Source: Patescibacteria group bacterium (lineage in GTDB: Bacteria; Patescibacteriota; Minisyncoccia; Phycocordibacterales; Phycocordibacteraceae). Taken from it: 64,000 nucleotides of DNA. Positions within the stretch are counted from its first letter, which is position 1, and each line of letters starts with the position of its first letter. The notes beneath the pieces are model-generated. The model had not been told where the DNA came from. It made no database searches and saw only the letters and a program-made list of their open reading frames with translations. The translations under genes and the position numbers were made by a program. The DNA lies in the NCBI GenBank assembly GCA_018970425.1, contig JAGWWK010000002.1:72068-136067 (forward strand), written 5' to 3'. This document shows, one piece after another, positions 1-64,000 of this stretch.

Positions 1-33
1 GCTCTCGCGACCTTTTCAGCGTATACTGAGGAC

Positions 34-104
34 AGCGGGGTGGAGGAGTGGTACCTCACAAGGCTCATAACCTTGGGACCCAGGTTCGAATCCTGGCCCC
101 GCAA
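34..104 (+). tRNA. tRNA-fMet-like (anticodon CAT), probable initiator
   Basis: Cloverleaf read by eye: acceptor AGCGGGG/CCCCGCA, U8, D-stem GAGG/CCTC with A11:U24, anticodon loop CTCATAA, T-loop TTCGAAT. Very close to the E. coli tRNAfMet layout, including a 1:72 mismatch (A1/A72 here). CCA not encoded. Confidence 0.7.
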
Positions 105-154
105 CACGATGTACGCGCCGCGCCTGCGGCGCGTTTTGCTACCCTACCCCGCGG

Positions 155-1009
155 TCACACTCGACGAAACTCTTCAAGTACTTGTTCGTAAAGCTTCATG
201 GTGCGAAACGCCTCGCGTTGCGTAAGTATGAACTGCGATCCGCGCTCCACAACAAAATTATGGATGCGATGCGCCTCCCATGCCTGCGGGAGCGTAACAA
301 ACGCACCCTCAGGAACTGCACGGAGTTGCTCGCTAACAGTCGTTCCCGTATACCCGAGACCTGACAACACATCTCCAAGGAAAGTGTCCGCTGAGCGAAT
401 AGCTTCTTTCCACTGTTTCGGATCTTTGCTCATTGAAAGCGAAAGAAGTTCTTGCCAGCGACTCGCCACGGCCGTACGTGAGCGCGTGTGCGGTACAACG
501 GTGCGGTACTTGCGCCACTCTGTAATGCGTATGATGCAGAGAAGCACTGCGGCGCCAATAATCGCTAGCACGAACACTCCTGAAATAGCGTATGAAATAA
601 ATGAAAACGCACCCCACAACGCGCCGAGGAACCATGCAACTCCAAAAAAAGCTGAAACTACCGGTTGTGGGATAAATCCCGCGATTGCGCTGAAAAATTG
701 CGAGAGAATACTTACTGCACCACCCGCAGTCACTACCCCCTCAGCGCTCGCCGACCCAGCTTGAAACGGCCACAACCACGACCAGAATCCGCTACCCAGA
801 GCGCTCTGTGCCGCACTGACTCCCTCAGGGCTCACCGCTCCACCACCCGAAACTAGAGCGGAACCGCTCACGAGCGGTATACCAGCATCGGTGCACCCTC
901 CACCAATAAGCGAAATGAGCCAGCAGTACACATACTGCCAATTAATGAATGGCACGGGAGGCACAGTTTCGAGAGCCACCTCTGCGATTGCGGCAACGTT
1001 AAGGCTCAT
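155..1009 (-). CDS. hypothetical polytopic membrane protein with a ~110-aa C-terminal soluble domain
   Basis: 284-aa ORF whose 3' end overlaps the gatA stop by 4 nt (co-transcribed). Several hydrophobic segments followed by a charged C-terminal domain. No family recognised. Confidence 0.5.
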   Translation of the reverse strand: MSLNVAAIAEVALETVPPVPFINWQYVYCWLISLIGGGCTDAGIPLVSGSALVSGGGAVSPEGVSAAQSALGSGFWSWLWPFQAGSASAEGVVTAGGAVSILSQFFSAIAGFIPQPVVSAFFGVAWFLGALWGAFSFISYAISGVFVLAIIGAAVLLCIIRITEWRKYRTVVPHTRSRTAVASRWQELLSLSMSKDPKQWKEAIRSADTFLGDVLSGLGYTGTTVSEQLRAVPEGAFVTLPQAWEAHRIHNFVVERGSQFILTQREAFRTMKLYEQVLEEFRRV

Positions 1010-2418
1010 GCTTCGTTTCGAGCCGCGCGCGCGATGTCAAAGAGCGACGCGTCCATTCTACGCGGAGCCATAAATTGAATACCTAAAGGAAGCTCAACAC
1101 CGTCACGTTCTACATGTCCCATCGGTACGGAAATCGCCGGCATACCGGCAAGATTCGCAGGAGCAGAAAAGATATCCTCGAGGTACATAGACACAGGATC
1201 AGACTTCTCACCGAGCTTAAACGCCGGTCCAGGAGCGGTAGGCGTCGCAATAAATGATACCGACTCGAACGCGCGTGCCAAATCAGCCGCTACCTGCGCT
1301 CGCAGGACTGTAGCTTTTCGGTAATACGCATCACAGTATCCGGATGAGAGGACGTGGGTGCCGAGTATGATTCGCCGCCGCGTTTCAGGGCCGAAACCGG
1401 CGGCACGCGAGCGCTCGTAGTCTTCGCGGAGGGTCGCGCCGTCTACATGGAGACCGTACCGCATACCATCAAGTCGCGCGAGATTAGTTGAGACTTCCGC
1501 GGGCATAATTATGTAGTACGCGGGAAGCGCAAGTGGTGCGCTCTCTAACTCTATATCGACTATGTCGTATCCTTCGGAAGCGAGCTCGGCGAGCTTCTTT
1601 TCAAAAACGAGTCTCGTCTCTGACTGCGCATCAGCGACGAATGCACGCGGAACACCAATGCGCTTCGTTCGCGGAGGAGTAGTATCAAACGCAGGTAGCG
1701 TTGTTCCGTCGAGCGGGTCCGCACCTCGAATCGCATTAAACACGAGCTCCGCGTCACGAACCGTGCGCGCGAAGGGGCCAATTTGGTCAAGCGAGGAACC
1801 CATCGCGATTAAGCCTGATCTCGATACTGCACCATAGGTCGGTTTAAAACCGACGATGCCGCACAGAGAAGCTGGCTGACGTATTGAACCGCAGGTCTCA
1901 GAGCCAAGTGCGAGCGGCGCGAGGTGCGCCGCAACAGCCGCAGCCGATCCGCCTGACGAGCCGCCAGGGACACGTGTTTCATCATGCGGATTTTTTGTGG
2001 GACCGAATGCCGAATGCTCGGTTGAGGAACCCATGGCAAACTCGTCCATGTTCGTGCGCCCAAGGAATACCGCGTGCGCGGCTCGTAACTTCGTTATAGC
2101 AGTCGCATCATAGGTTGCTACGTAGTGCTCAAGCATCTTTGATGCAGCGCTCACACGCTTTCCCTGTATCAAAATATTATCTTTTATCGCGATAGGTACG
2201 CCGCAGAGGGGATGCGCTTCAGTACCCTTTTCCGCGAGTACGCGGTCAGCCTCACGCGCAGCATCTTCGGCGTCTGCGAACACTTCAATGTACGCGTTCA
2301 GAGCAGGGTTTAGCTCAGCGATGCGAGCAAGATGCGCGCGGGTAACCTCAAGCGCGCTGAATGTTTTGTCGCGAAGACCGCGCGCGATCTCAGCGGCAGA
2401 TTGATCAGTGATGTTCAT
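1006..2418 (-). CDS. gatA: Glu-tRNA(Gln)/Asp-tRNA(Asn) amidotransferase subunit A
   Basis: 470 aa. Amidase-signature Gly/Ser-rich motif GGSSGGSAAAVAA and overall GatA-like sequence. Start overlaps gatC by 4 nt. Confidence 0.9.
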   Translation of the reverse strand: MNITDQSAAEIARGLRDKTFSALEVTRAHLARIAELNPALNAYIEVFADAEDAAREADRVLAEKGTEAHPLCGVPIAIKDNILIQGKRVSAASKMLEHYVATYDATAITKLRAAHAVFLGRTNMDEFAMGSSTEHSAFGPTKNPHDETRVPGGSSGGSAAAVAAHLAPLALGSETCGSIRQPASLCGIVGFKPTYGAVSRSGLIAMGSSLDQIGPFARTVRDAELVFNAIRGADPLDGTTLPAFDTTPPRTKRIGVPRAFVADAQSETRLVFEKKLAELASEGYDIVDIELESAPLALPAYYIIMPAEVSTNLARLDGMRYGLHVDGATLREDYERSRAAGFGPETRRRIILGTHVLSSGYCDAYYRKATVLRAQVAADLARAFESVSFIATPTAPGPAFKLGEKSDPVSMYLEDIFSAPANLAGMPAISVPMGHVERDGVELPLGIQFMAPRRMDASLFDIARAARNEA

Positions 2419-2714
2419 GGCGAGCCGATTATTTTTTTGACGCGCAGGTACCCGTCTTCGGCATCTGGGAATTGTGCCGTGATCTCGGCAGTATGCGCGC
2501 CTGACTCGTGTGTAACTCGGTCCTCGCGTAGCACATTTATAAGATCCGTATGTGGCACTCGTGATGCGGCATCAGGAAGAGAAACGGAGGCAACAGCCTC
2601 AATGTAGTTTACTATTGAGTCAAGCTCGCCGCGTAAGGTTTCTACCTCCTGATCAGAGAGCGAGAGTCGACTGAGCTCCGCGAGTTTTTTGACTTCATCA
2701 ACTGAAACCGCCAT
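2415..2714 (-). CDS. gatC: aspartyl/glutamyl-tRNA amidotransferase subunit C
   Basis: Small protein MAVSVDEVKKLAELSRLSL..., typical GatC N-terminus. ORF extends to 2750, but the ATG at 2714 fits GatC length better. Confidence 0.8.
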   Translation of the reverse strand: MAVSVDEVKKLAELSRLSLSDQEVETLRGELDSIVNYIEAVASVSLPDAASRVPHTDLINVLREDRVTHESGAHTAEITAQFPDAEDGYLRVKKIIGSP

Positions 2715-2761
2715 ACGCATGATTCTACCATTGATGGGCGTTTCGGCCACCTCTCAATCAG

Positions 2762-4771
<2,010 letters not shown>

Positions 4772-5260
4772 CTAGTAGGTCACGCGGATGGCGCGCTCCA
4801 GGCGCAGCGGGTCGCTTACCGTGCAGGTGTTGCGGCCGAATGATTCGATCACTGTCTGCTTCGGCTCTGAACGCGTGACGCGTACATCAGTGCACTGCTC
4901 CTTCGGCACCCCTCCGGTACGGACCGTAAATGTAGTCACATAGGTCGTCCCGGTAAGCGCGCGAGCAAGCGTAGATGTTGCTCGGCCGCAGGGTAGCTCC
5001 GCAACTTGTGACGATGTCGCAAACGCATCGAGCTGCGCATCGGCCCAGAGCGCACACTCAACACCAGAGTCCGCCGCGTAGAACGCGAACTGTGATTCCC
5101 TTCCTGAAAACGAAAGGGCAACTTCTTTAGTCGTGAAGTTATAGATTTCGTAGCCGATCGTTAAGAGAATACTTGCGATAAGCACTGACAGAAGAAGTGT
5201 GAATCCTCTCCGTGCACCATATCGTTTTCGATTCGTTTGAACGTTGTGCATCATAGCCAA
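4772..5260 (-). CDS. minor pilin/pseudopilin-like protein (prepilin-type N-terminus without Glu5)
   Basis: N-terminus RRGFTLLLSVLIASILL resembles a class III signal peptide but has Leu/Ser where the conserved Glu5 is expected. Overlaps the next pseudopilin gene by 10 nt. Confidence 0.5.
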   Translation of the reverse strand: MAMMHNVQTNRKRYGARRGFTLLLSVLIASILLTIGYEIYNFTTKEVALSFSGRESQFAFYAADSGVECALWADAQLDAFATSSQVAELPCGRATSTLARALTGTTYVTTFTVRTGGVPKEQCTDVRVTRSEPKQTVIESFGRNTCTVSDPLRLERAIRVTY

Positions 5261-5799
5261 TCGAGTATGCGCTCTTCAAGTATAAATTCTCGTGATACGC
5301 CCGATGATCGCCATGAGACGCGTACTGTAATAATCCGCTCATCCGGATTTTCTGCATCCGCAGTGATGCGTACGGTCCGAGTAAAGGGAGACTGATCACC
5401 GGTTGCGTGATTAAAGAGTTTACCGATTTGAGACACGCGAAGCGGTTCACACGCGGTCACGCAGGGAGCGTAGGTAAAGGTGGTGAAGTCTACGGTACAG
5501 TCTGTCTGCGTGCATGCCTCCTCAATGCCTTGTAGCCAGGGAGTACCGCGTAAATAGTTCTCATCGCGCACTGCTCGCACAAACTCTACACCCTCCTGCG
5601 CAAGGTAAAACGCAGTCACCTGATCTCGCGCATAGTATGCGCTTCGTAGCGACTGCTGCGCTATAGCGAATGGTCCAAGAAGCGCCATAAGCAGAACCGC
5701 GACCGCAACCAAAGTCTCAAGGAGCGTGAACGCGCGCACCTGCCCCGCTCTATGAAACGCGTACTGTTTCAAGGTGACTTGGTGTGGTGTAGATCTCAT
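5251..5799 (-). CDS. pseudopilin / minor type IV pilin
   Basis: N-terminal RAFTLLETLVAVAVLLMAL (prepilin peptidase-type motif, Ala at -1) followed by a hydrophobic helix. 4-nt overlap with the upstream gene. Confidence 0.6.
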   Translation of the reverse strand: MRSTPHQVTLKQYAFHRAGQVRAFTLLETLVAVAVLLMALLGPFAIAQQSLRSAYYARDQVTAFYLAQEGVEFVRAVRDENYLRGTPWLQGIEEACTQTDCTVDFTTFTYAPCVTACEPLRVSQIGKLFNHATGDQSPFTRTVRITADAENPDERIITVRVSWRSSGVSREFILEERILDWL

Positions 5800-6440
5800 A
5801 TATCAAGAAGCCTTTGCGTTACTGCTGACTGGACGGAGAATTGCGTAGCACCTCCCTGCACTTCGGCCGTTCCGCGGATAGAAATGAGTATGCGCGGCTG
5901 CGCGGTGTTGCCGCCAAGTAAGGGATCAGTACCTGTCACATAAAAGCGAAAATCAGTTATTTCAACCTCGGGCGCAGTGACCGCCACCCAGGCACCATTT
6001 TTTGTGCCGTTAGCGCATGTTTGCGCAAGACCTGAGCAGAGTGAACGCTCGATCTGGGTGCCATTTAAACGATACACGGTTTGGTCGTTCGGGTCATCTA
6101 TCGAACCACCCGATGACTCAAACGCGATGAGTAATCCGCCGTTTGGACAATCACGCGGGAATTGGAGAACGGTCGGTGACGGGGCAACCGCGCTGTCAGA
6201 ACAAAAGTAGGAAGAGCCGACGCGCGCGGAGCGAGATATCTGCTCGACCGCAGCATTCACATTGTTCATAACTGAGTTGATCGCCTGCGCTCGCGCATTG
6301 ACCGCAACCATACTGAGGAGCGCGCCAACGCCGACCATCATGACAATTGAGAAAATTGACACCGCAACCATGAGCTCAATAAGTGTGAAGCCGCGCGGGC
6401 TGTACGGCACCATCTGTTGTGATCGTAGTGAGTACTTCAT
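5796..6440 (-). CDS. pseudopilin / minor type IV pilin
   Basis: N-terminal PRGFTLIELMVAVSIFSIV class III signal peptide. 4-nt overlaps on both sides. Confidence 0.65.
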   Translation of the reverse strand: MKYSLRSQQMVPYSPRGFTLIELMVAVSIFSIVMMVGVGALLSMVAVNARAQAINSVMNNVNAAVEQISRSARVGSSYFCSDSAVAPSPTVLQFPRDCPNGGLLIAFESSGGSIDDPNDQTVYRLNGTQIERSLCSGLAQTCANGTKNGAWVAVTAPEVEITDFRFYVTGTDPLLGGNTAQPRILISIRGTAEVQGGATQFSVQSAVTQRLLDI

Positions 6441-7003
6441 GGTTTCTGAACGGAAATCTGTCCGGTCGATTGCACGGAAATCGTGCGCGTTTCTCCTGAG
6501 CGAGATTGAATAGTTATCTTCGCGCTTGAGAATGCTTTTGGATCTGAGCCGGTGATGGTTGCGTCAGGGTTCGGGCGCAGAAACGCAATATCAAGATGCT
6601 CAAGGGCAGTTGAACTGCGAGAACATTCGACACCTTGGTCTACGCGAGTGCCGCACAGGTTCGAAACGGTAAAGCCACGCCCGAGCGTGTACTGTCGCAC
6701 GACCTGGTCTACGCCCGCGTCATATCGGCGATTACGCACCGGGTCGGTATCCGCAAATAGTATGTACTCAGTCGGAGAAGCGAAGTGAACGCCATACCCT
6801 ACTTGAAACTCTCCGGCAAATGCTTGCGTCGAGAGGCCGTACACTTGCGCCTCGCGGATGGTGAGCGCGATGTCGTACGCGGCGTTTCCAAGAAGCACCG
6901 AGGAATTGAATTGATTGTTGTTTGCAAGCACTATGCCAGTGATAACAGTGAGAATACTCACACTCACGAGAAGTTCAATTAGCGAAAAGGCACGCGTCAC
7001 CAT
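6437..7003 (-). CDS. pseudopilin / minor type IV pilin
   Basis: N-terminal TRAFSLIELLVSVSILTVITGIVL. 7-nt overlap with pilD. Confidence 0.6.
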   Translation of the reverse strand: MVTRAFSLIELLVSVSILTVITGIVLANNNQFNSSVLLGNAAYDIALTIREAQVYGLSTQAFAGEFQVGYGVHFASPTEYILFADTDPVRNRRYDAGVDQVVRQYTLGRGFTVSNLCGTRVDQGVECSRSSTALEHLDIAFLRPNPDATITGSDPKAFSSAKITIQSRSGETRTISVQSTGQISVQKP

Positions 7004-7818
7004 AGAGGTAGTGAGATACCGAACGCACTCAGCCCGAGACTAAACTCCCATGCAATGAGAGCTCCGAGCGCGAGAAAAGGTGCGAACGGTATCTCTGACT
7101 GCAGTGTAACGCGCGCACCTCCGGTACCCAGCGCACTACGCTGGAAAACTGATTGCACCACGATAAGCGTGAGTCCGACCACGGTACCGATCCAGACTGC
7201 AAGCATAGATGCAATCACTCCTTGTTCTAAGCCAAGCATCATACCGATTACTGCCGCAACGTACGCGTCGCCAATCCCCATTCCACGACCGCGCGTGATC
7301 GCAACAAGAAGTGCGAAAAAACCGCCGCACACTGCCGCTCCGATGAGCGCTTCAGAAATCGGCACACTCAGTGCGTATGATCGTGCCACTGCGGCGCCGA
7401 ACGCGAGTGCTGCGAGCACGCCAATGAGTGGCAGCGGCATCAACGTATGGCGGATATCGTAGACAACAAGCGCTAATAGGACGACCCAGAAAAGTGCGGT
7501 CAGCGCAAACACGACTTCAAGCCCCAAAGACAATGCCCCCATATGAAGATACGAGAGCACGAAGAGTATACCCGATCCCAGTTCAACCAAGGGGTACTGC
7601 GCTGAAATCCCGCTACCACAGCGTCTACACCTACCACCCAGAAGTACATAGGAGACAAGCGGAATAAGATCGTACGCGCCGAGTGTCCCATTACACGCCA
7701 TGCACGCACTCCGTGGCGCATCATGCTCACGAAAGCCGTACCGAAAAATGAAGACGTTGAGGAAACTACCGACGCAGGCGCCGAGCACAAAGACAAGTGC
7801 AAGAACGCCTAGTTCCAT
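6997..7818 (-). CDS. pilD: prepilin peptidase (A24 family)
   Basis: 273 aa, polytopic. N-terminal zinc-binding CxxC...CRRCGSGIS region, then DUF/peptidase A24-like membrane domain. Confidence 0.85.
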   Translation of the reverse strand: MELGVLALVFVLGACVGSFLNVFIFRYGFREHDAPRSACMACNGTLGAYDLIPLVSYVLLGGRCRRCGSGISAQYPLVELGSGILFVLSYLHMGALSLGLEVVFALTALFWVVLLALVVYDIRHTLMPLPLIGVLAALAFGAAVARSYALSVPISEALIGAAVCGGFFALLVAITRGRGMGIGDAYVAAVIGMMLGLEQGVIASMLAVWIGTVVGLTLIVVQSVFQRSALGTGGARVTLQSEIPFAPFLALGALIAWEFSLGLSAFGISLPLW

Positions 7819-7821
7819 GCG

Positions 7822-8301
7822 TTATGGAACAACGTCGTAGCAGGCGCGTCCTGAGGTACTACCGCCCCCACAGTCTGAAGGTGAGGAACTTGAGCCATCA
7901 GCGCCGTTAATGACTGTACTCGCCAGATCACGATCAGACCTAAGCGCCGGATGAGACCACTCTTCAAGGTTTGCGCCAAGGTGATAGCTTGCGCCACCCG
8001 TCAGCGTGCCATAGAAATAGTTTGTCGGTGTACCCGAAAGAGGAGCTGGGTCAGCAGGAAGCACAGGAATCATGTTGTCCGTAACAAGAGCACTCAATGA
8101 AGCTGGGTACGTTTGATACTTATCAAAATAAAACTGGAGCGCAAGCTGGAGCTGTTTAATGTCTGCCACACGTTTCGCGTCACGGCCTTTTACACGCGCT
8201 GAGTTGAGCGATGTCAGCACAACTGCGGAAAGAATACCGATGATTGCAATTACGACGAGAAGTTCAATCAGTGTGAACCCGCGCGAAGTTGTATGTTTCA
8301 T
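7822..8301 (-). CDS. type IV pilin (major pilin candidate)
   Basis: MKHTTSRGFTLIELLVVIAIIGILSAVVL... canonical prepilin leader plus N-terminal helix. C-terminal region with a Cys pair. Confidence 0.8.
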   Translation of the reverse strand: MKHTTSRGFTLIELLVVIAIIGILSAVVLTSLNSARVKGRDAKRVADIKQLQLALQFYFDKYQTYPASLSALVTDNMIPVLPADPAPLSGTPTNYFYGTLTGGASYHLGANLEEWSHPALRSDRDLASTVINGADGSSSSPSDCGGGSTSGRACYDVVP

Positions 8302-8363
8302 ACGTTCATCGTAACGCGAAAATCCCCACCCCGCGTGCGGGATGGGGATTTTGTACGGGTCTA

Positions 8364-8834
8364 CTATGGCCTAAGGTTATAGCAGAACCGACCTGTCGTG
8401 GAACCGGAGCAGGGACCGGTGTCCGCGGTGTTTACACAGGCCGTAGCGCCAGTGAGCGCAACGTCAACATCGGAGTTGAGTGCTGCATTCGTACCTTCTT
8501 CGAGGTTAGCGCAGAGTGCATATGACTGACCGCCTGAGGCAAGGTCGTACCCATACGGGACCGCAGTACCAACCGGATCGTTAGGGACCGTTGCGATGTA
8601 CGCTGTGGTGAGCGCGCTCAACGTCGCAGGGTATGCGTTATTCGCATCATAGAAGAGCTGAAGCGCAAGCTGGAGCTGTTTAAGGTCAGCAACACGGCGC
8701 GCATCGCGACTCTTCACGCGTGCTGTATTGAGCGACGCGAGAACGACCGCGGAGAGGATACCAATAATGGCAATCACGACGAGGAGCTCAATGAGCGTAA
8801 AGCCTCGAGGCGATTTTCGTAGTTGTATGAACAT
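8364..8834 (-). CDS. type IV pilin paralog
   Basis: MFIQLRKSPRGFTLIELLVVIAIIGILSAVVLASLN..., near-identical N-terminus to the 7822..8301 pilin. ORF extends to 8957, but the ATG at 8834 gives a normal leader length. Confidence 0.8.
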   Translation of the reverse strand: MFIQLRKSPRGFTLIELLVVIAIIGILSAVVLASLNTARVKSRDARRVADLKQLQLALQLFYDANNAYPATLSALTTAYIATVPNDPVGTAVPYGYDLASGGQSYALCANLEEGTNAALNSDVDVALTGATACVNTADTGPCSGSTTGRFCYNLRP

Positions 8835-8922
8835 TTCGTTACTAATAGGTAAATAATGACCATCGCGGTCAGGCTCATTGTAGCCCCTCAGTGCGTGCCT
8901 GGCGAGTCTCGTGTGGAAAAAG

Positions 8923-10131
8923 CTAGATAGCCGAAGAGATGTTGTAGATCGGCACAAGGACCGATGTGAGAAGAATGCCGACGCCGAGGCCGAGTGTCAC
9001 AATCATAAACGGCTCAATGAGGTCAACCAGCGTGTCGACCGAGTTTGAAACTTCGCGGTTATAGAATTTTGCGAGCGTTTTAAGTATTGCGCCCATCTCG
9101 CCGGTTTCCTCACCCACGCGTATCATGGCCGTCATGATGCCCGGCACCTCGGGGTGCGTCTCGAGCGTAGCGGATATAGCGCCGCCCCCTTTGACGTTAG
9201 CCGCGACATCTGCAAGGATCGGCTCATACACTGCACTTCCAACAACCGAGCTTGTAATTTCAACCGCCTGCACCACTGCGATACCGGACGTGAGCATCGT
9301 CGACATATTGTCGGCAATGCGCGCGAGGTAGAGCTTTCTCACCAGGTCGCCGATGTAAGGGATAGAGAGCACGAATCGGTCAAACGCAAGGCGACCCATT
9401 TGCGTGCGCGAGTATCTGAAGAGAAACACTCCTCCCACTACGAGCGCAATCAAAAGGAGTACGCCGTAGTTCACAAAAAAGTTGCTGAGCCCGATGACCG
9501 CGCGCGTGTAAATAGGAATCTCCTGTCCCGAGTCAATCAATATCTGCGAGATGTTCGGAATTACAAACGTCATCATGAGGATCATGACGACGATAAACGT
9601 TGAAATTACAAACGCTGGGTAAATGAGTGCGTTCCGCGCTTTCGATGAAATCTCGTATGAGCGGTCTAGGTAATCTGCAAGATAAACGAACGTCTCATCA
9701 AGTTTTCCTGCCTCTTCTCCTGCGCGAACCATATTCACGTAAAAGCGCGAAAAAATCTTAGGATGCTTTTCAAGTGACTTCGATATCGACAACCCGCCCT
9801 GAATATCATCTGCGATGGCAGTGAGCGTAGTGCGCAAAAGAGGCTTATCCGCCTCGGTAGCAAGTAGTCTGAAAATGCGAAGCGCGGATACTTGCGCCTC
9901 AAAGAGCGTAGATATTTCGCGCGATAAAAGTACGATGTCCCTTGTTGCAACCGTATCAAAAATTTTGAGAGATACAGAAAATCCTGCCCCCTCTTCAGTC
10001 GCCTCCTCTACCGCGGTAACGGAAAGGCCGCGCCGCTGGAGTGACGTGATAGCGACATCTCGAGAAACGGCATCAATAGTGCCGCTCTGCCGCGCGCCAT
10101 TTTGGTCGATTGCTTCGTAGGAAAAGAGCAT
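8923..10131 (-). CDS. pilC: type IV pilus inner-membrane platform protein (GspF/PilC family)
   Basis: 402 aa. Two T2SS-F-like repeats and three TM segments. Sits between pilT and the pilin genes. Confidence 0.85.
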   Translation of the reverse strand: MLFSYEAIDQNGARQSGTIDAVSRDVAITSLQRRGLSVTAVEEATEEGAGFSVSLKIFDTVATRDIVLLSREISTLFEAQVSALRIFRLLATEADKPLLRTTLTAIADDIQGGLSISKSLEKHPKIFSRFYVNMVRAGEEAGKLDETFVYLADYLDRSYEISSKARNALIYPAFVISTFIVVMILMMTFVIPNISQILIDSGQEIPIYTRAVIGLSNFFVNYGVLLLIALVVGGVFLFRYSRTQMGRLAFDRFVLSIPYIGDLVRKLYLARIADNMSTMLTSGIAVVQAVEITSSVVGSAVYEPILADVAANVKGGGAISATLETHPEVPGIMTAMIRVGEETGEMGAILKTLAKFYNREVSNSVDTLVDLIEPFMIVTLGLGVGILLTSVLVPIYNISSAI

Positions 10132-10134
10132 AGA

Positions 10135-11202
10135 TTAAATAAGTCGCATAAAGGTCTTTGGATTCAGCGATCGCGCAATAGCCACCTCAGGCGTCACCTC
10201 ACCCCGGCGTACGAGCTCTGCGAGTGTTCTATTCATATCTATCATGCCGAGCTCTGAACCGGTCTCAATGACCGCATTAATCTCGTGCGTCCGACGCTCG
10301 CGAATGAGGTTCGACACCGCTTCGGTATTTATTAGTAACTCGTACGCAGGTACCAGACCTCCTGAAATTCGCGGCACCAGCCGCTGCGAGAAGATGCCTG
10401 CCAACGAGGATGCGAGCTGCAAGCGGATCTGATCTTGCTGCGTTGACGGAAACGTATCAATAATGCGGTCAATAGTCTGCGCAGCATTATTTGTGTGGAG
10501 CGTGGAGAGCACCAAGTGTCCAGTTTCTGCGGCTGTAACCGCAGCCGACATGGTCTCGGGACCGCGCATTTCACCCACCATGACCACATCGACGTCCTGC
10601 CTGAATGCCGAGAGGAGCGCTGACTGGAATGTGTGCGTGTCAATCTTCACCTCGCGCTGGTTGATCACGGAGTTCTTGCTCTCAAATGTATACTCGATCG
10701 GATCTTCAATCGTGAGGATGTGCTCGGTACGATCCTGATTGATTTTCTCAATCATTGCAGCAAGCGTTGTCGACTTGCCTTGTCCGACTGGCCCCACGAC
10801 AAGAAAGAAACCTTGCTGGAGCTGCGTAAATGTCTCAAGAATGGGGGGCAAATTAAGTTCAGCAAACGTCTTGATCTGTTTCGGAATGAGCCGTAGAGCT
10901 ATTGAAACACTACCCTGCTGTATAAATGCATTCCCTCGGAAGCGTGCTGCAGTTTTGTATGAGTATGAAAAGTCGAGCTCCTGCGCATCGTCAAACTCCG
11001 CGAGTTTGACTGCACCAACAAGCGCGGCAAGAATGCCTCGCGTATCTTCCGGTGTATACTCTGGTTTTTTAACGAGCGGTATCAAGTTGCCTGAGACGCG
11101 AAGTATGGGCCTTGAGTGGGCAGAAAAATGGAGGTCAGACGCGCCTTCAGCAATCACCGTCTGCAGAAGTTCATCGAGTTCTTTTTGATAGTCGAGTGCC
11201 AT
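10135..11202 (-). CDS. pilT: twitching-motility retraction ATPase
   Basis: 355 aa. Walker A GPVGQGKSTT, Asp box, His box. PilT-like length, lacking the GspE N-domain. Confidence 0.85.
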   Translation of the reverse strand: MALDYQKELDELLQTVIAEGASDLHFSAHSRPILRVSGNLIPLVKKPEYTPEDTRGILAALVGAVKLAEFDDAQELDFSYSYKTAARFRGNAFIQQGSVSIALRLIPKQIKTFAELNLPPILETFTQLQQGFFLVVGPVGQGKSTTLAAMIEKINQDRTEHILTIEDPIEYTFESKNSVINQREVKIDTHTFQSALLSAFRQDVDVVMVGEMRGPETMSAAVTAAETGHLVLSTLHTNNAAQTIDRIIDTFPSTQQDQIRLQLASSLAGIFSQRLVPRISGGLVPAYELLINTEAVSNLIRERRTHEINAVIETGSELGMIDMNRTLAELVRRGEVTPEVAIARSLNPKTFMRLI

Positions 11203-11207
11203 ACCGG

Positions 11208-11588
11208 TTATGAGGCGCAGAGCGCGCGAACTTTCTCACATATCTCCGAGGGAATCGCGCTTGATTTAATAATGTACTCTTTGACACCGAGTTGGTTCGC
11301 GCGTGCTACCTCCTCTTCCTGACTCTGGTTTGTGAGCACCACAAGTGTTGCGCCACCAGCGAGTTGCTCGCGCTTCAGTGCCTCGAGAAAGTCGAATCCG
11401 GACATCTTCGGCATGATGATGTCGACCATGATGAGGTCCGGACGCGCGCCGGCGCGGAGCTTTTCAAGCGCAAGCGTTGCATCTGGTATAGCTTCTACCG
11501 GAAGGCCATACTCCTGAAACTTGAGCGCGTAGATCTCAAGGAGAAGCGTGTCGTCATCAATGATGTAAATCAGTTTTCCTGTAGGCAT
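11208..11588 (-). CDS. single-domain response regulator (CheY/PilH-like receiver)
   Basis: 126 aa. Acidic pocket DDD, phospho-acceptor Asp in LIMVDIIMP, conserved T/K positions. Embedded between pilB and pilT. Confidence 0.8.
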   Translation of the reverse strand: MPTGKLIYIIDDDTLLLEIYALKFQEYGLPVEAIPDATLALEKLRAGARPDLIMVDIIMPKMSGFDFLEALKREQLAGGATLVVLTNQSQEEEVARANQLGVKEYIIKSSAIPSEICEKVRALCAS

Positions 11589-11589
11589 A

Positions 11590-13356
11590 CTATGCGGCGC
11601 TCATGTCTTGATCTTCAAGTAGATCTTTGCCGAGGGTATTTACTTCTTCAAACGGAATCTCTCCCTTCAGCATTTTAATGATAGCATCCTCACGCATGGT
11701 CATCATGCCTTGTGTGCGCGCGATCTTGTATATTTCGTCTTCAACAGGATGCTCCAGAATTATTTTTTCGAGATCGCGTGATGTCGGTAAGAATTCAAAG
11801 ACGCCAATGCGACCGCGCGTGCCTGACGGGCACGTAGCTGATGGCGCGATGCCGTACACTGTCTCAACCTGCGGGATCCTGCTCGCGTACTGCTTCGGAA
11901 GATCAGCAAATGATTTTGCGATCATGGTCTTGAGCGAGCCCTCAACGGGTATTGGCGTACCAGCATCAGTACAGCGACGACGTACCAAGCGCTGCGCGAT
12001 TGAGAGAATGAGTGTCGGCGCAATGAGGTAGGGGTCGATCCCCATGTCAACGAGGCGCGGGACGATTCCAATCGCATTGTTGGTGTGAAGCGTAGTGAGC
12101 ACTAGGTGGCCGGTAAGCGCCGCCTGCACCGCAAGCTGCGCGGTTTCCTTGTCGCGAATCTCGCCGACCATGATGATGTCCGGGTCCTGACGAAGAATGG
12201 AGCGGAGGCCCGAGGCAAATGTGTATCCGATTTCAGGACGCACCTGCGACTGCGACACACCAGCGACATCGTACTCAACCGGATCTTCAAGTGATACAAC
12301 GTTGAGTCCCTCGCGATCAAGCTCTTGGAGCATCGCGTAGAGTGTCGTCGACTTACCGCTACCTGTCGGACCAGATATGACAATAAGTCCGTACGGTCGG
12401 CGAATGGCAGATCGAATCAGCTCAATGTTGTAATCTTGTAGTCCAAGGTCCGCAAGAGTCAGCTGTTCGTGACTCTTATCGAGAATACGCATCACTACTT
12501 TCTCACCGTGATAGGACGGAAATGTTGAAACACGGAAGTCGATGCGGCGCCTATCAATCGAGGCGGAAAACCGACCGTCTTGCGGCTTTCTGCGCTCATC
12601 GAGCTTGAGGGATGACAGCACCTTGATGCGCGCTGCGACTGAACGTTCGACATTTTTAGGAAGTCGGAGTGATGTGTGAAGAACGCCGTCCACGCGAAAG
12701 CGAACCTTAAGTTCGTTTTCGGACGGCTCAATGTGAATGTCAGAGGCGCGCCCGTCCACCGCGTAGCGCAGGATGGTCGCGACAATCTTTGTGACCGGCG
12801 CGTCTTCTTTGAGCGCGTTCCCTTCCGCGATCTTGTCTTCAATATCAGGGCCGGTCGAGGGAAGCTCCGTCGTCACATCCCCGGGCTCCATCGTAGTCTC
12901 AAGTTCGGAAAGCGCGCGCCCTACCTCTGACGAAATACCCTTGTAGAGTTTTATAACGCGATCAAAGTCCTCTTGAGAAATAAGAAAGACCTTGAAAGGC
13001 ATTCCTTCTTTTGAGGAGATAAAGTTTAGCGCATCCATTGCCTCAAGATTGTCGGGGTCTGTTGTACCAACTTCAAGAACGCCGTCAGCGAGAGCGAGCG
13101 GCACAATGTGGTAGTGTCGCGCCGAGTCCTCGGGAATGTAGCGCAAAACAGTATTCGTAACCCCCGCCTCTTCAATAGAGCGCGTTGGGATTTCAAAGTA
13201 TGCTCCACGCGCTTCTAGAATGTCGCGCGCGGCGAGTCCACGATCAAGGAGCGCTTGTTCGAGTGTCTTCTTTCCTGAACTGACTTCTTCTTTAATCGCG
13301 GCGAGCGCGCCAGAGGGTATGAGACCTCGCTCACTTAAAATGGACAGGACATCCAT
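11590..13356 (-). CDS. pilB: type IV pilus assembly ATPase (GspE/PilB family)
   Basis: 588 aa. N-terminal GspE_N-like domain, Walker A GPTGSGKSTT, and a tetracysteine-less CTD variant. Confidence 0.9.
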   Translation of the reverse strand: MDVLSILSERGLIPSGALAAIKEEVSSGKKTLEQALLDRGLAARDILEARGAYFEIPTRSIEEAGVTNTVLRYIPEDSARHYHIVPLALADGVLEVGTTDPDNLEAMDALNFISSKEGMPFKVFLISQEDFDRVIKLYKGISSEVGRALSELETTMEPGDVTTELPSTGPDIEDKIAEGNALKEDAPVTKIVATILRYAVDGRASDIHIEPSENELKVRFRVDGVLHTSLRLPKNVERSVAARIKVLSSLKLDERRKPQDGRFSASIDRRRIDFRVSTFPSYHGEKVVMRILDKSHEQLTLADLGLQDYNIELIRSAIRRPYGLIVISGPTGSGKSTTLYAMLQELDREGLNVVSLEDPVEYDVAGVSQSQVRPEIGYTFASGLRSILRQDPDIIMVGEIRDKETAQLAVQAALTGHLVLTTLHTNNAIGIVPRLVDMGIDPYLIAPTLILSIAQRLVRRRCTDAGTPIPVEGSLKTMIAKSFADLPKQYASRIPQVETVYGIAPSATCPSGTRGRIGVFEFLPTSRDLEKIILEHPVEDEIYKIARTQGMMTMREDAIIKMLKGEIPFEEVNTLGKDLLEDQDMSAA

Positions 13357-13358
13357 GG

Positions 13359-13673
13359 CTATGGCGCGCGACGCTCTCCTCCGGTAAGCGGCGCAAACGG
13401 ATTTGTCCTGCCGACTGGCTCTGCTACGAGCTCTTGGCCAAAGTCTTTAAGCGCGAGAAAGAGTGGGTCGCTGAAGAGCGACTCATCGAGGCGGATATTT
13501 TTAAGGCTTAAAAGAAGTGTTATGAGTTCCTGATCCTCGGCGGTAACCGCCGCCGTTGCGGTCAGCGCAGGCTCGGAAGGTGGCGCGAAAAAAAGCACGT
13601 ACCCGCCGTACAGAACAGCAATGAGCGCGATGCCGGAGAGAACTGATGAGTACCGTTGTATGAAGTCCATCAT
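13359..13673 (-). CDS. small membrane-anchored protein, pilus locus (PilP position)
   Basis: 104 aa. Single N-terminal TM. Tightly coupled between pilO-like gene and pilB. Confidence 0.4.
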   Translation of the reverse strand: MMDFIQRYSSVLSGIALIAVLYGGYVLFFAPPSEPALTATAAVTAEDQELITLLLSLKNIRLDESLFSDPLFLALKDFGQELVAEPVGRTNPFAPLTGGERRAP

Positions 13674-14224
13674 GGTTTTAGCCAGTAGGTTCGTAAAGAG
13701 ACCGTGAAGTCGTATACGCCAGAGTCGGTGGCACTAAACGAGACTGACTCCACATCAACGAGTCGGAGCGACGTTTCGAGGTCAGCAAGGAACGAGCGGA
13801 ATGTTGCGTACGGACCCGAGACAGTGAAGGATATGCGCATTGATTCGTACAGGCGCTCATCAGGTCCTATTTGTACTTGCCGCTCTGCAGTCGCGCGTGG
13901 ACTGGTCTGCTTTTCAACAAGCACGTTTCGGATACGCATGCTGTACTGTGCCGCAAGTGAGTCCATGTCGAGCGCGAGGCGCACATTGTCTACATGGTCA
14001 GGGAGCATCTTTTCAAGACGCTCAAGGTCTTCCGTTCTGAACGCGCCTTTTCGAGAGATCAGCTGATCACGCACTTCTTGCAGCTCGCGTGCTCGGTCAA
14101 GCGCCAGCCGGAGTGTCGTTTCTTCTTCGCGGAGCGTACGAATCTCTGCATACGTTGGGTCTATGTAGAAGTAGAACGTACCTCCAGCAATGATGAGTGC
14201 AAGAATGGGGATGATGCCTTTCAT
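13670..14224 (-). CDS. PilO-like pilus assembly protein
   Basis: 184 aa. N-terminal TM then coiled-coil-rich periplasmic domain. 4-nt overlaps on both sides. Confidence 0.55.
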   Translation of the reverse strand: MKGIIPILALIIAGGTFYFYIDPTYAEIRTLREEETTLRLALDRARELQEVRDQLISRKGAFRTEDLERLEKMLPDHVDNVRLALDMDSLAAQYSMRIRNVLVEKQTSPRATAERQVQIGPDERLYESMRISFTVSGPYATFRSFLADLETSLRLVDVESVSFSATDSGVYDFTVSLRTYWLKP

Positions 14225-14874
14225 ATGAACGGTTCAGATGGCGCACTCTCACCTGCCCCCGGCTGCGGAGCGGATTGCGTGCGCGGCTCTATAAGGAGTC
14301 CAAACGGGATGCGTGACGGGTCGATCGTTGCAGAAAAGTCAAAGACGACATTTCCCGCAGTATCAAGATTTAAGTTTGAGAACATCGGATCACGAATCAC
14401 TGCGGAGTCGCCGAAAGACTCTGACTGAATAGCCACAGAGTTAAAGCTCCGCGCGCTACCGCTCATGTCTATAACAAATGCGCCTTGCCCCGCCGGCTCA
14501 AAAGAGAATGAGCGGAAGCGCACCGCGCCGCCAGTGCGTGCCTCAAGCTCATCAAATACTAATGAGAGCGCGTGGTGACGACTGAGTAGGGCGCGCGCGG
14601 TCTGGATGCGCGCATCAAGCCGTTGGAGATCCTCAATGGTCGCGGGTTCGAACGCGGCACGCTGACGGTCGAGTGTTACTTTTTTAGATGCGATCGACTG
14701 CTCGGTATATGACTTGAACAAAAAGATACCTCCGGCCGAAACGGCAGTGAGGATAATGATGACGATTCCGACAACATTAAGAAACGCGAACGCGCTCGGA
14801 CCACTTGGCCGCTTTACGCGGTCTTGCATCAGTGACTCTTTGGGAATAAATGAGGCGGTAACGCGCTCGGGCAT
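14221..14874 (-). CDS. PilN-like pilus assembly protein
   Basis: Single TM (FLNVVGIVIIILTAVSAGGIFLF) then periplasmic domain. The ORF as given starts at a TTG at 14907; the ATG at 14874 was chosen. Confidence 0.5.
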   Translation of the reverse strand: MPERVTASFIPKESLMQDRVKRPSGPSAFAFLNVVGIVIIILTAVSAGGIFLFKSYTEQSIASKKVTLDRQRAAFEPATIEDLQRLDARIQTARALLSRHHALSLVFDELEARTGGAVRFRSFSFEPAGQGAFVIDMSGSARSFNSVAIQSESFGDSAVIRDPMFSNLNLDTAGNVVFDFSATIDPSRIPFGLLIEPRTQSAPQPGAGESAPSEPFI

Positions 14875-14945
14875 ACGTGTAGTGTAGCACCGTGTAACGC
14901 ACCACAACGCGCGCGTCGCGTGATGTGTGGAATGTGGAAAGCTTG

Positions 14946-16076
14946 TTACTTGCCGAGCGCGCGAAGCGCAAGTCCAACCGCGGACGCAAACGATGGTCCT
15001 GCGGAGGTCAAAACATCGGTAATGAACGCAGGGGCTTGGACGCGCGAGAACGGCGCACCCACTGACACCGGAGCGTCGAAATAGGTACGCGTGAGCGCGG
15101 TAATATCTTTCATTTGCGCTCCCCCGCCTACCAGTACCACCTTTGAGACCGCCTTCCCAGCTTTGCGCTGGTATGTCATGAGTATGCGGCGTGCTTCAGA
15201 AAAAATAAACTCGAGCGCGGCGCGACCGCTCTCCTCTTCTGTCACTCCCTGAGCTCTCTTGAGTGCCTCGGCTTCCTCAAATGGGATTGATTTTGATTTT
15301 GAGAGCGCGAGCGTGATGTCTTGACCACCGCGGTTGATGGTATGGGATACGCCAATAACTCCGAACTCCACTACATACACACGCGTGGCTGACGCGCCGA
15401 GGTCAATGAGCATCGTAGGCGCGGTGCCATGCTCGTATGATGCGCGTGAAAATGAGAACGGCTCGATCTCAAAGAATGATGGCGTGATGCCCGCGGCTTT
15501 AGCGATAGACTCGAGGCGCGTGAGCGTCTGGCGATGTATTGCGACGAGAAGGATGTCTGTCGCGGTTGTTGACCCGAGAGACGGTGTGCCGAGAAACTTT
15601 ACCTCTTCTTCTGGGATAGCAAACCAGTCGAGTGCGACTTCAGACACCGGTACAGGAATGTACTTGCGCGCCTCAATTGGTACCATCGTCGAAAGTTCAG
15701 ATGTGTCCTTAGTGGGAAGCGTAAGGAGCGTGATGAGTGACGATGCGAGCGGTACTGAAACTCCACCCACCTTCGCGGTCACGTTTGCTTCACGAATAAG
15801 GTCAGTCAGCGCTTCGCCAATTTTCTCGGCCGGCGGAGCGGTGGCTTGGCCTACCTTCGCTGCGGCATATGGCCCAAGCGCTATTTCTCCATACGTTTCA
15901 AGGACTGCCGAGCCGTGCGATTCTCGGAGTTGTACTATTTTTATTGATGATGTGCCAATGTCGATACCTACGACACTACCGCCCTCCGGCGCCCCGAGGA
16001 GTGTCCCGATGCGGGAGAGATATCCGCGCAATTCGCCAAACGAAAACCGCATAGTACTATGAAGCGAGTATACCAT
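14946..16076 (-). CDS. pilM: type IV pilus assembly ATPase-fold protein (actin-like)
   Basis: Actin/HSP70-like phosphate motifs VVGIDIGTSSIK and LIDLGASATRV. ORF runs to 16190, but likely starts at the ATG at 16076 or 16052. Confidence 0.8.
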   Translation of the reverse strand: MVYSLHSTMRFSFGELRGYLSRIGTLLGAPEGGSVVGIDIGTSSIKIVQLRESHGSAVLETYGEIALGPYAAAKVGQATAPPAEKIGEALTDLIREANVTAKVGGVSVPLASSLITLLTLPTKDTSELSTMVPIEARKYIPVPVSEVALDWFAIPEEEVKFLGTPSLGSTTATDILLVAIHRQTLTRLESIAKAAGITPSFFEIEPFSFSRASYEHGTAPTMLIDLGASATRVYVVEFGVIGVSHTINRGGQDITLALSKSKSIPFEEAEALKRAQGVTEEESGRAALEFIFSEARRILMTYQRKAGKAVSKVVLVGGGAQMKDITALTRTYFDAPVSVGAPFSRVQAPAFITDVLTSAGPSFASAVGLALRALGK

Positions 16077-16713
16077 GAGCCGCTCGTTTCTAACGGCGCT
16101 CCTCGACCTCTTCTTGCCTCGGCATGCGCGAGCCCTGCGTGCCCGCGCGATAAATGAAAATGACCTCAGAGCGCTCGTTGCGCCGCGCACTCTCCCGCGC
16201 GCTCCGTGGATCCATGCGCTCCTACCCTATACCGATGAGCGCGTGCGTGCCATCGTACAGTCAGTCAAATACCACCGCGAGCATGAAGTTGCGGCACGCA
16301 TCGCACCACTCCTTGCGAGCGAGCTTACTCACATGCTTCATAGCGCCGCAGCAAGAGATGCTGGGTGGCAAGGCGCTATCATCGTTCCGATCCCTGCTTC
16401 ATCGCGCCGTCTGCGTGAACGCGGGTATGTGCAAGCCGCGCTCTACGCCAGAGCACTCAAGACGCATCTCCCGCACCTTACTGCAAATGAGCGCATACTC
16501 ACTCGTCAAGATCGAGTATCACAGGTGCGCGTCTCCCGCGCAGAGCGTCAGACCCACGTACGCGGCGCGTTCCGCGCCTCGCACGCCGCGCTCGGCGCAT
16601 ATATTGTTCTCATTGACGATGTCGTACAGTCCGGCGCAACACTCATAGATGCGCGTCGTGCACTCCTCGACGAGGGAGCGCGTGGAGTGCTTGCGCTTGC
16701 AGTCGCACACTAG
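16075..16713 (+). CDS. comFC: ComF family phosphoribosyltransferase-domain protein
   Basis: 212 aa. C-terminal PRTase motif VLIDDVVQSGATL. N-terminal Zn-finger absent. Its start codon overlaps the pilM start on the opposite strand (CATG). Confidence 0.7.
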   Translation: MSRSFLTALLDLFLPRHARALRARAINENDLRALVAPRTLPRAPWIHALLPYTDERVRAIVQSVKYHREHEVAARIAPLLASELTHMLHSAAARDAGWQGAIIVPIPASSRRLRERGYVQAALYARALKTHLPHLTANERILTRQDRVSQVRVSRAERQTHVRGAFRASHAALGAYIVLIDDVVQSGATLIDARRALLDEGARGVLALAVAH

Positions 16714-17408
16714 GCGGCGCGATGGCGATGTCGCTCAGAGCGCTCCTCACGCAAGATGCGTCCGTCGTCCATAATAACGACCCGGTCTGCAAGACGCGCA
16801 TACTCTTCCTCGTGAGTCACCATAATGATGGTCTGTCCTGCTTCGTGAAGCTCTAGGAAAGTGTCCATAACCGCTTTCGATGACACATTATCTAGGTTTG
16901 CGGTCGGCTCATCAGCAAAGAGGACTTTGGGCTCGTGCGCCACGGCCCGTGCGATAGACACGCGCTGCTGTTCGCCACCGGAAAGCTGGGAGGGCAAGTT
17001 GTGGAGGCGATGCCCGAGCTGCATACGCTCAAGAGTCTCGGCCGCCTTTGCAAACGCAGCTGTGCGCGAGAGCCCCTGCATAAGGAGCGGGAGCACTACA
17101 TTTTCCGCAGCAGTCAGGTCGGGCATGAGCGCGTAGTCCTGAAACACGTAGCCAAACTTGATGAGCCGAATGCGCGATTTTTGGAGCGGTGTCATGGTTT
17201 CCGTATTCTCGCCATCGATCACGATCTTTCCACTCGTCGGATCATCAAGGAGTGACATCTGATACATGAGTGTCGACTTGCCTGCGCCGCTCTTCCCCAT
17301 AATGGAAATAAAATCGCCGTTTGAAGCGGTAATGTCTATTCCCTTTAAGACTCTCGTCTCTATCGGGCCGTTCACGTACGTTTTGATGAGCTGTGTTACT
17401 TCAATCAT
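16710..17408 (-). CDS. ABC transporter ATP-binding protein (MacB/LolD/FtsE-like)
   Basis: Walker [10 protein letters not shown], signature [14 protein letters not shown], Walker [10 protein letters not shown]-loop. Start at ATG 17408 overlaps the permease stop. Confidence 0.85.
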
Positions 17409-17410
17409 AG

Positions 17411-18664
17411 TTAGTTTCTGCCCAGTATCGAGTCGAGCGTGTTGCGACGCACGATCATCCACGCCGGAATAAAGCCCGCGATTATATTGGACACCACGAG
17501 GAGGCCCACGCGGAAGAGGGTCTCACCGTACTCAGCCACCAAAATGCCGTCAGAAAATGGGAAGTCGATCGGGTTTCGCTCAAAGTACGGAACAAGAAAC
17601 GCGTACACCAGTACCAGCCCGATAGCGGACCCAATAATCGCGTAAAATACCGACTGAAACACATACGAGTACTGAATTGCCGCACCGGAGACACCAATCC
17701 CTTTGAGAATCCCAATGAATTTACGCCGCGTGATGGCGTTAATGAAAACGACAATGAAAATGGTAATTGACGCTACCACGAGTCCTATAGATGAAAACGC
17801 TGCGCCCAGCATGCCGAAGGTCGCAATAATATCTTTCAAAAACTTAGGCTGCGCATCTTCAAACGTTTGCACCTTCGCGAAGCGGTCCGCACCCGAGCGG
17901 ATGAGCGCGTCACGCACATCCTCAGGACGCGCTCCGGGCTCGAGCCGTATCGCCACTTGATCAATGTTGCCGTCGGAGCGCCCTATCATACTGCGGTACT
18001 GCGAGTCGACAAAAAATACATTCCGACTTACTTCATCAACTTTCGTTTTTAATATTCCTTTCACGGTAACCTCGCGCGTCACATCGCCCACCACCACACG
18101 CACCTTGGTACCGACACCGACGTTGTCGAGCACCTGGAGGCCCGGGTTTTCAACCGGGAAGTATTGCCGCAGGTTATACGCGCCCATAAGGATCTGGTCG
18201 TAGTCGCCGGGCGAGAGGTATGACCCCTCCACTACAAATTGAGAGAGGTTCGTTACCGAGTTTTCATCGTGCGGATCTATGCCTGTTATTTGTGTCGCTG
18301 CTACGTTCGGCTTCTCCCCCTCTTTTCGCGTACGATAATTTGCCTCAACCGTGCCGCCCTCAATGTAGCGAGCAGAGTACGCCGCGATGCCGGGTATCGT
18401 ATCAACTAAGGCTAACAGGTTCGGGCTATTTTCAATGTACTTCTTGTCATCGAGGTTTGAAATGATAACCTCACCCGTTGACTGCGCACGGAATTGGTTA
18501 ATTGAACCCTGAATGAGTCCTATGAGTATGCCTGACACAACCACGAGGTTTAAGAACGTGAGTACCATCACAAAAATGATGAGCGCAGTGGTCCAAAGAC
18601 TCGCGCGACGGAGCTGCCGCACGGCAAGGAAGAAGCCGATCTTAACGTTGAGCCAGGAGAGCAT
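17411..18664 (-). CDS. ABC transporter permease, FtsX/MacB-like
   Basis: 417 aa. N-terminal TM, large extracytoplasmic domain, three C-terminal TM helices. FtsX-fold topology. Confidence 0.8.
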   Translation of the reverse strand: MLSWLNVKIGFFLAVRQLRRASLWTTALIIFVMVLTFLNLVVVSGILIGLIQGSINQFRAQSTGEVIISNLDDKKYIENSPNLLALVDTIPGIAAYSARYIEGGTVEANYRTRKEGEKPNVAATQITGIDPHDENSVTNLSQFVVEGSYLSPGDYDQILMGAYNLRQYFPVENPGLQVLDNVGVGTKVRVVVGDVTREVTVKGILKTKVDEVSRNVFFVDSQYRSMIGRSDGNIDQVAIRLEPGARPEDVRDALIRSGADRFAKVQTFEDAQPKFLKDIIATFGMLGAAFSSIGLVVASITIFIVVFINAITRRKFIGILKGIGVSGAAIQYSYVFQSVFYAIIGSAIGLVLVYAFLVPYFERNPIDFPFSDGILVAEYGETLFRVGLLVVSNIIAGFIPAWMIVRRNTLDSILGRN

Positions 18665-18665
18665 G

Positions 18666-20219
18666 CTAGTCCACTATAAGGAGATCGCCTACGGAGAGCC
18701 CTGACACTATTTCAATGTCGCCGGTTGAAGAAACAGCGCCCGTTACAACCGTGCGCTCAAGTACCGCCTCGCCGGAGAGTACGCGGACAACCTGCATCCC
18801 CTCACGCTGTACTACCAGGCGCTGCGGAATAGCTATCACATCTTGCTTTTCAAGAGTCGTGATGAGGGCGTTTGCGGTCATACCGCTTCTGATCCGCTCG
18901 TCGGCCTGGGTAAAGACGAGAATAGTTTTATATGTTGGCACGCCATCTTTCAATGTCTCGCCAAGTTCTATCGAGCCGATCTTTGCGTCAAAGCGCACCT
19001 CCGGCCCGTATGAGTCAAATGTTATAACCGCCGGGTCACCAACCTTTATGAGCGAGATGTTTATTTCTGGCACGAATGTTTCTATCTGAAATCCGCCACT
19101 GCCGATGACTGAGATCTGTTGCTCGCCCGGCTGGGCAGTGGCGCCCACCTTAGCGGCAATCTTTGATACCGTACCTGCAAACGGAGCGCGTATCTGTGTC
19201 TTAGAAAACTGTGACGACGCGCTCAGCACATCTGCTTCCGCCGCTTTTACCGATGCCGCCTGTGCGCGAATGTCTTCAGCGCTGGCACCTGCTCGCGTGA
19301 GCGCAAGTTCACGCTCCGCACTGACGAGTCCTGTTTGTGCAGCGGACTGCGCCTTAGACGCTGCGGTGAGTGTCGCAATTGCACTGTTGACTGAGGTGCG
19401 CGCGGTCTGGACAGAGGTCTTGTACGCATCGAGTGTTGCCTGGGGAGTTGCAGTGGTAGGGATTGAAACCGCAAGGAGTGAAGAAATGTCGTTGATGAAT
19501 GAGGTCACCTCTTGGAGGGACACTTGGGCAGACACCGCCGCGCCGACTAAGTCGCTCGACAGAGTGACTGCGGCATTGCGTGTATGCCATGCGGTAAGCA
19601 CTGACTCAACCGTTATGCGGTCACTCTCAACCTGCGACTTCAGCGCTGCGTTACCGGATGAGAATGAAATCTGCGGCGTGAGCGACTTAGGGTTAGAGAA
19701 AAATTGGTCTACAGTCGCATGAATCGCTCCATCTGACACGCCGTAGGCGGACAAGATTGCGTCGGCGAGCGCTTGGTTTGCCGAGGCAAGCGCCGCGCGG
19801 GCGCTTGAGACCGCTGACTCCTTGAGCGAGAGCTCTTCAGGCCGCGCACCACGCACTAGTGCATCAAGCTGAGCCTTTGCGCGATCGAGGGCGGCCTCGC
19901 GCTGAAGGAGTATCGCGGCGGCATCGCCGTTCTCAACCTCAGCAAGGAGTACCCCCTGACCTACCGCTTGTCCTTCCTTAACAAGGACACGCGCAATTCG
20001 TCCGCTCTGTGAAAATCCAAGATCAACCTCATTTGCCGCCTCTACACGACCTGACACGGACACCTGCTGCACAAACGGCTCGCGCGTCACGACGAGCGTG
20101 TTCTCTACTTCAGTACGCGATCCCCAGTATGAGATGCCGATAATGACCGTTGCGAAAAGGGCGACTCCGGAGACAATATACGGCACGTACTTAGAACGCT
20201 GCATCCACGCGGTATTCAT
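18666..20219 (-). CDS. HlyD-family periplasmic adaptor / membrane-fusion protein
   Basis: 517 aa. N-terminal TM, biotinyl/lipoyl-like motifs, long Ala-rich coiled coil, beta-barrel domain at C-terminus. First gene of a three-gene efflux operon. Confidence 0.75.
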   Translation of the reverse strand: MNTAWMQRSKYVPYIVSGVALFATVIIGISYWGSRTEVENTLVVTREPFVQQVSVSGRVEAANEVDLGFSQSGRIARVLVKEGQAVGQGVLLAEVENGDAAAILLQREAALDRAKAQLDALVRGARPEELSLKESAVSSARAALASANQALADAILSAYGVSDGAIHATVDQFFSNPKSLTPQISFSSGNAALKSQVESDRITVESVLTAWHTRNAAVTLSSDLVGAAVSAQVSLQEVTSFINDISSLLAVSIPTTATPQATLDAYKTSVQTARTSVNSAIATLTAASKAQSAAQTGLVSAERELALTRAGASAEDIRAQAASVKAAEADVLSASSQFSKTQIRAPFAGTVSKIAAKVGATAQPGEQQISVIGSGGFQIETFVPEINISLIKVGDPAVITFDSYGPEVRFDAKIGSIELGETLKDGVPTYKTILVFTQADERIRSGMTANALITTLEKQDVIAIPQRLVVQREGMQVVRVLSGEAVLERTVVTGAVSSTGDIEIVSGLSVGDLLIVD

Positions 20220-20243
20220 GCAACTAGTATAGCATCCGCGCTC

Positions 20244-20259
20244 GTGTGACGTGTCACAC
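20244..20259. promoter_or_regulatory. 16-bp palindrome GTGTGAC-GT-GTCACAC upstream of the efflux operon
   Basis: Perfect 7-bp inverted repeat with 2-bp spacer, ~25 nt upstream of the macA-like start. Candidate operator. No adjacent regulator gene. Confidence 0.3.
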
Positions 20260-20426
20260 TCCGCGCCCCTTCCCTACACGAGTTGTGCAACCTACACGGC
20301 ATCGTGTGTATGAACGCCATACTCCTCCGCCACCATAAATACCGTACCGTCAGAATTACAGTTTGTCGTCTATTTATGCATCGCGATGCGTATACGCACA
20401 CTCCTATAAATACAGAGAGGATCTGT

Positions 20427-20993
20427 CTATTGCCTGAGACCCCAGGGGCTTGCGTCGGGGAGGCGCTCGCGACGGGCGAGGTAAAACTGAGAGAATCCGA
20501 ATATCCCGAGCGCGATCACCATCGCGAAGCGGTAGTAGACCCACACATCATACGAGTACATGCGCCACACGAGCTCAGAGCCGAGTGCCGTCAGTATAAA
20601 AAACACACCCCAGCGCAGGGACAGCGTATGCCACCCCTTGTCCGTAATATGAAACATCGTCTGAAACAGCGGCTTCAAGGCGGGGGTGTCGCGTAGATAC
20701 CCTACCCCCATCGCAATACCAAAGAGTGCGTTGTACAGCCCAAATTCGAGCACGACCCAGTACGGGTCTCTTGTCGCGAGTGTCGCTGCGCCCGAGATGA
20801 GGACGAACACACTGGCGATGAGTGAAAAAAGCGGCACGCGGCCATCTCGCCAAAGAGAAAACGCTACCGCGCCCACAGTCGTAAGCATAAGAAGCACGAC
20901 GCCGACAAAAAAATTAAAAACGAGTGCTCCAACAAAAAAAGTGGTCACGGGTCCGAACTCAATAGCAAGCGATACTAGAAACGTTTTAGGCAC
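20427..20993 (-). CDS. YciB-like (intracellular septation protein A family) inner-membrane protein
   Basis: 188 aa, ~5 TM. Segment-by-segment resemblance to E. coli YciB (FFxxAL, WxVxxxxxYNALFG, W.VFFIL blocks). Confidence 0.55.
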   Translation of the reverse strand: MPKTFLVSLAIEFGPVTTFFVGALVFNFFVGVVLLMLTTVGAVAFSLWRDGRVPLFSLIASVFVLISGAATLATRDPYWVVLEFGLYNALFGIAMGVGYLRDTPALKPLFQTMFHITDKGWHTLSLRWGVFFILTALGSELVWRMYSYDVWVYYRFAMVIALGIFGFSQFYLARRERLPDASPWGLRQ

Positions 20994-21118
20994 TCACTAC
21001 ATAGTACATGAGCGGTACTGCGACTTGTGGAGAGATCTGATGCACATCTAACGCAGTGTCGGGCTCGCGCGGAGGGTGGTGCGTATCTACGCCTACGCGT
21101 ACAAGTGGTCACCTGCTC

Positions 21119-21265
21119 CTAGAGCGACGATATAATTTCTACGGCATCGTCTTCATCGATTCCTAACTCATCCACGAGTTCAAGTATCTCCTCGGCAGTC
21201 TGTTCATCGACGCCGTACTCTTCTGAAACCCGGAACACCTCTTCGTACGGCTCTGAAGGATTCAT
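21119..21265 (-). CDS. small acidic protein (48 aa), unannotated in ORF track
   Basis: ATG..TAG frame MNPSEPYEEVFRVSEEYGVDEQTAEEILELVDELGIDEDDAVEIISSL. Strongly acidic. Lies directly downstream of, and co-directional with, the DUF2779-like gene. Confidence 0.3.
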   Translation of the reverse strand: MNPSEPYEEVFRVSEEYGVDEQTAEEILELVDELGIDEDDAVEIISSL

Positions 21266-21332
21266 GCAGTACTTGTATCACGCGTTATATGTACTTACTA
21301 AAGAGATACAACTCCGCTGACACAGAGGAACG

Positions 21333-22865
21333 TTACGAAGTTAGGGTCGCAAGGTGCGAAAAGATCCGGTACATGGCTAGGGTGTCGAGGGCGCAGTACT
21401 TTTTGAGATTTTGAGCTATTTGGGCCTTATCTTCAGCCGTTGTAGTGGGGGCAAGCATGCGCCACCACTCGTTCGACGCTTGGCCACCCTCGTGGATCTC
21501 GAGGGCGTCGTAGGATAGGTCGGGGGCGAGGACGGGCAGGACCTTCTTGATAGACGTGCGGCCTCTAAAGCCTGGGTGTATGTAGTGCTGCTCGACAAAC
21601 AGCTTTTCGAGGTCGACCATGGCATTGTTGATGGTCGCGATAAACGGCGCAAGGAGAGGATGACGCTTAGCTATGTTTTCATTAATAAACTTCTTTTCAA
21701 ATGTTTCGTGCCAGACGATGACCGAGCCTGACGTGTAGGCTGCTCGGAGCGTAGCGACGCACGCCTCTGTCGGGTCTGAGAAGTCCTGGTGCAGGAACTC
21801 GACATGCTCGAGCGTACCGCCGGGCTCCTGCAGTATGTGGAGCGAGAACTGGAACGGAATAAACTTGTACGGACTGTAGCCGGTGAACGCGGGGATCGCG
21901 GGTGCGTACGCCTCGTAGTCGAAGAAGTGTAGCGGGTACTTGAGCGTCGCGAGGAAGTCGGCTATCGCTCCCCTGTCGATACTCGGCTTCTGTAGCTGGT
22001 GCGCCTGTACCTGGTTTGTCTGCTTTTCAGAGAGGTCGAAGGCGGCAGGGTCTACGTCGTCGATCGACAGGATGTTACTGTCCACGAGGTTCGTCAGTTT
22101 AGTTTTATGAATGCGTGATATGTCGTGCACCGAGTAGTCGGGTACGTGGGCGTTCGAGTACTGGAACGTCGTGCAGTGGTTACGACGCGATGAGTACACG
22201 CAGTCACAGCCGCCGCGCGGCTCGTCCGCGCGGAGCAAGTAGTCGCGCGCGCCTTCCATCTTAGGTTCTATCTCTGTCACTCGCTCGTTCGCTGCGTCGG
22301 TGACGTCGTCTATCTGGAACAGTTCTTCGATATTCAGGTCGCCCATGCGGACGTACTCCTTATTAAGGTGGACGAGGTAGGCGCGCCCGAGTGGGACTCG
22401 GGCGCGCCGCATGACTGAAATTTGAAACGCAATGTCTGTTACGTGGTCACGCTCCTTCTGGTCGATCTTTAAACTGTTCGTACCCTTTACCTCGTACAAG
22501 TCCCACAGGTTCGTGTCGGGGTTCCACTTCAGTACATCGTTACGCACGATAAACCCGTCAGCGATACACGTCGCTTGAAAAATAACAGGCATACGTTCCG
22601 CCATAAGGCGTGTTGTGTCTTCCACCGCATGTTCGCCCTTTGTTGAAACCTCTATCCCGCCGGGAAACAGGTTGCGCGCGTACGACTCGACCTCGTTACC
22701 CTGCTCCATAAGGTGGAGCTCGAACTCGGACGGGGTGAAAGTGCCTTTCAAGTCTGGCCGGTGGAGCTTCAGCCACGCGTCCTTAGGACACTGCATGCAG
22801 TGCTGGAACGTGGTTTTAGAGATGAGGAGGTCCATGACGAGGTAAGTATACCCTCCCCTATACAA
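21333..22865 (-). CDS. DUF2779-like protein: N-terminal Cas4/RecB-like PD-(D/E)xK nuclease region plus C-terminal RNase-H-like (DEDD-type) exonuclease-like region
   Basis: 510 aa. N-terminus ISKTTFQHCMQCPKDAWL (typical DUF2779/Cas4-like start with Cys). Later D..EVKG, CDC motifs. C-terminal FFDYEAYAPAIP resembles the exonuclease Exo I motif. Confidence 0.55.
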   Translation of the reverse strand: MYRGGYTYLVMDLLISKTTFQHCMQCPKDAWLKLHRPDLKGTFTPSEFELHLMEQGNEVESYARNLFPGGIEVSTKGEHAVEDTTRLMAERMPVIFQATCIADGFIVRNDVLKWNPDTNLWDLYEVKGTNSLKIDQKERDHVTDIAFQISVMRRARVPLGRAYLVHLNKEYVRMGDLNIEELFQIDDVTDAANERVTEIEPKMEGARDYLLRADEPRGGCDCVYSSRRNHCTTFQYSNAHVPDYSVHDISRIHKTKLTNLVDSNILSIDDVDPAAFDLSEKQTNQVQAHQLQKPSIDRGAIADFLATLKYPLHFFDYEAYAPAIPAFTGYSPYKFIPFQFSLHILQEPGGTLEHVEFLHQDFSDPTEACVATLRAAYTSGSVIVWHETFEKKFINENIAKRHPLLAPFIATINNAMVDLEKLFVEQHYIHPGFRGRTSIKKVLPVLAPDLSYDALEIHEGGQASNEWWRMLAPTTTAEDKAQIAQNLKKYCALDTLAMYRIFSHLATLTS

Positions 22866-22941
22866 AATGCCCGCTGGGTAGCGAACCAGAAACGAATGAA
22901 AGTCGAAAAAGACCCGCTACTCTACCCTGCTCACGCAAGCG

Positions 22942-23337
22942 CTACAGGTTGAGATATAGAATCGAGAGTTGGAGAACGGTAGCGAATGAGACCCAAAGAA
23001 GGTACGGTATGTTCACGTACGTCACCCACGGCGCATAGCGGAAAATAGCATAGAGTGCCCACACGAGTGTTGCGAGAACTAAGATAATGTCGAGAGACGC
23101 GAGCCACTGATTGCCGAGCGTAAACTGAAGCGGTGTAAACGCCACATTGAAAATAATGTTGAGCGCGAACGGTAGCAAGACGGTGGCCGGTAGTGTGCGC
23201 CGCACATACCGGTACGCAACGTAGCCGAATGAGATTGCAATAATAAGGTACAAGACCGACCACACTGGGCCAAAGATCCAATCAGGTGGCGCCCATGAGG
23301 GCTTGATCCACATTCCATACTGCATGTAGTTTTCCAT
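22942..23337 (-). CDS. tspO: TspO/MBR family tryptophan-rich sensory protein
   Basis: W-rich 5-TM protein, WIKPSWAPPDWIFGPVWSVLY signature. ORF track starts at a TTG at 23355; the ATG at 23337 was chosen. Confidence 0.75.
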   Translation of the reverse strand: MENYMQYGMWIKPSWAPPDWIFGPVWSVLYLIIAISFGYVAYRYVRRTLPATVLLPFALNIIFNVAFTPLQFTLGNQWLASLDIILVLATLVWALYAIFRYAPWVTYVNIPYLLWVSFATVLQLSILYLNL

Positions 23338-23410
23338 ATATAGATATACTAACAAACCGTATAAGTGACCGCTCCGAGCACCCGTGGTATTGTTTCAAAG
23401 ACCGACACTA

Positions 23411-23499
23411 GGAGAGGTGGCTGAGCGGTCGAAAGCGGCACAGTGCTAATGTGTTGTCCGGGTAAAACTGGACCGTGGGTTCGAATCCCACCCTCTCCG
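23411..23499 (+). tRNA. tRNA-Ser (anticodon GCT)
   Basis: Class II tRNA: acceptor GGAGAGG/CCTCTCC, 3-bp D-stem, anticodon stem GCACA/TGTGT with loop GTGCTAA, long variable arm, T-loop TTCGAAT. CCA not encoded. Confidence 0.8.
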
Positions 23500-23511
23500 C
23501 TGCAGAAAATA

Positions 23512-23538
23512 AACCGGCTTGTGCCGGTCTTATTTTTT
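23512..23538 (+). terminator. rho-independent terminator after tRNA-Ser
   Basis: Hairpin ACCGGC-TTGT-GCCGGT followed by CTTATTTTTT. Confidence 0.7.
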
Positions 23539-23575
23539 GCTGACGAGTGGAGTGGGATTCGAACAACGAGCGCGG

Positions 23576-24250
23576 TTACTTCTGCAAAGCAAGGACGCGG
23601 ACCACCTCCTCAGCGAGTGGGGTTGCGGACGCGGGGTTCTGCCCAGTGATCAGACGACTATCTGACGCAACATGCGGCTGCCAAAGGTCCGCATGCTCAA
23701 ACAGTGCACCTCGCGCGCGCAGCTCGGACTCAAGGAGAAATGGCACCACTGTCTCAAGTTTCTTTGCCCGCTCTTCCGCGTCGGTGAACGATGTTACGCG
23801 TTTCCCCGCTACGAGGTAGGTACCATTAGAGAGCGCGACATGCACGAGTGCCGCAGGGCCGTGGCAGACCGCGCTCACTACCCCACCCTCCTCATATATA
23901 GTGCGTGCAATCTCCGCAAGGTGTGCGTTGTGCGGAAAGTCCCACATCGTTCCGTGGCCGCCCACGAAAAATACTGCTGCGTAACGTCGCGGGTCAACCT
24001 CTGCAAGGTTCAACGTAGCCGCCGCGCGTGTCGCATCACTGCTGTCTAGAAATTCGCGATTTATCGGATCCTCCGTATTCATGCCGTCTACAGGCGATGC
24101 TCCGCCAGCCGGGCTCGCAAAGTCAACTGCGTATCCTGCCTGTGTAAACACTCGCCACGGATGTGAGAGCTCGCTTAAAAAATATCCGGTCGCCTTTCCG
24201 GTGGTGCCGAGCTCGCCGTGGCTCGTCAGCACGAAGAGAATTTTTTTCAT
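23576..24250 (-). CDS. DJ-1/PfpI family protein (class I glutamine amidotransferase-like)
   Basis: 224 aa. Nucleophile elbow AVCHGP, flanking FVGGHG. Hsp31/glyoxalase III-like size. Confidence 0.8.
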   Translation of the reverse strand: MKKILFVLTSHGELGTTGKATGYFLSELSHPWRVFTQAGYAVDFASPAGGASPVDGMNTEDPINREFLDSSDATRAAATLNLAEVDPRRYAAVFFVGGHGTMWDFPHNAHLAEIARTIYEEGGVVSAVCHGPAALVHVALSNGTYLVAGKRVTSFTDAEERAKKLETVVPFLLESELRARGALFEHADLWQPHVASDSRLITGQNPASATPLAEEVVRVLALQK

Positions 24251-24273
24251 ACGTGAAGCCTACCACGCCGTAC

Positions 24274-24933
24274 TTACGCGCCTGAAAGCTTGGCAGATGG
24301 GTCTAGACGCTCCCGTTCTATACCGATTGTTGCCGCAGTATTAATGAGGTGTGCCTCTGCGTCTTGAATCGCTTCGCGCGACGCATCGGGGGGCACTGTA
24401 CGCTCGAACTCTAGTGACTCGTGCGGTGGTGAGAGTTTCTCACCGTCTCGCTCTGTGTATGTGTCAACATGGACTGTCGTACCGTTTTCGTGCAGGTAGG
24501 TGCTGCGCGTCCGTGTCGTGGTTCGATCAACCGCGAGTGCCGCCTCGGCGCTCGCGAGTGCAAAAAGAAAGTCGCGTATAGCCTGCTCCGCATCGGAAAA
24601 CGAGTGCGCGACGCCCTCGTGTTCGAGGTGCGCCTTTGACACCGTGAGTCCGTCACGCGGTTGAAACTCTTTGACCGCCCACTCATAGACTACGCGCGAT
24701 CCCTGCCGTCGCTCACGCACACGTGCCATGCCGTCAAAGCCCGGCAGTACTACCGCGAATCGCGTGTCGAGCAGGATTTCCGTGCCCTGACTTTCCGCGA
24801 CCTGCTGTAATCGCTCCTCACAGGCGGTACGCTCCTCGGCACCATTGAGTCTTGCTCGCGTCTCCACTTCCCGAACGCTCACATACTCACGAGTATTTCT
24901 CTCTTGTCTAAGCATCGAGACCTCGAGATTCAT
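24274..24933 (-). CDS. hypothetical protein
   Basis: Only long ORF covering an otherwise ~700-nt gap. ORF track extends it to 25119, overlapping recG, so an internal ATG (24933 or 24915) is more plausible. No family recognised; Arg/Glu-rich. Confidence 0.35.
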   Translation of the reverse strand: MNLEVSMLRQERNTREYVSVREVETRARLNGAEERTACEERLQQVAESQGTEILLDTRFAVVLPGFDGMARVRERRQGSRVVYEWAVKEFQPRDGLTVSKAHLEHEGVAHSFSDAEQAIRDFLFALASAEAALAVDRTTTRTRSTYLHENGTTVHVDTYTERDGEKLSPPHESLEFERTVPPDASREAIQDAEAHLINTAATIGIERERLDPSAKLSGA

Positions 24934-24960
24934 CCCGGCCACTATATACTGAGTCCGTAC

Positions 24961-27108
24961 ATGGAGCCACAGTCCCCGATTGACGACCTTGTCCGCTTGT
25001 CTACTGCGCATCGCGCCGCGCTTGAGCGCCTTGGCATTGCAAATATCCGCGACCTCCTCTACCACATACCCCACCGCTACGAGTCGGCCGCTGATATACG
25101 TGAGGTCGCGCAACTCCACACACCGGGCGAGGTGACGCTATACGGGCAGTTCACCGCGCTTGAAATGAAACGCTCGTTCAAAACCAGAGTACCCATGGCC
25201 GAGGGAACTTTTGACGACGGCACGGGTACGGTGCGCGTTGTATGGTTTCATCAGCCATACCTTGCAAAAATGGTTCCCACGAACGAACTTGTGCGATTGC
25301 GTGGCCCGCTCTCGATTTCCAAGGGACGGAAGTACATTGCAAACCCGGTAGTCGAGCGCGCGGCTGGACTTCCGGTACTACAAGACACGGAGGGTATGGT
25401 GGCAGATGGTGGTATGCAGCCGGTGTACCCCGAGACCGCAGGCATTACCTCACTCTGGTTCTACCACGCGGTAAAGCGCGCACTCGAGGCGCGCGTCCAC
25501 GAATCGCTTGTAGACCTAGTGCCACGAGAGATTCTTGAGAAGTACCACCTACCCACGCTACAGACCGCGCTAGTCTGGGCACACCAACCCAAACATCAGA
25601 AAGACGCGGACGCCGCAAAGAAGCGTTTTGCGTTCGAGGAAGTGTTTATGATCCAACTCGCGCGCGCTCTCGAGCGTGAAAAAAATAAAGAAAAGCGCGC
25701 GCTCCCCGTTGATGCCGACGAAGCGCGGGTGCACGCATTTATTGACACCTTTCCCTTCGCACCAACGGGTGGGCAACGACGCGCGATTGCCGACATTCTT
25801 GCAAACTTCCTTGAGCCGTACCCTATGGCGCGCCTCCTCGAGGGCGACGTCGGCAGTGGCAAGACCGCGGTCGCCGCGGCGACCGCGTACGCAGTCGTGA
25901 CATCGCGTCCGGTGCCAGGAAAAAACTTTGGTAACCTGCAGGTCGCGTACATGTGCCCGACTGAAATACTCGCCAAGCAGCACTTCTCAACCTTTACGTC
26001 GTTTTTTAAAAAGTACCCTATACAAATCGGACTCATCACCTCGTCAGGCTGTTACAAGTTTCCGTCGAAGGTGCACCCCGATAAGCCGACTGAAATATCT
26101 CGCACACAGCTTTTAAAGTGGGTGGCTAATGGAGAGGTACCAATCCTCATTGGTACGCATGCTCTTATTCAAAAAGCGGTGAAGTTTAAGCACCTCGCAT
26201 ACGTCATTATCGACGAGCAACACCGCTTTGGTACCGCGCAGCGACAGGCCCTCACACTCAAAGACGGCGTGGCACCGCACCTCCTCTCCATGACCGCGAC
26301 CCCCATTCCGCGCACACTCGCCTTGACGCTCTACGGCGACCTCGACCTCACCGTACTCGACGAGCTCCCTGCTGGGCGTAAGCCTATAGATACGAAGATA
26401 GTGACACCACACGAGAGATCCGGCGCGTATACAAAAGTACGCGAACTCTTGGCTCAAGGTCGACAGGCGTACGTCATTTGTCCGCGTATCGACGAGCCGG
26501 ATCCGACAAAACAGATGGCACTCCAGGCGCGCTCGGTCGCAGCAGAATTAAAAAATCTGCACAAGCTGTTCCCCGAATTCGTGATCGAAAAAATGCACAG
26601 CAAGATGAGTCCGAAGGATAAGGAGGACGTCATGGCCGCGTTTGAACAAGGAAAGATACACATACTCGTCTCGACGTCGGTGGTCGAGGTGGGCGTCAAC
26701 GTCCCGAACGCGACGATTATTTTAATCGAAGGCGCAGAGCGCTTCGGCTTGGCCCAGCTCCACCAGCTACGCGGACGCGTGATGCGCTCGACGCACCAGC
26801 CGTATTGCTTCCTCATGGTAGACAAAGCGAGCTCCTTAGGGAACGCGCGGCTCAAGGCGATACTGAAAGCAAAAAACGGATTCGAGCTCGCTGAGCATGA
26901 CCTCGCGATACGCGGCGCGGGAGAACTCTATGGGCGCAGGCAGTGGGGCATCTCTGACATCGGTATGGAAGCCTTAAAAAATATAAAGCTTGTCGAGGCT
27001 GCTCGGAGCGAAGCATTCGCCCTCGTGTCTACAGACGCTGACCTACGCACCCTGCCCGACCTAAAAAAACAAGCCCTTCATACACTGAAGGACCTGCATT
27101 TTGAGTAG
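24961..27108 (+). CDS. recG: ATP-dependent DNA helicase RecG
   Basis: Wedge/OB N-domain, helicase motifs GDVGSGKT, DEQHRFG, MTATPIPRT, QLRGRVMRS. ORF opens at 24904, but the RecG-like N-terminus starts at the ATG at 24961. Confidence 0.9.
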   Translation: MEPQSPIDDLVRLSTAHRAALERLGIANIRDLLYHIPHRYESAADIREVAQLHTPGEVTLYGQFTALEMKRSFKTRVPMAEGTFDDGTGTVRVVWFHQPYLAKMVPTNELVRLRGPLSISKGRKYIANPVVERAAGLPVLQDTEGMVADGGMQPVYPETAGITSLWFYHAVKRALEARVHESLVDLVPREILEKYHLPTLQTALVWAHQPKHQKDADAAKKRFAFEEVFMIQLARALEREKNKEKRALPVDADEARVHAFIDTFPFAPTGGQRRAIADILANFLEPYPMARLLEGDVGSGKTAVAAATAYAVVTSRPVPGKNFGNLQVAYMCPTEILAKQHFSTFTSFFKKYPIQIGLITSSGCYKFPSKVHPDKPTEISRTQLLKWVANGEVPILIGTHALIQKAVKFKHLAYVIIDEQHRFGTAQRQALTLKDGVAPHLLSMTATPIPRTLALTLYGDLDLTVLDELPAGRKPIDTKIVTPHERSGAYTKVRELLAQGRQAYVICPRIDEPDPTKQMALQARSVAAELKNLHKLFPEFVIEKMHSKMSPKDKEDVMAAFEQGKIHILVSTSVVEVGVNVPNATIILIEGAERFGLAQLHQLRGRVMRSTHQPYCFLMVDKASSLGNARLKAILKAKNGFELAEHDLAIRGAGELYGRRQWGISDIGMEALKNIKLVEAARSEAFALVSTDADLRTLPDLKKQALHTLKDLHFE

Positions 27109-27182
27109 TGGGCGTGCCTGGACTCGAACCAGGGACCGCGGAGGTATAAGCTCCGTGCTCTAACCAACTGAGCTACACGCCC
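27109..27182 (-). tRNA. tRNA-Ile (anticodon TAT, reads AUA)
   Basis: Reverse complement GGGCGTG-TA-GCTC-AGTTGGTTA-GAGC-A-CGGAG-CTTATAC-CTCCG-CGGTC-CCTGG-TTCGAGT-CCAGG-CACGCCC-A. All four stems are canonical. Anticodon loop C-T-TAT-A-C. Confidence 0.8.
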
Positions 27183-27249
27183 GTTCCCCCCTCACTCCTT
27201 GACTGTAAGCTCTGCACTCACACAGCTGAGCTAAGGGCGGATGCACTAA

Positions 27250-27456
27250 CTATACAGTGCGAGGGACTACTTGCGAAGGAGTGATACAGACGGCGTATGC
27301 CAAGCCTATGAGAGCAAGTATGTATGAGTACAGAAGCGTGTACTGCGCCTCAGAGCTGAGCTCTATCTGAAGCATATCCTGGAGACCCACATCAAGTGCT
27401 ATCGTACCCAACAAAAGAAAAAAGCTCAAAGTGCCTACTGCCTCACCGCGCTCCAT
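27250..27456 (-). CDS. small hydrophobic ORF (68 aa), doubtful
   Basis: AT-richer segment between tRNA-Ile and ftsH. Two predicted hydrophobic stretches. No homology recognised. Confidence 0.2.
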   Translation of the reverse strand: MERGEAVGTLSFFLLLGTIALDVGLQDMLQIELSSEAQYTLLYSYILALIGLAYAVCITPSQVVPRTV

Positions 27457-27461
27457 GATAC

Positions 27462-27656
27462 TTATGCAGTACGGAGCGTGTGCTCATTCTTTTGATGCGA
27501 GATGAGGGGAAAACTACCCACAACAAGGACTCCTAGGCATATATAACGAAGCAACTTTACCTCTTCTGCTGTCATACCTTCGGGCGAAGCGAGCACGGGG
27601 AGCATCGCGAGAACCCAAAGCAGACTCAGACACTTGACAATTTTTTGCATCGCCAT
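27462..27656 (-). CDS. small secreted/membrane peptide (64 aa), doubtful
   Basis: Signal-peptide-like N-terminus KCLSLLWVLAMLPVLASP and a second hydrophobic stretch. Confidence 0.25.
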   Translation of the reverse strand: MAMQKIVKCLSLLWVLAMLPVLASPEGMTAEEVKLLRYICLGVLVVGSFPLISHQKNEHTLRTA

Positions 27657-27677
27657 ACCCTACACCAGAATGAAAGG

Positions 27678-29618
27678 TCACGCAACCACCGCGTGCTCGA
27701 TATCTTTTTTTACCTTCGGCGTGATGCCGTTAGCGATCAGTAGCTTCTCGAAATCGTCGCGCTCAATAGTTTCCTTTTCAACAAGCGTTCGAGAAATAGC
27801 GTCGAGCACGGAACGATGCTCAGTGATGATATGTTTCGCCTTCGCGTAGGCCTCGTCGATGATACGCTTCACCTCCGCGTCGACCTTAGCTGACATCGCT
27901 TCTGAATAGTCACGCTCGCCTATACCGCGACCAAAGAGCGCACGCCCACCATCACCCTCAATAGCGATCGTACCTATTGCGTCGGACATACCGTAGCGCG
28001 TCACCATGTCGCGTGCGAGTGCGGTCAAGACCTGTAGGTCGTTCGACGGTCCTGTGGTCACATCGCCAAAAATCTCTTTTTCAGCTACGTACCCACCAAG
28101 GGACACGGCAATGTCGTCGAGGAACTCGTTCTTCGACTGCATCTTCGTATCTTCCAAAGGAAGTTTGAGTGTATAGCCAGCAGCGCGTCCGCGACTGATG
28201 ATCGAGATCTTGTGCACCGGGTCGGCAAACGGCAGTACGGACGACACAAGCGCGTGCCCTGCCTCGTGGTACGCCGTTATTTCTTTTTCTTTCTTGTTAA
28301 GTACGTGTGACTTCCTTTCAGGCCCGAGCATCACCTTTTCAATTGAGCGGATGAGGTCAAACTGCGCGACTTTTTTGCGATCCTCACGCGCAGCAAGGAT
28401 GGCGCCCTCGTTCATGAGAGAGTAGAGCTCCGCGCCTGAAAAACCGGGCGTGCGTTCCGCGATTACCTTAAGATTTACATCCTCAGCAAGAGGCTTCTTG
28501 CGAGCATGAATCTTGAGGATCTCTTCGCGACCATCACGGTCTGGAAGGTCGATGGTGACGCGGCGGTCAAAGCGTCCCGGGCGCAGGAGCGCCGGGTCAA
28601 GAACGTCAGGACGGTTAGTGGCCGCCATGACAATCACTTTTTCATTCGGCTCGAAGCCGTCCATCTCAACAAGAATTTGGTTTAGAGTTTGTTCGCGCTC
28701 GTCGTTGCCGCCACCGACACCGGTACCGCGTACGCGCCCAACAGCATCTATTTCATCGACAAAAATAATTGCAGGTGCTGCGCGCTTTGCCATCTGGAAC
28801 AAGTCGCGCACGCGAGACGCGCCAACGCCCACAAACATTTCAACAAATTCTGAGCCGGAGATTGAGAAAAACGGCACACCAGCCTCGCCCGCAACAGCGC
28901 GGCCGAGCAAGGTCTTTCCGGTGCCTGGCGCGCCCATGAGTAGTACTCCCTTCGGAATACGCGCACCAATGTCGAGGAACTTTTTAGGATTCTTTAAGAA
29001 GTCGACAATTTCCGTGAGCTCCTCCTTCGCCTCCTTCGCGCCCGCGACATCAGAAAAGGTGACGCGCTGGGCAGTATCTTTCGGGTCGATCATGCGCGCC
29101 TTTGACTGTCCGAAGGTAAACGCCTGCACGCCACCCTGGCGCATCTGCTTAGACAAGAACCAGATAAATACGCCAATCAAAATGAGTGGCAAGAGGATGG
29201 GTGCGAGTGAGAAGAACCAGTAGCGGAATCCTGACTGGTCCTTGACCTCTATCTGTACCGCCGCGAGCGCCTCTCCCGTGAGGCCGTAACTTGAGAGCGT
29301 CTCGGTGAGCGCGGCGTCGGGCTCCTTTTTCCCCTTCTTTTCAGTTTTGTCAGTGTAGGTGACGGTGAGTTCATTACCGGAAACAGCGATCGACTCTACC
29401 TGCCCCGCGCGTATGTCGGTTGCAAGCGCGGAGAGCGTCACGCTCGCGGGCGTAGTGTCGGTCCGAAACGCATACGAGTACGCGAGCGCAAGAAGAACAA
29501 TGAGCGCGAGTGTGGTGGTGAAAGACGACCACGGATCAGTACTTCGTGGCGTAAGCGGTGACCAGCGCGAGCCGCGCTTATCGGTTTTTTTAGGTTTTTG
29601 CGATCGAGGAGGTGGCAT
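27678..29618 (-). CDS. ftsH: ATP-dependent zinc metalloprotease FtsH
   Basis: 646 aa. Two N-terminal TM helices, AAA+ Walker [12 protein letters not shown], zinc motif HEAGHA. Confidence 0.9.
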
Positions 29619-29637
29619 ATAGCGTAGTATATACGGT

Positions 29638-30048
29638 ATGACTAGAAGGCGGAAGCAGGGCGCGTCGCACCAAGTCGAACAACTCGTTGCCTACGCACTC
29701 TGGGGACTAGTCGCGTTTGCGGTCGGCATGCTTTCTCTCTGGGTGACGTACGGCATCTTTCGGCTTCCGTACTCACTGTCGGTTGCTGTATCGGTCGCGG
29801 CCAACCTTATAACGCACTACACAACGAGTCGCTTGTTTGTCTTTACACGCTCAGGCCGCACGTATGAGGAGGGTTTTGCAATCTTTGCCCTCATCGGCGT
29901 GCTTGAAATTATTGGTATTACCGCTCTCGCGATAGCCCTCGTCGAATATGGCAGCGTCGATGAGTATGTGGCTCGCATCCTATCGGGCATTCTTGCGTCG
30001 ATCATCGGTTTCTGGGCAAACGGTCACTTTACTTTCCGCGCGCTATGA
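29638..30048 (+). CDS. GtrA-family membrane protein
   Basis: 136 aa, 4 TM, GtrA-like terminal motif. 4-nt overlap with the next gene. Confidence 0.6.
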   Translation: MTRRRKQGASHQVEQLVAYALWGLVAFAVGMLSLWVTYGIFRLPYSLSVAVSVAANLITHYTTSRLFVFTRSGRTYEEGFAIFALIGVLEIIGITALAIALVEYGSVDEYVARILSGILASIIGFWANGHFTFRAL

Positions 30049-30440
30049 CTTTTTATATTCGCCATTTTAGACGGTTGGTGCGGTACGGCATCGTCGGGAG
30101 TATTGCCTTTGCCATCGACATGGCACTCCTTGTAGCATTCGATTTCCTACTCGGACTCCCCTACCAAGCGGCCGTCCCCTCAGCTTTTCTCATAGCGACA
30201 TCTATTCACTATGTACTCGTGCACCGAGTTGCGTTCACAGACAGCGAACGACCAGCACATGAGGCATACCCATTCTTTCTCATCATTATGTGCGGAAGCG
30301 CAGCTGCAGTAACGGGGCTCGTATACGTGCTCGTTGAGTATGGCGGTCTGTCACTCTATGTCGCGCGAGTCGCGGTGTCTGGTATCGTGGGACTAGTTTC
30401 TTTTTACATGAATACGAAGTACAACTTTAGAATCGTATGA
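30045..30440 (+). CDS. GtrA-family membrane protein (tandem paralog)
   Basis: 131 aa, 4 TM, ends ...YMNTKYNFRIV. 4-nt overlap with smpB. Confidence 0.6.
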   Translation: MTFYIRHFRRLVRYGIVGSIAFAIDMALLVAFDFLLGLPYQAAVPSAFLIATSIHYVLVHRVAFTDSERPAHEAYPFFLIIMCGSAAAVTGLVYVLVEYGGLSLYVARVAVSGIVGLVSFYMNTKYNFRIV

Positions 30441-30883
30441 GCACAGATATCGTAAACAAAAAAGCGCGGCTCGAGTACGACATCCTGGATGAGTTTGAGG
30501 CAGGCATCGCGCTCGCCGGCTACGAGGCCAAGGCACTCCGCGCTGGCAAGGCCACGCTCGCGGGTGCGCGCGTCGTAGTGCGCGGCGGCGAGGCGTACCT
30601 CATAGGCGCCACTATCAGTCCGTACCAGGAGGGCAACGTACCCAAAAGCTACGACCCCGAGCGCGCGCGCAAGCTCCTCTTCTCCCGCTCAGAGCTTGCA
30701 GAGCTCGGAGGAGCAGAGACACAGCGAGGGTTGACAATAGTGCCTATAATGGTGTATAATAAAAAGCGCTTCATTAAGCTCCTGTGCGGCGTAGCGCGAA
30801 AGAAGAAAAAACATGACAAACGCGCTACACTCAAGGAGCGCGATGAGCGCAGGGACATCGAGCGTTCTTTGAAAAATCAATAA
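30437..30883 (+). CDS. smpB: SsrA-binding protein
   Basis: 148 aa, typical SmpB sequence with basic C-terminal tail. Immediately upstream of the tmRNA gene. Confidence 0.9.
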   Translation: MSTDIVNKKARLEYDILDEFEAGIALAGYEAKALRAGKATLAGARVVVRGGEAYLIGATISPYQEGNVPKSYDPERARKLLFSRSELAELGGAETQRGLTIVPIMVYNKKRFIKLLCGVARKKKKHDKRATLKERDERRDIERSLKNQ

Positions 30884-30922
30884 GGTCACTCGCGCGCAGC
30901 GCAGGCTCCTGCCCGCGCTGCG

Positions 30923-31294
30923 CGGGGGTGACCTGAATCGACAAAGAAATTACTTTCTTCTGTGCAACGTGGTGAATGTTGGAGAACACCTAAAATCTCG
31001 AACAACCAACAGTGTGAAAAACACTATGACCGCATCGTGGTTTACCCGTGCGGACTTTGCTTTCGCTCACGCCTAAGCAACATCATCTACACGACTCCTG
31101 ATAGTGTAGCTCTGGTGTCATATCATCAGGATTATCTGAAAGCCTGCCCGCCTTTCAGAAACATGTAGGGCTCGGTATGCAGTTATCTTGTTTGTTTCTT
31201 ACCTGCATGCTTAAACCTCGAAATAAACTATACGTTGTAGAATCGGTTTAAAGACCTTCTTTGGACGAGGGCTCATTACCCTCCACCTCCACCA
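30923..31294 (+). ncRNA. ssrA: tmRNA (ssrA), one-piece
   Basis: 5' GGGGGTGACCTGAATCGAC... and 3' ...GGACGAGGGCTCATTACCCTCCACCTCCACCA. Acceptor GGGGGTG/CACCTCC with the G3:U70 alanine identity pair, T-arm GAGGG-CTCATTA-CCCTC, encoded CCA. Candidate tag frame gca tcg tgg ttt acc cgt gcg gac ttt gct ttc gct cac gcc TAA (31031..31075), reading ...ADFAFAHA*. Resume codon uncertain. Confidence 0.8.
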
Positions 31295-31301
31295 ATAAAA
31301 A

Positions 31302-31324
31302 CTGCCGCAAGGCAGTCTTTTTAT
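31302..31324 (+). terminator. rho-independent terminator after ssrA
   Basis: CTGCC-GCAA-GGCAG plus TCTTTTTATT. The stem can extend to an ~18-bp inverted repeat (31289..31330) that includes the tmRNA 3' end. Confidence 0.7.
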
Positions 31325-31576
31325 TGGTGGGGTGAGCATGCAAACTGCTGAGACGTGGTTGTATCGAATCGTTTGACGAATCGAAACTAGAGGAGTATAG
31401 TCTCGAAGCTTTAAGAGCGTGCTTAATTGTGGACTAATTCGCTTGCCGCCTCTACGGCTCGCGAACACTACAACGTTCTAGGCGTAGCTAGCCGTCCACC
31501 CCTACACTCAATGTCCACAGCTCAAGAGCGTGAATACCAACTCATTCATTCAGAGGCGAATGCTGGTGAAAGTCAT

Positions 31577-31786
31577 ATGATTATTGGTACAATAATCGGC
31601 ATAATTGCTCTTGGTATTGTGCTTTCACACATACCCACCGAGGAAAACATGCTGGAATTCTTGCTACATACGCCCTATGGCCGGCTTGCTACTTTTTTGG
31701 GACTGCTGGGATTCGTTTTGGGAGTTCAAGGTTTCAGGAAACATTGGACGAACAGAGGTATACAAAGCGTACTAACGCGCCGCTAA
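31577..31786 (+). CDS. small 2-TM membrane protein (islet ORF 1)
   Basis: MIIGTIIGIIALGIVLSH...LLGFVLGVQGF. Preceded by GGTGAAAG upstream of the ATG. AT-richer codon usage than core genes. Confidence 0.35.
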   Translation: MIIGTIIGIIALGIVLSHIPTEENMLEFLLHTPYGRLATFLGLLGFVLGVQGFRKHWTNRGIQSVLTRR

Positions 31787-31791
31787 CTACT

Positions 31792-32094
31792 ATGTCGCGA
31801 ATTATGAATGAGGCGCGAGCATTGCGCGATGAAAGCTACGGGATTCAAAATGTAGCGGCTTCACTCGTGAAGTATGGTGTGGCTGGCGCTGGAGCATGGT
31901 GGGTTTTAGTGCGACTTATCGACCTAGGTGACGGTGATATAGACCCAGAGCATGCTGCTGTCGCTGAGACAGGAGCTTTCATAATCGCCATATTACCTCC
32001 CGTAGCATTTTTCTTGGCATATCTTGCTTATCGTGCTTCATCTTTGGTGTACAACAATAGAGCGAGAAAGCTCCCGAAGTCTTCTGGTCACTAA
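31792..32094 (+). CDS. small 2-TM membrane protein (islet ORF 2)
   Basis: MSRIMNEARALRDE...WWVLVRLIDLGDGDID...FIIAILPPVAFFLAYLAY. Starts 5 nt after ORF 1 stop. Confidence 0.35.
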   Translation: MSRIMNEARALRDESYGIQNVAASLVKYGVAGAGAWWVLVRLIDLGDGDIDPEHAAVAETGAFIIAILPPVAFFLAYLAYRASSLVYNNRARKLPKSSGH

Positions 32095-32178
32095 GCACAT
32101 ACCATACCGAGGATAGAAAATTTTAAGAAGCGATGGCGCGCTTCAAATGTGTACACTTCTGCGTACGTGCACAACTTG

Positions 32179-32207
32179 TTTGACAAAGATAGTAGTAGGA
32201 GTAAAAT
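32179..32207 (+). promoter_or_regulatory. sigma70-like promoter TTGACA-N17-TAAAAT
   Basis: Exact -35 consensus at 32179..32184 and a near-consensus -10 TAAAAT at 32202..32207. Sits ~125 nt upstream of the 518-aa ORF. Confidence 0.45.
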
Positions 32208-32331
32208 TTGCCCCGACCCATCTAGAGTAGAGGGAGGTGCGTCAAGTTATGTGACGTTGCAGAAGTTTGATCTTTCTTTTGCAGGGACTGCAAGGTAAAG
32301 ATCAGGTTTTTGCACCTCCTACCGACTCCCC

Positions 32332-33888
32332 ATGGGCCATTATTCGGCCTTTTTTTCATTTATGCAGCACGTACGCGTAGCCTCACCGGCTCAAGAACGT
32401 ATGTCCCATGACCTTTCTTCCCTCTTCGAGGCTGTGTATGCTGAGCGGCCGATACTGCGCACACTTATCGCCCAGCACGGTACGCGTACCCTTCATGAGT
32501 ACGCATCTCAGTATGTGGCTGATACTGGATACCCTGCCGCACGTCGCGACGAAATCATTGGAGTTATAGCACGAGAAACTGAGCGACTGTTCGGCACTGA
32601 ACTCTCACGCACCATTTCTGAACAACTCAACAGAGAGTACATCGTCAATACTGCAGACCACGTTGGTCCAGTGACACACTCGTGGTTTGTAAGTACAAGC
32701 GCGCTTATTGGCGCCACACTCTCTCAGGGCTCTCGCGCCATCATCACTCTTGCATGCAGTAACGTGTCTCTTAACAACACCTCGTTCCCGCGAGGTGTTC
32801 TCTTTCACACTCAGAAAGGTTCTGAGATACGCGAACAGCGACTTTCGTTCCTTCCCAGCGACTCGCACGCCGCATCCGTGTACGGGTTTCGAGCATACAC
32901 ACGCGATGAAATACACAAGATACACAAGCTGCTCCGCGAGAAAGTACGCGCGCGTGACGTACCACAATCAGTTGCAGACAAGCTCGTGACACTCATAGAT
33001 ACCGTCTACGGCACCGAGTCGGCACTCTCGCAGGCATCATTCGCTGACCAAGTATCCACGACTAATCGCACACTGTGGCAGCACATGTTCTCGAACGAAC
33101 AGGTACCCGAGCTCGTGTACCTTGAGCAAGAGCGGATCGTGATCGACGCACTCACACGATTCCACCTCACAGGCAGGTCAGTGGTATCAAAGATTCTTTT
33201 TAACCCAGAGTACACGGCACTCGCAGCATCACACTTTGATGGAGTCCCGAGCGCGTACGTACTTTCTGAAAAAAAAGGCACCTTCCTTTTCTGGGGAGCA
33301 TCAAAAGATACTAGTTACCGCGTATCACTGTGGTACAAAGATGGCGCCCTCGAGTCATCTGACGGTACGGTGCGCATACCACTTACTCCTGAGTCGATCA
33401 CGCGTGCACTCAATGATAAGCGTATTGTCCCGTCACTCTTACTTACATTTATCCTGCTTTCGTTCCATTACGGACTAAACTGTCTCGGAGGCTTCAATCA
33501 AATACACTATGTAACTGCAATGAAGGCAGCATACCTGTCCTTCCTTTCAGCGCGCGGCGAGACCGACGAATACACCCTCGCCACACGTGCAGTCACGGAT
33601 AACACCAACGATGTAACGCTCGGGTACGTGCGCGATGGAGCCGCGCTTATTCCTGCCGACGGGCTCGACTTCTACCTGTACGGCACAGGCACTGCATGGG
33701 CGCACCTGGTATCTGACGTGCACACACTTACATTACGAGATGCATTTTTCCCCGGCATGCCAGCGTTCTACCGATGCACACGACCAGCATCGCAACTTAA
33801 CCCAACACTCAGCACTATCACACCTGCACATATTACCGAGTACTTTGGCGTCGATAAGAAATTGACTCCGACCGTATCACTCTCATAA
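32332..33888 (+). CDS. hypothetical protein (518 aa), islet operon gene 1
   Basis: Long ORF with AT-richer third positions. No recognisable motif. Possible alternative start at 32401 (MSHDLSSL). Confidence 0.55.
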   Translation: MGHYSAFFSFMQHVRVASPAQERMSHDLSSLFEAVYAERPILRTLIAQHGTRTLHEYASQYVADTGYPAARRDEIIGVIARETERLFGTELSRTISEQLNREYIVNTADHVGPVTHSWFVSTSALIGATLSQGSRAIITLACSNVSLNNTSFPRGVLFHTQKGSEIREQRLSFLPSDSHAASVYGFRAYTRDEIHKIHKLLREKVRARDVPQSVADKLVTLIDTVYGTESALSQASFADQVSTTNRTLWQHMFSNEQVPELVYLEQERIVIDALTRFHLTGRSVVSKILFNPEYTALAASHFDGVPSAYVLSEKKGTFLFWGASKDTSYRVSLWYKDGALESSDGTVRIPLTPESITRALNDKRIVPSLLLTFILLSFHYGLNCLGGFNQIHYVTAMKAAYLSFLSARGETDEYTLATRAVTDNTNDVTLGYVRDGAALIPADGLDFYLYGTGTAWAHLVSDVHTLTLRDAFFPGMPAFYRCTRPASQLNPTLSTITPAHITEYFGVDKKLTPTVSLS

Positions 33889-33892
33889 GACC

Positions 33893-34894
33893 ATGCGCTC
33901 ATCACGAAATTTTGGTCCAAAACGCGTTATTGTGCACGACGCACATATTCGAGAAAATGCTCAGAAGATTGCTGCGTACCTTGCTCAGCACAACTGCACA
34001 ATGGCGATCTCGACAAAATCGCTTCCTCTTGAGCAGGGGTTACTCTCTATCTTTACGGAGAAGTACCCAGCGTACGATCTCCGTGCTGATAACCTAGCTG
34101 TACTCACTCAAGCTGGCCATCCCACTATTTCAAATCTCCACCTGCGAGGAGAGTCACACAGCATCATGCTGACAGATGACGATGACATAGCGTATGCACC
34201 TACCGGAGTGCAGGGCTACTACCTATTCTTTGATTTTGGCGACCGGCGCGAAGGATTTGTGCCTGAAGACGTTACACGTGTTGCAGACGCACTTCGTGGA
34301 CGCGGGATCACATCAGTAGTACTTGCAAGCAACATTGGCTGCCTCTCAGACGTACCCCCAACTGACGAGTACTTTGCAGACTTCCTTACGCTCCGGGATG
34401 CATTCAGTGCACGCGGCATAACAGTAACAAAGTTTTCAGTCGGGGGATCGAACTGCATCCCACTCATCCACACGTTTGCGAGCCCTGTACCTACCGAAAT
34501 ACGCGCTGGTGAAGCGATACTGTTTGGTACGTATGCAAATGTAGATTCTGACCTACTCGCACTGAACAAAGAAAATCTGTTCCTTGAGGCATGGACACTT
34601 CGAACACTCGGGCAAGATGAAATCATGTTCGACTTTGGATACACCCATGCTGAACAGCACGAACTCCTGCCTTCTGCCTGCAAGATCGTGCGCCAGTCAG
34701 CAAACCACAGCGCACTCGCGCTTCCCGCAGCAACGGCACCTGAAAGGATTTTACTCCCCCTCCACTATCGAGGCCTTACGAAGCTTAGTCAGCAGCGCAA
34801 CGTGGCATTTGTGCGCACGTCTCAGTCTGAGTGCAACGCTCAGAGCACCGCACGATCCGCTACTCAGTTACCCGTTCAACAAGCTGCCACGTAA
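33893..34894 (+). CDS. hypothetical protein (333 aa), weak resemblance to fold-type III PLP (alanine-racemase-like) enzymes
   Basis: 4-nt gap after gene 1. N-terminal MAISTKSLP could be a PLP-Lys motif. Gly-rich VGGSN later. Assignment is a guess. Confidence 0.45.
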   Translation: MRSSRNFGPKRVIVHDAHIRENAQKIAAYLAQHNCTMAISTKSLPLEQGLLSIFTEKYPAYDLRADNLAVLTQAGHPTISNLHLRGESHSIMLTDDDDIAYAPTGVQGYYLFFDFGDRREGFVPEDVTRVADALRGRGITSVVLASNIGCLSDVPPTDEYFADFLTLRDAFSARGITVTKFSVGGSNCIPLIHTFASPVPTEIRAGEAILFGTYANVDSDLLALNKENLFLEAWTLRTLGQDEIMFDFGYTHAEQHELLPSACKIVRQSANHSALALPAATAPERILLPLHYRGLTKLSQQRNVAFVRTSQSECNAQSTARSATQLPVQQAAT

Positions 34895-34916
34895 CGTATT
34901 GCTTCGTTAAAACACT

Positions 34917-35894
34917 ATGGTAAAAAAAGAAGGCATGAATCACGATGAATCTGAGGAGTCAGATGCTGATACGCAGAACGCCAACGCGTTGACGCATGAA
35001 ACCACCGCGCCACTGGTGAGCACGGAACGCGAAACAGAAAATACCGCGCATGCGGGCAACGCACACGAAAGTGGCTCTGAGCGTGATCCGGAGCGTCGGT
35101 ACCAGGAAAACCTTGAGACGCTCAAGAAGGTTGAGGAAGCAGACGGAATGACCGCGTACGCGAAGGAGCGAGTAACTGAAGAGTCGTTCTATGGTAACGA
35201 AGACCTCACCGTGTATTGCTCCGATGAGCGTACGGAAGGATTTGGCCCGCGCGACCTGGGTGGCCCCCTCTTTGCACTCTTTATCCTAAAGGTTGACCGC
35301 AAGCAACTCGCGGCCGCGTACTGGGCTCAGGGTGTCCGCACACTCACCTCCCACCATGAGTGCGGCGCCGCGAAGGCGGCGTACAAAGCTGCGCACCCGG
35401 GTAGCGACCCCACCTGGGATGAAGTGAACGAGTTTGCCAAGCGAGAAACAGAAATGTTTGCACGCGAGTTTGCGGAGTACCAATTTGGGTATGAGCATAT
35501 TGACGCCGCTCATATGGCAACGGACGGCCACTTCCACCCCGGAGTCTGCATCTACCTCGACGATGTTGGCGGCTTTAGTTGGCGACAGACAGACGGCATG
35601 CCTCAGGGATACAAGGTCTCGAGTACAGTCAGTAAAGACCCGGTCGCCGGAGTTGTGGCGCTTCTTGACCTCGTTGCCTTTGCTCAGGGGAATGCTGGCA
35701 CTCGGATGCAAAAAGATGGCATCTCATTTCCTATTTATATAGTTGCCGCAACTCGCGAGGCGTTCGACGCTCGCTGTGCTGAGCTCCGCACCGCCATTCA
35801 GGGCAAGCCCTACGAGGCGAGCATTGTGTTTGAGATGATTGAGAAGCCTGAGAGCGTACCAGTACGCGAACACGCGAAAGACCTACTCAAATGA
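34917..35894 (+). CDS. hypothetical protein (325 aa) with acidic disordered N-terminus
   Basis: N-terminal ~90 aa D/E/T-rich low-complexity, then a globular region with a SHHECGAAKAAY motif. No family recognised. Confidence 0.5.
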   Translation: MVKKEGMNHDESEESDADTQNANALTHETTAPLVSTERETENTAHAGNAHESGSERDPERRYQENLETLKKVEEADGMTAYAKERVTEESFYGNEDLTVYCSDERTEGFGPRDLGGPLFALFILKVDRKQLAAAYWAQGVRTLTSHHECGAAKAAYKAAHPGSDPTWDEVNEFAKRETEMFAREFAEYQFGYEHIDAAHMATDGHFHPGVCIYLDDVGGFSWRQTDGMPQGYKVSSTVSKDPVAGVVALLDLVAFAQGNAGTRMQKDGISFPIYIVAATREAFDARCAELRTAIQGKPYEASIVFEMIEKPESVPVREHAKDLLK

Positions 35895-35923
35895 GAGACG
35901 AGGTGCTATAGTAGCGAATACCC

Positions 35924-36445
35924 GTGCCCACCCCACGCATCCTCATCAACTCGCAAATCCGCGCGCCTGAACTCAGGGTTATTGGCGCGCAGGGTGAAAA
36001 CCTCGGCGTTATATCGCTCGCAGACGCACTGAAGGCAGCTCGCGAGGCAGGACTCGACCTCATTGAGGTAAGTCCGGCCGCCGTTCCTCCGGTTGCTAAA
36101 ATCATGGATTATGGTAAATTTCAATACGAGCAGCAGAAGAAAGAGCGCGAGGCACGGGCGAAATCCCACTCCACTGAAACCAAGTCCATACAGGTGACGG
36201 TTACTGAAGGAGAGAACGACCTGACCCGCAAGGCTCGCGCTGCTGCAGAGTGGCTCCGTGAGGGCCACCGGGTGAAGGTCGAGCTCACCCTACGGGGCCG
36301 GTATAAATACATGGACCCTAAGTTTCTGAATGAACGGCTCGAACGCTTTGTAAAACTCGTTCCGGAGGACTACAAGGTCGCTGAAGCGCCGCAGCGAGGG
36401 CCCCGAGGCATCTCTACGGTCCTTGAAAAGTCCGGAAAGAAATAA
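35924..36445 (+). CDS. infC: translation initiation factor IF-3
   Basis: 173 aa, IF3 N- and C-domains. ORF track starts at GTG 35924. An in-frame ATA at 35918 is an alternative, since IF3 genes typically use rare AUU/AUA starts. Confidence 0.85.
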   Translation: MPTPRILINSQIRAPELRVIGAQGENLGVISLADALKAAREAGLDLIEVSPAAVPPVAKIMDYGKFQYEQQKKEREARAKSHSTETKSIQVTVTEGENDLTRKARAAAEWLREGHRVKVELTLRGRYKYMDPKFLNERLERFVKLVPEDYKVAEAPQRGPRGISTVLEKSGKK

Positions 36446-36446
36446 T

Positions 36447-36632
36447 ATGAAAACCAACAAATCCTACACGAAGCGGCTCCGCGTGACGAAGCGTGGCAAG
36501 ATTATCGGACGCAAAGCCGGCCAGAACCACTTTAACGCCAAGGAGAGCTCTAAGACCAAGGGCAAGAAGGGTCGCGCATTCCACATTGAAATGACCGCGC
36601 AGGACCGAGCCCGCTTTCTTCCCCACAGCTAA
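36447..36632 (+). CDS. rpmI: 50S ribosomal protein L35
   Basis: MKTNKSYTKRLRVTKRGKI..., classic L35. Starts 2 nt after the infC stop. Confidence 0.85.
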   Translation: MKTNKSYTKRLRVTKRGKIIGRKAGQNHFNAKESSKTKGKKGRAFHIEMTAQDRARFLPHS

Positions 36633-36659
36633 GCTTACTAAGATTTTGACAACACCCAT

Positions 36660-37007
36660 ATGGCACGCACCAAAGGAGGACCAAAGCAGCTCAAGCGCCG
36701 AAAAAATATTCTTGCACAGACCAAGGGCTATCGCCATGGACGCAAGTCCAAGAAGCGCGCAGCGCTTGAGGCGATCAAGCACGCAGGTGCCTACGCCTTT
36801 AAGCACCGACGCGCTAAGAAGCGCGAGATGCGCGGACTCCACATCATCCGCTTGAACGCGGCGCTCCGCGAGAACGGCTTTAAGAACTACTCAACGTTCA
36901 TCGGACTCCTCAAGAAGAAGAATGTGATGCTCGACCGCAAGGTGCTCTCTGAGATTGCGATGAAACACCCCGAGTCCTTCAAGCGCTTCCTCGCTAAACT
37001 CTCCTAA
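36660..37007 (+). CDS. rplT: 50S ribosomal protein L20
   Basis: MARTKGGPKQLKRRKNILAQTKGY..., classic L20. Confidence 0.9.
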   Translation: MARTKGGPKQLKRRKNILAQTKGYRHGRKSKKRAALEAIKHAGAYAFKHRRAKKREMRGLHIIRLNAALRENGFKNYSTFIGLLKKKNVMLDRKVLSEIAMKHPESFKRFLAKLS

Positions 37008-37019
37008 TCTGAAACAATA

Positions 37020-37050
37020 TAAAACCGTCCCGCTCATCGGGACGGTTTTT
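37020..37050. terminator. bidirectional rho-independent terminator between rplT and the convergent RNase gene
   Basis: AAAA-CCGTCCCG-CTCAT-CGGGACGG-TTTTTA. A-run on one side and T-run on the other. Confidence 0.75.
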
Positions 37051-38404
37051 ATATCTCGTAGACCTCCCCTTCCCTAGGGACGTCGACTGGGGTGCCCAGG
37101 AAGCCCGTGATGCGCTGAGCTAGAAAGGTGGCCGCTTCCGTCTCGCCAAGTACCACAAATACTCTCTTTGGACCCGTCTCCTCAACATAGGCCATGAGGT
37201 CGTCTCGATCAGCATGGGCCGAGTAGCCATCTGCTATGCCGATCTTTGCTCGAACCGAAACTCGCGCTTTGTCTATCATCACTGTCTTCTGACCGTCACG
37301 CAGACGCCTCCCTAAGGAGCCGGGTACTTGGTATCCTACAAAAAGAAGGTGTGTATCGGGCGAGCCAAGGTAGATGCGCTCGTGGTGGCGTATTCTGCCC
37401 CCATGAGACATGCCCGCGCCGGCAATAATGATTTTAGGTGGCTTGACCGAATCAATCGCGGCCGACTCTTCAGTATTGATCGTAACCTTGAGAGTACGCG
37501 CGGCCAGTGGGTCCTTGCCGTCTTCTACTGCGCGTCGCAGTGTAGGAGACAGATACTTGGGGTAGCGCATATACACCTCCGATATACGCGCGGCAAGCGG
37601 TGAGTCGAGGTAGAGTGGTACGTCCGGAATAGTTCCTTGATCCGTCATTCGATCAAGGGATGCGAGGATAATTTGTGTCCGCTCAAGTGAGAAGGCAGGT
37701 ATGAGGAGGACACCTCGACGCTTCACGGTCTCACGCACCGCATCTTGAAGAACAATGTCTGCCGCCTCGGGGTCACCATGGAGGCGATTGCCGTACACCG
37801 ACTCGGTCACGAGGACATCCACGTTCGGAACGATCTCGCGCGGCGACACAATCGCGGGGGTGCGCCGCCCAAGGTCGCCTGTAAACAAGATGCGCTTCCC
37901 CTCTACTTCTACGAGGACTGTCGCGGATCCTAAAATATGCCCCGCGTCAAAAAAAGTGACCCGAGCATCGCCCACGGTGATAGGCTCGTGGTAGCGCGTG
38001 CGACGGATGAGCGCATACGCGCGCTCGAGGTCGGTACGAAGGTACGCGGGCTCGTGCCCACAGCGGTCGGCATCGTGCGCGAGGTGTGAGACCGCATCCT
38101 CAAGCATGATGGGTATGAGGTCTGCGGTCGGCTCCGTGGCATACGCCGGCCCATGGAATCCATCTCGCACCAGTTTGGGAAAAAGGCCAATGTGGTCAGC
38201 GTGCGCGTGCGTGAAAAAGATAGCATCAATATCTGCCGGATTGTACGGAAAAGGATCGGTATTGACCGGGTCACACACATCTCCTGACTGCGCAAAACCG
38301 CAGTCAATCATAATGCGCGTAGTACGCGCTCCGGTTACCGTTACGATAAAGTTTGATCCGGTGACGCGGCGGGCGCCGCGGACAAACGAGAGCGAAACTG
38401 CCAT
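37049..38404 (-). CDS. MBL-fold beta-CASP ribonuclease (RNase J/CPSF-like)
   Basis: 451 aa. HxHxDH motif FTHAHADHIG, beta-CASP and RMMBL-like C-terminal part. Its 5' end overlaps the upstream membrane-protein ORF by ~64 nt. Confidence 0.7.
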   Translation of the reverse strand: MAVSLSFVRGARRVTGSNFIVTVTGARTTRIMIDCGFAQSGDVCDPVNTDPFPYNPADIDAIFFTHAHADHIGLFPKLVRDGFHGPAYATEPTADLIPIMLEDAVSHLAHDADRCGHEPAYLRTDLERAYALIRRTRYHEPITVGDARVTFFDAGHILGSATVLVEVEGKRILFTGDLGRRTPAIVSPREIVPNVDVLVTESVYGNRLHGDPEAADIVLQDAVRETVKRRGVLLIPAFSLERTQIILASLDRMTDQGTIPDVPLYLDSPLAARISEVYMRYPKYLSPTLRRAVEDGKDPLAARTLKVTINTEESAAIDSVKPPKIIIAGAGMSHGGRIRHHERIYLGSPDTHLLFVGYQVPGSLGRRLRDGQKTVMIDKARVSVRAKIGIADGYSAHADRDDLMAYVEETGPKRVFVVLGETEAATFLAQRITGFLGTPVDVPREGEVYEI

Positions 38405-38739
38405 ACTGCAATCATACCGTACGCGCCGGCCGCCCCAAGGGTATCCATAAATAGGTCGAGTGTCGTATCAAATACAAAACGATCCTCTATAGCCGCAAGG
38501 CCGATGGCTACCTCGAACCCCTCCCACCCAACGCCGACGGCGAGCGCTATGAGGAGCGCCGCGGGGCGAAGTCCGAGCGCCGCTACTGCAAGAACGACGA
38601 TGAGTGCACCGCCACTCGCATGCATAAGTATGTCAAACCACCAGTATGTCCAATACCAAGAGTACTGAAGCGCTGCTAAGTGCGCCAGAAGGATGGCAGT
38701 AGAGAGGAGTGTAGCCAGCGTAAGTAATGTGAGTCGCAT
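38341..38739 (-). CDS. hypothetical 4-TM membrane protein
   Basis: 132 aa. Trp/Tyr-rich first loop (YSWYWTYWWFD). No family recognised. Confidence 0.4.
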   Translation of the reverse strand: MRLTLLTLATLLSTAILLAHLAALQYSWYWTYWWFDILMHASGGALIVVLAVAALGLRPAALLIALAVGVGWEGFEVAIGLAAIEDRFVFDTTLDLFMDTLGAAGAYGMIAVWQFRSRLSAAPAASPDQTLS

Positions 38740-38787
38740 GTATGCAAAACCCCGTCAATCGCGGACGGGGGCTCGCGTGGGGTACGG

Positions 38788-38912
38788 CTTCGGCAATTAC
38801 CCGAGCTTGCGCTCAGGTGGGTGCCCGCAGCTCTGCGCGATTTGAACCGTGAGGCTCAGCTCTCGTAGGCGATGTAAGGCTCCCTAAGGTTTACTAACCG
38901 GATAATTGCCGG
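38788..38912. ncRNA. candidate structured RNA element (possible small SRP RNA-like hairpin, or leader structure)
   Basis: 13-bp imperfect inverted repeat CGGCAATTACCCG (38791..38803) / CGGATAATTGCCG (38899..38911) closes a ~95-nt region. That region contains a local hairpin GCGC-TCAGGT-GGGTGCCC-GCAGC-TCTGCGC, reminiscent of the SRP domain IV UCAGG...GCAGC arrangement. Confidence 0.25.
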
Positions 38913-38937
38913 CCGAAACCCCACCCAAGTATATCAG

Positions 38938-39534
38938 CTACTCAAGTATCCCGTCCAAATTCACATCGTACAGGATCTGCTCTTGTACCAGGCGGTAGCG
39001 AGTTACTTCATCGGGTGTGAACCATACTAAGAGCTCACGCTCGGCCTCTTCGGCCGACTCTGAACAATGCAAAATATTGCGGATTGCCCTGCCATCAACG
39101 GCGGCATGTTCATACGAGTCAATAGAGAGATCTCCGCGTATCGTACCAACATCAGAGAGCGTTGGTGCAGTATCACCAGTCAGTTTTTTAACGACAACAG
39201 GCGCCATCGCTCCCTCGACAACAAGGGCTACGATGGGACCGGAGCACATAAATGCAACATTTTGTTCAATAATCCCTTTGCCGTAATCAATCGCTGCTTT
39301 TTCAATAGGCTTGCCTGAAGCGGTGCGGTCTTCAATAATCTTATTGCCCTTTCGGAGGAACCACGCGTCATCCTTGTGGTAGTGATCAATAACCTGATCA
39401 CGGGTCGCGATGAGCATTTTCATCGCCGTGATTTTGAGCCCGGTCCGCTCAATGCGCCCAATAACTTCACCAATAAGGGAGCGCTGGACTGCGTCTGGCT
39501 TTAAGAGCACCAAGGAGCGCTGCTTCTGTAACAT
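38938..39534 (-). CDS. ndk: nucleoside-diphosphate kinase
   Basis: 198 aa. NDK fold motifs LVLLKPDAV and an active-site His region. Longer than the canonical ~150 aa because of insertions. Confidence 0.8.
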   Translation of the reverse strand: MLQKQRSLVLLKPDAVQRSLIGEVIGRIERTGLKITAMKMLIATRDQVIDHYHKDDAWFLRKGNKIIEDRTASGKPIEKAAIDYGKGIIEQNVAFMCSGPIVALVVEGAMAPVVVKKLTGDTAPTLSDVGTIRGDLSIDSYEHAAVDGRAIRNILHCSESAEEAERELLVWFTPDEVTRYRLVQEQILYDVNLDGILE

Positions 39535-39566
39535 ACCCGTACAGTACCACGCAACAAGAGTGCTGA

Positions 39567-42431
39567 CTACAGCTGCTTTTTTAGCTGCGCATACTTCTCT
39601 CTGATCTCGTCCTCAACGGCAGCGCGCGGTCTTCCGAAGCGCTGGAACGACAATTGCTTCAGTGTCTCTATATTAACTGCATCACCAGATACATATGGCA
39701 GTGCGTCAAGCGTAAATGGAGGGAGCGGTGAGTTGTTTGCGAGGAGGCGCACATACGCACTAAAGTTCGGAATTTTCAGCACATCGGTGGGTGAAAATAT
39801 GGGAGTTAACTGCTTTGAAAGAAACTCGGCGTCATCGGGTCCCACGCGAAACACGGCCATAGAGCCGACATTTCCGAACACTGCGTCGCGGATGCGCGGG
39901 TACAGTTGTCCTAAAAATTGGTGCGCCATCGTAAGCGAGAGACCGAACTTTCTTGCCTCGGCAAGGATAGTTGATATTGAGTCGGTCGAAATGTTTTGGA
40001 ACTCGTCGAGATAGAGGTAAAACGGCGGCGGTTTTTTACTCGGATCGCGCGCAAGCGCGGTCATAAGAAACTTGCCTACGATGATGAGACCGATAAGGTT
40101 TGCGTTTTGATCGCCGAGGCGACCCTTCGACAGGTTTACCAAGAAAATTTTCTTGCTGTCCATTATGTCTTTGAAGTTGAACGAGCTTCGCTGCTGCCCT
40201 ACGATCGGTCGCATGATCTCATTCGCAATAAAGATGTCGAACTTTGAGGTAATGTACGGCACAATGTTTTTAAGCGACCCCTCGCCGGAGACGCGCTCTG
40301 CAATATCTTCCCAGAAATGGGATACCACTTCGTTCTTACAGCGCGAGAGCTTGAGGCGACGGTAACTCTCATCAGAAAGCACGCGTGCAATGTCCATGAG
40401 CGTCGAGCCGGTGTCTGGATCCTCGACCACGAGGAGTGCTGCGTTTCTAAAGTACTGCTCGAAAATCGGACCAAATGCCTCGGGCACTTGCCCGTAGAGC
40501 TTTTGAAATATCTTGAAAAGCTCGTCTACAACGAACGTTTTTTGCTCTGGAAAGCGCGGATCGTACTCGAGCATGTTGAGTCCCATCGGCCGGTCGGTAA
40601 ATGCTGGATCAAAGTAGATCACATCGTCGTACCGCTCTTTTGGAATGCGCGAGAGAATGTCAATTACATCCGCACCATGCGGGTCAACAAAGCAGACACC
40701 CTCGCCATTTTCGATATCTTGAATGATGAGGTTTTTGAGAAAATTGGTTTTACCGGTACCGGTCTGACCTATCACATAGAGGTGACGCAGTCGATCGTTC
40801 GGCGTCATGCGTATATCTACTGTCACGCCTGCATGAGTATTTCTGCCAAGAAGTACTCCTGATGTCGGGACACCAAGAGGCGCAGGTGCGTACTTGCCGC
40901 CAGCGGTTTTAGCCTCGCGGCTCGTAGTACCACCGGCAATCGCGAGATGGAACACGGTTGCGAGCTCTTGAAGGTTCATAGGCATACAGGGACTTGCATA
41001 CAGGAGCGGAGAGCGTATCTTCTCAAAGAACTCATTGTACAAAGCGCCCCAAAAGGACTCGATGGGTCCGGGATCAAACGTGCGGAAAATAAACGATCGG
41101 AGGAGCGCATGCTCATCGCGAGCGGTTTTCGGAAAGCGGACTTTAAAGCGATTGCCCTGTATGTCCTCGAACTGGTTTAGAACGAGCTCGAACTCATGCA
41201 TCAGCGCGTCGGCTCGCTGCGCGGTGCGTGCCGACACCACAAAACGCATATTGACGCCCGATATGACGCTCCGCATTTTTTTCTCTATCTGGTTTACCTG
41301 AATAGCATCTGCCTCGTAGTCTTTTTCTTTTTTCTCTTTGGAAGAGAAAATATCCATGACAGTGCTCAAGAATTTGGGCGCATGTTTCCGCATAAAGGAA
41401 AGACGTCCGAGCAGTCGGTGTTTCCGGTACACCTCCGCGCCCGACATCTTGCCGGACCGTAGGTCATCGAGCACTGACTTAAACCGTTTAGTCCAATACT
41501 CCCCCGCTGACGCGACGGAAAACTGGAGCGCCGCACCCTCACCCTCTTTTGACATCCGCGACATGACCGCGAGGAGCTGGTTGAGCGGATCATTCACGAA
41601 CTGATCGGCCGTTCGTATAGGAAGGCACATTGGCCGATACAGCGTTAGGTACGCAATACGCGTCACCCCGAATTGATTGAAAGGGTTGTAATCTTTTTTG
41701 AGTTCGTGCACGTGCGCATCATGGAAGTGCGCATGTATCTGCTTTTCAAACAGCTCCCGACGCTTCCGAGGCACCGCAACATAGAACACTGCATCCTCTT
41801 CTGCTGAAGAGACGGCGAGTTCCATAGTAAAGTGGTCTTTGTGAATGGCGCGGCGCTTCCTCCAGTCCTTGAAAAAAATCATATCGGGGAGCCCGGCAAA
41901 CGGAATGACTGCCTGGTAGAGGAGCTCCATCTGCGTCACGATGTCCGTCAGTGACCCGCCATGATTCCCACTCATCTCTGGCACCGTCACCTCAAGTACC
42001 GTAAAGTCGAGCGCACGGCCTATGTCGCTTTTCGGGTCAAGACCGGGTATAGACGTACCCTCAGCACGCATCGAGGTGAGGAGATTGTGGAAATCGTCTT
42101 CTAGGTGCGGATTTTTAATTCGATCAAGTTCGCGAAGCGCGGCCGGAAGACCTCGCTCGTTTAAAATGGAGAGGAGCTCCTCCATATCTTTGTCATTGGC
42201 CTCAGGGGTGAGTTGTACTTTGAACTCGGGCTTTCTCTCGATGGGTTGCGTGGGGATCATTGGCCCCTCCACAGGCATGTCGAGTATGTCATCGTGAGAC
42301 TGAGAAGCCCCGCGTCTGCCGCCGCCGTACCCGCCGCTTCGCGTATCTTCTTTCTGCTTATTCAAATTCTGCTCTGGGGAGAGATTTTTTTCAGGCGGCG
42401 CGTCGAAACTTGGAACCCCTGGGTTCACCAT
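39567..42431 (-). CDS. large soluble VirD4/TraG/TrwB-like (type IV coupling protein family) P-loop ATPase with a ~500-aa N-terminal domain of unknown function
   Basis: 954 aa. Walker A GQTGTGKT, Walker B YLYLDEFQNI, a TMAHQFLGQL motif typical of T4CP/HerA-FtsK-like ATPases. No N-terminal TM helices. Confidence 0.65.
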   Translation of the reverse strand: MVNPGVPSFDAPPEKNLSPEQNLNKQKEDTRSGGYGGGRRGASQSHDDILDMPVEGPMIPTQPIERKPEFKVQLTPEANDKDMEELLSILNERGLPAALRELDRIKNPHLEDDFHNLLTSMRAEGTSIPGLDPKSDIGRALDFTVLEVTVPEMSGNHGGSLTDIVTQMELLYQAVIPFAGLPDMIFFKDWRKRRAIHKDHFTMELAVSSAEEDAVFYVAVPRKRRELFEKQIHAHFHDAHVHELKKDYNPFNQFGVTRIAYLTLYRPMCLPIRTADQFVNDPLNQLLAVMSRMSKEGEGAALQFSVASAGEYWTKRFKSVLDDLRSGKMSGAEVYRKHRLLGRLSFMRKHAPKFLSTVMDIFSSKEKKEKDYEADAIQVNQIEKKMRSVISGVNMRFVVSARTAQRADALMHEFELVLNQFEDIQGNRFKVRFPKTARDEHALLRSFIFRTFDPGPIESFWGALYNEFFEKIRSPLLYASPCMPMNLQELATVFHLAIAGGTTSREAKTAGGKYAPAPLGVPTSGVLLGRNTHAGVTVDIRMTPNDRLRHLYVIGQTGTGKTNFLKNLIIQDIENGEGVCFVDPHGADVIDILSRIPKERYDDVIYFDPAFTDRPMGLNMLEYDPRFPEQKTFVVDELFKIFQKLYGQVPEAFGPIFEQYFRNAALLVVEDPDTGSTLMDIARVLSDESYRRLKLSRCKNEVVSHFWEDIAERVSGEGSLKNIVPYITSKFDIFIANEIMRPIVGQQRSSFNFKDIMDSKKIFLVNLSKGRLGDQNANLIGLIIVGKFLMTALARDPSKKPPPFYLYLDEFQNISTDSISTILAEARKFGLSLTMAHQFLGQLYPRIRDAVFGNVGSMAVFRVGPDDAEFLSKQLTPIFSPTDVLKIPNFSAYVRLLANNSPLPPFTLDALPYVSGDAVNIETLKQLSFQRFGRPRAAVEDEIREKYAQLKKQL

Positions 42432-42448
42432 ACGCCTAGTATAACGCG

Positions 42449-43219
42449 CTACAGAACGGTCAGTATTTCTGCTTCACCTGCGCGAATGGCTACCGTGTGC
42501 TCCCAGTGTGCCGCGCGAGTACCGTCTTTTGTCACATATGTGTAGCCGTCAAACTTGAGACGGAGGCGCGGAGTACCGAGGGTAAACATAGGTTCAATCG
42601 CAAGCACCATTCCCGGCTCGAGTAACTCGCCCTCGCCCGCGTCACCCACGTTCGGCACATACGGCTCCTCGTGGACCGCATGCCCGACTCCGTGCCCGCC
42701 AAGTTCAAATACAATACCGTATCCTGCGCGGACTCCCGCCTTTTCAACCGCCGCTGAAATATCTCCTATGCGACCACCTCCTCGAGCCGCCGCAATACCG
42801 GCGTAGAGCGCGTCACGCGTTGCCTCCGCGAGCGCCGCGTCTTCCTGACGCGCAGTGCCGGCAATCACCGTGACCGCGTGGTCGGTTATGAGTCCAGCAT
42901 GGAGTACTCCGCCGTCGAGCTTTACCACATCACCGTCTTTAATGACGCGATTATTTTCAGTAGGTATACCGTGTACCACCTCCTCGTTAACCGATATGCA
43001 AATAGCGGACGGGAATGCTCGCTTGGCGCCACGCGGGCGATAGTTTAAAAACGCGGGCACATCGCCTGCAGCGCGAACTGTTGCCTCGAATTGGTCATTG
43101 AGCTCCTTGAGAGTCACCCCGGGACGTACACCGTCTCGAGTAACTGCTATCGCGTGCGCGAGGCGTTTACCACCTTCGCGAAGCGCGATGATTTCCGCCT
43201 CTGTCTTGATACGTGCCAT
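42449..43219 (-). CDS. map: methionine aminopeptidase type I
   Basis: 256 aa. Metal ligands in pita-bread fold (D..D..H..E..E pattern). Typical MAP sequence. Confidence 0.9.
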   Translation of the reverse strand: MARIKTEAEIIALREGGKRLAHAIAVTRDGVRPGVTLKELNDQFEATVRAAGDVPAFLNYRPRGAKRAFPSAICISVNEEVVHGIPTENNRVIKDGDVVKLDGGVLHAGLITDHAVTVIAGTARQEDAALAEATRDALYAGIAAARGGGRIGDISAAVEKAGVRAGYGIVFELGGHGVGHAVHEEPYVPNVGDAGEGELLEPGMVLAIEPMFTLGTPRLRLKFDGYTYVTKDGTRAAHWEHTVAIRAGEAEILTVL

Positions 43220-43223
43220 ACCA

Positions 43224-43817
43224 CTACATTTCTGAAAACTTGGCCATCACCGCGGTATGGATATCATCAATTGAGCCTATACCGTTCACGTCTAAGACAG
43301 CACCTTTTTCTCGGAAGAACTGGAGCGCGGGCGCTGTCTCGCGCTCATACGCCTCAAAGCGAATCGCAATCTTCTGCTCTGAATCTGAGTCGGGGCGATT
43401 GCCTGCCTTGGCGCGTAGGATCTGTCGAGCCCGAGCATCATCTTCCGAGATGTCGAGATTGATAACGCGGTACGGACGCCCAAGCCAGCCGGTGACCTCA
43501 TGAAAAAGTTCTGCTTGCGCGAGCGTGCGTCCAGAGCCCTCGAAAATAAGACCGGCCTCGGGTGAGAGGTAGATCATGGCATCGATCGTCAGGTAGTCTG
43601 CGAACCAGTTTGGAATCAGGCGCCCAGCATCGTATTCACGCCTGATATGCTCGCCCAAGGTGTCACGATGCTCGCGGAGCTCGCGAAACTTTTCTCCCGT
43701 TGATACAACATGGAAACCCGTTGCCTCTGACATGAGGCGGGCCTGCGTCTCCTTACCGGAACCCGGGCGGCCCATAAATAGAATGGTTCGAGCCGGACCG
43801 TGCTTAGCGTGTGGCAT
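43224..43817 (-). CDS. adk: adenylate kinase (short LID)
   Basis: P-loop GRPGSGKETQ, AMP-binding and short LID regions. Confidence 0.85.
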   Translation of the reverse strand: MPHAKHGPARTILFMGRPGSGKETQARLMSEATGFHVVSTGEKFRELREHRDTLGEHIRREYDAGRLIPNWFADYLTIDAMIYLSPEAGLIFEGSGRTLAQAELFHEVTGWLGRPYRVINLDISEDDARARQILRAKAGNRPDSDSEQKIAIRFEAYERETAPALQFFREKGAVLDVNGIGSIDDIHTAVMAKFSEM

Positions 43818-43821
43818 GTCT

Positions 43822-44397
43822 TTACTCTAGCACGTAGCCCTCTTTTTTTAGAATAGCGACAACCTCCTCTATCGCAGCGTTGAGCCTGCCCTCCTCGTTT
43901 ACAATCCGATAGTCGTACCATGGCGCCTCGTCAGCAATCTCGCGACGAGTAAAGGCGAGTCGCTCTTCCCACTCGGCCTCGGTCATTGCGGAGCGCGCGC
44001 GCACGCGGTGCTCAAAGGCGTCTAATGAGCCCGGCATTATAAAAAAGGTTGTGGCTCCATACTGCTCTTTAAGGTAGCGAGCGCCGACGATCTGAATCTG
44101 AAACGCAACGATCTTCCCATCGCGAAGCTTAGCGTCAAGATCGGGCTTATACAGTCCATAGTAGGTATCGGTGTCAGCGCGGTGATAGTGCTCAGGAATC
44201 TGCCCTTCGTCAACTCGCGTTAAAAAATCTTCGCGAGAGAGGAAATAGTAATTCACTCCCGACTCTTCCTGCGGGCGAGGGCTACGTGTTGTCGCGTTAA
44301 CCGCAAACACGATGCGCGGGTACCGTGCGATGAGACCTCGAATAATTGAGTCTTTACCACTTCCCGTAGGACCCGCTATAGCAAAGACATTCTTCAT
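43822..44397 (-). CDS. gmk: guanylate kinase
   Basis: P-loop GPTGSGKDS, TTRSPRPQEESGVNYYF GMP-binding motif. Confidence 0.8.
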   Translation of the reverse strand: MKNVFAIAGPTGSGKDSIIRGLIARYPRIVFAVNATTRSPRPQEESGVNYYFLSREDFLTRVDEGQIPEHYHRADTDTYYGLYKPDLDAKLRDGKIVAFQIQIVGARYLKEQYGATTFFIMPGSLDAFEHRVRARSAMTEAEWEERLAFTRREIADEAPWYDYRIVNEEGRLNAAIEEVVAILKKEGYVLE

Positions 44398-44463
44398 ACG
44401 AGCAGTGTAACAAAAAACCTCCTAGTCGCGCTGAGAGAGCCACGGCGCGAGCACAGCGGCTGC

Positions 44464-45735
44464 TTAGTACTCTCTGAGAGAGATCTGTGCGTCGATTTTG
44501 CGGACGACGTCGAGAACGACGGACACCACAATGAGGAGCGCAGTACCACCAATAGCCAAGGAGGCAATACCGGTGACGTTCTCAACAATGAGTGGGAAGA
44601 CGGCAATGACGCCCAGAAAGACCGCGCCCACGAGCGTGATGCGTGTAATGACACGACCGATGTACTCCGCAGTGGTCTGTCCTGGCCGAACGCCCGGAAC
44701 AAACGCACCGTTTTTCTGTAGATTCTGCGCCATCTGCTGTGGGTCAAAGGTAATAGCGGTAAAGAAGTAGGTGAACAAAATAACACAGAGGAAGTAGAGA
44801 ACTCCGTAGACTACCGATGCGCCGGTATAGGTCGTAAGCATTGTGGCAAGCGCAGAGAGTGCGCCGAGTCCGGCATTAGCGAGGTACGCAAGGCCGATTT
44901 CAGGAAGCGAGAGTATTGAGAGCGCGAAAATGATTGGCATCACGCCTGCCTGGTTCAAACGTAGCGGTAGATAGGTAGGAACACCGCCTGAAACTGCCGT
45001 TCCCACAACGCGCTTAGCGTAGGTAACGGGTATTGGCCGCTCTGCCTCGGATATGTACACAACTGCATACGTTACCGCGAGCGCAACCGCACTGAAACCA
45101 ACATAGAGAGGGATCTGCGACGGGTCAAAGGTAAACAAAAGCTGTGCGATGGTCGAAGGCAATGTCGCGACGATGCCGGCGAAAATGATGAGTGACACGC
45201 CGTTCCCGATACCGTACTCAGTGATAAGCTCACCGATCCACATAAGGAGCATTGAACCCGCGACCGCGACCGCGACATTCATAGCGAAGAAGAACCAGTT
45301 GCCGTGTATTAAAATGCCTTGCGCCTGAAAGTAAAGCAACAAACCGACTGCCTGAATGATGGCAAGCGGTACGGACAATACGCGCGCATACTGCGAAAAG
45401 CGCCGGCGACCGATCTCCCCCTCCTCGGTGTACATCGCCTTCAGTTTTGGCGCGATAACCGTCCCGAGCTGCATGATGATAGACGCCGTAATGAACGGCG
45501 CGACGCCGAGCATGACGATAGAGAGGTTTGAAAGTCCTCCGCCGGTAAATACGTTTAAAAATCCGAGTGCCTGCGACTGTGCAAAAAAGGTTTCGAGCCG
45601 CAGGGCGTCAATGCCCGGAAGTGGTATGACCGCAAGTGCGCGGAACAAGATAAGACCTCCGATCATGAAGCCGAGCTTTCGCATGATCGACGGATCCGTA
45701 AGGATAAGTCGTAGCTTTTGCGTGAGTGCCTGCAT
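44464..45735 (-). CDS. secY: preprotein translocase subunit SecY
   Basis: 10-TM SecY sequence. Likely start at ATG 45735, just overlapping the rplO stop. The ORF track start at 45783 would overlap rplO. Confidence 0.9.
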   Translation of the reverse strand: MQALTQKLRLILTDPSIMRKLGFMIGGLILFRALAVIPLPGIDALRLETFFAQSQALGFLNVFTGGGLSNLSIVMLGVAPFITASIIMQLGTVIAPKLKAMYTEEGEIGRRRFSQYARVLSVPLAIIQAVGLLLYFQAQGILIHGNWFFFAMNVAVAVAGSMLLMWIGELITEYGIGNGVSLIIFAGIVATLPSTIAQLLFTFDPSQIPLYVGFSAVALAVTYAVVYISEAERPIPVTYAKRVVGTAVSGGVPTYLPLRLNQAGVMPIIFALSILSLPEIGLAYLANAGLGALSALATMLTTYTGASVVYGVLYFLCVILFTYFFTAITFDPQQMAQNLQKNGAFVPGVRPGQTTAEYIGRVITRITLVGAVFLGVIAVFPLIVENVTGIASLAIGGTALLIVVSVVLDVVRKIDAQISLREY

Positions 45736-45736
45736 G

Positions 45737-46189
45737 CTAGGCTTCAATAGAACCGCCCGCACGCTCAACTGCCGCGCGTGCATCTGCTGATGCCGCGATG
45801 CCCTTGACTATCGTGAGCTTCTTAGTGAGCGCGCCGCGCGCGAGGATCTTCATTGGTGGAACGTTACCCGAAACGCGTCTGACGATACCGTTTTTGATGA
45901 GCGCTGGAACTGTGACACGATCGCCAGCTGAAAACGCGCGCTCAAGAGCTTCAAGCGTCACGATGGCATGCGGAACCATGGGTCTCACTGTGCGTGAGCG
46001 GTTCTTGCCAAAGCCACGACGCTTTGGCATCTTCTTGATGATGTCGCGCCACTCTGGTCGGCGCTTGTTGCCGGCGCGCGCAGTTTGACCCTTGCCGCCG
46101 CGTCCGCTTGTCTTACCGCGCTTACCACCGCGGCCGACACGGCGTGCCTTCTTAAGTCCTTGCGGTCGTGAGAGTGATGAGAGGGTCAT
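45737..46189 (-). CDS. rplO: 50S ribosomal protein L15
   Basis: Gly/Arg-rich N-terminus, typical L15. Follows rpsE directly, so no L30 gene between them. Confidence 0.9.
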   Translation of the reverse strand: MTLSSLSRPQGLKKARRVGRGGKRGKTSGRGGKGQTARAGNKRRPEWRDIIKKMPKRRGFGKNRSRTVRPMVPHAIVTLEALERAFSAGDRVTVPALIKNGIVRRVSGNVPPMKILARGALTKKLTIVKGIAASADARAAVERAGGSIEA

Positions 46190-46199
46190 AAATATGAAA

Positions 46200-46778
46200 T
46201 TACTTTTTGAGCTTCTTGAGAGCGTCGACTGCGGCGCGTGCGATGTTGAGCTTGTTCTTAGAACCGGAGAGGATCTTGCTGGTCACGTCTTTAATGCCGG
46301 CAAGCTCGAGCACTGTTTTGACCGATGAGCCGGCGACAATACCGCGATCCGGCGCAGGGCGGATTTCTACAATACCAGAGCTGTTTTTTGCCATGACATC
46401 GTGCGGAATAGACATCTGCTCTGTAGTGCGGACGCGGAACATGTTGCGCTTCGCGTCGCGAAATGCCTTGTCTACAGCAAGCGCCGTGTCGCCTCCCTTT
46501 CCAATACCAATACCGACGCGACCCTTGCGGTCACCGGCAACAATAGCCGCAGAAAATGAGAAACGGCGTCCGCCTGCCACAACACGGGCAACACGGCGGA
46601 GCTGGATGATCTTTTGATCAAACTCGGATCGTGGCTTTTCCTCGCGACGGCGCGGTGCTCCACGGCGACCTCGGTCACCACGATCTCCGCGACCTCGACC
46701 GGCGCGCTCGCGCGGTGCTTCCGCGAACGTTGACTCGACTCCCGGATTCTCAGTTACTGGTTGTGGTTGATCAGTCAT
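46200..46778 (-). CDS. rpsE: 30S ribosomal protein S5
   Basis: S5 dsRBD and C-domain. Arg/Gly-rich N-terminal extension. Confidence 0.9.
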   Translation of the reverse strand: MTDQPQPVTENPGVESTFAEAPRERAGRGRGDRGDRGRRGAPRRREEKPRSEFDQKIIQLRRVARVVAGGRRFSFSAAIVAGDRKGRVGIGIGKGGDTALAVDKAFRDAKRNMFRVRTTEQMSIPHDVMAKNSSGIVEIRPAPDRGIVAGSSVKTVLELAGIKDVTSKILSGSKNKLNIARAAVDALKKLKK

Positions 46779-46783
46779 AAAAT

Positions 46784-47140
46784 TTAAAATTGAAGTCCTG
46801 CTTCGCGAGCCGCGTCGGCGAGTGCCTGGACACGGCCGCCGTAGGTAAAGCCGCCGCGGTCGAACACAACTTTAGTAATACCCTTCGCAATCGCTGCCTT
46901 GGCTACCTCTGCGCCAACCTTCTTTGCCTGCTCAAGCTGTGAGAGCTTAGATCCTCCGAGTGAAGTCGCTGCAGCAAGCGTGGTTCCCGTATCATCATTG
47001 ATCACCTGCGCGTACACATACTTGTTTGAGCGGAATACAGCAAGACGAGGGCGCACATCGGTGCCATGCACCGAGCCACGAATCCGGCGATGGCGCCGCG
47101 CTCGGAGATCTGCTTTTGTCTTTGGTGTGAGTTTAGACAT
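46784..47140 (-). CDS. rplR: 50S ribosomal protein L18
   Basis: Typical L18 sequence. Confidence 0.9.
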
Positions 47141-47151
47141 ACGAGGAATGA

Positions 47152-47688
47152 TTACGCTGCGGCCTTCTTACCCTGCTTCTCACGCACGTACTCACCGGCG
47201 TAGCGGATACCTTTGCCCTTGTACGGTTCAGGCTTCTTAATTGCGCGAACATTTGCCGCAAACTGTCCAACGGCCTCTTTATCAATACCTGAAATGGTAA
47301 TGTTATTTTTCTCCACAGCCGCGTCGACTCCTGCTGGGATCGTAATGATGACCGGGTGTGAGAATCCTACCTGGAATTTAAGGTTCCGCCCCTGAAGCTC
47401 TACTTTGTATCCGATACCTTGAAGCTCGAGCTTCTTTTCATACTTCGCAGTTACTCCGCGGAGCATATTTTTGACATGTGAGGTAAAGGTCCCCGAGAGC
47501 GCGCGAGAAAGCTTATTGGTAGCGCGTGGCGTGACAAGAACGCCGTCCGCACCAACCTCTATAGAAACTGATGGGTGCACTGCTTTCGTAAGTTCACCAA
47601 GAGGGCCGCGCACTGATAGCGCACCGTTAGTCATCGTGACGGTTACATTTGCGGGGACTGCGATGCTGTTTTTGGCAAGTCGAGACAT
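47152..47688 (-). CDS. rplF: 50S ribosomal protein L6
   Basis: Two-domain L6 sequence. Confidence 0.9.
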
Positions 47689-47693
47689 AGTGG

Positions 47694-48089
47694 TTACCAG
47701 ATTGCGAACATTGTCTCTCCGCCTACCCGGTTACGGCGTGCGTCAGCATCGGTCATGATGCCGCGCGGAGTTGTGATAACGACGTGCCCTTTCCCATTTT
47801 TATAGCTGTGCATATCGCGAACAGGCGCATACAGTCTGCGGCCTGGTTTGGAGATACGCTTAACGCCGTGAATGCGCGGCTCGCCGTCTGGGTCATAGAT
47901 GAGCTCGACTGTGAGCGTCTTGTGCGCACCGTCTGCGTCTTCAGTAATCTCCCCGAGGTAGCCCTCGCGTTTCAGTACAAGCGCGATCTGATGCTTAAGG
48001 TTTGAAAACGGAACAGATACATGCGTCTTGCGCACCGCAACGGCGGTAGTGAGACGGTTAATGAAATCGCCAATGACGTCAGTGACCAT
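47694..48089 (-). CDS. rpsH: 30S ribosomal protein S8
   Basis: MVTDVIGDFINRL... The ORF track start at 48170 would overlap rpsN; the ATG at 48089 was chosen. Confidence 0.9.
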   Translation of the reverse strand: MVTDVIGDFINRLTTAVAVRKTHVSVPFSNLKHQIALVLKREGYLGEITEDADGAHKTLTVELIYDPDGEPRIHGVKRISKPGRRLYAPVRDMHSYKNGKGHVVITTPRGIMTDADARRNRVGGETMFAIW

Positions 48090-48093
48090 AGAG

Positions 48094-48363
48094 TTACCAG
48101 GATGCTTTAGTAACACCGGGAAGCTCGCCACGGCGCGCCATTTCCCTAAACTGCTGGCGTGAGACGCCAAACTGGCGCATATAGGACTTTGCGTGGCCGG
48201 TTATTGAGCAGCGGTTTTTAATACGGACCGGGCATGCATTTTTCGGAAGCTTCTGGAGAGCTTCGTAATCTCCCGCAGCCTTAAGAGCTGCGCGCTTTAC
48301 CGCATAGCGCTCCGCCATGCGCATTCGCTTTGTATTTCGGGCGAGTTGTGACTTTTTAGCCAT
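48094..48363 (-). CDS. rpsN: 30S ribosomal protein S14 (long, non-zinc type)
   Basis: 89 aa, [13 protein letters not shown]... ending ...[13 protein letters not shown]. Confidence 0.85.
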
Positions 48364-48432
48364 ACTTTCGCGCCTTCAGGGCGTCCTCGTATCAATAAAG
48401 ATAAAAGAATGTGCGCCTTAAACGCTTTGGGC

Positions 48433-48461
48433 ATACTACCACCCGCTACCTCGGCGGTCAA
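48433..48461 (-). promoter_or_regulatory. sigma70-like promoter TTGACC-N17-TAGTAT upstream of rpsN
   Basis: On the minus strand, the -35 TTGACC lies at 48456..48461 and the -10 TAGTAT at 48433..48438, ~70 nt upstream of the rpsN start. It would re-initiate the downstream spc genes after the inserted module. Confidence 0.4.
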
Positions 48462-48486
48462 CAGGCGCCTTAGCGCCCCACCCTGC

Positions 48487-48873
48487 CTATAGATGCTTCC
48501 TCTGCCAAGCCAAAATGCAGAGCGACCCTACAACAAAAAGCATCGACATAAGGAATGCGACCGAACTCTTGTCAAAGCCGTAGAGGAAATCAGTGCGGTA
48601 CTCGGGCGCTAAAAATACTGCAAGCACTGACATAGGGATCCATACTAGTGCAAAGCTGCTCCATGTATTAAATATTTTTTTTGACGTACGAGAAACAAGG
48701 AGAAAAGTCAAAAAGAATATAATGAAAGGCTGAAGTGGGAGGCCGAAAAAATAGTTCCAGCTCATGCACCAACGCCAACTATCTCCGCACAAGTAGAAAG
48801 GTTGAAGCGCTCCAGAAATCAAAGCTAAAGCAGCTCCAATACCGAGAAACGTCATCCAAGTTTTTGTGTTCAT
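48487..48873 (-). CDS. small 4-TM membrane protein, AT-rich, paired with the lipase-like gene
   Basis: 128 aa, Trp/Phe-rich TM protein. 4-nt overlap (ATGA) with the upstream 1049-aa gene. Markedly lower GC than flanking ribosomal genes by eye. Confidence 0.45.
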   Translation of the reverse strand: MNTKTWMTFLGIGAALALISGALQPFYLCGDSWRWCMSWNYFFGLPLQPFIIFFLTFLLVSRTSKKIFNTWSSFALVWIPMSVLAVFLAPEYRTDFLYGFDKSSVAFLMSMLFVVGSLCILAWQRKHL

Positions 48874-51800
48874 TGCTGAAATTGTACTGAACCAATAAGC
48901 ATACTTACGATAGCTGCACCGTATCGCAAGATGTCATCTATATAATCCCATGCAAACTGGAACGCGATACTCCAGAGGGCGCGTGCAACGATAGTCATAT
49001 TTTGCACCTCACCCTCATCTAAAAGTGCTGGTGCTTGCTCAATACTCTCCCTCACACCTTTTTCAAATTGCCGTACCTGCTCTACTGTCTGAGCGACGTC
49101 AGGTTGAACGGCGGCAATCGCCGCACCGAGCACTCGACCCTGTGGCGCTGGCAGTGACTCTATTGATGGTACGGACTGCTGTACCTCAGAATCTGCCAGT
49201 ACCTCGGAAGGCTGGGTATTAGGTAGAACAGGATCTGGCAGTTTACGTACAACAGTCACAGACTCTTGGCCCGTAACCTGGCTCGATACAATCACTCCGC
49301 CGCCCAAGGACGCTACCGCAGGACTCACTGGTGACAAGGTCGGCGCGGGCGCAGGGGGTGGCGGAAGTGTGACCGAACTATTCAGGTTCGGTGAGAGTGT
49401 GTGCTCATCGACTCCATCCCCGTCTTGATCTATATGGAGCTTACTCAACCCGCTGTACCCCCCTGCCGTTGCTAGAGCGACGCGTGTCTCAGGCGATACG
49501 GGCAAATCTTCAAACCGGGTAAAGGCCTGCACAGCGTCACCCTCTCGCTCCTCTACAACGAGTGTAAAAGTTCCACTGCCCGTACCAGTGAGATGTGCAG
49601 ATACAGGACTACTGGCATCAACAAACGCATAGGACGAACTTCCGAGCGTGATGAACCGTGAGTTTGGTATGCCTTCCGACAACTCTCCTGTTGTCGTGGA
49701 TACGCCAGTCATACGACCCTCGCTGTCGTAGAGCGCGAGTGTGAGCGGCGAGTGAAGCGATATAAGGAGCCGGCGCTGCCCGGCGGCCGGCTGAGTGTCG
49801 CTGAGGTGTGAATACGCAGACACAGGCGCCCGTGTCTTGGTAATGGTATCTGCGATAAAATTAAGTACTGGATCGGCTTCTAAAAGGCGAGAGTGCTCAA
49901 AATTTCTAAACCCTCCAAGAGTAGCAATCAAGTTCGACCGATTATGCACGTCGAGATCGAACCAAAACCTCTCACCACCTGACATCCATAGCGCACTGGG
50001 TGCGACTACTGTACCGTCACCATTCACACTAAATCGCGCGTTCGGCTCTACGCCACTCGGTCCGGATGAGTATGTTATTCCTTTCAGCGTCTCAACACCC
50101 CACCCGCCTATCTGCACGACCGCAATTTCTGCGGGATGTACCCATCCGTCAATCGATTCATGGAGCGTTCGGGCTGACGCAAGGAGGTTCTGACTGAGCG
50201 CAATCGGCTGATCAATATCGCCCTCTGGTAGTACCTTACCGAACGCACTGGTAAGCACTTCAGCGAGCTGCGACTGAGAAGAAATAGACGCACCAAACTG
50301 ACTGCGCCACGCTGGTACACTCGAGTCGAACGTAACGACCGAGCTGTCTATGGATTGAAAATAGGCCTCCGTGGGCAATAGGTGGTAAAACATCGGCGAT
50401 GTAGACGCAAATGCGCGTGCTACCTGCTTAGAAAGCACAAGTCCATAGAGGAGCTCTTGGCGAAATCCGTGCATGCCAGCAGCAATCGCCATTGGTGTAC
50501 CCACCTGAGGAGCACCAATCAGTATGATGGAGTCAATGTACCGAGCTGCATCGTCACCAAGCGTTTCCGCAAGGCGTTTAGCTATGATCCCGCCATAGGA
50601 GTGCGCAATCACGGTGACCTTCCCCGTACGAGACGTTTCCGCTAAATGGCGGAGCTCCTGCACAATATACGGCGTTGACGTAGGAGCGAGGAGACCTGTG
50701 AAGTAAATACGACCATCGGTTTCATACCCGCGTGTAAGTAACGAGTCGGGTGAGAGTCGCCAGTCGTACGCAATAGGTTCCCAGTCGGCAATTTTTCCAT
50801 CAGCCTTCAGCGCATCCATGCGGGTTATGAATGACTTGTAGATATTGAGTCCGGTAGGTGTTTCATCAAGAATGTCGTGAGTCTTCACATAGATGTCATC
50901 TCGCACACCTTCACCGAAGTCATTCAAAAAGAGGTCGCGCACATCATCGTTGTGCATCGGCTCCCACAAGCGATCCGTACCTCCGGCGTAGTCAGGCCGA
51001 TACAGTCTCGAACCCTCAATGCCCGGCAAAAACAGCACATTAGAGTTGCAATTTTCAACACACACAGTATCCGCTATGCTCGGTCGAAACGCCGAGGATC
51101 GCATGGCTGAGGCAGTGCCATCGATTCGTGCAGTAAATCGAATGTAGACGGACTCAGGAATTGTTCCGGAGCACTGCTCGCAGGCAATTTCGCTATCGCT
51201 TTCATCATTCCACAAAACCCACGTGGTCGGCGATGTCATGCGCAGCGAGAAGTAGCGCACGTACGGCGGCACCGCAAGCGTCAATTCAGTGGTCTGACGC
51301 GCCTCAATGTCACACGTAGTAGGATACGTTTCTAGTATCACAAAAAAAGGCCTGCCATCGTTGTTCGGCGTCCTGAGGCGCATATGGAGGTGCAACAACC
51401 CTCCTACGTACTCAGCACGCTCATGCGAGTCGAATAAATAACCTGATGACAAAGCGGCTACGCAGTCTGGATTACGCAGCACAGTATCAGGAAACTCGGG
51501 GGGCACTGCTCCCTCACGTATTGCCACAGTGCGAGTGTGAGCGTAACTTGCACCACCGTCTATAAAAGGCCGAATGAACGCGCGTGTGTACGCAGGATAC
51601 GGAGGTACCGTAACCTCGCTCACCTTAACGCCCAAAGTGTCATCCCATACTTCAATTTGAGTAGCTGACGCGAATCGAATACTCCACTCAGTTGAACCTG
51701 GCGCAAGTTCGGTCGTAAAACGCTTTGAGCCAATCTCTAGGCACTCATCTGAGATGAAATACACGTCTACTGAAAAAGAACGGCCATCTTGAAGCTCGGG

Positions 51801-52019
51801 CTGCAGAGACAGTCCCATCCTAAGGAGACCCGATTCATAATAAACCTCCTCCCGGTCAGAGAAAAAATACCCGGTCGCTAAAATACTCGACTGCCCGCAT
51901 GGATCAGAAAATAGCGCGAGAACTGAACGCGGTACTCCATAAAAAAAAATGGCGAGCATACAGCTCGCCACCACTACAGTGAGAAACATACCTGCCCAAA
52001 TACGGGCATGCCAGCGCAT
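48870..52019 (-). CDS. large secreted/membrane-anchored alpha/beta-hydrolase (lipase/LCAT/PGAP1-like) protein
   Basis: 1049 aa. N-terminal TM/signal segment. Nucleophile elbow VIAHSYGGIIAKR with upstream LFLPGIEGS (oxyanion region). Long Thr/Ser/Pro-rich region (PPPPAPAPT). C-terminal hydrophobic helix. AT-richer third positions than core genes. Confidence 0.6.
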   Translation of the reverse strand: MRWHARIWAGMFLTVVVASCMLAIFFYGVPRSVLALFSDPCGQSSILATGYFFSDREEVYYESGLLRMGLSLQPELQDGRSFSVDVYFISDECLEIGSKRFTTELAPGSTEWSIRFASATQIEVWDDTLGVKVSEVTVPPYPAYTRAFIRPFIDGGASYAHTRTVAIREGAVPPEFPDTVLRNPDCVAALSSGYLFDSHERAEYVGGLLHLHMRLRTPNNDGRPFFVILETYPTTCDIEARQTTELTLAVPPYVRYFSLRMTSPTTWVLWNDESDSEIACEQCSGTIPESVYIRFTARIDGTASAMRSSAFRPSIADTVCVENCNSNVLFLPGIEGSRLYRPDYAGGTDRLWEPMHNDDVRDLFLNDFGEGVRDDIYVKTHDILDETPTGLNIYKSFITRMDALKADGKIADWEPIAYDWRLSPDSLLTRGYETDGRIYFTGLLAPTSTPYIVQELRHLAETSRTGKVTVIAHSYGGIIAKRLAETLGDDAARYIDSIILIGAPQVGTPMAIAAGMHGFRQELLYGLVLSKQVARAFASTSPMFYHLLPTEAYFQSIDSSVVTFDSSVPAWRSQFGASISSQSQLAEVLTSAFGKVLPEGDIDQPIALSQNLLASARTLHESIDGWVHPAEIAVVQIGGWGVETLKGITYSSGPSGVEPNARFSVNGDGTVVAPSALWMSGGERFWFDLDVHNRSNLIATLGGFRNFEHSRLLEADPVLNFIADTITKTRAPVSAYSHLSDTQPAAGQRRLLISLHSPLTLALYDSEGRMTGVSTTTGELSEGIPNSRFITLGSSSYAFVDASSPVSAHLTGTGSGTFTLVVEEREGDAVQAFTRFEDLPVSPETRVALATAGGYSGLSKLHIDQDGDGVDEHTLSPNLNSSVTLPPPPAPAPTLSPVSPAVASLGGGVIVSSQVTGQESVTVVRKLPDPVLPNTQPSEVLADSEVQQSVPSIESLPAPQGRVLGAAIAAVQPDVAQTVEQVRQFEKGVRESIEQAPALLDEGEVQNMTIVARALWSIAFQFAWDYIDDILRYGAAIVSMLIGSVQFQQ

Positions 52020-52032
52020 GCACTCATACTAG

Positions 52033-52059
52033 CGCGCCGCGCTAGTACAGCGCGGCGCG
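52033..52059. promoter_or_regulatory. GC-rich 10-bp-stem hairpin between rplE and the inserted gene
   Basis: CGCGCCGCGC-TAGTACA-GCGCGGCGCG. Overlaps a 17-bp palindrome CTAGCGCGCCGCGCTAG. Not followed by a U-run on the transcribed strand. Confidence 0.35.
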
Positions 52060-52075
52060 TATGTGCATAAGTAAC

Positions 52076-52621
52076 TTACGCTTCTTGGAGCGGTACGCCA
52101 AGGTGTCGGTAAAACGCTTCAGCTTCTTTCTTCGTACGAGCGGTGGATACAAGCGTTATTGAGAGACCGAACACATCTGAGAGATTCTCATCAGACGCTT
52201 CTGGGAAAATTGTATGCTCTTTAAGTCCGATAGTCATGTTTCCCATCGCGTCAATTACCTTCGGCGATATGCCGCGGAAGTCGCGTGACCGAGGAAGTGC
52301 GATGTGTACGAGCTTATCAAGGAAGTCGAACATGCGCGCTCCTCGGAGCGTCACCTGGTACCCGACTACATCTCCCTGGCGAACTTTGAACGACGCAATA
52401 GACTTTTTAGCACCTCGAGCTGCGGTCTTCTGTCCAGTTATGCGCGCAAGGCGGTCTTGTATGAGCTCAACCTTCTTTTTATCTTTTATTTTTCCGGTGC
52501 CCGTCGAGACAACAACCTTCATGAGTTTCGGCGCCTGCATCGCGTTCGTGTAGCCAAACGCATCTTTTAGCGCTTTGTAGCTTGCAGCGTTCTGGGATCG
52601 AGTTGATATGCCTGTTGCCAT
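52076..52621 (-). CDS. rplE: 50S ribosomal protein L5
   Basis: Typical L5 sequence (181 aa). Confidence 0.9.
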   Translation of the reverse strand: MATGISTRSQNAASYKALKDAFGYTNAMQAPKLMKVVVSTGTGKIKDKKKVELIQDRLARITGQKTAARGAKKSIASFKVRQGDVVGYQVTLRGARMFDFLDKLVHIALPRSRDFRGISPKVIDAMGNMTIGLKEHTIFPEASDENLSDVFGLSITLVSTARTKKEAEAFYRHLGVPLQEA

Positions 52622-52623
52622 AA

Positions 52624-52875
52624 TTATGCGTTACGTTTCTGCTTCTTTGCCTTAGGAGCGTCTGCCTTTCGCACATTCGACGCGTGGATCGGCATTTCCT
52701 TTTTTACAACTGTCCCCTTACCCTTGCCCTTATTCGACCGCGTGTGCACCGAACGTATATGAACTCCTGCGACAACAACCTTGTTCTCCTTAGGAATTGA
52801 TCTGAGGATTGCACCGGTCTTGCCCTTGTCTGTTCCAGTGAGCACTACTACCGTATCTCCTTTTTTTACATGCAT
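52624..52875 (-). CDS. rplX: 50S ribosomal protein L24
   Basis: KOW motif MHVKKGDTVVVLTGTDKGKTG. Confidence 0.9.
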   Translation of the reverse strand: MHVKKGDTVVVLTGTDKGKTGAILRSIPKENKVVVAGVHIRSVHTRSNKGKGKGTVVKKEMPIHASNVRKADAPKAKKQKRNA

Positions 52876-52885
52876 ACGATGGTGG

Positions 52886-53266
52886 TTAGACGATTTCAGG
52901 AGCTAATGAGCCGATCTTTTGGTATCCAAGGTCCACGATCTCGCGCGGGATCGGTCCGAACACACGGTTTGCCTTCGGCTCAAACGGGTCTTTAGGGTTC
53001 TTGGCGAGGACCACGACTGCGTTGTCATCGAAGCGCACATATGATCCGTCTTTACGACGAAACGGTTTTCGCTGTCGAACTACAAGCGCAGTAAGCACTT
53101 CCTTCTTCTTTACCATTTTGCGCGGCTCAGCAATTTGAACTGAGAGGACGACGCGGTCCCCAATACCTGCATAGCGCTTCTTGGAGCCACCAAGCACCTT
53201 GAAAATACGTCCGATCTTTGCGCCGGTGTTGTCTGCAATGATGACGAGTGAGCGATCGTGGAGCAT
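52886..53266 (-). CDS. rplN: 50S ribosomal protein L14
   Basis: ...LVIIADNTGAK..., typical L14. Confidence 0.9.
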   Translation of the reverse strand: MLHDRSLVIIADNTGAKIGRIFKVLGGSKKRYAGIGDRVVLSVQIAEPRKMVKKKEVLTALVVRQRKPFRRKDGSYVRFDDNAVVVLAKNPKDPFEPKANRVFGPIPREIVDLGYQKIGSLAPEIV

Positions 53267-53272
53267 ACGTGC

Positions 53273-53509
53273 TTAATTAACGATGATGAAATGTTTACGC
53301 TTCGAGATAGGGCGAGATGAGCGGATCACTACACGGTCGCCAACCTTTGCGGTATTCCCTGGATCGTGGGCAAGATACTTCTTGCTGCGGAGTACGTACT
53401 TTTTGTACTTTGGGAGCTTGATGAAGCGGTTCACCCGTACCGTTACGGTATCCTTCATCTTGTCGGACACTACAACGCCGGTCAATGTTTTCTGTTGAGG
53501 GTTTGCCAT
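53273..53509 (-). CDS. rpsQ: 30S ribosomal protein S17
   Basis: Typical S17 OB-fold sequence. Confidence 0.9.
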
Positions 53510-53514
53510 AGCGG

Positions 53515-53697
53515 TTAGTGAGGACGAAGAATAGTGATAATACGCGCGATGTCTTTTTTGATAGCACGAAGCTTCTTTACATTTTTTGATCCGCCTGACG
53601 AAGTACCGAAGCGAATCGCACGAGCCTCTGCCTCATACTCCGTTCGGAGTTTCTGAAGATCTGCCGGCTTCTTTGCGCGTAGTTCTGCTGCTTTCAT
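53515..53697 (-). CDS. rpmC: 50S ribosomal protein L29
   Basis: 60 aa, [17 protein letters not shown]... Confidence 0.85.
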
Positions 53698-53700
53698 ACA

Positions 53701-54120
53701 CTAGTCGCGGACCACAACGGTCGTCTTAATTGGTAACTTATGCCCCGCCTGTATGAGGAACGCGCGCGCTTGAGCGTCTGGCACCCCATCAAGCTCAAAG
53801 AGCATTGCACCCGGTCGTACGCGAGATACGAAGCGGTACGGGTCGCCCTTGCCCTTACCCATCGGGAGCTCGCCTCCCTTTTTTGTTTCAGGGCGATCAG
53901 GGAAAATTCTGATCCATACGCGGCCACTCTTACCAAGTGCTCGCGCTAGCACGCGACGTGACGCTTCAATTTGGTTTGATGAAATAGCTCCCATCTCGGT
54001 GGCACGAAGGCCGTGCGATCCGAACGCAAGCGTTATGCCACGTGTTGCAACGCGCTTTTTGCGAGGGTTCTCGCGTTCAGTCTGCCACTTTCGAAATTTT
54101 ACTTTTTTTGGAAACAACAT
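53701..54120 (-). CDS. rplP: 50S ribosomal protein L16
   Basis: MLFPKKVKFRKWQ..., classic L16. Confidence 0.9.
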   Translation of the reverse strand: MLFPKKVKFRKWQTERENPRKKRVATRGITLAFGSHGLRATEMGAISSNQIEASRRVLARALGKSGRVWIRIFPDRPETKKGGELPMGKGKGDPYRFVSRVRPGAMLFELDGVPDAQARAFLIQAGHKLPIKTTVVVRD

Positions 54121-54126
54121 ATAGAG

Positions 54127-54852
54127 TTACTGTGCGCGTGCAGGGCGGCGTGCAGGGCGACGATCTTCTACTCGTCCACGCGGCTGGCCAGCGCGCTCCG
54201 GAAAGATATCTCCCTTGTAGAGCCACACCTTAACGCCAATCTTTCCAAGCGGCAAGTTTGCCTCATCGTGCGCGTAGTCAATGTCAGAGCGAATAGTCTG
54301 CAGCGGGATGCGCCCTTTCTTCAATGTCTCAGTGCGGCTCATAGAACCTGCGCCGAGCATGCCAGACACCTGGACACGAACACCCTGAACCTCTCGGTTT
54401 GCCATTACCTTCTCAATAGTCTGCTTCAACACGCGACGGAACGGCATGCGCTTCTCAAGACTTTCAACAACCATTGCAGCAACCACTGCAGCGTTTGTCT
54501 CTGGCGAGCGGATCTCAATAATGTCGAGTGCGAGGGTTGGTACCGAGCTAAGGCCCATAGAGCGGAGCGTTGAGAGTATATCCTTCTTGAGCTTCGTCGC
54601 ACTCTCTCCTGATCGGCCAATCACCATGCCCGGGCGCGCGGTATGGATTTGCACGCGAAGCGCCTTTTGTGACCGCTCAATTTCAATGCCTGAGATGTGC
54701 GCAGTTCGGAGGCGCTTCAAAATAAGCGCGCGAATTGCGGCATCAACGCGGAGAAACTCGCGATACTTCTTAGGGTCGCCCGCAAACCAGCGCGATTTCC
54801 AGTCGCGAATGACACCGAGTCTAAGTGCGTATGGATGTACTACTTTTGACAT
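54127..54852 (-). CDS. rpsC: 30S ribosomal protein S3
   Basis: KH domain and S3-C domain. Arg/Pro-rich C-terminal tail. Confidence 0.9.
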   Translation of the reverse strand: MSKVVHPYALRLGVIRDWKSRWFAGDPKKYREFLRVDAAIRALILKRLRTAHISGIEIERSQKALRVQIHTARPGMVIGRSGESATKLKKDILSTLRSMGLSSVPTLALDIIEIRSPETNAAVVAAMVVESLEKRMPFRRVLKQTIEKVMANREVQGVRVQVSGMLGAGSMSRTETLKKGRIPLQTIRSDIDYAHDEANLPLGKIGVKVWLYKGDIFPERAGQPRGRVEDRRPARRPARAQ

Positions 54853-54855
54853 AAA

Positions 54856-55179
54856 TTAGCGTTTACCAAGCTCAACTGCGACATGGCTCATGCGGCGACG
54901 GATAGGTGACGCACGGCCGAATGCGCGAGGCATAAACTTGACCCGAACCAAACCTTTGTTAACGGTAATAGACTTTATGTAGAGACGAGATCCGTCCTCG
55001 CCCTGCTTTTCAGCATTTGCGAGTGCAGAGCGGATGAGTTTCGCAACAGGGTCTGCGGCACGCTTCTCAAGAAATGTGAGTGCGACGAGCGCATCCTTCA
55101 CAGTCTTTCCTTTTACAAGATCCGTGACCAGGCGCGTTTTTCTCGGTGACTGTCCGTAATTTGCGATAGAGGCCTTCAT
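54856..55179 (-). CDS. rplV: 50S ribosomal protein L22
   Basis: Typical L22 sequence. Confidence 0.9.
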   Translation of the reverse strand: MKASIANYGQSPRKTRLVTDLVKGKTVKDALVALTFLEKRAADPVAKLIRSALANAEKQGEDGSRLYIKSITVNKGLVRVKFMPRAFGRASPIRRRMSHVAVELGKR

Positions 55180-55181
55180 AC

Positions 55182-55526
55182 TTACTTCTTCTTATCTGCG
55201 GCCGGAGCCTTTGCTGCCTGCGCTGCTGCTATTTCAGCTTCCTTCTTCTTCTGCTCAAGCTCCTTCTGCATCTTGCCTCCGTGGCGGAGGAACTTCTTTG
55301 TCGGAGCAAACTCGCCGAGACGATGCCCGACCATTTCTTCACTTACGAGCACATCTTCAAACGCCTTCCCAGTGTGCACGGCGAAGGTGAAGCCGACCAT
55401 TTCAGGCGAGATCATCGAGGCGCGCGCCCAGGTCTTTATCGGACCGGTCTTTTGCGGAGTCTTGCCCTCAATTTTCCTGAGGAGCTTATGAAATACGTAG
55501 GGACCCTTTTTGAGTGATCGTGACAT
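55182..55526 (-). CDS. rpsS: 30S ribosomal protein S19 with Lys/Ala-rich C-terminal extension
   Basis: [11 protein letters not shown]... core, followed by ...[35 protein letters not shown] at 55526 chosen. Confidence 0.85.
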
Positions 55527-55576
55527 AGGCGATACTTCGCTACGGTAGCATGCAGGCGCTGTACCCGCAACCCCTC

Positions 55577-55600
55577 TGTGCAATACCTAGGTATTGCACA
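55577..55600. repeat. 24-bp perfect palindrome TGTGCAATACCTAGGTATTGCACA
   Basis: Read directly. Centred on CTAG, in the divergent region between rpsS and the Y1 transposase-like gene, 21 nt upstream of the latter's ATG. Confidence 0.5.
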
Positions 55601-55620
55601 AAATGTGGTATGGTAGAGGT

Positions 55621-56283
55621 ATGTCCGTTAAACGGTCCGTCGCACTCGGTGAGTACTACCACGTCTACAACCGTGGTGCCCACAAGCAAGGTATCTTTCG
55701 GGAGCAAGCCGACTGGGCCCGATTCCTATTCGGACTCATCTACTTTCAGTCCCCTACCCCGTTCAAAAACATTTCCCGACGCGCGCGGACATTTGATCCG
55801 CAGTCTGGCTACGAGGTGCGCGAGTCAGAGTTTAGACATGTGTATGATGCTCGCTCTGTGGAGCTTGTCGCATTTTGCCTTATGGAAAACCACTTCCACC
55901 TCATCGTTCGTGAAATTCGCGAGGGTGGCGTAAGTCGATACCTACAGCGCGTGCAAGAGTCGTACGCAAAGTATTTCAATGAGAAGTACCAATGCCCTGG
56001 CCATGTCTTTGAGGGGCCGTTTAAGGCAAAGCTTGTGCCCGATAATGAATACCTCATGCACCTTTCAGCCTACATTCACCGCAATCCTCGAGATATACCT
56101 AAGTGGAAGCGTTCCTACGACGCTTACCCGTGGTCGTCGTGCACGGATTATGTACGCGAGAACCGTTGGGGAGGTCTTTTGGCGCAAGAAATAATTCTTG
56201 ACCAGTTTGCCGGTACCAAGGAGTCAAACTATGCTGACTTTGTTAGATCAAGCCCCGCAAAAGGTTTTGACTTTTCTGTATAA
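55621..56283 (+). CDS. IS200/IS605-family Y1 (HUH) transposase-like protein / REP-associated tyrosine transposase-like
   Basis: HuH motif ENHFHLIV, catalytic Tyr region SAYIHRNP, N-terminal YHVYNRG. ~220 aa. Antisense to the surrounding ribosomal operon. Confidence 0.65.
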   Translation: MSVKRSVALGEYYHVYNRGAHKQGIFREQADWARFLFGLIYFQSPTPFKNISRRARTFDPQSGYEVRESEFRHVYDARSVELVAFCLMENHFHLIVREIREGGVSRYLQRVQESYAKYFNEKYQCPGHVFEGPFKAKLVPDNEYLMHLSAYIHRNPRDIPKWKRSYDAYPWSSCTDYVRENRWGGLLAQEIILDQFAGTKESNYADFVRSSPAKGFDFSV

Positions 56284-56310
56284 AAAAACCCCGCCGAAGC
56301 GGGGTGTTGC
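56282..56310. terminator. bidirectional hairpin terminator (CCCCGC-CGAA-GCGGGG)
   Basis: GC hairpin flanked by an A7 run on the + strand (U-run for the minus-strand rplB transcript) and TGTTGCTT on the other side. Confidence 0.6.
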
Positions 56311-57168
56311 TTATGCTGACTTTCGCTTCTTGCCAACCTTGCGGCGAGAAAGAATAAACGGATTTGAATACTTCTTTGGAGAACGAGTCTTCTGACCCTT
56401 GCCTGCAGGCTTGCCCCAGAGAGTCTTTGCGCGGCGGAGACCACGACCCTGACGACCCTCGCCTCCTCCGTGCGGGTGATCAACCGGATTCATAGCTGTA
56501 CCACGAACTGTCGGGCGGATACCCATCGCGCGCGATCGTCCTGCCTTACCAATCGTAACCAAGTGCCACTCGGGGTTTGAGACCTCGCCGACAGATGCCC
56601 ATGCCGAGTCAACTACTTTGCGCACCTCAGAAGATGGGAGCTTGACCTGCGCATACCCAGCGTCATGCGCAATAACTTCAGCGTAGTTACCAGCAGAGCG
56701 TCCGATTTTCGCGCCACCACCCGCGTGAATCTCAATGTTGTATATAAACGTACCGACCGGAATATTTTTGAGCGGCAGTCGGTTGCCTGGCGTCACCGGC
56801 GCAGTCGCCGAGGCAAGAACAGTGTCACCTACCTTCAAGGACTGCGGCGCGAGCATGTAGCGGCGCTCACCATCGCGATACACCACGCGCGCAATGAATC
56901 CTGTGCGGTGCGGGTCGTACTCAATGTGCTCGATGCGAGCCGGTATGTCCTTCTTGTCGAACATAAAGTCGACCATGCGGAACTTGCGCTTGTTACCGCC
57001 ACCCTGGTGACGAGTGGTGATGCGACCGAACGCGTTTCTGCCCGCGCGTTCCTTACCGCCGCGTACGAGACGCTTGTGCGGGGTGTCGGTCGTCAGATAC
57101 TCGCGGTACTTGACCACGGAGTAATTGCGCGTGCCTGCAGTTCGGGGACGATATATTTTAATGCTCAT
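56311..57168 (-). CDS. rplB: 50S ribosomal protein L2
   Basis: 285 aa, classic L2 including GGG..HPHGGGEG. Confidence 0.9.
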   Translation of the reverse strand: MSIKIYRPRTAGTRNYSVVKYREYLTTDTPHKRLVRGGKERAGRNAFGRITTRHQGGGNKRKFRMVDFMFDKKDIPARIEHIEYDPHRTGFIARVVYRDGERRYMLAPQSLKVGDTVLASATAPVTPGNRLPLKNIPVGTFIYNIEIHAGGGAKIGRSAGNYAEVIAHDAGYAQVKLPSSEVRKVVDSAWASVGEVSNPEWHLVTIGKAGRSRAMGIRPTVRGTAMNPVDHPHGGGEGRQGRGLRRAKTLWGKPAGKGQKTRSPKKYSNPFILSRRKVGKKRKSA

Positions 57169-57178
57169 ACTTTTTTAA

Positions 57179-57559
57179 TTATGCTGCGAAGTCGATCGTG
57201 TCGCCTTTCTTAAGGTACACGTACGCCTTGCGGACGCGATTTCTCACTCCGGTACCACGACGAGTGCGGAGCGGCATCGGTTTTCCTGCAATGTTTACGA
57301 CATTCACTTTGACCGGCACCACCTTGTAGAGCGCAGTGACTGCGCGGACAACATCGTGCTTTGACGCATCAAGTGACACATCGAACGTATAGACATTAGA
57401 TGTTGAGAGAACCGCTGCTTTCTCCGTCATGCGAGGACGGCGTATGATGCTCGCATCGATTCCGCTTGAATGCGTAGCTGATTTTTCCGCGCGCGGGGCT
57501 TTTTCGGAAGCAGATTCCTTCTTCGTACGCGTAGATTTCTTTGATCCAAAGAGCGCCAT
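57179..57559 (-). CDS. rplW: 50S ribosomal protein L23 (N-terminally extended)
   Basis: L23 core preceded by a ~35-aa Lys/Ser/Ala-rich extension. Confidence 0.85.
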   Translation of the reverse strand: MALFGSKKSTRTKKESASEKAPRAEKSATHSSGIDASIIRRPRMTEKAAVLSTSNVYTFDVSLDASKHDVVRAVTALYKVVPVKVNVVNIAGKPMPLRTRRGTGVRNRVRKAYVYLKKGDTIDFAA

Positions 57560-57560
57560 A

Positions 57561-58226
57561 TTATTTAGTTACGCGTGCGGTTAAAGTCTTCACGCTCTCT
57601 TCCGGGGAGGCAATCAGCAAGTATCGGTACTTCAGAATCTCGACTGGGTTGATGTTGCGGATCTCTTCAACCATAACCTGCTTCATATTGCGGAAACTCT
57701 TCGCCACAGCATCCGAGCGCTCTGGCACTGCGATGAGTACGGCGTTCTTCCGGCGCGTAGCTACCTCTGAAAAGCCCGGTGCCTTGCCAAGCGCGGTGAG
57801 TAACGATCGCGCATCTTTAGTTTTAGGCGCTTTCATCTGAAGAGTATCAAGAAGCATAAGGCGCGACTCACGGACCTTGTCTGAAAGTGCGGTCTTGAGC
57901 GCAACTGCGCGCATCTTCTTGTTTACCTTTTGCTCAAAAACTCTTTCTTTATTTGGTCCATGCGCAATACCGCCACCGCGCCAGATTGGCGAACGGATCG
58001 AGCCATGGCGTGCGCGTCCAGTACCCTTTTGCGCCCACGGCTTCTTACCACCACCGCGCACCTCCGCGCGGCCTTTGGTGTGGGCTATGGTTGTGCGTGC
58101 ATTAGCCATCATGGCCGTGACTACCTGGTGAAGCACTGCAGAATTGCGCTTTGCTCCGAACACTGTATCAGGCAAGTCGATTGAGCCGACCTCTGCTCCC
58201 TGTGCATTGTAAATTGGTGTCTTCAT
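57561..58226 (-). CDS. rplD: 50S ribosomal protein L4
   Basis: Typical L4 sequence. Confidence 0.9.
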   Translation of the reverse strand: MKTPIYNAQGAEVGSIDLPDTVFGAKRNSAVLHQVVTAMMANARTTIAHTKGRAEVRGGGKKPWAQKGTGRARHGSIRSPIWRGGGIAHGPNKERVFEQKVNKKMRAVALKTALSDKVRESRLMLLDTLQMKAPKTKDARSLLTALGKAPGFSEVATRRKNAVLIAVPERSDAVAKSFRNMKQVMVEEIRNINPVEILKYRYLLIASPEESVKTLTARVTK

Positions 58227-58229
58227 ACC

Positions 58230-58841
58230 TTACTTTTGAACGACCTCGACCAGGGTACCCTTGCGGCCCGGAATCGCGCCAGAAATATATAACTCTCCTT
58301 TCTCGGCATCAACGTGGAGAACGCGGAGATTCGGTACTGTCACGCGATCGCCACCCATACGGCCGGCCATCTTGAGACCCTTTACCACGCGACCGCCAGC
58401 TCGGCCAGGGCCGCCGCCAATCGAGCCCGGCTCACGCTCAGAGTGCTTCTGACCGTGCGTGCGCGGACCTCCGGCAAACCCATGACGCTTAACAACACCC
58501 TGAAAACCCTTACCCTTCGTTGTTCCAGACACCTGTACTGCGTCGCCTGGAGCAAACTGCGTCGCGTCGAGGTGCGAGCCAACGGTAAATGCCGCAGTAT
58601 CAGAAACTCTGAACTCTTTAAAGCCACGGAATGAGCCCTGGCCTCTCTGTGCGCGATTGATGCGCGCCTCTTTCTGCGTGCCGTACCCAACCTGCACCGC
58701 GGTGTACCCGTCGGAATCGACAGACTTAACGCGTGTCACCGTGACCGGCGGAGCAGCAATAAGAGTCACGGGCTGCACCGAACCGCTCTCATCAAAGAGC
58801 TGCGTCATTCCTACCTTCGTGCCGATGATAAACTTTTTCAT
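58230..58841 (-). CDS. rplC: 50S ribosomal protein L3
   Basis: Typical L3 sequence. Confidence 0.9.
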   Translation of the reverse strand: MKKFIIGTKVGMTQLFDESGSVQPVTLIAAPPVTVTRVKSVDSDGYTAVQVGYGTQKEARINRAQRGQGSFRGFKEFRVSDTAAFTVGSHLDATQFAPGDAVQVSGTTKGKGFQGVVKRHGFAGGPRTHGQKHSEREPGSIGGGPGRAGGRVVKGLKMAGRMGGDRVTVPNLRVLHVDAEKGELYISGAIPGRKGTLVEVVQK

Positions 58842-58846
58842 ACGAA

Positions 58847-59221
58847 TTACATCATCTTTACGTCGACAGACACGCCAGACGGGAGTGAGAGGTTGGTAAG
58901 CGCGTCAACGATCTTTGGATTCGGATTGAGAATATCAATTACACGCTTGTGCGTGCGGATCTCGAACTGCTCCTGCGCGTTCTTAAAGATGAACGACGAG
59001 CGGAGCACTGAGAACTTCTTAAAATCAGTCGGTAGTGGCACTGGGCCAACTACCTGCGCGTCAAATCTGAGCGCTGTATCGATGATCTGCTTTACGGACT
59101 GGTCGAGCACTGAATGGTCGTAGCCACGCACGCGAAGCCTGAGCTTCGCGTGCGTGTCCGCTGCGACCTTAGTACCTTTCTTTGCGCGAGGCGCCTTCGT
59201 TGTCTTTGGTTCGGTTGCCAT
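58847..59221 (-). CDS. rpsJ: 30S ribosomal protein S10 (N-terminally extended)
   Basis: S10 core (LRLRVRGYDHSVLD...) after a ~25-aa Lys/Ala-rich extension. Confidence 0.85.
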   Translation of the reverse strand: MATEPKTTKAPRAKKGTKVAADTHAKLRLRVRGYDHSVLDQSVKQIIDTALRFDAQVVGPVPLPTDFKKFSVLRSSFIFKNAQEQFEIRTHKRVIDILNPNPKIVDALTNLSLPSGVSVDVKMM

Positions 59222-59245
59222 AGTCGTTGGTCGCCTCACGTGCTG

Positions 59246-60451
59246 TTACGCAACAATCTTAGTAACGACGCCTGCGCCGACAGTCTTACCACCCTCGCGG
59301 ATAGCGAAGCGCATCTGCTCTTCCATCGCGACCGGTGCTACAAGTTTTACCTTGAATGTCACTGTGTCGCCCGGCATAACCATCTCGACACCATCTGCAA
59401 GAGTCACCTCGCCAGTTACGTCCGTTGTGCGGACATAGAACTGCGGCTTGTAACCCGAGAAGAATGGCGTGTGACGGCCTCCTTCCTCCTTAGAGAGGAT
59501 GTACACCTCTGCCTCGAAGTCGGTATGCGGAGTAACGCTGCCCGGCTTTGCAATCACTTGGCCACGGGTCACGTCTTCTTTCTTGGTGCCGCGTAGAAGG
59601 ATGCCTGCGTTGTCGCCGGCCATACCCTCCTGAAGTGACTTGTTGAACATTTCAATACCCGTGACAGTTGTCTTTGCCGTTGCCGCGAGGCCGACAATCT
59701 CAACTTCGTCGCCAACCTTGAGCGTACCGCGCTCAATACGACCGGTTACCACGGTGCCGCGGCCTTCAATCGAGAAGATGTCCTCGATAGGCATAAGGAA
59801 CGGCTTTGATGTATCGCGCTCAGGCTGTGGGATGTACTCATCAAGCGCCTTTGCAAGCTCCATGATCTTTTCAGTCCACTCGTCGGTCTTACCGGCAAGC
59901 GCTGACTCGAGCGCCTTGAGGCCTGAACCGCGGATGACCGGCGTATTCTTACCGTCAAAGCCCTGCTTCGTGAGAAGCTCGCGGATTTCCTCTTCGACGA
60001 GGTCGACGAGGTCGTTGTCTTGAACCATGTCTACCTTGTTGAGGAAGACAATGATGCGGGGCACGCCGACTTGGCGTGCGAGGAGGACGTGCTCGCGTGT
60101 TTGAGGCATTGCACCGTCAGTTGCGGCAACTACGAGTACCGCACCGTCCATTTGGGCGGCACCAGTAATCATGTTCTTGATGTAGTCAGCGTGACCAGGC
60201 GCGTCGATGTGCGCGTAGTGGCGCGTTGGTGTCTCGTACTCTGAGTGGGAAAGCGAGATGGTAATACCACGCGCCTTCTCTTCAGGCGCCTTGTCGATGT
60301 CATCAACACCCTTCACGGTCGCGGCGTAGCCGTTACCCGCTTTGTTGAGAACATTCAAGATAGCCGCAGTGAGCGTGGTCTTGCCGTGGTCAACGTGGCC
60401 AATGGTGCCTACGTTTACGTGCGGCTTCGTGCGGTCAAAGTTTCCTGCCAT
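59246..60451 (-). CDS. tuf: elongation factor Tu
   Basis: [15 protein letters not shown]-type, NKVD motifs. ATG at 60451 gives the canonical [12 protein letters not shown]-terminus. Confidence 0.9.
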
Positions 60452-60693
60452 AACTCTTTTAGTCTGATTATTAAGAATTAATTCAAACAACTGCTCCGTT
60501 TTGGTATGGAAGCCCGGAACCCGCTCCCTCCTGCCTGGTGTCCGCAGACAGAAAACACGCGTATAGCGTTACCGTGTATACTACGCGACTACAATGAAAA
60601 GGTCAAGAAATCTACTTCGGGGAGAGGGGCGCGAATATAGCGCTAGAATCTTAGCTATATCTTAGACTTCTCAAGTGACCATCAGGTGTGTGT

Positions 60694-61986
60694 TTACTGG
60701 TCATCGCAACGCCAGCCGGTTTGGCAGCCGTTTTGATCTTTAATCATGATGAGCGTGCCAGTGCAGAGAATAGGCGCAAACCCTATCGCAGGACACTTTG
60801 GCGCATCTATTTTAAGAAGCGGCGGTGCACTCGGACACTGCCACGACACGATGCACCCGTTTGCGTCTCTCACCGCGGTAGCCGCATCGCATGCAGGAAG
60901 TACTTGCGGCACATTTGCACACGCATCTTTCGGTTTCGTCACATTGTTCTGTCCAAGAGCGTCACAGCGCCATCCTGTTTGGCACCCGGCCGAGTCGCGT
61001 ACAATACTCAGCTGCCCATTGCAGGGACCGGGGATGTATTCAATGAGCGGACAGAGTGATGCCCCCTTCCCTGTACCTGGCTCAGTACACTGCCAGCCAG
61101 TTTGACAGCCATTTTGATCTCGCAGTGAGGTGAGCGTGCCACCACAGAGTGCTGGGGTAAACGCGACACTTGGACAGGAAACGCTCGCGCCAGTTGTTTT
61201 AGGTGCGGTGGAGGTTGGAATGCACTGCCAACCGCTCTGGCATCCGGCAGTGGTATAAGAAGGCACCCACGAACCCGAGCACGGCGTACCTGGCATAGTC
61301 CACTGAGTGGCAGGACAGACCGACGCAGCCGGTCGCGCATAACTGCCGGCACTACCCGCTCCTCCGGTCGTTGAGCTCGTTACTACGGTTATCTGCACGC
61401 TACAGGCGACCTGCGTACTTCGCCCATAAAATGTAAGTGTTTTACGAGTCGTCGTTGCAATGTCTGAAAACGAGCGCGTACCGGTCGCTGCCTCTCTCTC
61501 GCCAGAATCCCAGACGGCGTACGCGGCGTTCTCGCTCGTCCACGTAATTTTGACCTCTTGATTTTGCAAAATGCGGGACGGTGTCGCCGCCACTCTACAG
61601 GTGAGCGCAGACATACCGCTCCCCGGGGCAGTCCGCGGCTCTACTGCTCGCGTACCACCAGGGCACGCCGCAAGCATGACTGCGCGAGTCCGCGGACCAA
61701 AAACGCCAACCTGGGGCAACTTCTCCTCTTGTTGAAGTCGGACTATATACGAGCGCGTTAAAGGGCCAAAATACCCGGTAACGAGCGTGGAAGTTGCAAC
61801 GCCGTACCGCGTAGCAAGGAAAGATTGGAGTAGTGCTACATCGGCACTTCTCGAGCCAACAGCGAGACCTGGCGCAGGGACACGGCACTCAGTCAGTGCA
61901 ACCGGCACAGTCTCTGCGTATGCAGTAAGAGGACTTGACGCAAGCGTGACAAGAAAGAGCATTGCACTAGCAAGGAGCTGCTTCAT
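60694..61986 (-). CDS. secreted protein with N-terminal peptidoglycan-binding-like domain and five tandem 4-Cys repeats
   Basis: Signal peptide MKQLLASAMLFLVTLASSPLTAYA. PG_binding_1-like ADVALLQSFLATRYGV...GYFGPLTRSYIVRLQ. Then five repeats of the form CPxxxFxPxxCxGTLxxxxDxNGCQTGWQC. Confidence 0.55.
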   Translation of the reverse strand: MKQLLASAMLFLVTLASSPLTAYAETVPVALTECRVPAPGLAVGSRSADVALLQSFLATRYGVATSTLVTGYFGPLTRSYIVRLQQEEKLPQVGVFGPRTRAVMLAACPGGTRAVEPRTAPGSGMSALTCRVAATPSRILQNQEVKITWTSENAAYAVWDSGEREAATGTRSFSDIATTTRKTLTFYGRSTQVACSVQITVVTSSTTGGAGSAGSYARPAASVCPATQWTMPGTPCSGSWVPSYTTAGCQSGWQCIPTSTAPKTTGASVSCPSVAFTPALCGGTLTSLRDQNGCQTGWQCTEPGTGKGASLCPLIEYIPGPCNGQLSIVRDSAGCQTGWRCDALGQNNVTKPKDACANVPQVLPACDAATAVRDANGCIVSWQCPSAPPLLKIDAPKCPAIGFAPILCTGTLIMIKDQNGCQTGWRCDDQ

Positions 61987-62194
61987 AACCTGAGTATACC
62001 GCAACGACCCGCGCCTTTCGGTGCGGGTCGTATACGAACAGTGCATTTCTATTCCTACTTTCGCGCGGCCTTAATAGCCTCAGCAACGTTTGTCGGTACC
62101 ACTTCGTAGTGATCGAACTCCATAGTCCATGACGCACGACCCTCGGTCATAGAGCGAAGCTGCGTCGTAAGCGTGCCTCCCAAAGAGTCAAGCG

Positions 62195-64000
62195 TTACTG
62201 CTGAAATGGAGAATTCTCGCTACCGGGAACGAAGATTCTTTCGGTTACAGGCTTTTCTTGACACATAAGTCCGGTCAAACATCCATTCGCATCATACTTA
62301 GGCAGTGTCGTGCCAGTACATAAGACTGGTGTGTAGATCACCAGCGGACATGCAACTGGTTGCGGTACGGTAGGTGTCTGGACAGTCACCGTCACGGTTT
62401 TCTCTGCATACTGAGACCCATCTTTCGAGCTATTCGTACACCAGAGTCTGTACGCAGTCGTCACAGAAGGTGCGACGGTAAATGATCCGCTGCCGATCCA
62501 GAGCGAACTTGGCGTAATCGATGGGCCACTAGACCCAGTACCAGCGAAGATATAGCATCCGCCATTAGTCGTGCCTGTACTACTCCACGAGAGTACCGTC
62601 GACTGCCCGGGAGTAATCGACGTAGGCGAGGCACTGAACGCAGTAATAGTTGGTGCGACTACAGGAGGAACTGGCGGCTGAAGTGTGCTTGGTAACAAAG
62701 TGAACTGAATTGCATTTGACTGAGCGTAAACGGCGCCGGCAGTATTAGTGTGCCCGCATCCAAGTGAACTGCACTGCCGTAGCTGTGCGGTGAGCTCATA
62801 GAGGCCAGTATAATCAAGACCAGTAGGTCCAGTATTCCAATTGCGCGACCCGGTCCCTGATCCAGGGGTAGATACGATGTTTTCCCATGATCCACTGCTC
62901 ACCATGCCGGAAGGAGGATTTGACGGTTGAATGTTCTTTACCGTCAGCACAACTTGTGAGTTCTGTGGAGCGTTTGCATACGACCAAGAGATAGGGATAG
63001 GATTCCCTACAGTAATCACACTGCCTGATTGAGGACCGGAAAGCGTAACTGTCGTCGCTGCTGCAGCCGGAGGCATCACACTACTTGTGCGCGTATATGT
63101 AAGCCCTGTACCTGGCAGCCCAGGAACTCCATACCCATTAGTCCAGTCGTTCGTTGCAAATGTAGACGTTGTAGTCGAGTTAGGTGACCAGATAAAGTAT
63201 CCAGTATCAGTTTGCATCGCGAAGCTACCTGTGCCACTTGGCGATGTATCCCCACGTACAGTGGTGCTTACGCTACCTGACCCAGACACTTGCCCACGAA
63301 GTTCAAAGTATCGTGTAGCACCTGCGGGAATCTGTACTGGCTTAAGGAATATGTTTCCGAGTGCTCCGTACGTCGGTATTGACCCATCGCTTGCAGTGCC
63401 TGAGTTAGGAATGGAGTAATTACTGTCACTATACGCATGCAATTTAACATTCGTAACACTTACACCACTGATTCCAAGCGTGGCGTAGTAGCGCCCTAGA
63501 CTCACAGGCCCGCGCGAGTCGGCACTCACTTTAAAACGAAAGAGCCTGCCGTCGAGAAGTCCTGTGGGAGATAGAAGTGCATTGTCAGACGAAACAATAG
63601 GGAACGACTTCATAATGCGCACTCCTGCTGGGAAACCTGGCACACCAGCTGCTATTACTGTTGTTCCTGTCAGGCTCTGCCCTGTCGTGTCGCTAAAGCC
63701 TGTATCTACTCCTACCTGCACAAGGTGACCAGACACTGACACCGGCTCAGCAATACCAATCAGCGCAATGTCTCCCTTAATGGTAAGCACCAGACTCGTC
63801 CCTGCCTGAATGAATACGGACTGAGTGAGCGTGATCACGGTTCCGTAACTGTTTCCTAGGAATGACCCTTCGCCGACTTTCGTCGTCCCATTCCACAACG
63901 TTACTTTCTCTAGATCTGCCGGCACCGCCTGTGGTGTCGGGCCAGAGGCGAGGGCGAGTCGTACCTTCTGGAGCGTTACTGACTGACCGGTCGCCGTAAA
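62195..64000 (-). CDS. large Ser/Thr/Gly-rich surface protein (5' partial, frame open to window edge) ending in the same 4-Cys module
   Basis: The frame stays open upstream of the listed GTG at 63925 to position 64000. Low-complexity S/T/G-rich beta-rich sequence. C-terminal [30 protein letters not shown] matches the repeat of the downstream gene. Confidence 0.5.

Follow-up and report, generated by a model that had tools for sequence, protein, structure and literature searches.

A DUF2779-family protein with two predicted nuclease domains, and a hyperacidic mini-protein gene that follows restriction and other DNA-cutting genes in candidate-phyla bacteria

The closest relatives of the large protein described here are the other members of the DUF2779 family, which the RNase H-like superfamily includes as its family F.17 (PMC3985635) and whose two-module architecture was predicted computationally in 2014 and again in 2026 (PMC3985635; PMC13621843). 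Known DUF2779 proteins and the one analysed here both combine a Cas4/DUF83-like PD-(D/E)xK domain with a DEDD-type exonuclease in which Tyr replaces His, and in both the D...ExK motif and the acidic residues are conserved alike; the PF11074/DUF2779 domain is also shared with MMSYN1_0389 of JCVI-syn3.0 (PMC13621843). This dual-nuclease architecture is already known, and our literature search found no biochemically characterised member of the family. We also compared the first module with Cas4 and related iron-staple nucleases (SSO0001, 4IC1; Cas4–Cas1, 7MI4; Dna2; Exo5; AddB/AdnAB) and the second with DnaQ-like DEDDh and DEDDy exonucleases (MrfB, 8UN9; Pol III epsilon; the proofreading domains of family-B polymerases).

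For the small protein encoded next to this enzyme, the nearest parallels lie among nuclease inhibitors and DNA mimics. Colicin DNase Im proteins and barstar, of about 85–90 aa, are nuclease inhibitors encoded beside their nuclease, each specific to one cognate nuclease; the mini-protein resembles them in being small, acidic and (as predicted) helical, with its gene immediately downstream of a nuclease gene, but differs in belonging to a family that is promiscuous for the upstream enzyme. Ocr (T7 gp0.3) and ArdA, which phages or mobile elements encode as dimers of about 117 to 166 aa (PMC3439906, PMC2731889), share with it an extreme negative charge and a functional link to several restriction-enzyme types, putative in the case of the mini-protein. 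Unlike either, the mini-protein is 43–48 aa long, chromosomal and encoded in cis with restriction genes, and it is absent from the phage, viral and plasmid collections searched. No homology to known DNA-mimic families was detected in Pfam, NCBIfam, PHROG or PADLOC. The UBA/EF-Ts N-terminal three-helix bundles are a further parallel.

The locus lies in a 64-kb stretch of Patescibacteria DNA, called the window below, and both of its genes are read from the minus strand. A first-pass annotation had drawn the larger gene as a 510-aa reading frame (21333..22865) and the smaller as a 48-aa one (21119..21265), and both ORFs are indeed there. The 510-aa reading, which has a TTG start, is the longest in the ORF list; however, because homologues in a 27-sequence family alignment and in a homologue search begin at MDLLISK, and because MBU6310636.1, the NCBI protein with 100% identity, has 500 aa, the real extent of the gene is most likely 21333..22835 (500 aa, from the ATG at 22835), and residue numbers below follow this reading. 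Membership of DUF2779, as first proposed, holds in a profile search: PF11074 is matched over its complete model (1–126) at an E-value of 7e-33 and with 114 bits (cutoff 23.3), and likewise matches 27 of 27 aligned relatives. More than 2000 homologues were found, and the AF2 model of the protein has a pLDDT of 91.7. At 500 aa, the protein is shorter than the 650-position NCBIfam model of the UU173 family, which aligns to its C-terminus only and far under the cutoff; searching PDB sequences with the protein and its family profile gave nothing meaningful. The model describes a DUF2779-family enzyme with two predicted nuclease domains in one chain, with a helical linker at about residues 231–300 (21936..22145, minus strand; boundaries approximate, from AF2 secondary structure). 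For this linker, a weak match to ABC-3C 'MC5', seen in 3 of the 27 members and scoring 16.9 bits where the cutoff is 25, was rejected.

The N-terminal domain (about residues 1–230; 22146..22835, minus strand) is modelled as a Cas4-like PD-(D/E)xK nuclease. The motifs quoted by the first-pass annotation – ISKTTFQHCMQCPKDAWL, D..EVK and FFDYEAYAP – all occur in the large ORF, and its suggestion of two nuclease-like modules, an idea already in print (PMC3985635; PMC13621843), is borne out by motifs that fall on invariant columns of the 27-sequence alignment. In this domain the invariant columns are D100, E115-x-K117 and C210/C212/C221, while C16 is kept in at least 90% of the sequences; the predicted PD-(D/E)xK fold carries its D...ExK catalytic motif, together with four cysteines, one N-terminal and three C-terminal, which are putative Fe–S ligands and probably hold an Fe–S cluster. 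The likeness to Cas4 stands on the catalytic motif and the four cysteines but falls short of the Pfam threshold: the window protein matches neither Cas_Cas4 (PF01930) nor PDDEXK_1, and only two of the 27 relatives reach an E-value of 0.064 or better. One homologue, P0115, bears the name Cas4 in a JGI record. The cysteines are spaced C-x-C-x8-C, compared with C-x2-C-x5-C in canonical Cas4, and the domain, unlike Cas4 and related iron-staple nucleases, is fused to an exonuclease. Whereas MMSYN1_0389 has only two of the cysteines (PMC13621843), all four are retained in the window protein and in its relatives from Patescibacteria, and this full set in the Patescibacteria branch is what the DUF2779 part of our analysis adds to the prediction that it otherwise confirms. 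As the 64-kb window holds no CRISPR-like array of spaced direct repeats, and the immediate neighbours scanned include no cas genes, the large protein would be at best a 'solo' Cas4-like protein.

The C-terminal domain (about residues 301–500; 21336..21935, minus strand) contains the Pfam DUF2779 match and is a predicted DEDDy-type 3'-5' exonuclease, in agreement with the exonuclease-like motif originally noted there. It combines a modelled RNase H-like exonuclease fold with the acidic residues of Exo I, II and III and with the Tyr/His residue four to five positions before the last Asp; D306-x-E308, E380 and Y480-x3-D484 are invariant in the 27 sequences. Judged by motif form and spacing rather than by superposition, Exo II seems to have a Glu as its acidic residue (E380, in WHETFE) and not the invariant D408, which sets this domain apart from the DnaQ-like exonucleases named above; in the PDB, these do not match the window protein at the sequence level. 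By analogy, an enzyme with these two domains would process DNA ends in both polarities.

The smaller gene (21119..21265, minus strand) encodes a 48-aa hyperacidic protein, predicted by AF2 to form a bundle of three helices (pLDDT 88). Its extreme acidity and its co-directional place downstream were correctly noted at first sight – 17 D/E stand against 1 K/R, the net charge is −16 and the gap is 67 nt – but the gene is not unannotated, as had been thought, since NCBI already holds it as MBU6310635.1, 'hypothetical protein KGO06_01730'. A profile search recovered 273 relatives, and 321 clusters were obtained at 50% identity; the family, of about 300 clusters, consists of proteins of 40–60 aa with a median net charge of −15.5 and about 40% D/E. 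Pfam, NCBIfam, PADLOC and PHROGs contain no family for the protein or for two of its relatives, the literature search found no account of it, and the family is undescribed. Among relatives, substitutions at codon positions 1:2:3 number 179:72:478, and the small genes of loci L085 and L088 differ at 9 nt, 9/9 of them synonymous; the gene is under strong purifying selection. The ORF is short, no Shine–Dalgarno sequence or other obvious ribosome-binding site precedes it in the window, and chance ORFs of this length are common, all of which could fit either an ORF that arose by chance or a conserved element of the DNA or RNA. Such a reading is hardly credible, however: the dominance of third-position changes, saturated synonymous sites and low dN effectively refute it, start and stop positions are conserved, similarity stops at the ORF borders, hundreds of homologues have been called as genes in independent assemblies, and the region has no Rfam match. 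Judged by how it has evolved, the 48-aa ORF is a genuine protein-coding gene.

Other identities offered for the protein did not stand up. Acyl carrier proteins have about 75–80 aa, four helices and a DSL serine for phosphopantetheine attachment; the weak similarity found (NCBIfam, 15.9 bits, cutoff 106; PHROG ACP, E 0.008) concerns a 48-aa protein and a 78-position NCBIfam model, and the matching stretch, LGIDEDDA, has no Ser. The names 'DsbA family' and 'CdvB' given by JGI to some family members have no domain support (Pfam DSBA, E 0.23). Two different query alignments retrieved no member of the family from 2.9 million viral contigs (IMG/VR), and tblastn none from GenBank phages or PLSDB plasmids; a Foldseek viral search gave no match at E <0.8. 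A metagenome scan with the family alignment yielded 2 confirmed loci, the tblastn confirmation having used the divergent window sequence.

We sampled 15 settings of the small gene in other candidate-phyla bacteria, a small set partly picked for long contigs, and in 15/15 the gene stands just downstream of restriction or other DNA-cutting genes. Across fetched loci of roughly 1 Mb in total, no locus has more than one member of the family, which always lies downstream of the nuclease or restriction genes and on their strand; the gap from the upstream stop is at most 34 nt in 13/15 contexts and only 1–2 nt in four (L082, L088, L089 and L105). The upstream partners in Patescibacteria include DUF2779, type I, II and III restriction-modification genes and GmrSD accompanied by a Cas4-like nuclease; the partner is HsdR in L082, Res of a Mod-AAA-Res cassette in L105 and a PD-(D/E)xK nuclease in L093. 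There are at least eight mutually unrelated families in all, instead of the one conserved toxin partner of a toxin–antitoxin or immunity pair. Subfamilies of the small gene do not follow the type of upstream gene, and an identical 43-aa protein, P0172, is encoded behind the Mod methylase of one genome and the DUF2779 gene of another, which argues for partner-independent action. Conversely, only 3/80 DUF2779 loci have the small gene, directly downstream in each, against a chance expectation roughly estimated at <0.1; in the closest relative examined (86% identity), as in one of 73% identity, it is absent within 4 kb. What holds of the first interpretation is that the small ORF is conserved, under selection and found repeatedly beside nucleases; a dedicated module with DUF2779 is not supported. 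Overall, its setting suggests a modulation of restriction or other DNA-cutting enzymes.

Our best explanation of the locus, offered tentatively and at somewhat less than even odds, is that a two-nuclease DUF2779 enzyme is accompanied by a mini-protein that would be co-expressed with whichever nuclease cassette stands upstream and would act on a feature common to unrelated DNA-cleaving enzymes. On this reading the mini-protein would modulate DNA-cleaving defence enzymes generically and would possibly be a DNA mimic: the leading idea, drawn only from its charge, size and neighbourhood, is that it would fill the DNA-binding surfaces of nucleases as a competitive inhibitor, or 'safety catch', and the alternative to mimicry is that it may act as an adaptor. 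It counts against this reading that, to our knowledge, every DNA mimic is larger than 43–48 aa. The broader proposal, that this host-encoded three-helix family is a general brake built into many unrelated DNA-cleaving defence systems of Patescibacteria and works through mimicry or adaptor action, seems to us rather unlikely; the systems so restrained would include restriction enzymes of types I, II and III as well as DUF2779 and nucleases resembling Cas4. With 77/80 DUF2779 genes and presumably most restriction-modification systems lacking the small gene, the mini-protein appears dispensable for these enzymes, which also speaks against a modulator. The first-pass annotation was right in what it observed and partly supported in how it interpreted it.

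The main rival to a modulator makes the small gene a bystander – the first conserved gene beside a slot in which defence or restriction cassettes, those with DUF2779 among them, are inserted or exchanged time and again. Its function would be unrelated to the nucleases, and its conserved 130-nt sequence may serve as a recombination handle. We regard this as possible though doubtful. Two related-genome pairs, in which the small gene keeps its downstream flank while the cassette differs, fit it and speak against a modulator: L085 and L088 are 89% identical over the small ORF and the downstream DNA, from the ATG exactly, with ResIII and Mod upstream in L085 and a helicase and DUF2779 in L088, and L058 and L111 both continue from the small ORF into Peptidase_S49 (proteins 64% identical) behind AAA_13 and DUF2779 versus a DUF2326 protein. 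Peptidase_S49 lies downstream in 4 contexts altogether, and the flanks of DUF2779 genes, rich in restriction-modification genes, lose synteny even at 86% identity. Contig Ga0186767_103639 (L112) has a DUF2779-MTase-AlwI block. Yet an 'empty' slot, in which a housekeeping gene would stand upstream, was seen in 0/15 contexts; downstream genes vary in deeper comparisons (IspA, S49, a serine recombinase, HTH_24, DUF3276 and unknowns), and contexts resemble one another in their DNA only within the small ORF. The gene also keeps the orientation of the cassette throughout, with gaps of 1–2 nt in four contexts, and an acidity so extreme and so conserved calls for a functional explanation.

An anti-restriction passenger, carried on mobile cassettes and transiently blocking the restriction enzymes of a new host in the manner of ArdA and Ocr, would account for that acidity and for the company of varied restriction cassettes, and some loci do have a serine recombinase, an HTH_17 protein or a phage-integrase gene nearby; we nevertheless hold it improbable, given the null results in viral contigs, phages and plasmids, the absence of similarity to the ArdA and Ocr families in Pfam and PHROGs, and the position of the gene, which comes last in the operon and does not lie in an early or leading region. 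Least favoured of the functional readings, and very improbable, is the dedicated nuclease–regulator pair implied at the outset, with the mini-protein as specific immunity protein or antitoxin of DUF2779. The two genes do adjoin co-directionally in the window, L002 and L058, and lie within four genes of each other in L081, L088 and L094, but the distribution of the small gene disfavours such a pair: most DUF2779 loci lack it, 9/15 contexts have no DUF2779 at all, and the same family, one identical protein included, stands behind many unrelated nuclease and restriction-modification genes.

The useful outcome of this analysis is the small gene, a concrete candidate, open to test, for a protein that regulates restriction and defence nucleases generically; it comes from a bacterial radiation that leans heavily on restriction systems and is itself poorly understood. 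If the mini-protein does bind and restrain these enzymes, it would reveal a way in which dangerous nucleases are held in check by cells or mobile cassettes, and it could be a tiny broad-spectrum nuclease inhibitor; were it a general brake, no known DNA-mimic-type regulator would be smaller, and none before it would have been encoded in cis by the defence cassettes themselves. Were it only the flank of a hotspot, it would mark a recurrent insertion site of defence cassettes and so aid the finding of new defence genes.

At the junction in the window, the small ORF begins 67 nt downstream of the large gene on the same strand, and the spacer (21266..21332, minus strand) bears a weak terminator-like hairpin at 21312–21327 in a terminator scan. 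Both the hairpin-bearing spacer that parts the two genes and the fact that downstream genes are often tightly spaced too, so that short gaps may only reflect compact genomes, weigh against a modulator. A scan called no sigma-70-like promoter in the region; TTGTAT-N16-TATAAC, read by eye ahead of the small ORF, is below its criteria. A further 45-aa ORF (20975..21112) has no evidence of being a gene. The neighbours of the large gene include TspO, IspA, DJ-1/PfpI, RecG and an HlyD-like gene.

The longest frame of the large gene, 510 aa from a TTG start (21333..22865, minus strand), is the one on which the first-pass annotation had based its protein, but the likely coding sequence is 500 aa (21333..22835, minus strand), as homologues begin with MDLLISK and an identical NCBI protein – MBU6310636.1, 'DUF2779 domain-containing protein [Patescibacteria group bacterium]' – has this length. 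Directly ahead of this coding sequence lies the stretch GGGGAGGG.

The protein matches Pfam family PF11074 (DUF2779; E 7e-33) and has more than 2000 homologues, mostly of ~500 aa and mostly from Patescibacteria metagenome bins. In an alignment of 27 sequences (52–86% identity; 500-aa numbering), the PD-(D/E)xK motifs D100, E115-x-K117 and Q138, the cysteines C210, C212 and C221, the pair D306-x-E308, E380 (in WHETFE) and Y480-x3-D484 are all invariant, and C16 is kept in at least 90%; the Cys, D..EVK and FFDYEAYAP motifs (the last being D306-x-E308) picked out in the first-pass annotation fall on these invariant columns. The N-terminal half matches Cas4–Cas1 (11.7), Dna2 (11.2) and SSO0001 Cas4 (11.0), as well as MGME1, Exo5 (10.0) and AdnAB. 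The Pfam assignment, the invariant motifs and these Cas4-type matches together bear out the proposal of two nuclease modules in one polypeptide, although the profile searches recovered DUF2779 and no Cas4 Pfam match for the protein; only 2 of the 27 relatives reach E ≤0.064, and at the level of sequence comparison the link to Cas4 is weak. A PDB sequence search with the protein gave no match.

DUF2779 was placed in the 3'–5' exonuclease clade of RNase H-like proteins by Majorek et al. 2014 (PMC3985635), who also pointed out its co-occurrence with a DUF83 (Cas4-like) domain, and a 2026 analysis (PMC13621843) described MMSYN1_0389, the DUF2779 protein of JCVI-syn3.0, as a Cas4-like + DEDD(h to y) fusion and proposed an 'immunity connection' for the family. 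Computation had already revealed the dual-nuclease architecture, and the large protein is a plain member of the family. One notable difference lies in the cysteines, of which MMSYN1_0389 retains two and the Patescibacteria branch all four. On the strength of its fold and motifs, the large protein probably processes DNA ends with the help of metal ions and combines two activities: the Cas4-like, Fe–S-stabilised domain would, by analogy, act as a 5'–3' or endo-acting PD-(D/E)xK nuclease, and the second domain as a putative DEDDy 3'–5' exonuclease. Candidate roles are repair, the breakdown of foreign or imported DNA, and defence; since its neighbourhoods are variable and restriction-rich, we lean towards conflict or foreign-DNA processing.

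Downstream by 67 nt and co-directional lies the small gene (21119..21265, minus strand), confirmed as a tiny, extremely acidic ORF encoding 48 aa, with 17 D/E against 1 K/R (MNPSEPYEEVFRVSEEYGVDEQTAEEILELVDELGIDEDDAVEIISSL). It had been described as unannotated, but NCBI lists the identical protein as MBU6310635.1, a hypothetical protein. Between the two genes, the spacer contains a weak hairpin resembling a terminator (21312–21327); no promoter was called in it and no Shine–Dalgarno sequence is evident. A profile built from four copies picked up 273 relatives (E ≤0.01), and when HMMER was run exhaustively over 1.84 billion cluster representatives, 321 clusters reached E ≤0.001, nearly all of 40–70 aa. 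Members have a median net charge of −15.5 and ~40% D/E; the commonest form, of 43 aa, is MDDEVFEKAKEEDLSKDEAEELQELVDETGLDVDEAxELWQEL.

The small ORF is a real protein-coding gene under selection. It is conserved across hundreds of relatives with substitutions dominated by the third codon position (differences at positions 1:2:3 of 179:72:478 in seven gap-free copies), a pattern that contradicts a non-coding element and makes that reading scarcely credible. Synonymous change has reached saturation in 18 of 21 pairs, with pN of 0.10–0.19; the copies at two loci from other genomes, L085 and L088, differ at 9 nt, all synonymous; and DNA similarity across different contexts is confined between the ORF borders. 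Searches of Pfam, NCBIfam, PADLOC and PHROG matched no family and a literature search found no paper describing it; both the family and its steady position behind restriction/nuclease cassettes appear undescribed.

The 48-aa sequence amounts to ~2.5 copies of a 17-aa helix–turn unit, and an AlphaFold2 model (pLDDT 88) predicts three helices (5–17, 21–34 and 38–47). Variants of the module include P0285, P0339, P0326 and P0380. In P0285, ~8 tandem 17-aa 'EILKIAKKYDLDTxKAY' units, basic rather than acidic, come after a cold-shock-like N-terminus, and several proteins of 105–161 aa carry N-terminal membrane helices ahead of the acidic module.

The small gene occurs at only three of the 80 genome loci that contain a DUF2779 relative: 19 nt past the DUF2779 stop in L002 (DUF2779 74% identical), 15 nt past it in L058 (42%), and 750 nt past it, with one gene intervening, in L060 (43%). 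This is far above chance, given that the family occurs once in the ~1 Mb of fetched DNA outside these positions, yet so low a count means that DUF2779 can do without it. In the other close relatives examined (86%, 74% [L001] and 73%), the small gene is absent within 4–6 kb and the flanks share no synteny with the window. At the 86% locus, L112 (5630–9502), genes for a D12 methylase and an AlwI endonuclease (RE_AlwI) come directly after DUF2779, a cassette homologous to the one that precedes the small gene in L095 (the two methylases are 63% identical). At the 73% locus, L113 (1–3395), genes for a type IIG methylase and for an endonuclease of the Alw26I type (RE_Alw26IDE) lie upstream. In L113, a 78-aa acidic ORF (5567–5803, plus strand; net charge −11) follows DUF2779 in the same place as the window's small gene; by HMM it is unrelated to the small family.

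The upstream neighbours of DUF2779, 74 in all, gave Pfam counts of ResIII 7, AAA_11/12 5, SNF2 4, AAA_13 2 and methylase 2, in which a single protein may be counted more than once; such helicase/restriction-type genes, often directly upstream, fit the 'immunity connection' (PMC13621843). The same neighbours (alignment A5) include five DsbA/thioredoxin-like, three FolD and three sigma-70 genes, so that the surroundings are housekeeping in some lineages and helicase/restriction in others.

Contexts of the small gene were also sampled by long contigs without regard to DUF2779. DNA-targeting genes lie co-directionally upstream in all 15 distinct contexts, including the window, L002 and L058 – a small sample and a raw count; the position beside nucleases recurs beyond this locus. 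The upstream genes are HsdR (L082; gap 2 nt), HsdS–HsdR–YgjP (L089–92; 1 nt), a ResIII protein and an N6_N4 methylase (L085–87), a methylase, AAA ATPase and Res endonuclease (L105; 1 nt), a D12 methylase and AlwI with two unknown genes (L095), a D12 methylase and HNH protein with two unknown genes (L102), a GmrSD/Schlafen protein and PDDEXK_1/Cas4-like nuclease (L093), a DUF2326 protein (L111), DUF2326 being a domain of ABC-3C conflict-system ATPases, a ResIII/SNF2 helicase and DUF2779 (L088; 1 nt), a 1065-aa protein, DUF2779 and a 238-aa protein (L081), and DUF2779, two unknown genes and an HD protein (L094). Tight spacing is common in these compact genomes, downstream genes often being close too. 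DUF2779 is involved in six of the 15, and one identical 43-aa protein (P0172) sits behind a methylase in one genome and behind DUF2779 in another.

A Peptidase_S49/NfeD-type protease gene lies just downstream in four contexts (L058 7677–8555; L111 1383–2249; L102 5519–6364; L081 4682–5602, minus strand; 38–64% mutually identical), and none occurs within the 64-kb window. Homologous secreted proteins with a 'DFNNDGLDDV' motif (L081 3277–3993 and L105 5165–5791; 43% identity) flank the small gene on opposite sides in two genomes, before it in one and after it in the other, which indicates local rearrangement around it.

Our tentative preference is that the small protein is expressed together with the DNA-cleaving enzymes whose genes precede it and modulates them generically. 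As these partners are unrelated in fold, it must then recognise a shared feature, for which their positively charged DNA-binding surface would be the obvious target; it could serve as a miniature, DNA-mimic-like competitive inhibitor, a 'safety catch' on these enzymes, and its UBA-like fold makes an adaptor role possible. The main rival, somewhat doubtful in our judgement, is a bystander at the edge of a defence-cassette hotspot: in each of two pairs of related genomes, the cassette upstream has been exchanged but the small gene has remained with the flank downstream of it, the DNA common to L085 and L088 begins exactly at the small-gene ATG, and L058 and L111 have the downstream Peptidase_S49 gene in common. 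Against this, none of the 15 contexts shows an empty slot, the genes downstream vary widely, the orientation is constant, and so extreme a conserved charge demands a function.

An anti-restriction factor for mobile cassettes is improbable, being weakened by the absence of family members from viral, phage and plasmid collections, and a dedicated DUF2779 antitoxin is very improbable, as the distribution (3 of 80 loci) contradicts it. Compared with acidic nuclease inhibitors and DNA mimics, the small protein, if a modulator, would stand out for its tiny size, its chromosomal location in cis with the defence genes and its promiscuity towards partners. The finding is of moderate interest as it stands and would be of high interest if the family were a generic brake, an idea that we regard as unlikely.

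The surroundings of the locus are ordinary. Downstream of the small gene are an IspA-family membrane protein gene (20427..20993, minus strand) and one for a HlyD-like protein; upstream of DUF2779 follow a TspO/MBR gene (22942–23355, minus strand), tRNA-Ser(GCT) (23411–23500, plus strand; ~0.6 kb from DUF2779), a DJ-1/PfpI gene (23576–24250, minus strand), a 281-aa ORF with no Pfam match (24274–25119, minus strand) and an ORF read as RecG (longest reading 24904..27108, plus strand). The 64-kb window holds no CRISPR-like repeats, and an Rfam scan of 15–30 kb returned tRNAs only. tRNA genes are common integration sites; no integrase was seen near tRNA-Ser(GCT). The 281-aa ORF and the longest recG-like reading overlap by ~215 nt on opposite strands, and the start of one or the other has probably been called wrongly. 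Abutting the recG-like stop is a tRNA-Ile with anticodon TAT (27108–27182, minus strand), a UAU anticodon uncommon in bacteria, where AUA is usually read by a lysidine-modified CAU tRNA.

Follow-up and report, generated by a model that had tools for sequence, protein, structure and literature searches.

The window analysed here, i.e., a stretch of 64,000 nt from a Patescibacteria bacterium, encodes on its minus strand a genuine and canonical tRNA-Ile with a genome-encoded UAU anticodon (Table 1). We are highly confident that this gene is the AUA-specific tRNA-Ile of its Patescibacteria host and that it forms the inner copy of a nested arrangement of tRNA genes, with a likely course of expression from promoter to terminator as given below.

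The discrimination of AUA from AUG is a classic problem, and nearly all bacteria are thought to use TilS and lysidine for it. The enzyme TilS is regarded as essential and almost universally present. The set of known exceptions is widened by an entire clade, within the very large Patescibacteria radiation, that has a genome-encoded UAU tRNA at high AUA frequency. This clade also offers a natural system for studying how U34 avoids AUG and how IleRS accepts U34 in a minimal translation machinery. For the annotation of CPR genomes this means that the standard model should not be the yardstick for tRNA sets and tilS calls. Compared with the UAU tRNA itself, the nested copies are the more unusual feature of the locus, and may represent a new way of tRNA gene replacement or interruption in bacteria.

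The tRNA-Ile gene and its candidate expression signals

ARAGORN reports a tRNA-Ile with anticodon tat at 27108-27182 of the minus strand. The respective match of Rfam family RF00005 (27109-27182, minus strand) scores 71.9 bits against a gathering score of 29 (E-value 9e-14). Read on the minus strand, the gene sequence is GGGCGTGTAGCTCAGTTGGTTAGAGCACGGAGCTTATACCTCCGCGGTCCCTGGTTCGAGTCCAGGCACGCCCA. In its cloverleaf, all 21 of 21 pairs of the four stems are Watson-Crick; the discriminator is A73 and CCA is not encoded. The earlier note, which was made from the sequence of the window, had described a minus-strand tRNA with a clean four-stem fold and the loop CTTATAC. This description is right according to both scans and the all-Watson-Crick stems, and ARAGORN gives the same anticodon. 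In total, ARAGORN finds three tRNAs in the window, i.e., Met(cat) at 34-105 (plus strand), Ser(gct) at 23411-23500 (plus strand) and the Ile(tat) studied here.

Table 1. Features of the tRNA-Ile(UAU) locus and the second NAU-anticodon tRNA of the window.
Feature	Position	Strand	Basis
tRNA-Ile gene, anticodon TAT (UAU), 74 nt	27109..27182	-	ARAGORN; Rfam; covariation in 15 homologues
Anticodon T34-A35-T36	27146..27148	-	sequence; inside loop CTTATAC (27150-27144)
5' arm of nested element, CAGTCAAGGAGTGAGGGGGGAAC, GAGTGAG motif	27183..27205	-	comparison with L003, L013 and 14 metagenome contigs
Relic 5' half of older tRNA-Ile(UAU), CCGCCCTTAGCTCAGCTGTGTGAGTGCAGAGCTTA	27206..27240	-	nhmmer with tRNA profile
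Sigma-70-like promoter candidate	27249..27277	-	consensus scan: -35 TTCGCA, 17-nt spacer, -10 TATAGT
Terminator-like hairpin and T-run	27060..27097	-	consensus scan, sequence; 11 nt past tRNA 3' end
tRNA, anticodon CAT, initiator-like	34..105	+	ARAGORN; Rfam; sequence by eye

The tRNA had also been described as lying immediately after recG. This holds for the forward-strand coordinates, where the stop codon of recG (24904-27108, plus strand) abuts the tRNA gene, but not for transcription, i.e., the two genes are convergent and the tRNA is not co-transcribed with recG. Upstream of the tRNA and on the same strand lies ftsH (27678-29618, minus strand); it is followed by two GtrA-like genes, smpB and the tmRNA.

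Transcription most likely starts from the TATAGT promoter candidate, whose predicted start falls approximately at the beginning of the relic 5' half (consensus match only). It would proceed through a 58-nt leader that would consist of the dead 5' half of an older tRNA-Ile(UAU) and a conserved arm. A TATAGT box precedes the tRNA, or its outer 5' half, at the equivalent position of most related loci. Release of the tRNA would rely on ordinary 5' and 3' processing, and termination would occur at the hairpin within the recG 3' end. The hairpin proper of this predicted terminator spans 27097-27069 and is followed by the T-run. Since it is encoded inside the 3' end of recG, both genes share this stretch on opposite strands; hairpin and T-run fall within the last 16 codons of the convergent recG (27060-27108).

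The CAT tRNA at the window start is the only other tRNA of the window with an NAU anticodon. It had been taken for an initiator rather than an Ile2 tRNA, which is borne out by the 1:72 mismatch (A1xA72), the A11:U24 pair and the absence of an Ile-type body (by eye). As an initiator it is atypical, since that of E. coli has C1xA72. Furthermore, the bottom of its anticodon stem holds two, not three, G-C pairs, plus A29-U41. This result applies to the window and has no bearing on the rest of the genome.

Host and conservation among relatives

The host is a Kaiserbacteria/Paceibacteria-like bacterium of the Patescibacteria (CPR). Its exact FtsH sequence is on record only in one Logan assembly (SRR32006835), while all relatives of its RecG (63-82% identity) are Patescibacteria MAGs labelled as Kaiserbacteria, Paceibacterota or 'Saccharibacteria'. 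The window has a G+C content of 52-55% and shows typical CPR gene content, i.e., a type IV pilus cluster, a ribosomal protein/secY block and gatA.

A tRNA-Ile(tat) was found near recG in 15 of 18 related loci (denoted by L numbers), 14 of them complete and the fifteenth cut by a contig end. The tRNA-Ile(UAU) is also present on 14 independent metagenome contigs, and the ftsH-tRNA-recG arrangement is conserved across relatives. Judged from these loci, the genome-encoded UAU trait is clade-wide in this Patescibacteria group.

We aligned the 15 homologous genes. The anticodon loop CTTATAC is invariant among them and likewise in every inner and outer copy of the metagenome loci described below. With regard to the cloverleaf, 99.6% of the cells are paired and 14 of the 21 pairs changed on both sides; none of 500 shuffles reached a value as high, and slid controls were 29-50% paired. 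At the level of the aligned genes, this shows tRNA-Ile(UAU) to be under strong purifying selection across the clade. Invariant over all 15 genes are also C4:G69, U12:A23 and A73, which we take to be identity elements of E. coli IleRS, as well as A35-U36-A37. Position 38 is C in the clade, while A38 is among the E. coli IleRS identity elements.

Codon use and meaning of AUA

The earlier note had proposed to look at the AUA frequency. Over 60 window ORFs, AUA is common (n=223), which corresponds to 12.2 per 1000 codons and 19.8% of the Ile codons, and it is present in 51 of these ORFs. A frequency of 12.2 per 1000 belongs to the 'high' class of PMC12514573, with E. coli at 4.9.

For the AUA positions of the window's RecG, 141 of 198 aligned orthologue residues are Ile and 5 are Met. 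The respective counts for FtsH are 51 and 5 of 78. The orthologue codons opposite AUA in both genes are mostly ATT, ATC or ATA, and the residues I, L or V. These codon alignments show that AUA stands for isoleucine in this organism. The organism needs an efficient AUA reader.

Comparison with known AUA decoding systems

That genomic UAU tRNA-Ile genes are uncommon in bacteria, as claimed in the earlier note, agrees with PMC3575796, PMC4013482 and a 2026 preprint (bioRxiv 10.64898/2026.02.03.703510). They are known from nine bacterial species without tilS and from a few with both systems, and 371 unique TAT tDNAs of unknown origin were found in metagenomes (PMC3575796). TAT tRNA-Ile genes occur in 19 species of tRNADB-CE (PMC4013482), and the preprint speaks of 'rare cases'. 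In Mycoplasma mobile, the UAU anticodon is unmodified, Arg865 of IleRS replaces Trp905 of the E. coli enzyme, and the ribosome rejects AUG, while Bifidobacterium and Neorickettsia have a TAT tRNA-Ile and a eukaryote-type IleRS but no tilS (PMC3575796).

Our literature search found no description of AUA decoding, tilS or UAU tRNA in Patescibacteria (the supplement of PMC13011429 comes without an anticodon-level table), for which reason we class the gene as belonging to a known kind but to a new lineage of it. As far as can be read from sequence, it functions in AUA decoding in the manner of Mycoplasma mobile, and this type is rare. Like tRNA-Ile2(UAU) of M. mobile (Taniguchi et al. 2013, PMC3575796), the window gene would read AUA as Ile by a genome-encoded UAU, and both genomes are reduced. 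In contrast to M. mobile, the host belongs to the Patescibacteria and not to the Mollicutes, and the trait is clade-wide and found in a G+C-rich genome (54%) with frequent AUA. Furthermore, the gene is embedded in a nested-relic locus. Bifidobacterium and Neorickettsia share with it the genome-encoded TAT in bacteria outside the Mollicutes.

The canonical tRNA-Ile2(CAU)/TilS system also reads AUA as Ile, with a tRNA of similar body (C4:G69, C5:G68 in most clade members). The difference is the anticodon, which is TAT and not CAT in the window tRNA, so that no lysidine is needed on it. The same anticodon is found in all 15 of 15 clade genes, which places them outside the tRNA-Ile2(CAU)/lysidine class. 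The different AUA decoding strategy that the earlier note saw implied is thus supported in the sense that a UAU anticodon means reading of AUA without lysidine on this tRNA.

Decoding model and its alternatives

Given that UAU is written in the genome, AUA would be read by a U34-A pair at the wobble position. Charging would be done by an IleRS accepting U34, as in M. mobile (Arg865) or in bacteria with a eukaryote-type IleRS, and A37 would carry t6A. The U34 state, the invariant loop context with C32/C38 or the ribosome may keep AUG from being misread.

We consider it probable that tRNA-Ile(UAU) is the only AUA decoder of the organism, i.e., that tilS and tRNA-Ile2(CAU) have been lost. A phmmer search with the E. 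coli proteins against every ORF from the window and from 35 related loci (~407 kb) gave no TilS or IleRS homologue, where the loci are scattered, small parts of each genome such that an absence of tilS or ileS from them says little. A Pfam scan of 40 of the 72 candidate ORFs of the window, including all of at least 250 aa, identified neither tilS nor ileS. Likewise, neither the window nor the ~407 kb of related loci, i.e., small parts of the genomes, contains an Ile2-type tRNA(CAU).

It is conceivable, if rather doubtful, that the host kept tilS and a lysidine-type tRNA-Ile2(CAU) and uses the UAU tRNA as a second AUA reader, which would be a transition state as proposed for Lactobacillus casei, Cyanothece and Ferrimonas. 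Bacteria with both systems are documented (PMC3575796), and the tilS search spans just the window and the ~407 kb of scattered loci. However, Patescibacteria genomes are very small (0.5-1.5 Mb; PMC13011429), which makes a duplicated decoding system less likely. The clade-wide retention of the UAU tRNA at high AUA usage points in the same direction. In many bacteria tilS is located upstream of ftsH, and the window ORFs show none at this place. Somewhat more plausible, but still not what we expect, is a modification of U34, e.g., to pseudouridine or another A-restricting derivative, such that the modification and not the ribosome stops AUG misreading. Here, the invariance of the whole loop CUUAUAC including C32 and C38 fits an enzyme recognition site, and the anticodon of eukaryotic tRNA-Ile is pseudouridine-A-pseudouridine (PMC3575796). 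Yet no candidate enzyme was found in the window, and the sole biochemically studied bacterial UAU tRNA-Ile has an unmodified anticodon.

The two remaining explanations concern the gene as such. If it were a pseudogene or by-product of repeated insertions at the locus, AUA would have to be read otherwise. Dead tRNA fragments do lie at the locus, and L007 holds relics alone; but the perfect cloverleaf of the window copy with its 71.9 bits, the intact inner copies in 11 of 11 nested loci and the evolution of the stems by compensatory change make this very improbable. Even less credible is a reassignment of AUA, e.g., to Met as in many mitochondria, with the tRNA carrying another amino acid. The unusual anticodon hints at it and nothing beyond, while AUA aligns overwhelmingly with ATT/ATC/ATA and with I, L or V. 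The Met variant is rejected by the codon alignments of RecG and FtsH given above (Met at 5/198 and 5/78), and the Ile-type A73, C4:G69 and U12:A23 are invariant.

A nested locus with relics of older copies

A profile of the 15 tRNAs also matches partial copies in the window and its relatives (nhmmer). In the window, the relic 5' half is cut inside the anticodon after TTA (...GAGCTTA); it comes right behind the promoter candidate, with 23 nt between it and the tRNA gene downstream. Over 27240-27205, 33 of 36 positions agree with the outer 5' half of L013, an aberrant D-loop included (E-value 2e-8). The 5' arm now forms the tRNA leader, while its 3' counterpart and the 3' half are absent from the window genome. 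Their deletion would have brought recG up against the tRNA.

The full nested arrangement survives in L003 (13584-13800) and L013 (8644-8864). In both, a promoter precedes the outer 5' half and the 5' arm; then come a complete inner tRNA-Ile(UAU), the 3' arm and the outer 3' half, which begins with TATACC, and last a terminator. Scanning metagenome contigs for the 3' junction resulted in 15 matches, i.e., 14 independent ones and L034, whose shown junction sequence equals that of L003. Both L024 and L034 stem from Hainich H41 groundwater. Those contigs that are complete on the 5' side (among L023-L037) show the nested layout with L032 (92-227) as sole exception, where a plain hairpin replaces the inner tRNA and the outer copy is decayed; L035 and L036 are cut within the inner tRNA. 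In L033 (2434-2733) and L028 (607-860), the first element is a plain-hairpin rod beside a complete inner tRNA. Two elements can be arranged in series, and the inner and outer tRNA sequences are the same within L028 and within L033.

We joined the halves of the outer copies in silico, upon which 10 of 11 still gave a tRNA-Ile(tat) call. Paired cells amount to 95.7% in the outer copies (acceptor helix 89.6%) compared to 99.6% in intact genes, where the apparent intactness of the outer 3' halves is partly an artefact because these were selected by the search pattern. The window, L013, L003, L026, L027, L032 and L007 have clearly decayed outer copies, and more than one relic layer is found in L002, L003, L026 and L033.

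Two further loci are worth describing on their own. L003 (about 13803-13885) and L006 (about 12656-12730) have a leader of ~72 nt in common, which follows directly after TATAGT and lies upstream of the tRNA. It starts with CCGCCC, which repeats the 5' strand of the acceptor, includes AAGCTT, CCTCGAAG and a hairpin, and may be an even older, collapsed relic layer. The ftsH-recG region of L007 (12955-13170), on a contig of 749 kb, shows no callable tRNA-Ile(UAU) and holds relics only, namely a decayed inner tRNA, the 3' arm and a 3' half that is intact.

On the RecG tree, loci of the nested and the plain state are intermixed, and the similarity of tRNA-Ile(UAU) does not follow that of RecG (compared for L031, L025, L016 and L012). 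The window tRNA shares 94.6% identity with the L031 inner copy, though the L031 RecG fragment is 61% identical, and only 66% with the tRNA of L016, though the L016 RecG is 79% identical. This suggests that the tRNA-Ile(UAU) gene was replaced or moved horizontally within the clade.

Structure and nature of the flanking element

The two arms pair with each other. Helix P1, which they form, begins with U34-A35 of the outer 5' half; the 14 elements contain 12 distinct P1 sequences. For P1 positions 3-7, 65 of 67 cells are paired compared to 60% with shuffled partners (0 of 5000 shuffles as high). Past P1, a conserved purine-rich AGYGAG is opposite CGAGCGAA, followed by a second helix around the cargo. 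Directly before the outer 3' half stands a tail, UCGNAGA. Without tRNA cargo the element measures 70-75 nt, and its junctions are CTTA and ...AGA-TATAC, each with a copy of the repeated TA.

A profile of the 3' arm matches tRNA-Ile(UAU) loci and nothing else in the window or the related loci. An Rfam scan of six nested loci by E-value gave tRNA-related matches but no other family. Near the nested loci, ftsH and recG alone recur, i.e., there is no recurrent recombinase or nuclease gene, and the viral contigs searched contain no copy of the element. Nested or split tRNA genes in Patescibacteria were not described in the literature that our search returned.

We compared the element with known kinds of insertions. 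Like the group I introns at position 35/36 of Patescibacteria tRNA-Asn and tRNA-Asp (PMC13011429), it is inserted inside the anticodon. In contrast to these, it usually carries a complete second tRNA, and with 70-75 nt it is too small, lacks a group I core, a U at its 5' junction and a terminal G, and has no Rfam match; we therefore reject a group I intron. Hammerhead and other known ribozymes are rejected as well (no Rfam match; the would-be cleavage position is a G by eye). A bulge-helix-bulge intron would need two 3-nt bulges around a 4-bp helix. By inspection, this geometry does not fit the predicted junction folds, whose helix of 6-9 bp is flanked by 2 nt (CU) at one side and by ~12 nt (UCGNAGA+UAUAC) at the opposite one. 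A MITE or IS630-like element with TA duplication is discarded given the lack of terminal inverted repeats (the paired segments are not at both termini) and of dispersed copies. The tRNA 3'-fragment duplications left by integrases resemble the locus in having partial copies beside a full tRNA and a break in the anticodon loop. They differ from it in that here both 5' and 3' halves are found 20-45 nt from the gene, on both of its sides, without an integrase or island, and that the arms are conserved and covarying; integrase att scars are thus rejected. The same applies to a phage vector, given the lack of viral-contig matches.

As a joint reading of these observations we prefer, with moderate confidence, that insertion of an arm-tRNA-arm cassette into the anticodon repeatedly replaced the resident tRNA gene, that the cassette may spread by homologous recombination, and that the rod separates or processes the tRNA. 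The spread could be by recombination of the ordinary homologous kind, for which the conserved neighbours and the tRNA halves would provide the homology arms. As for the rod, it may keep the new tRNA folding apart from the near-identical dead halves, or may be a processing stem. It is unlikely that the outer copy is still made and the element removed as a new kind of intron; we retain this alternative because the outer copies of L024 and L037 show two compensatory acceptor-stem differences. The acceptor sequences of the outer copies are specific to them in L024, L031 and L037. Under the cassette and the intron reading alike, the window tRNA is the inner copy that took over.

A more general view, which we put forward only tentatively, is that the anticodon of tRNA-Ile(UAU) is the target of an undescribed small structured element in many Patescibacteria, being either a self-replacing cassette or a third kind of bacterial tRNA intron. 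In the cassette version, a site-specific element would kill the resident copy, supply a new one and spread between lineages. In the intron version, the element would be removed from the outer tRNA. The window gene would be a cargo copy of this type, with a host copy that has decayed. The tip of the element would be a hairpin or a complete second tRNA-Ile(UAU), and its freely covarying helix would include U34-A35.

Further observations in the window

The gene smpB and the directly following tmRNA (30924-31294; Rfam 80.6 bits) occupy 30437-31294 of the plus strand. Their pairing recurs in L023 and L026, again close to the tRNA; though ordinary, it belongs to the conserved neighbourhood. Two large proteins are encoded on the minus strand. 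The first (39567-42431, 954 aa) has a type IV secretion coupling-protein domain (VirD4/TrwB-like), and the second (48870-52019, 1049 aa) has an LCAT/alpha-beta hydrolase domain and lies beside the ribosomal-protein/secY block.

Follow-up and report, generated by a model that had tools for sequence, protein, structure and literature searches.

A predicted mosaic operon between ssrA and infC in a Patescibacteria genome, with an exchangeable gene pair for a putative racemase and a class-I-synthetase-like protein

The 4.6-kb segment separating the tmRNA gene ssrA from infC in a 64,000-nucleotide stretch of Patescibacteria DNA (hereafter the window) is a mosaic and not a genomic island. It is built of three modules, namely a stub that follows ssrA, a promoter and leader RNA with the gene pair P1-P2, and the gene P3. 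The explanation that best covers the whole, and that is favoured here with somewhat better than even confidence, is a mosaic operon in which a P2 racemase and a P1 ATP-dependent ligase would form an exchangeable cassette, P3 would belong with infC, and the leader would be regulatory. The first-pass annotation had described the segment as an AT-richer, acquired islet carrying a promoter-driven operon of three genes; its description of the parts largely stands, whereas the unity that it gave them does not.

Organization and composition of the ssrA-infC interval

All genes and signals in this section lie on the + strand unless otherwise indicated. The ssrA gene (30924..31294) was missed by ARAGORN and recognised through a full-length match to Rfam RF00023 (80.6 bits, E 1.1e-29). 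Its likely promoter is a sigma-70-type sequence with 12/12 consensus matches (TTGACA-18-TATAAT, 30731..30760) inside the 3' end of smpB, and its intrinsic terminator (31301..31325) is composed of the hairpin ACTGCCGCAAGGCAGT (31301..31316) and a T-run. The stub that comes next (31330..32179), marked by its AT-rich composition and the patchy occurrence of its homologues, contains the two tandem small ORFs already noticed at first pass, s1 (31577..31786) and s2 (31792..32094), both predicted to encode membrane proteins. A second sigma-70-type promoter, TTGACA-16-TAAAAT (32180..32207), is near-consensus as previously claimed (11/12 matches), with a spacer of 16 nt instead of the 17 given before. 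It precedes a conserved, structured 5' leader RNA of 124 nt (32215..32338), defined by its fold, a covariance model and covariation, and a terminator-like hairpin, GGGCC-AUUAUUC-GGCCU plus U7 (32334..32357), detected by hairpin scan and folding.

The genes P1 (32362..33888), P2 (33893..34894) and P3 (34917..35894) follow as tightly spaced, co-directional ORFs of 518, 333 and 325 codons, with gaps of 4 nt (P1-P2) and 22 nt (P2-P3), just as first reported. The 518 residues of P1 are counted from a start at 32332; ATG 32362 is more likely to be the true start because the start codons of relatives align there in an alignment of upstream DNA. The first 14 residues of the longer form model poorly, and the P1 start called in the related locus L012 is at 272. 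Further downstream, infC (35924..36445), rpmI (36447..36632) and rplT (36660..37007) were assigned from their ORFs and translations, the syntenic relatives carrying the Pfam labels IF3, L35 and L20, respectively.

A strong palindromic terminator with a 12-bp stem (37021..37049, returned by the terminator scan without a strand) probably ends both the P1-rplT operon and the convergent gene. The same scan found no strong + strand terminator between the leader and 37021, no terminator-like site of any kind on this strand from 33647 to 37020, and, in the interior of P1, just two hairpins that are weak, with 5-bp stems and poor T-tails. Since no strong terminator occurs from P1 to rplT, the predicted operon has six genes, P1-P2-P3-infC-rpmI-rplT, and ends in housekeeping translation genes, which departs from the three-gene operon proposed at the outset. 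The promoter at 32180 and the 124-nt leader would drive all six, the co-transcription of infC being suggested by the short gaps and the absent strong terminators alone.

Base composition follows the modules. The stub (31330-32179) has a GC content of 0.473, within the lowest 1.3% of equal-sized (850-bp) windows, with GC3 values of 0.44 and 0.42 for s1 and s2; for 32180-34894 the GC content is 0.515, within the lowest 9.6% of segments of equal size. P3 has a GC content of 0.558 and a GC3 of 0.60, to be compared with a GC3 of 0.62 for infC and a window mean GC of 0.539. The composition is then atypical for the stub, marginal for P1-P2 and core-like for P3, meaning that the AT-richer islet that had been drawn up to infC holds as far as the end of P2 and not for P3, which lies above the window mean.

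The interval in related genomes and the island question

Seven related loci were compared (L005, L009, L010, L011, L012, L094 and L095), and the content of the ssrA-infC interval differed in each of them, which supports the view of the interval as a variable spot in this lineage. Homologues of s1 and s2 were found in L011 (42% and 39% identity, respectively) and were absent from the other six loci searched. P1-P2 are present in three of the seven loci that can be judged (window, L005 and L012) and demonstrably absent from L009, L010, L011 and L094, while L095 is uninformative, with too little upstream DNA to tell; in three relatives a single small membrane ORF occupies the slot behind the leader instead. 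P3 lies directly 5' of infC in five relatives (L009, L010, L011, L094 and L095), and in L012 P1-P2 are followed by a SulP transporter in the place of P3. The three ORFs consequently do not behave as the single unit first envisaged, nor is the trio fixed at the same position in all relatives, P3-infC being the part that recurs. The distribution of P1-P2 is moreover at odds with the similarity of SmpB and IF3 (a 61-aa fragment in the IF3 comparison), which suggests cassette exchange. Judged by gene content, the comparison with relatives shows P1-P2 to act as a swappable two-gene cassette in the slot behind the leader, and we infer that P3 is a separate, lineage-conserved gene that belongs with infC. 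Of the acquired three-gene islet there remain the variable spot and the suggested exchange of P1-P2.

It could be argued that the interval is a classic ssrA-targeted genomic island, that is, that all of 31330-35900 integrated site-specifically at the 3' end of the tmRNA gene and that the integrase and att sites were later lost. The ssrA gene is a known integration hot spot, the region 31330-34894 is AT-richer than the remaining window, and the interval content is patchy among relatives. In L005, moreover, 21 nt of the ssrA 3' end are repeated in direct orientation 183 bp downstream, with the look of an att scar. These att-like repeats, however, enclose only 183 bp upstream of the promoter and leave P1-P2 outside. 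In the window, as the first-pass annotation had observed, no integrase is present among the ORFs or Pfam matches of 31330-35900 and the ssrA 3' end does not recur within 30900..36000, the sole other match in the window being a weak one at 3701..3716 (13/16 bases). The core composition of P3, its synteny with infC in five relatives and the retention of promoter and leader in relatives devoid of P1-P2 also speak against integration of the whole, so that this origin appears quite unlikely and the mosaic is the preferred reading.

The leader RNA and its relation to infC

The earlier description of a leader of about 120 nt with a long-range pair was accurate: the RNA measures 124 nt, contains the complementary segments GGGAGGTGC (32232..32240) and GCACCTCC (32312..32319), and folds at -53.1 kcal/mol (z = -5.3), with none of 200 shuffles folding as well. 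Its elements are an outer helix, an internal loop (AGA / UACCG) and a G-C helix (GGGRGGUGC / GCACCYCC), both invariant, and a long hairpin. The covariance model R1 matches six loci (window, L005, L009, L011, L012 and L094), all of which fold with z values of -4 to -6.9. Covariation, a check proposed at first pass, supported the fold, with compensatory changes at 18 of 46 pairs, an observed score reached by none of 500 shuffles, and 91.9% of the cells pairing versus 40-50% in slid controls, as calculated for five of the six loci. The leader alignment comprises only six sequences, three of them close, and was obtained by fitting them to the model. No Rfam family matches the leader, the only hits at E<=10 being microRNA-hairpin noise.

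The TTGAC and -10 elements of the operon promoter align with their counterparts in L012 and L005 in the upstream-DNA alignment. infC is found 3' of the leader in five loci (window, L012, L011, L009 and L094), with the L012 contig ending inside the gene, and rpmI-rplT are also seen in four (window, L009, L011 and L094); the L005 contig stops before infC. Because promoter and leader also head operons made of a small ORF, P3 and infC, they are not, on this comparison, specific to the cassette.

Most likely, this RNA binds a protein and would regulate the entire operon in cis. The closest parallel is the L20-responsive infC leader of Firmicutes (Rfam L20_leader; Choonee et al. 2007, PMC1865079), which is likewise a structured 5' leader heading an infC-rpmI-rplT operon. 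A further likeness is the terminator-like hairpin at 32334..32357, which competes with the outer helix of the leader, both folds being near-isoenergetic. The two differ in that the window leader resembles no Rfam family by covariance model and is separated from infC by three extra genes. The terminator-like hairpin is a further point of difference, its role being uncertain because no comparable hairpin and U-run was seen in the leader folds of relatives. When the window leader was compared, for mimicry of the L20 site, with the H40/H41 region of E. coli 23S rRNA, the hexamer AGAGGG alone was common to both; the 23S gene of the host lies outside the window.

The encoded proteins and their proposed function

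The three proteins had been left without a confident family placement at first pass, and all three now receive confident fold assignments. Clustered at 50% identity, the family of P1 comprises about 1,400 clusters, and every labelled member seen belongs to the candidate phyla radiation. The family is without a model in Pfam and NCBIfam; P1 matches no NCBIfam family at E<=1, and no consistent Pfam match occurs in 55 family members. In the structural model, the core of P1 is a Rossmann domain like that of class-I synthetases, as seen in PDB 4wbd (BshC, YllA), from which P1 would be an enzyme derived from class-I aminoacyl-tRNA synthetases with BshC as its closest structural relative. The relationship is distant, with about 8-11% identity, a TM-score of only 0.43, no sequence-model match and a P1 profile that fails to find 4wbd at E<=10. 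A T-x-D-H-x-G stretch (consensus TADHHGP), with T107, H110 and G112 as invariant positions and D109 as a nearly invariant one, is located after the first core strand and before a helix, where HIGH would sit. No obvious canonical HIGH or KMSKS motif was recognised in the sequence, in which P1 differs from class-I synthetase-derived non-ribosomal ligases such as MshC, MetRS paralogues and cyclodipeptide synthases. Class-I synthetase-like proteins that act as non-ribosomal ligases provide a precedent (Aravind et al. 2010, PMC2922099), although the available part of that survey does not appear to describe the P1 family. BshC itself is a putative cysteine-adding enzyme whose reaction had not been reconstituted in vitro as of a 2018 review (PMC5790435), so its fold does not dictate the chemistry of P1.

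P2 proved to be a fold-type III PLP protein, as had been weakly suspected, matching PF01168 above the cut-off (31 bits vs 24.1, E 2.6e-7, residues 110-210), a family also precomputed for P0075-P0078. Against the NCBIfam Orr model it gives an E-value of 1.5e-8 and 34.1 bits vs a cut-off of 480, which falls short of the equivalog level. In the Orr/YhfX group, its T41-K42, FDxGDxREG and ExRxGEA motifs align with those of the Orr-like P0078, T41-K42 being invariant in this alignment; K42 is presumably the N-terminal PLP-binding lysine. Identity to P0078 is about 26%, and P2 has a deletion of about 25 residues in its C-terminal part. P2 is therefore best described as a putative, divergent amino-acid racemase of the Orr/YhfX type, whose strong divergence could also mean another PLP chemistry.

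P3 carries an acidic N-terminal extension of about 50 aa found only in the window copy, V34 being a possible alternative start. Its family is tiny (10 clusters found), and the SHHECG motif pointed out at first pass is invariant in it, as are C101, D103, R105, H146 and C149 in 10/10 members. The five residues correspond to the zinc site that defines beta-class carbonic anhydrases, Cys-x-Asp-x-Arg and then His-x-x-Cys, and the P3 model adopts the fold of this class. No Pfam or NCBIfam family matched P3, carbonic-anhydrase models included, and profile searches gave only weak carbonic anhydrase matches (E 0.25-2.2). P3 is accordingly predicted to be a divergent beta-carbonic-anhydrase-like zinc enzyme. 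It was compared with two two-lobed beta-class forms, the Porphyridium enzyme (1ddz) and the carboxysomal CsoSCA (8thm), and with the zeta-class CDCA1; it differs from beta-class enzymes in having no Pfam match, a tiny family and a fixed place 5' of infC, and its activity is a prediction.

The genomic partners of P1 were surveyed in 84 loci. In about a quarter (21/84), an enzyme type capable of forming D-amino acids is encoded within two genes of P1: ten class IV aminotransferases, six CntK/DapF-like racemases, three Orr-like proteins and two of the Asp/Glu-racemase type. By score, these aminotransferases are slightly closer to branched-chain than to D-amino-acid transaminases. An ATP-grasp ligase adjoins P1 in 11/84 loci, and two or three tandem full-length P1 paralogues occur in 9/84. 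One protein (P0011) is a fusion of P1 to a CntK-like racemase, and six (P0047, P0050, P0053, P0126, P0162 and P0184) are fusions to cyanophycin synthetase- or LdmS-like ATP-grasp domains. In a neighbour-joining ordering the window P1 groups with other partnered P1 proteins. D-amino-acid ligation is proposed for P1 because of these four unrelated partner enzyme types and the gene fusions, and the P1 family probably handles D-amino acids. P2 would convert an L-amino acid to its D-form, and P1 would use ATP to activate the amino acid and then ligate it to an amine acceptor, the product becoming part of a small D-amino-acid-containing peptide or of a cell-envelope component.

Racemase-ligase pairs are familiar from other bacteria, as with aspartate racemase and D-aspartate ligase in Enterococcus faecium, or Alr and Ddl. 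The predicted roles of P2 and P1 resemble them in that a racemase is encoded beside an ATP-dependent ligase consuming its D-product. In the known pairs, however, the ligases are of the ATP-grasp or Mur type, whereas the fold of P1 is that of class-I synthetases and BshC, with ATP-grasp enzymes as extra partners. No link of MshC, MetRS paralogues or cyclodipeptide synthases to D-amino-acid-forming enzymes was found in the literature searched.

Other functions can be conceived for the pair. The adjacency could be an accident of a small, compact genome, P2 being the cell's peptidoglycan alanine racemase, as one source (NCBI) labels it, and P1 an unrelated conserved protein. The largest Peribacteria clade of P1 does stand alone, and in Peribacteria the gene either has housekeeping genes around it or converges on one for a penicillin-binding protein. 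Yet four non-homologous racemase/transaminase types are found directly 3' of P1 in different lineages, a P1-racemase fusion exists, close homologues of P2 occur only beside P1 (in L012 and L005), and P2 scores far below curated racemase cut-offs, leaving this ordinary housekeeping role distinctly improbable. The same partners bear on the idea that P1 is a cysteine-adding functional analogue of BshC/MshC completing a low-molecular-weight thiol, with the racemases unrelated or supplying a modified building block. Its fusion partners include ATP-grasp domains similar to the one in the bifunctional glutathione synthetase GshAB, which is reminiscent of thiol-peptide synthesis, but racemases and transaminases are unneeded for bacillithiol or mycothiol. 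None of the 55 family members matches a BshC sequence model, and no BshA/BshB-like glycosyltransferase or deacetylase appears among the annotated recurrent neighbour clusters of the 84 loci, some clusters being unannotated. Little probability is thus given to a thiol function.

A role on or with tRNA is unlikely too. P1 would then load tRNA with a D-amino acid or some unusual one, or consume aminoacyl-tRNA like cyclodipeptide synthases, with P2 as the enzyme that provides or edits the amino acid. The attractions of this idea are the resemblance of P2 to ornithine racemase, whose substrate is a basic amino acid, and the precedents covered in the available part of PMC2922099. Against it, no sequence model recognises an anticodon-binding domain in P1, P1 is matched far better by BshC, a protein not known to bind tRNA, than by any synthetase, and the fusions to ATP-grasp ligases and racemases suggest free amino-acid chemistry.

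D-amino-acid ligation by P1 is hence preferred, and it may be extended, tentatively and with somewhat less than even confidence, to the family at large. The P1 family would then be a large group of candidate-phyla-radiation enzymes, as yet without a name, descended from class-I synthetases and nearest to BshC, whose members are ATP-dependent D-amino-acid ligases fed by interchangeable racemases or transaminases and, with ATP-grasp ligases and tandem paralogues, build a D-amino-acid peptide or envelope modification; the leader would, in addition, be a new autoregulatory RNA of infC-rpmI-rplT.

For island calling, the locus is a caution that a position next to ssrA and a low GC content are insufficient, what is found here being a swappable cassette inside a housekeeping operon. 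With the leader, a new candidate is added to the cis-regulatory RNAs of genes for translation factors and ribosomal proteins, almost none of which are known in this phylum. Bacteria of the candidate phyla radiation have very small genomes, and most of their conserved unknown proteins lack an explanation. A family of about 1,400 clusters with no Pfam or NCBIfam model gains a confident fold and a specific proposal, D-amino-acid ligation, and its informative genomic partners may hint at the kind of substrate that the BshC fold accepts.

Layout and composition of the ssrA-infC interval

The interval between ssrA and infC had been read in the first-pass annotation as an acquired AT-rich islet carrying a three-gene operon of unknown function. 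The features listed in that reading are real, but the reading itself holds in part only, as the last of the three genes, P3, is core-like and travels with infC. The window belongs to a Patescibacteria (candidate-phyla-radiation) genome, and the P2 and P3 products match, with full identity, NCBI proteins bearing the label 'Patescibacteria group bacterium'. The tmRNA gene ssrA (30924..31294) gives a full-length Rfam match of 80.6 bits and is not called by ARAGORN; the gene may represent an atypical tmRNA form in this phylum. Just 5' of it lies smpB (30437..30883), whose 3' end contains, about 165 nt 5' of ssrA, a perfect sigma-70-type promoter (TTGACA-18-TATAAT, 30731..30760; 12/12 consensus positions) that probably drives the tmRNA. 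A clean terminator directly after ssrA is followed by two small predicted membrane ORFs, s1 (31577..31786) and s2 (31792..32094), a second promoter (TTGACA-16-TAAAAT, 32180..32207), a 124-nt structured leader (32215..32338) and three close-packed ORFs, namely P1 (32362..33888), P2 (33893..34894) and P3 (34917..35894). ORF calls returned the sizes and gaps first given for these three, and the operon promoter is indeed near-consensus (11/12 positions), although its spacer measures 16 nt and not 17. Alignment with the upstream DNA of two relatives favours the second ATG (32362) as the start of P1.

The intergenic gaps from P1 through rplT are 4, 22, 29, 1 and 27 nt. The terminator scan gave no strong plus-strand terminator between the leader and a 12-bp palindromic one at 37021..37049, the sole entries in between being two 5-bp hairpins within P1, both weak and poor in their T-tails. 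From the sequence, a transcription unit P1-P2-P3-infC-rpmI-rplT is predicted. None of the five ORFs matched a PADLOC anti-phage defence model, and a defence system is therefore not indicated. Elsewhere in the window, a tRNA-Ile gene ('tat') with anticodon UAU is found on the minus strand at 27108..27182; in most bacteria AUA is decoded by a modified CAU anticodon, not by UAU.

The GC content of the whole window is 0.539. It falls to 0.473 in the stub after ssrA (31330-32179), among the lowest 1.3% of equal-sized windows, and to 0.515 from the promoter to P2 (lowest 9.6%), while P3 through rplT stand at 0.555. The corresponding GC3 values are 0.44 for s1, 0.42 for s2, 0.53 for P1, 0.49 for P2, 0.60 for P3, 0.62 for infC and 0.72 for rplT, with a window mean of 0.57 (sd 0.06). 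Thus the AT-richness, initially thought to extend up to infC, is confirmed in the stub, is slight in P1-P2 and does not reach P3.

A mosaic interval in relatives

The equivalent loci of relatives, obtained via exact-protein look-ups, differ in what lies between ssrA and infC. L005, whose SmpB is 85% identical to that of the window, has the order ftsH-gtrA-gtrA-smpB-ssrA-leader-P1-P2 and then the contig ends, and L012 has leader-P1-P2, a SulP transporter and infC, without P3. In L009, L094 and L011 the order is smpB-ssrA-...-leader, a small membrane ORF (71-74 aa), P3-infC-rpmI-rplT, without P1-P2. L010 carries a CitMHS transporter on the opposite strand followed by P3-infC, and L095 carries P3-infC with nearly no upstream DNA in the locus. 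These arrangements indicate that P3 travels with infC, and that P1-P2 alternates with a small ORF behind the leader. The three genes do not move as a single unit, a possibility ruled out by the relatives in which P3 accompanies infC without P1-P2 and by L012, where P1-P2 occur without P3. Homologues of s1 and s2 were found in L011 only among the related loci, this being the most distant relative by SmpB.

The closest relative of the window by SmpB is L005. The first 61 residues of IF3 in L012 are 95% identical to those of L009 and 74% to those of the window, yet L012 carries the P1-P2 type; this discordance between short sequences suggests that the leader-P1-P2 module may have been exchanged among relatives. 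In L005, 21 nt from the 3' end of ssrA are directly repeated (3590..3610 and 3773..3793, 20/21 identical); the second copy lies 183 bp downstream of ssrA and upstream of the promoter, and the repeat resembles an att-like scar left by an earlier integration. No equivalent repeat was found near the locus in the window. Downstream of rplT the relatives conserve genes for a DUF8128 protein of about 950 aa (12740..15592 in L009, 12512..15376 in L010), a nucleoside diphosphate kinase and a beta-CASP metallo-beta-lactamase nuclease; judged by size and order only, the window ORFs correspond, with that at 39567..42431 matching the DUF8128 protein. This conserved gene order means that the variable interval has stable flanks.

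The three proteins and the partners of P1

Functions at this locus are inferred from fold and genomic context. P1 had not been placed in any family with confidence, and it has indeed no match in Pfam, NCBIfam, PADLOC or PDB sequences (the latter in single-sequence and profile searches); when all 55 relatives of P1 were scanned against Pfam, no family recurred consistently, and no description of the family was found in literature searches. Its fold, however, can be assigned: the AlphaFold2 model built from 55 sequences (pLDDT 93.3, pTM 0.92) retrieved BshC with Foldseek at E 4.4e-6, and LysRS with a probability of 0.82-0.87. Searched with a profile, 1.84 billion representatives yielded 1377 clusters at E<=1e-3; at E<=1e-30 the number is 695. 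Residues T107, H110, G112, R154, Q240, N245, H278, W321, Q390, Y393 and D446 are invariant in P1. A search with a 15-sequence alignment found a P1 relative in 143 species-level genomes, and the 79 loci listed come from candidate-phyla-radiation assemblies. About 20 P1-bearing assemblies are titled 'uncultured Gammaproteobacteria' (e.g., L016, L017, L020 and L032); their P1 genes group with Peribacteria and Peregrinibacteria, and they are probably mislabelled public assemblies.

Across 84 loci, the partners of P1 lie mostly directly downstream on the same strand. They include a class IV aminotransferase, of a family that includes D-amino-acid transaminase (10 loci), a DapF-fold racemase resembling the histidine racemase CntK (6), an Orr-like P2 (3) and an amino-acid racemase of the Asp/Glu type (2; 160 bits, above cut-off). 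Because enzymes of four unrelated types that can form D-amino acids adjoin P1, we argue that P1 consumes such an amino acid. Cyanophycin-synthetase-like and RimK-like ATP-grasp ligases are the partners at 7/84 and 4/84 loci, and at 9/84 full-length P1 paralogues stand in tandem, two or three in number. L078 carries a trio of P1, a CntK-like racemase and an ATP-grasp ligase. In some proteins P1 is fused with either the CntK-like racemase or one of two kinds of ATP-grasp ligase domain. The ATP-grasp fusions and the arrays of paralogues speak for a peptide built step by step. Class-I synthetase-like non-ribosomal ligases (PMC2922099) provide the precedent. In a neighbour-joining ordering the window P1 clusters with other partnered P1s. 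The tandem paralogues of L016, L017, L048, L052, L057, L058 and L060 are 31-41% identical to it; some of these arrays have a class IV aminotransferase after them, and the arrangement recalls ligases that act in turn along a stepwise pathway.

The suspicion that P2 is a fold-type III PLP enzyme was borne out by a PF01168 match above cut-off. The Orr model matches it at E 1.5e-8, far below the curated cut-off, and in an alignment it shares T41-K42 and other motifs with an Orr-like protein. Only two close homologues were found among 5.8 billion proteins, both adjoining P1, and PDB sequences yielded no match to single-sequence or profile queries.

P3 is modelled with a pLDDT of 86.2, its first ~53 residues being disordered. 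The family keeps the zinc-site motif C-x-D-x-R ... H-x-x-C without change, and profile matches to PDB sequences are weak carbonic anhydrase ones that cover the zinc-site region. The acidic, predicted-disordered extension of about 50 residues (34917..35075) is absent from all nine homologues, and the true start may lie further downstream, e.g., at V34. In L012 a SulP-family transporter (2815..4515) occupies the exact place of P3 between P2 and infC. The SulP family includes bicarbonate carriers, and the transporter may be a bicarbonate-related functional substitution for P3, at most a hint of related physiology.

A structured leader ahead of infC

The structure first noticed in the leader was upheld by its fold in the window (-53 kcal/mol, z = -5.3) and by covariation. 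A covariance model built from three leaders found matches confined to the ssrA-infC interval of six loci (window, L005, L012, L011, L009 and L094), all with a common architecture and z from -4 to -6.9. In a five-sequence alignment, itself fitted to the covariance model, 91.9% of cells pair against 40-50% with partners slid, and two-sided changes occur at 18/46 pairs, a covariation reached by 0/500 shuffles. Almost no variation is seen in the G-C helix GGGGGUGC/GCACCCCU or in the internal loop AGA/UACCG, a conservation that suggests a specific binding site. Nothing resembling the leader was found in Rfam, and a pattern scan of metagenome contigs gave one chance match, in eukaryote-like DNA with no ORF of at least 80 aa.

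A P1-specific riboswitch was considered and dropped because the model had no match upstream of about 80 other P1 homologues. A conserved transcription attenuator was likewise rejected, the terminator-like hairpin after the leader (32334..32357) being convincing in the window only. An autoregulatory leader is favoured, since infC lies downstream in all five loci whose contigs reach that far; in its position ahead of infC it would be analogous to the L20-controlled infC leader known in Bacillus (PMC1865079). When the leaders were aligned locally with E. coli 16S and 23S rRNA, only marginal scores resulted (16S 661-672, identical over 12 nt, score 24 where shuffles reach at most 27; 23S 1569-1590, matched over 16-22 nt), and the L20 site is in neither match. 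The invariant 5' strand GUAGAGGGGGGU (window 32227..32238, L012 138..149) equals 16S 661..672 (L093). We take this segment to be helix 22, and the loop UACCG presumably resembles UACCGG of helix 23a; none of the proteins binding the region is encoded in the operon of the leader.

The locus thus presents P1 as a member of a large undescribed family of putative BshC-like ligases tied to D-amino-acid supply, the leader as a new structured RNA ahead of an extended infC operon, and P3 as a divergent carbonic-anhydrase-like family.

Follow-up and report, generated by a model that had tools for sequence, protein, structure and literature searches.

A probable domesticated REP-associated-type HUH/Y1 nuclease gene with its hairpin at the rplB-rpsS junction of a Patescibacteria group bacterium

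The 64,000-nt stretch of DNA analyzed here (hereafter, the window) carries an S10 operon on its minus strand. The spacer between rplB and rpsS is 784 nt long and contains a single open reading frame (ORF) on the plus strand, antisense to both neighbours. The features of the junction are as follows.

55182..55526, minus strand: rpsS (S19), first gene of the downstream half of the operon and, in the clade described below, always the direct neighbour of the Y1/hairpin unit (ORF, tblastn synteny table, promoter line-up)
55542..55570, minus strand: predicted rpsS promoter, with -35 TTGCGG (55565-55570), a 17-nt spacer and -10 TACCGT (55542-55547), placed by positional homology
55577..55600, no strand: putative cognate hairpin H1, TGTGCAATACCTAGGTATTGCACA, perfectly palindromic over 24 nt, each arm 12 bp long and the foot TG...CA, 20 nt upstream of the Y1 gene
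55606..55614, plus strand: TGgTATGGT, predicted by analogy with relatives to be the extended -10 box of the Y1 promoter; it lies 6 nt ahead of the start codon
55621..56283, plus strand: Y1/HUH gene, 220 aa plus stop, RAYT-like TnpA_Y1 class 2 with H91/H93 and Y151 (YIHRNP) (ORF, Pfam, homologues, AF2 model)
56288-56305 (56282..56305 with the T-run), minus strand: terminator-like hairpin ACCCCGC-CGAA-GCGGGGT, from a terminator scan (fold -9.0 kcal/mol, z = -3.6)
56311..57168, minus strand: rplB (L2), which closes the upstream half of the presumably split S10 operon (ORF translation; Pfam Ribosomal_L2 at the matching position in relatives)

By homology, the best start of the Y1 gene is the ATG at 55621, with the stop codon at 56281-56283; two further in-frame starts are found at 55594 and 55603. 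GC content and skew revealed no compositional island at the insert, which fits an old acquisition. No tnpB gene was found among the neighbours of the Y1 gene in the window or in relatives. PADLOC and PHROGs gave no match, leaving a defence-system or phage reading of the unit unsupported. An Rfam search of the 51-61 kb region returned no family at the gathering score, and the sub-threshold hits to SorX, SorY and RsmY were taken as chance.

A first, sequence-only reading had proposed a HuH/Tyr gene of about 220 aa antisense between rplB and rpsS, and the ORF at 55621-56283 bears this out. Its Pfam Y1_Tnp (PF01797) score of 34.7 bits exceeds the gathering threshold of 23. The HUH motif (H91-F-H93) and the tyrosine motif starting at Y151 (YIHRNP) were invariant across 73 homologues, with the Y, H, N and P of the latter constant in all 73 sequences. 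The AF2 model reached a pLDDT of 89.7, and Foldseek with this model gave E. coli TnpA_REP as the top match (4er8_A, E = 2.9e-5, TM 0.65), followed by the TnpA structures of ISDra2 and IS608. A single-sequence search of PDB sequences gave chance matches only (ryanodine receptor, E ~0.5), and a family profile was needed; this profile matched 4ER8, aligning the HuH, FQ/WQ, YIHRNP/YIYINP and PWSS/PFST motifs. These results show that the protein has a predicted Y1-transposase fold with intact HUH and Tyr motifs. Pfam detected no HTH domain in it. Against the NCBIfam RAYT equivalog NF047646 it scored 35.9 bits, below the cut-off of 80 that defines canonical RAYT.

The tyrosine motif separates class 2 TnpA_Y1 proteins (Y---NP) from IS200 class 1 (Y---Q) (Quentin 2018, PMC6006769), and the YIHRNP of the window protein is of the Y---NP form. 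The low copy number, vertical descent and rarity on plasmids expected of a class 2 RAYT are also found (one copy in 64 kb, a single clade, a Mantel correlation with neighbouring genes), and the near-identical multiple copies, two ends, Y---Q motif and tnpB expected of IS200/IS605 are not. Thus, where the sequence-only reading had left the choice between an IS200/IS605-type and a REP-associated protein, the best structural match (4ER8) and the Y---NP motif support the REP-associated half, and the IS200 half falls with the missing Y---Q.

The perfect 24-bp palindrome noted earlier just upstream of the gene is confirmed at 55577-55600. In the 64-kb window, TGTGCAATACCTAGGTATTGCACA occurs once even when three mismatches are allowed (0 matches in 100 shuffles), and the rest of the window, searched for the whole palindrome and for one arm, gave isolated, unpaired arm-like matches only. 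As single-stranded DNA, H1 folds at -8.9 kcal/mol (z = -5.1). It is 100% identical in the closest relative (L086) despite near-saturated synonymous sites (pS 0.69). Every clade member has a homologous, 100% paired palindrome at this position, in which 9 of the 12 pairs have changed on both sides; all 228 cells of these stems (228/228) are Watson-Crick, with zero G-T pairs. The covariation score was 0.751, compared with 0.205 in shuffles (0/500 as high) and ~0.1 in slid controls. The TG...CA foot was present in 58/58 hairpins compared, and the GT[AG]G 5' foot of canonical RAYT REPs was not found. The symmetry of H1 runs through its central bases without a loop, a pattern that a dimer recognising double-stranded DNA would explain as well.

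The hairpin on the other side of the gene is of a different kind. It begins 5 nt past the rplB stop codon and consists of a 7-bp stem with six G-C pairs, a CGAA/TTCG loop and, on the minus strand, a T7 run that shares bases with the Y1 stop codon; the strand of the T-run gives the hairpin the orientation of an intrinsic rplB terminator. L086 has a homologous hairpin after its Y1 stop codon, and analogous hairpins occur in L007, L010 and L026. In L001, L004, L008 and L011, there is no hairpin or terminator between rplB and Y1, because the two stop codons overlap, so uncoupling by termination is not universal in the clade. The sequence-only reading had taken this hairpin both as a terminator and as one of two palindromes flanking the gene. 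The first part stands; a second copy or end of the element was rejected, since its sequence is unrelated to that of the upstream palindrome. Judged by sequence, the cognate element is confined to the upstream palindrome, and the hairpin downstream is a terminator of the ordinary kind.

The promoters of the window, for both Y1 and rpsS, are deduced from relatives. A consensus promoter scan of the window itself called no promoter, and its rpsS hexamers are weak, with 3/6 matches each. The scan called an rpsS promoter in L001, L022 and L014. In L001, it found a divergent pair, TTGGCA-17-CATAAT (plus strand) and TTGACG-17-TACTAT (minus strand), flanking and partly within the palindrome, with the -35 box of the Y1 promoter (TTGGCA) inside a palindrome arm. 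At the place of the window's Y1 -10 box, L006 has TGaTATACT and L086 has TGgTATGCT; from the spacing in the window, the Y1 mRNA would be leaderless or near-leaderless. On the minus strand, 19 loci lined up by eye, without a computed alignment, share a -35 box (GG)TTGAC(G/A), a 17-18 nt spacer and a -10 box TAGGAT/TAGAGT/TAGTAT/TACTAT beside the hairpin. In the window, the predicted rpsS -10 box is 15 nt from the rpsS ATG (55524-55526), and the -35 box is 6 nt from the palindrome. The presence of a predicted promoter for rpsS beside the hairpin throughout the clade suggests that the S10 operon is split, in keeping with the earlier proposal that rpsS and the genes after it are decoupled from the first part of the operon.

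The same rplB-rpsS position is occupied in P0015, P0004, P0086 and P0002. About 22 of the best 80 genome loci share it, in diverged genomes and with members at 49-85% protein identity. In a neighbour-joining tree, all rpsS-adjacent Y1 members form one clade, and the Y1 distances follow those of rpsS+rplV (Mantel r = 0.68; 0/5000 permutations as high). Between the window and L086, the dN/dS of Y1 was 0.056, within a factor of 2-5 of ribosomal proteins, and every clade member retains a full-length ORF with all invariant residues. Phage and plasmid collections gave weak matches only, at 25-38% identity. A search for further copies over the 64-kb window found the gene once and the palindrome once. 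Metagenome loci were examined for an intact rplB-rpsS junction as an outgroup, and none carries rplB or rpsS. The single clade, the co-divergence with ribosomal genes and a dN/dS of 0.06 indicate that the element was captured once and then inherited vertically. As far as sequence comparison can show it, insertion of the unit at the rplB-rpsS junction was a single event in an ancestor of a Paceibacteria-type clade, followed by vertical descent under purifying selection. These data agree with the earlier suggestion of a domesticated single-copy element rather than an active IS.

The Y1 protein belongs to a family present in at least 581 species-level Patescibacteria genomes. At nearly every family locus, a perfect palindrome lies 4-55 nt (mostly 10-30) before the ATG. 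The family hairpin, with its stem of 11-12 bp and TG...CA foot, is 100% paired and has many compensatory changes. Typically, the gene is bracketed: H1 overlaps its predicted promoter, H3 abuts its stop codon, and the two are identical in most loci. A further hairpin, H2, often lies in frame inside the Y1 ORF at codons ~58-66, ahead of HuH; H1/H3 pairs and the in-frame H2 were found in at least 22 loci. In the window, H2 and H3 have been lost and H1 alone is kept, perfectly palindromic. The hairpins also occur away from the gene: among exact hairpin matches in metagenome contigs, 122/150 are not adjacent to a Y1 gene. The density of dispersed copies is ~1 per 50 kb or less in the family, one extra copy per 141 kb in clade relatives, and zero in the remaining 63 kb of the window. 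In-frame copies were found within LigA, MurB, LysRS, ArgRS and MnmA, for which insert-free orthologues exist. A few contigs hold two Y1 genes, and other members lie in other translation operons, for example in the fusA-tuf gap of L025 or beside rpsA or pth. The literature searched for RAYT, REPIN, REP or IS200 in Patescibacteria, CPR or Parcubacteria contained no description of the family, an absence that is not proof; this hairpin-plus-nuclease family is apparently undescribed so far.

The reference system for comparison is the E. coli TnpA_REP/RAYT "REPtron" (PDB 4ER8; Nunvar 2010, PMC2817692; Messing 2012, PMC3479197; Bertels 2017, PMC5581495). The Patescibacteria protein shares with TnpA_REP the HUH/Y1 fold, for which it is the best structural match, the Y---NP motif and an "SS" tail motif; the gene shares with E. 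coli RAYT a single copy, housekeeping-gene behaviour, vertical descent, and cognate hairpins flanking the gene and elsewhere in the genome. In contrast, identity to TnpA_REP is only ~14%, with a score below the NCBIfam equivalog cut-off, and the Patescibacteria protein is ~55 aa longer. The hairpins differ as well: a symmetric TG...CA foot and a perfect stem as opposed to the 5' GT[AG]G foot and bulged stem of E. coli REP, and ~1 copy per 50 kb or less, some of them in frame in genes, as opposed to hundreds.

Two subclasses of TnpA_Y1 come closer in particular respects. Subclass 2.4 (Bertels group 4; Quentin 2018, PMC6006769) has frame-preserving REPs within the tnpA_REP gene, a symmetric "double foot" and a low copy number. 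However, it has WQ and YIxNNP motifs and a GT[AG]G...C[TC]AC foot, whereas the Patescibacteria family has FQ, YIHRNP and TG...CA; its hosts are Cyanobacteria and Bacteroidetes, not Patescibacteria; and the in-frame hairpin of the Patescibacteria family, before HuH, is placed differently. Subclass 2.1 (Bertels group 1; "TIRYT"), compared by description, resembles the family in NH[YF]H, FQ, Y[IV]H.NP, the SS tail and a length of ~220-240 aa, but is reported without REP-like hairpins and with an HTH-type C-terminal domain, whereas cognate hairpins are the hallmark of the Patescibacteria family and Pfam finds no HTH. The TnpA proteins of IS200/IS605 (IS608, ISDra2) share the fold and the small unit (0.75 kb), and their subterminal hairpins are recognised in single-stranded DNA; their Y---Q motif, length of ~150 aa, multiple copies, horizontal transfer and frequent tnpB do not apply to the window unit.

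We interpret the spacer as a domesticated gene for a REP-associated-type HUH/Y1 single-strand DNA nuclease together with its cognate hairpin, belonging to a Patescibacteria-wide family, and place the probability of this reading at about 0.72. Catalysis, hairpin binding and autoregulation are inferred. The Y1 protein would bind the hairpin upon its extrusion in DNA that is single-stranded or negatively supercoiled; Y151 would cut and rejoin the DNA beside the hairpin, with the HUH histidines holding a metal ion. The spread and uniformity of the hairpins may stem from such cut-and-rejoin activity. Binding at H1 would cover the gene's own -35 box and spacer, and so would repress its transcription. 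The insertion would have split the S10 operon, with rplB ending at the terminator and rpsS-rplV-rpsC... transcribed from a new promoter, back-to-back with that of Y1 and with the hairpin between them.

An ordinary, still mobile IS200/IS605-type IS that landed by chance in the S10 operon would explain the Pfam Y1_Tnp match, the hairpins flanking the gene in most family members, like IS200 ends, the occurrence of both orientations at the junction and the few contigs with two Y1 genes. This account is largely refuted, and we give it very little chance: the position is shared at 49-85% protein identity by one clade that co-diverges with its neighbours, a single copy without a second end or tnpB is present in 64 kb, the tyrosine motif is Y---NP rather than the Y---Q of IS200 (PMC6006769), dN/dS is 0.056, and close relatives are all but missing from the plasmid and phage collections. 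It is also improbable that the element targets this junction, or the promoter region of rpsS, and inserted there repeatedly, so that site specificity and not descent explains the shared position. The differing orientations (L014-16 and L021 versus the rest), the strongly varying rplB side, with anywhere from 0 to 3.3 kb of additional DNA, and the members in other translation operons (fusA-tuf in L025; near rpsA or pth) would suit it, but the members form a single clade, and their Y1 distances follow those of the flanking ribosomal proteins. Moreover, the co-directional cases are nested in the clade with the hairpin still against the rpsS promoter, as predicted by inversion between H1 and H3.

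The palindrome might instead be a double-stranded operator/promoter for the divergent Y1 and rpsS genes, with the protein kept as a DNA-binding regulator and cleavage irrelevant in this lineage. Its loopless symmetry through the centre, its overlap with the predicted Y1 -35 box and spacer, its distance of 6 nt from the rpsS -35 box and the near absence of other hairpin copies in the clade are consistent with such a role. We consider it unlikely, since HUH and Tyr are still invariant in the clade and the same hairpin family occurs at the 3' end, within the ORF and dispersed in other genomes, where an operator role is impossible. A decaying, functionless relic, kept since its deletion would harm rpsS expression, could account for the loss of H2 and H3 and the weak promoter hexamers of the window; it is barely credible given a dN/dS within a factor of 2-5 of ribosomal proteins and a full-length ORF retaining every invariant residue in all clade members. 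Under the preferred reading of a domesticated nuclease gene and its hairpin, the nuclease in the window's lineage may have almost no substrate besides H1.

RAYT/REP is the standard example of a domesticated transposase with no established benefit for its host, and to our knowledge it has been studied almost solely in Proteobacteria. The present family is a large, compact and highly regular RAYT-like version in genome-reduced Patescibacteria, in which nearly all retained genes are expected to matter. Because the hairpin and the predicted promoter are physically merged, a 40-nt oligonucleotide and a 220-aa protein would suffice for direct tests of autoregulation and extrusion. In one clade, a break in rplB-rpsS, among the most conserved gene junctions in bacteria, was first tolerated and later fixed, along with a predicted new promoter. 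A bolder proposal, which we offer tentatively and hold to be doubtful, is that one palindrome of ~23 nt serves a phylum-wide, hitherto undescribed hairpin-nuclease system as promoter/autoregulatory site, 3' terminator, in-frame ORF segment and mobile unit in the linkers of essential genes (LigA, MurB, aminoacyl-tRNA synthetases), and that the window's clade co-opted the unit as a permanent regulatory node of the ribosomal-protein super-operon. If so, with the hairpin placed between back-to-back Y1 and rpsS promoters, transcription of ribosomal-protein genes could respond to supercoiling, to the single-stranded state of the DNA or to the nuclease.

Hairpins inserted in frame into essential genes bear on the annotation and protein-family alignments of Patescibacteria. 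They recall the Rickettsia palindromic elements, palindromic repeats of 100-150 bp that lie in frame in essential genes of a reduced genome and for which we know of no dedicated nuclease gene. The Patescibacteria inserts are likewise short palindromes in frame in essential genes, but they are 18-27 nt long and tied to a Y1 gene.

In the window, the S10 operon is encoded on the minus strand, and its rplB-rpsS gap measures 784 nt, compared with the usual few bases. This spacer holds a single ORF, on the plus strand, whose start was set at the ATG at 55621 (MSVKR...) because homologues begin there; it encodes a protein of 220 aa, here called Y1. The features of the junction are as follows.

55182-55526, minus strand: rpsS, S10 operon gene
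55542-55547: predicted -10 hexamer of rpsS, TACCGT (weak; positional homology)
55565-55570: predicted -35 hexamer of rpsS, TTGCGG (weak; positional homology)
55577-55600: H1, perfect palindrome of 24 nt upstream of Y1
55606-55614: predicted extended -10 box of Y1, TGgTATGGT, 6 nt before the ATG (positional homology)
55621-56283, plus strand: Y1 gene
56288-56305, minus strand: intrinsic-terminator-like hairpin
56311-57168, minus strand: rplB, S10 operon gene

The sequence-only reading had placed here a ~220-aa HuH protein antisense between rplB and rpsS, a 24-bp perfect palindrome just upstream of it and a terminator-like hairpin right after rplB. These elements were borne out: the Y1 ORF scores above the Pfam Y1_Tnp threshold, the palindrome is perfect, and the T-run at 56288-56305 falls on the minus strand, making this hairpin a terminator-like structure for rplB.

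A homology search retrieved 794 proteins at E <= 0.001. Among the 120 listed, all source names are Patescibacteria-group or a generic "putative transposase"/RayT label, and most entries represent one to three contigs (maximum nine). The catalytic motifs are evident from an alignment of 73 sequences, in which the invariant residues include Y13, H14, R18, N90, H91, H93, R110, Y151, H153, N155, P156, W162, Y169, P170, S172, S173, N181, R182, W183 and G184. The best solved relative in a family profile search was E. coli TnpA_REP (PDB 4ER8), a REP-associated tyrosine transposase (RAYT), with an alignment spanning HuH, FQ/WQ, YIHRNP/YIYINP and PWSS/PFST. The fold agrees, since Foldseek with the AlphaFold model of Y1 (pLDDT 89.7, pTM 0.88) returned 4er8_A as the top match (E = 2.9e-5, TM 0.65 on target), with the ISDra2 and IS608 transposases ranking next. 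In the TnpA_Y1 classification, class 2 (RAYT-like) is defined by Y---NP and the IS200 class by Y---Q (PMC6006769); the Y---NP motif therefore assigns Y1 to class 2, not to the IS200 class. Thus, of the affiliations suggested from the sequence alone, the REP-associated one stood, on the basis of Y---NP and 4er8_A, and IS200 identity was rejected, since the window element failed all IS200 tests. The element also differs from a canonical RAYT, failing on the GT[AG]G foot and on the NCBIfam RAYT model, which it matches under the equivalog cut-off. Annotation pipelines already name such proteins "transposase" or "RayT"; our search of the accessible literature turned up no account of the family, its hairpin architecture or its S10 position. 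Some genomes carry two Y1 genes (L195, 2013-2606 and 8588-9244; L095; L041/L071 of the same MAG; L-numbers denote loci of relatives). One of the two belongs to the family described here; the other is either a much more divergent paralogue (~31-34% identity) a few kb off or another family member on a separate contig.

Synteny in relatives showed that homologues of 53-85% identity share the identical site, antisense between rplB and rpsS. Our scan, with one genome per species, gave at least 581 relatives, of which the best 80 loci were examined. Y1 lies directly upstream of rpsS at 21 distinct loci among these 80; L004, L005 and the closest relative, L086, fetched separately, bring the rpsS-adjacent total to 24, and the window to 25. 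About 20 of these, window included, are antisense to rpsS, and four are co-directional (L014-16 and L021). The co-directional loci hold an ORF of ~900-1050 aa between rplB and Y1, which in L014 is threonine/serine-rich and repetitive and was read as a putative surface protein. The other loci among these 80, all below ~50% identity, sit elsewhere, with neighbours including rpsA, pth, lepA and GAPDH; in L025 Y1 lies between fusA and tuf, and synteny at such loci is common to small groups. In a neighbour-joining tree without support values, every rpsS-adjacent member falls in one clade, within which the co-directional state arises twice.

The proposal that Y1 is a domesticated single-copy element was supported by this single clade, by one copy in the 64-kb window, by the correlation of Y1 distances with those of rpsS+rplV (Mantel r 0.68; 0 of 5000 permutations as high) and by a dN/dS of 0.056 against L086, a ratio that is only approximate given nearly saturated synonymous sites (pS 0.69). 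Y1 is under purifying selection; five ribosomal protein genes gave 0.011-0.035. Phage and plasmid collections yielded weak matches and no strong one, and PADLOC and PHROGs none. On its rplB side the junction is a hotspot, where relatives have 0.3-0.7 kb of additional DNA separating Y1 from rplB (L086, 5160-5460; L005, 5682-6371; L017, L019 and L030); in L086 this DNA includes a short ORF on the minus strand, possibly for a membrane peptide, with a terminator of its own.

H1 is unique in the window at up to 3 mismatches, absent from shuffles, and folds as single-stranded DNA at -8.9 kcal/mol (z = -5.1). Nearly all clade members have an equivalent perfect palindrome of 24-45 nt (imperfect in L008 and L011), ending 6-55 nt, mostly 10-30, ahead of the Y1 start. 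Its sequence varies by lineage, and arm complementarity is kept; the 24 nt of the window are identical to those of L086, despite near-saturated synonymous divergence. Among 19 clade palindromes, stem cells were Watson-Crick in 228/228 with zero G-T intermediates, 9 of 12 stem pairs had both-sided changes, and the T-G...C-A foot was invariant. The covariation score was 0.751, compared with 0.205 in shuffles (0/500 as high) and ~0.1 when the partners were slid, demonstrating compensatory upkeep of the hairpin. Across all 58 upstream hairpins, complementarity falls to ~40% past 11-12 bp. Such a total absence of wobble pairs points to a constraint on DNA, on both strands, rather than on RNA.

A consensus scan of L001 called exactly two promoters. 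On the plus strand, the left palindrome arm provides the -35 box of TTGGCA-17-CATAAT, and 6 nt separate the end of its -10 box from the Y1 ATG; on the minus strand, TTGACG-17-TACTAT ends 7 nt short of the rpsS ATG. A predicted rpsS-directed promoter adjoins the hairpin in all clade members (19 read-outs lined up by eye), and was also called in L022 and L014. The weak rpsS-side hexamers of the window were not called by the scan, and promoters there are inferred from positional homology. Where Y1 and rpsS are co-directional, it is H3, the copy at the Y1 stop codon, that adjoins rpsS; it still abuts TTGACA-(17/18)-TAGTAT, the outcome expected if the gene had inverted between H1 and H3. The rpsS leader is very short in close relatives and 60-100 nt with a hairpin and U-run in distant ones (L005, L017, L019, L026, L030, L018, L020, L022 and L027), where the leader follows the new promoter and also contains a conserved stem (AAGCTCGAAAGGGCTCG-like); this arrangement resembles an attenuator. 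The suggested uncoupling of rpsS is strengthened by a predicted promoter of its own beside the hairpin across the clade. The split itself is read from the anatomy: the insertion would have divided the operon into an rpsJ-rplB unit and a unit from rpsS onward.

Hairpin and gene are associated across the wider Patescibacteria family. Outside the clade, H1 ends ~5-30 nt ahead of the ATG, and H3, identical to H1, begins 0-15 nt past the stop codon. A third copy, H2, lies in frame within the ORF (+170 to +187 nt) in at least 22 loci, reads F-V-[KQ]-H-[SR]-V-[FL]-[ND]-I and falls where the protein is least conserved. The clade of the window lacks H2, and H3 is retained in it only by L005, L027, L022 and the co-directional loci. 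The hairpin sequence is uniform within a genome and different between genomes, indicating concerted evolution. The 3-nt loop frequently differs in orientation between copies. REP copies inside a tnpA_REP gene are known in subclass 2.4, at another position (PMC6006769). The family shares in-gene hairpins with subclass 2.4 and motifs (NH[FY]H, FQ, YIHRNP, SS) with subclass 2.1, but subclass 2.1 is reported to lack hairpins; judged by these features, the family appears to fit neither.

The biochemistry of the IS608 and ISDra2 TnpA and of E. coli TnpA_REP serves as a model for hairpin binding and cleavage (PMC3479197, PMC6006769). On that model, Y1 would bind the extruded hairpin, and Y151 with an HUH-bound metal ion would cut and rejoin single-stranded DNA beside it. 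The system would thus work like a REPtron (RAYT gene plus cognate hairpins), with which it shares the class-2 signature. The anatomy suggests that extrusion would be favoured by divergent transcription, and that occupancy of H1 would occlude the Y1 promoter.

The hairpin is also dispersed. Metagenomes scanned with a degenerate form of common hairpin variants gave at least 120 stretches, selected for hairpin matches. Among 150 matches listed, 28 touch a Y1 gene, 8 lie more than 300 nt from one and 114 are on stretches without Y1; many fall inside long ORFs. In-frame 23-nt hairpins occur in essential genes on metagenome contigs L129, L120, L121, L142, L159, L108, L136, L128, L174 and L132. Pfam-confirmed hosts are LigA (between the HhH and BRCT domains), MurB (inter-domain linker), LysRS, ArgRS and MnmA; a glycosyltransferase also hosts a family-type hairpin in frame. 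Each in-frame hairpin lengthens its host protein by 6-9 residues (V[KQ]H[SR]V[FL][ND] or CSTPGVEQ) in a linker or loop. Insert-free orthologues exist, such as the LigA of the window (2765-4735, minus strand), and some orthologues carry a different variant at the identical insertion site.

Counted without bias around Y1 loci, additional copies number ~5 in 243 kb outside the clade and 1 in 141 kb inside, the latter a solo hairpin in L010, just after rplE in the interrupted spc spacer. The system thus resembles REPs but is low-copy. In the window, 63 kb yielded no further copy, and the hairpin system in this lineage is nearly reduced to H1. A 9-bp-arm palindrome at 10990-11010 (GTCAAACTC-cgc-GAGTTTGAC), in frame in ORF 10135-11202 (minus strand), reads VKLAEFD, similar to the family read-out (V-K-x-x-x-F-D) and to stems of the GTCAAAC type in relatives. 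Either a hairpin in decay or a chance occurrence could account for it, ~1.5 palindromes of such size being expected in 64 kb. L101, a locus without a Y1 gene, has six identical hairpins in 2.1 kb (1588-3718), with spacings alternating between 635 and 400 nt and, in addition, a doublet of 38 nt, a pattern suggestive of tandem duplication of a segment bounded by hairpins. REPIN-like doublets 27-31 nt apart occur in L093, L114 and L192.

The ribosomal super-operon is broken in its spc part too (window 48870-52075; L004, 1-1379; L010, 1-480), where a protein of 1049 aa, which Pfam shows to be LCAT/lipase-like in L004, follows rplE in place of rpsN/rpsH, and the spacer has GC-rich palindromes at 52027-52059 of the window. 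A 14-bp perfect-stem hairpin (CACGCACGCGAAGC-CTGA-GCTTCGCGTGCGTG) at 59125-59156, inside the 5' part of the rpsJ (S10) frame (codons ~28-39 of the longest ORF), is found too in L004 (8500-8527) and L007 (7539-7568), and may have a regulatory role where the S10 operon begins.
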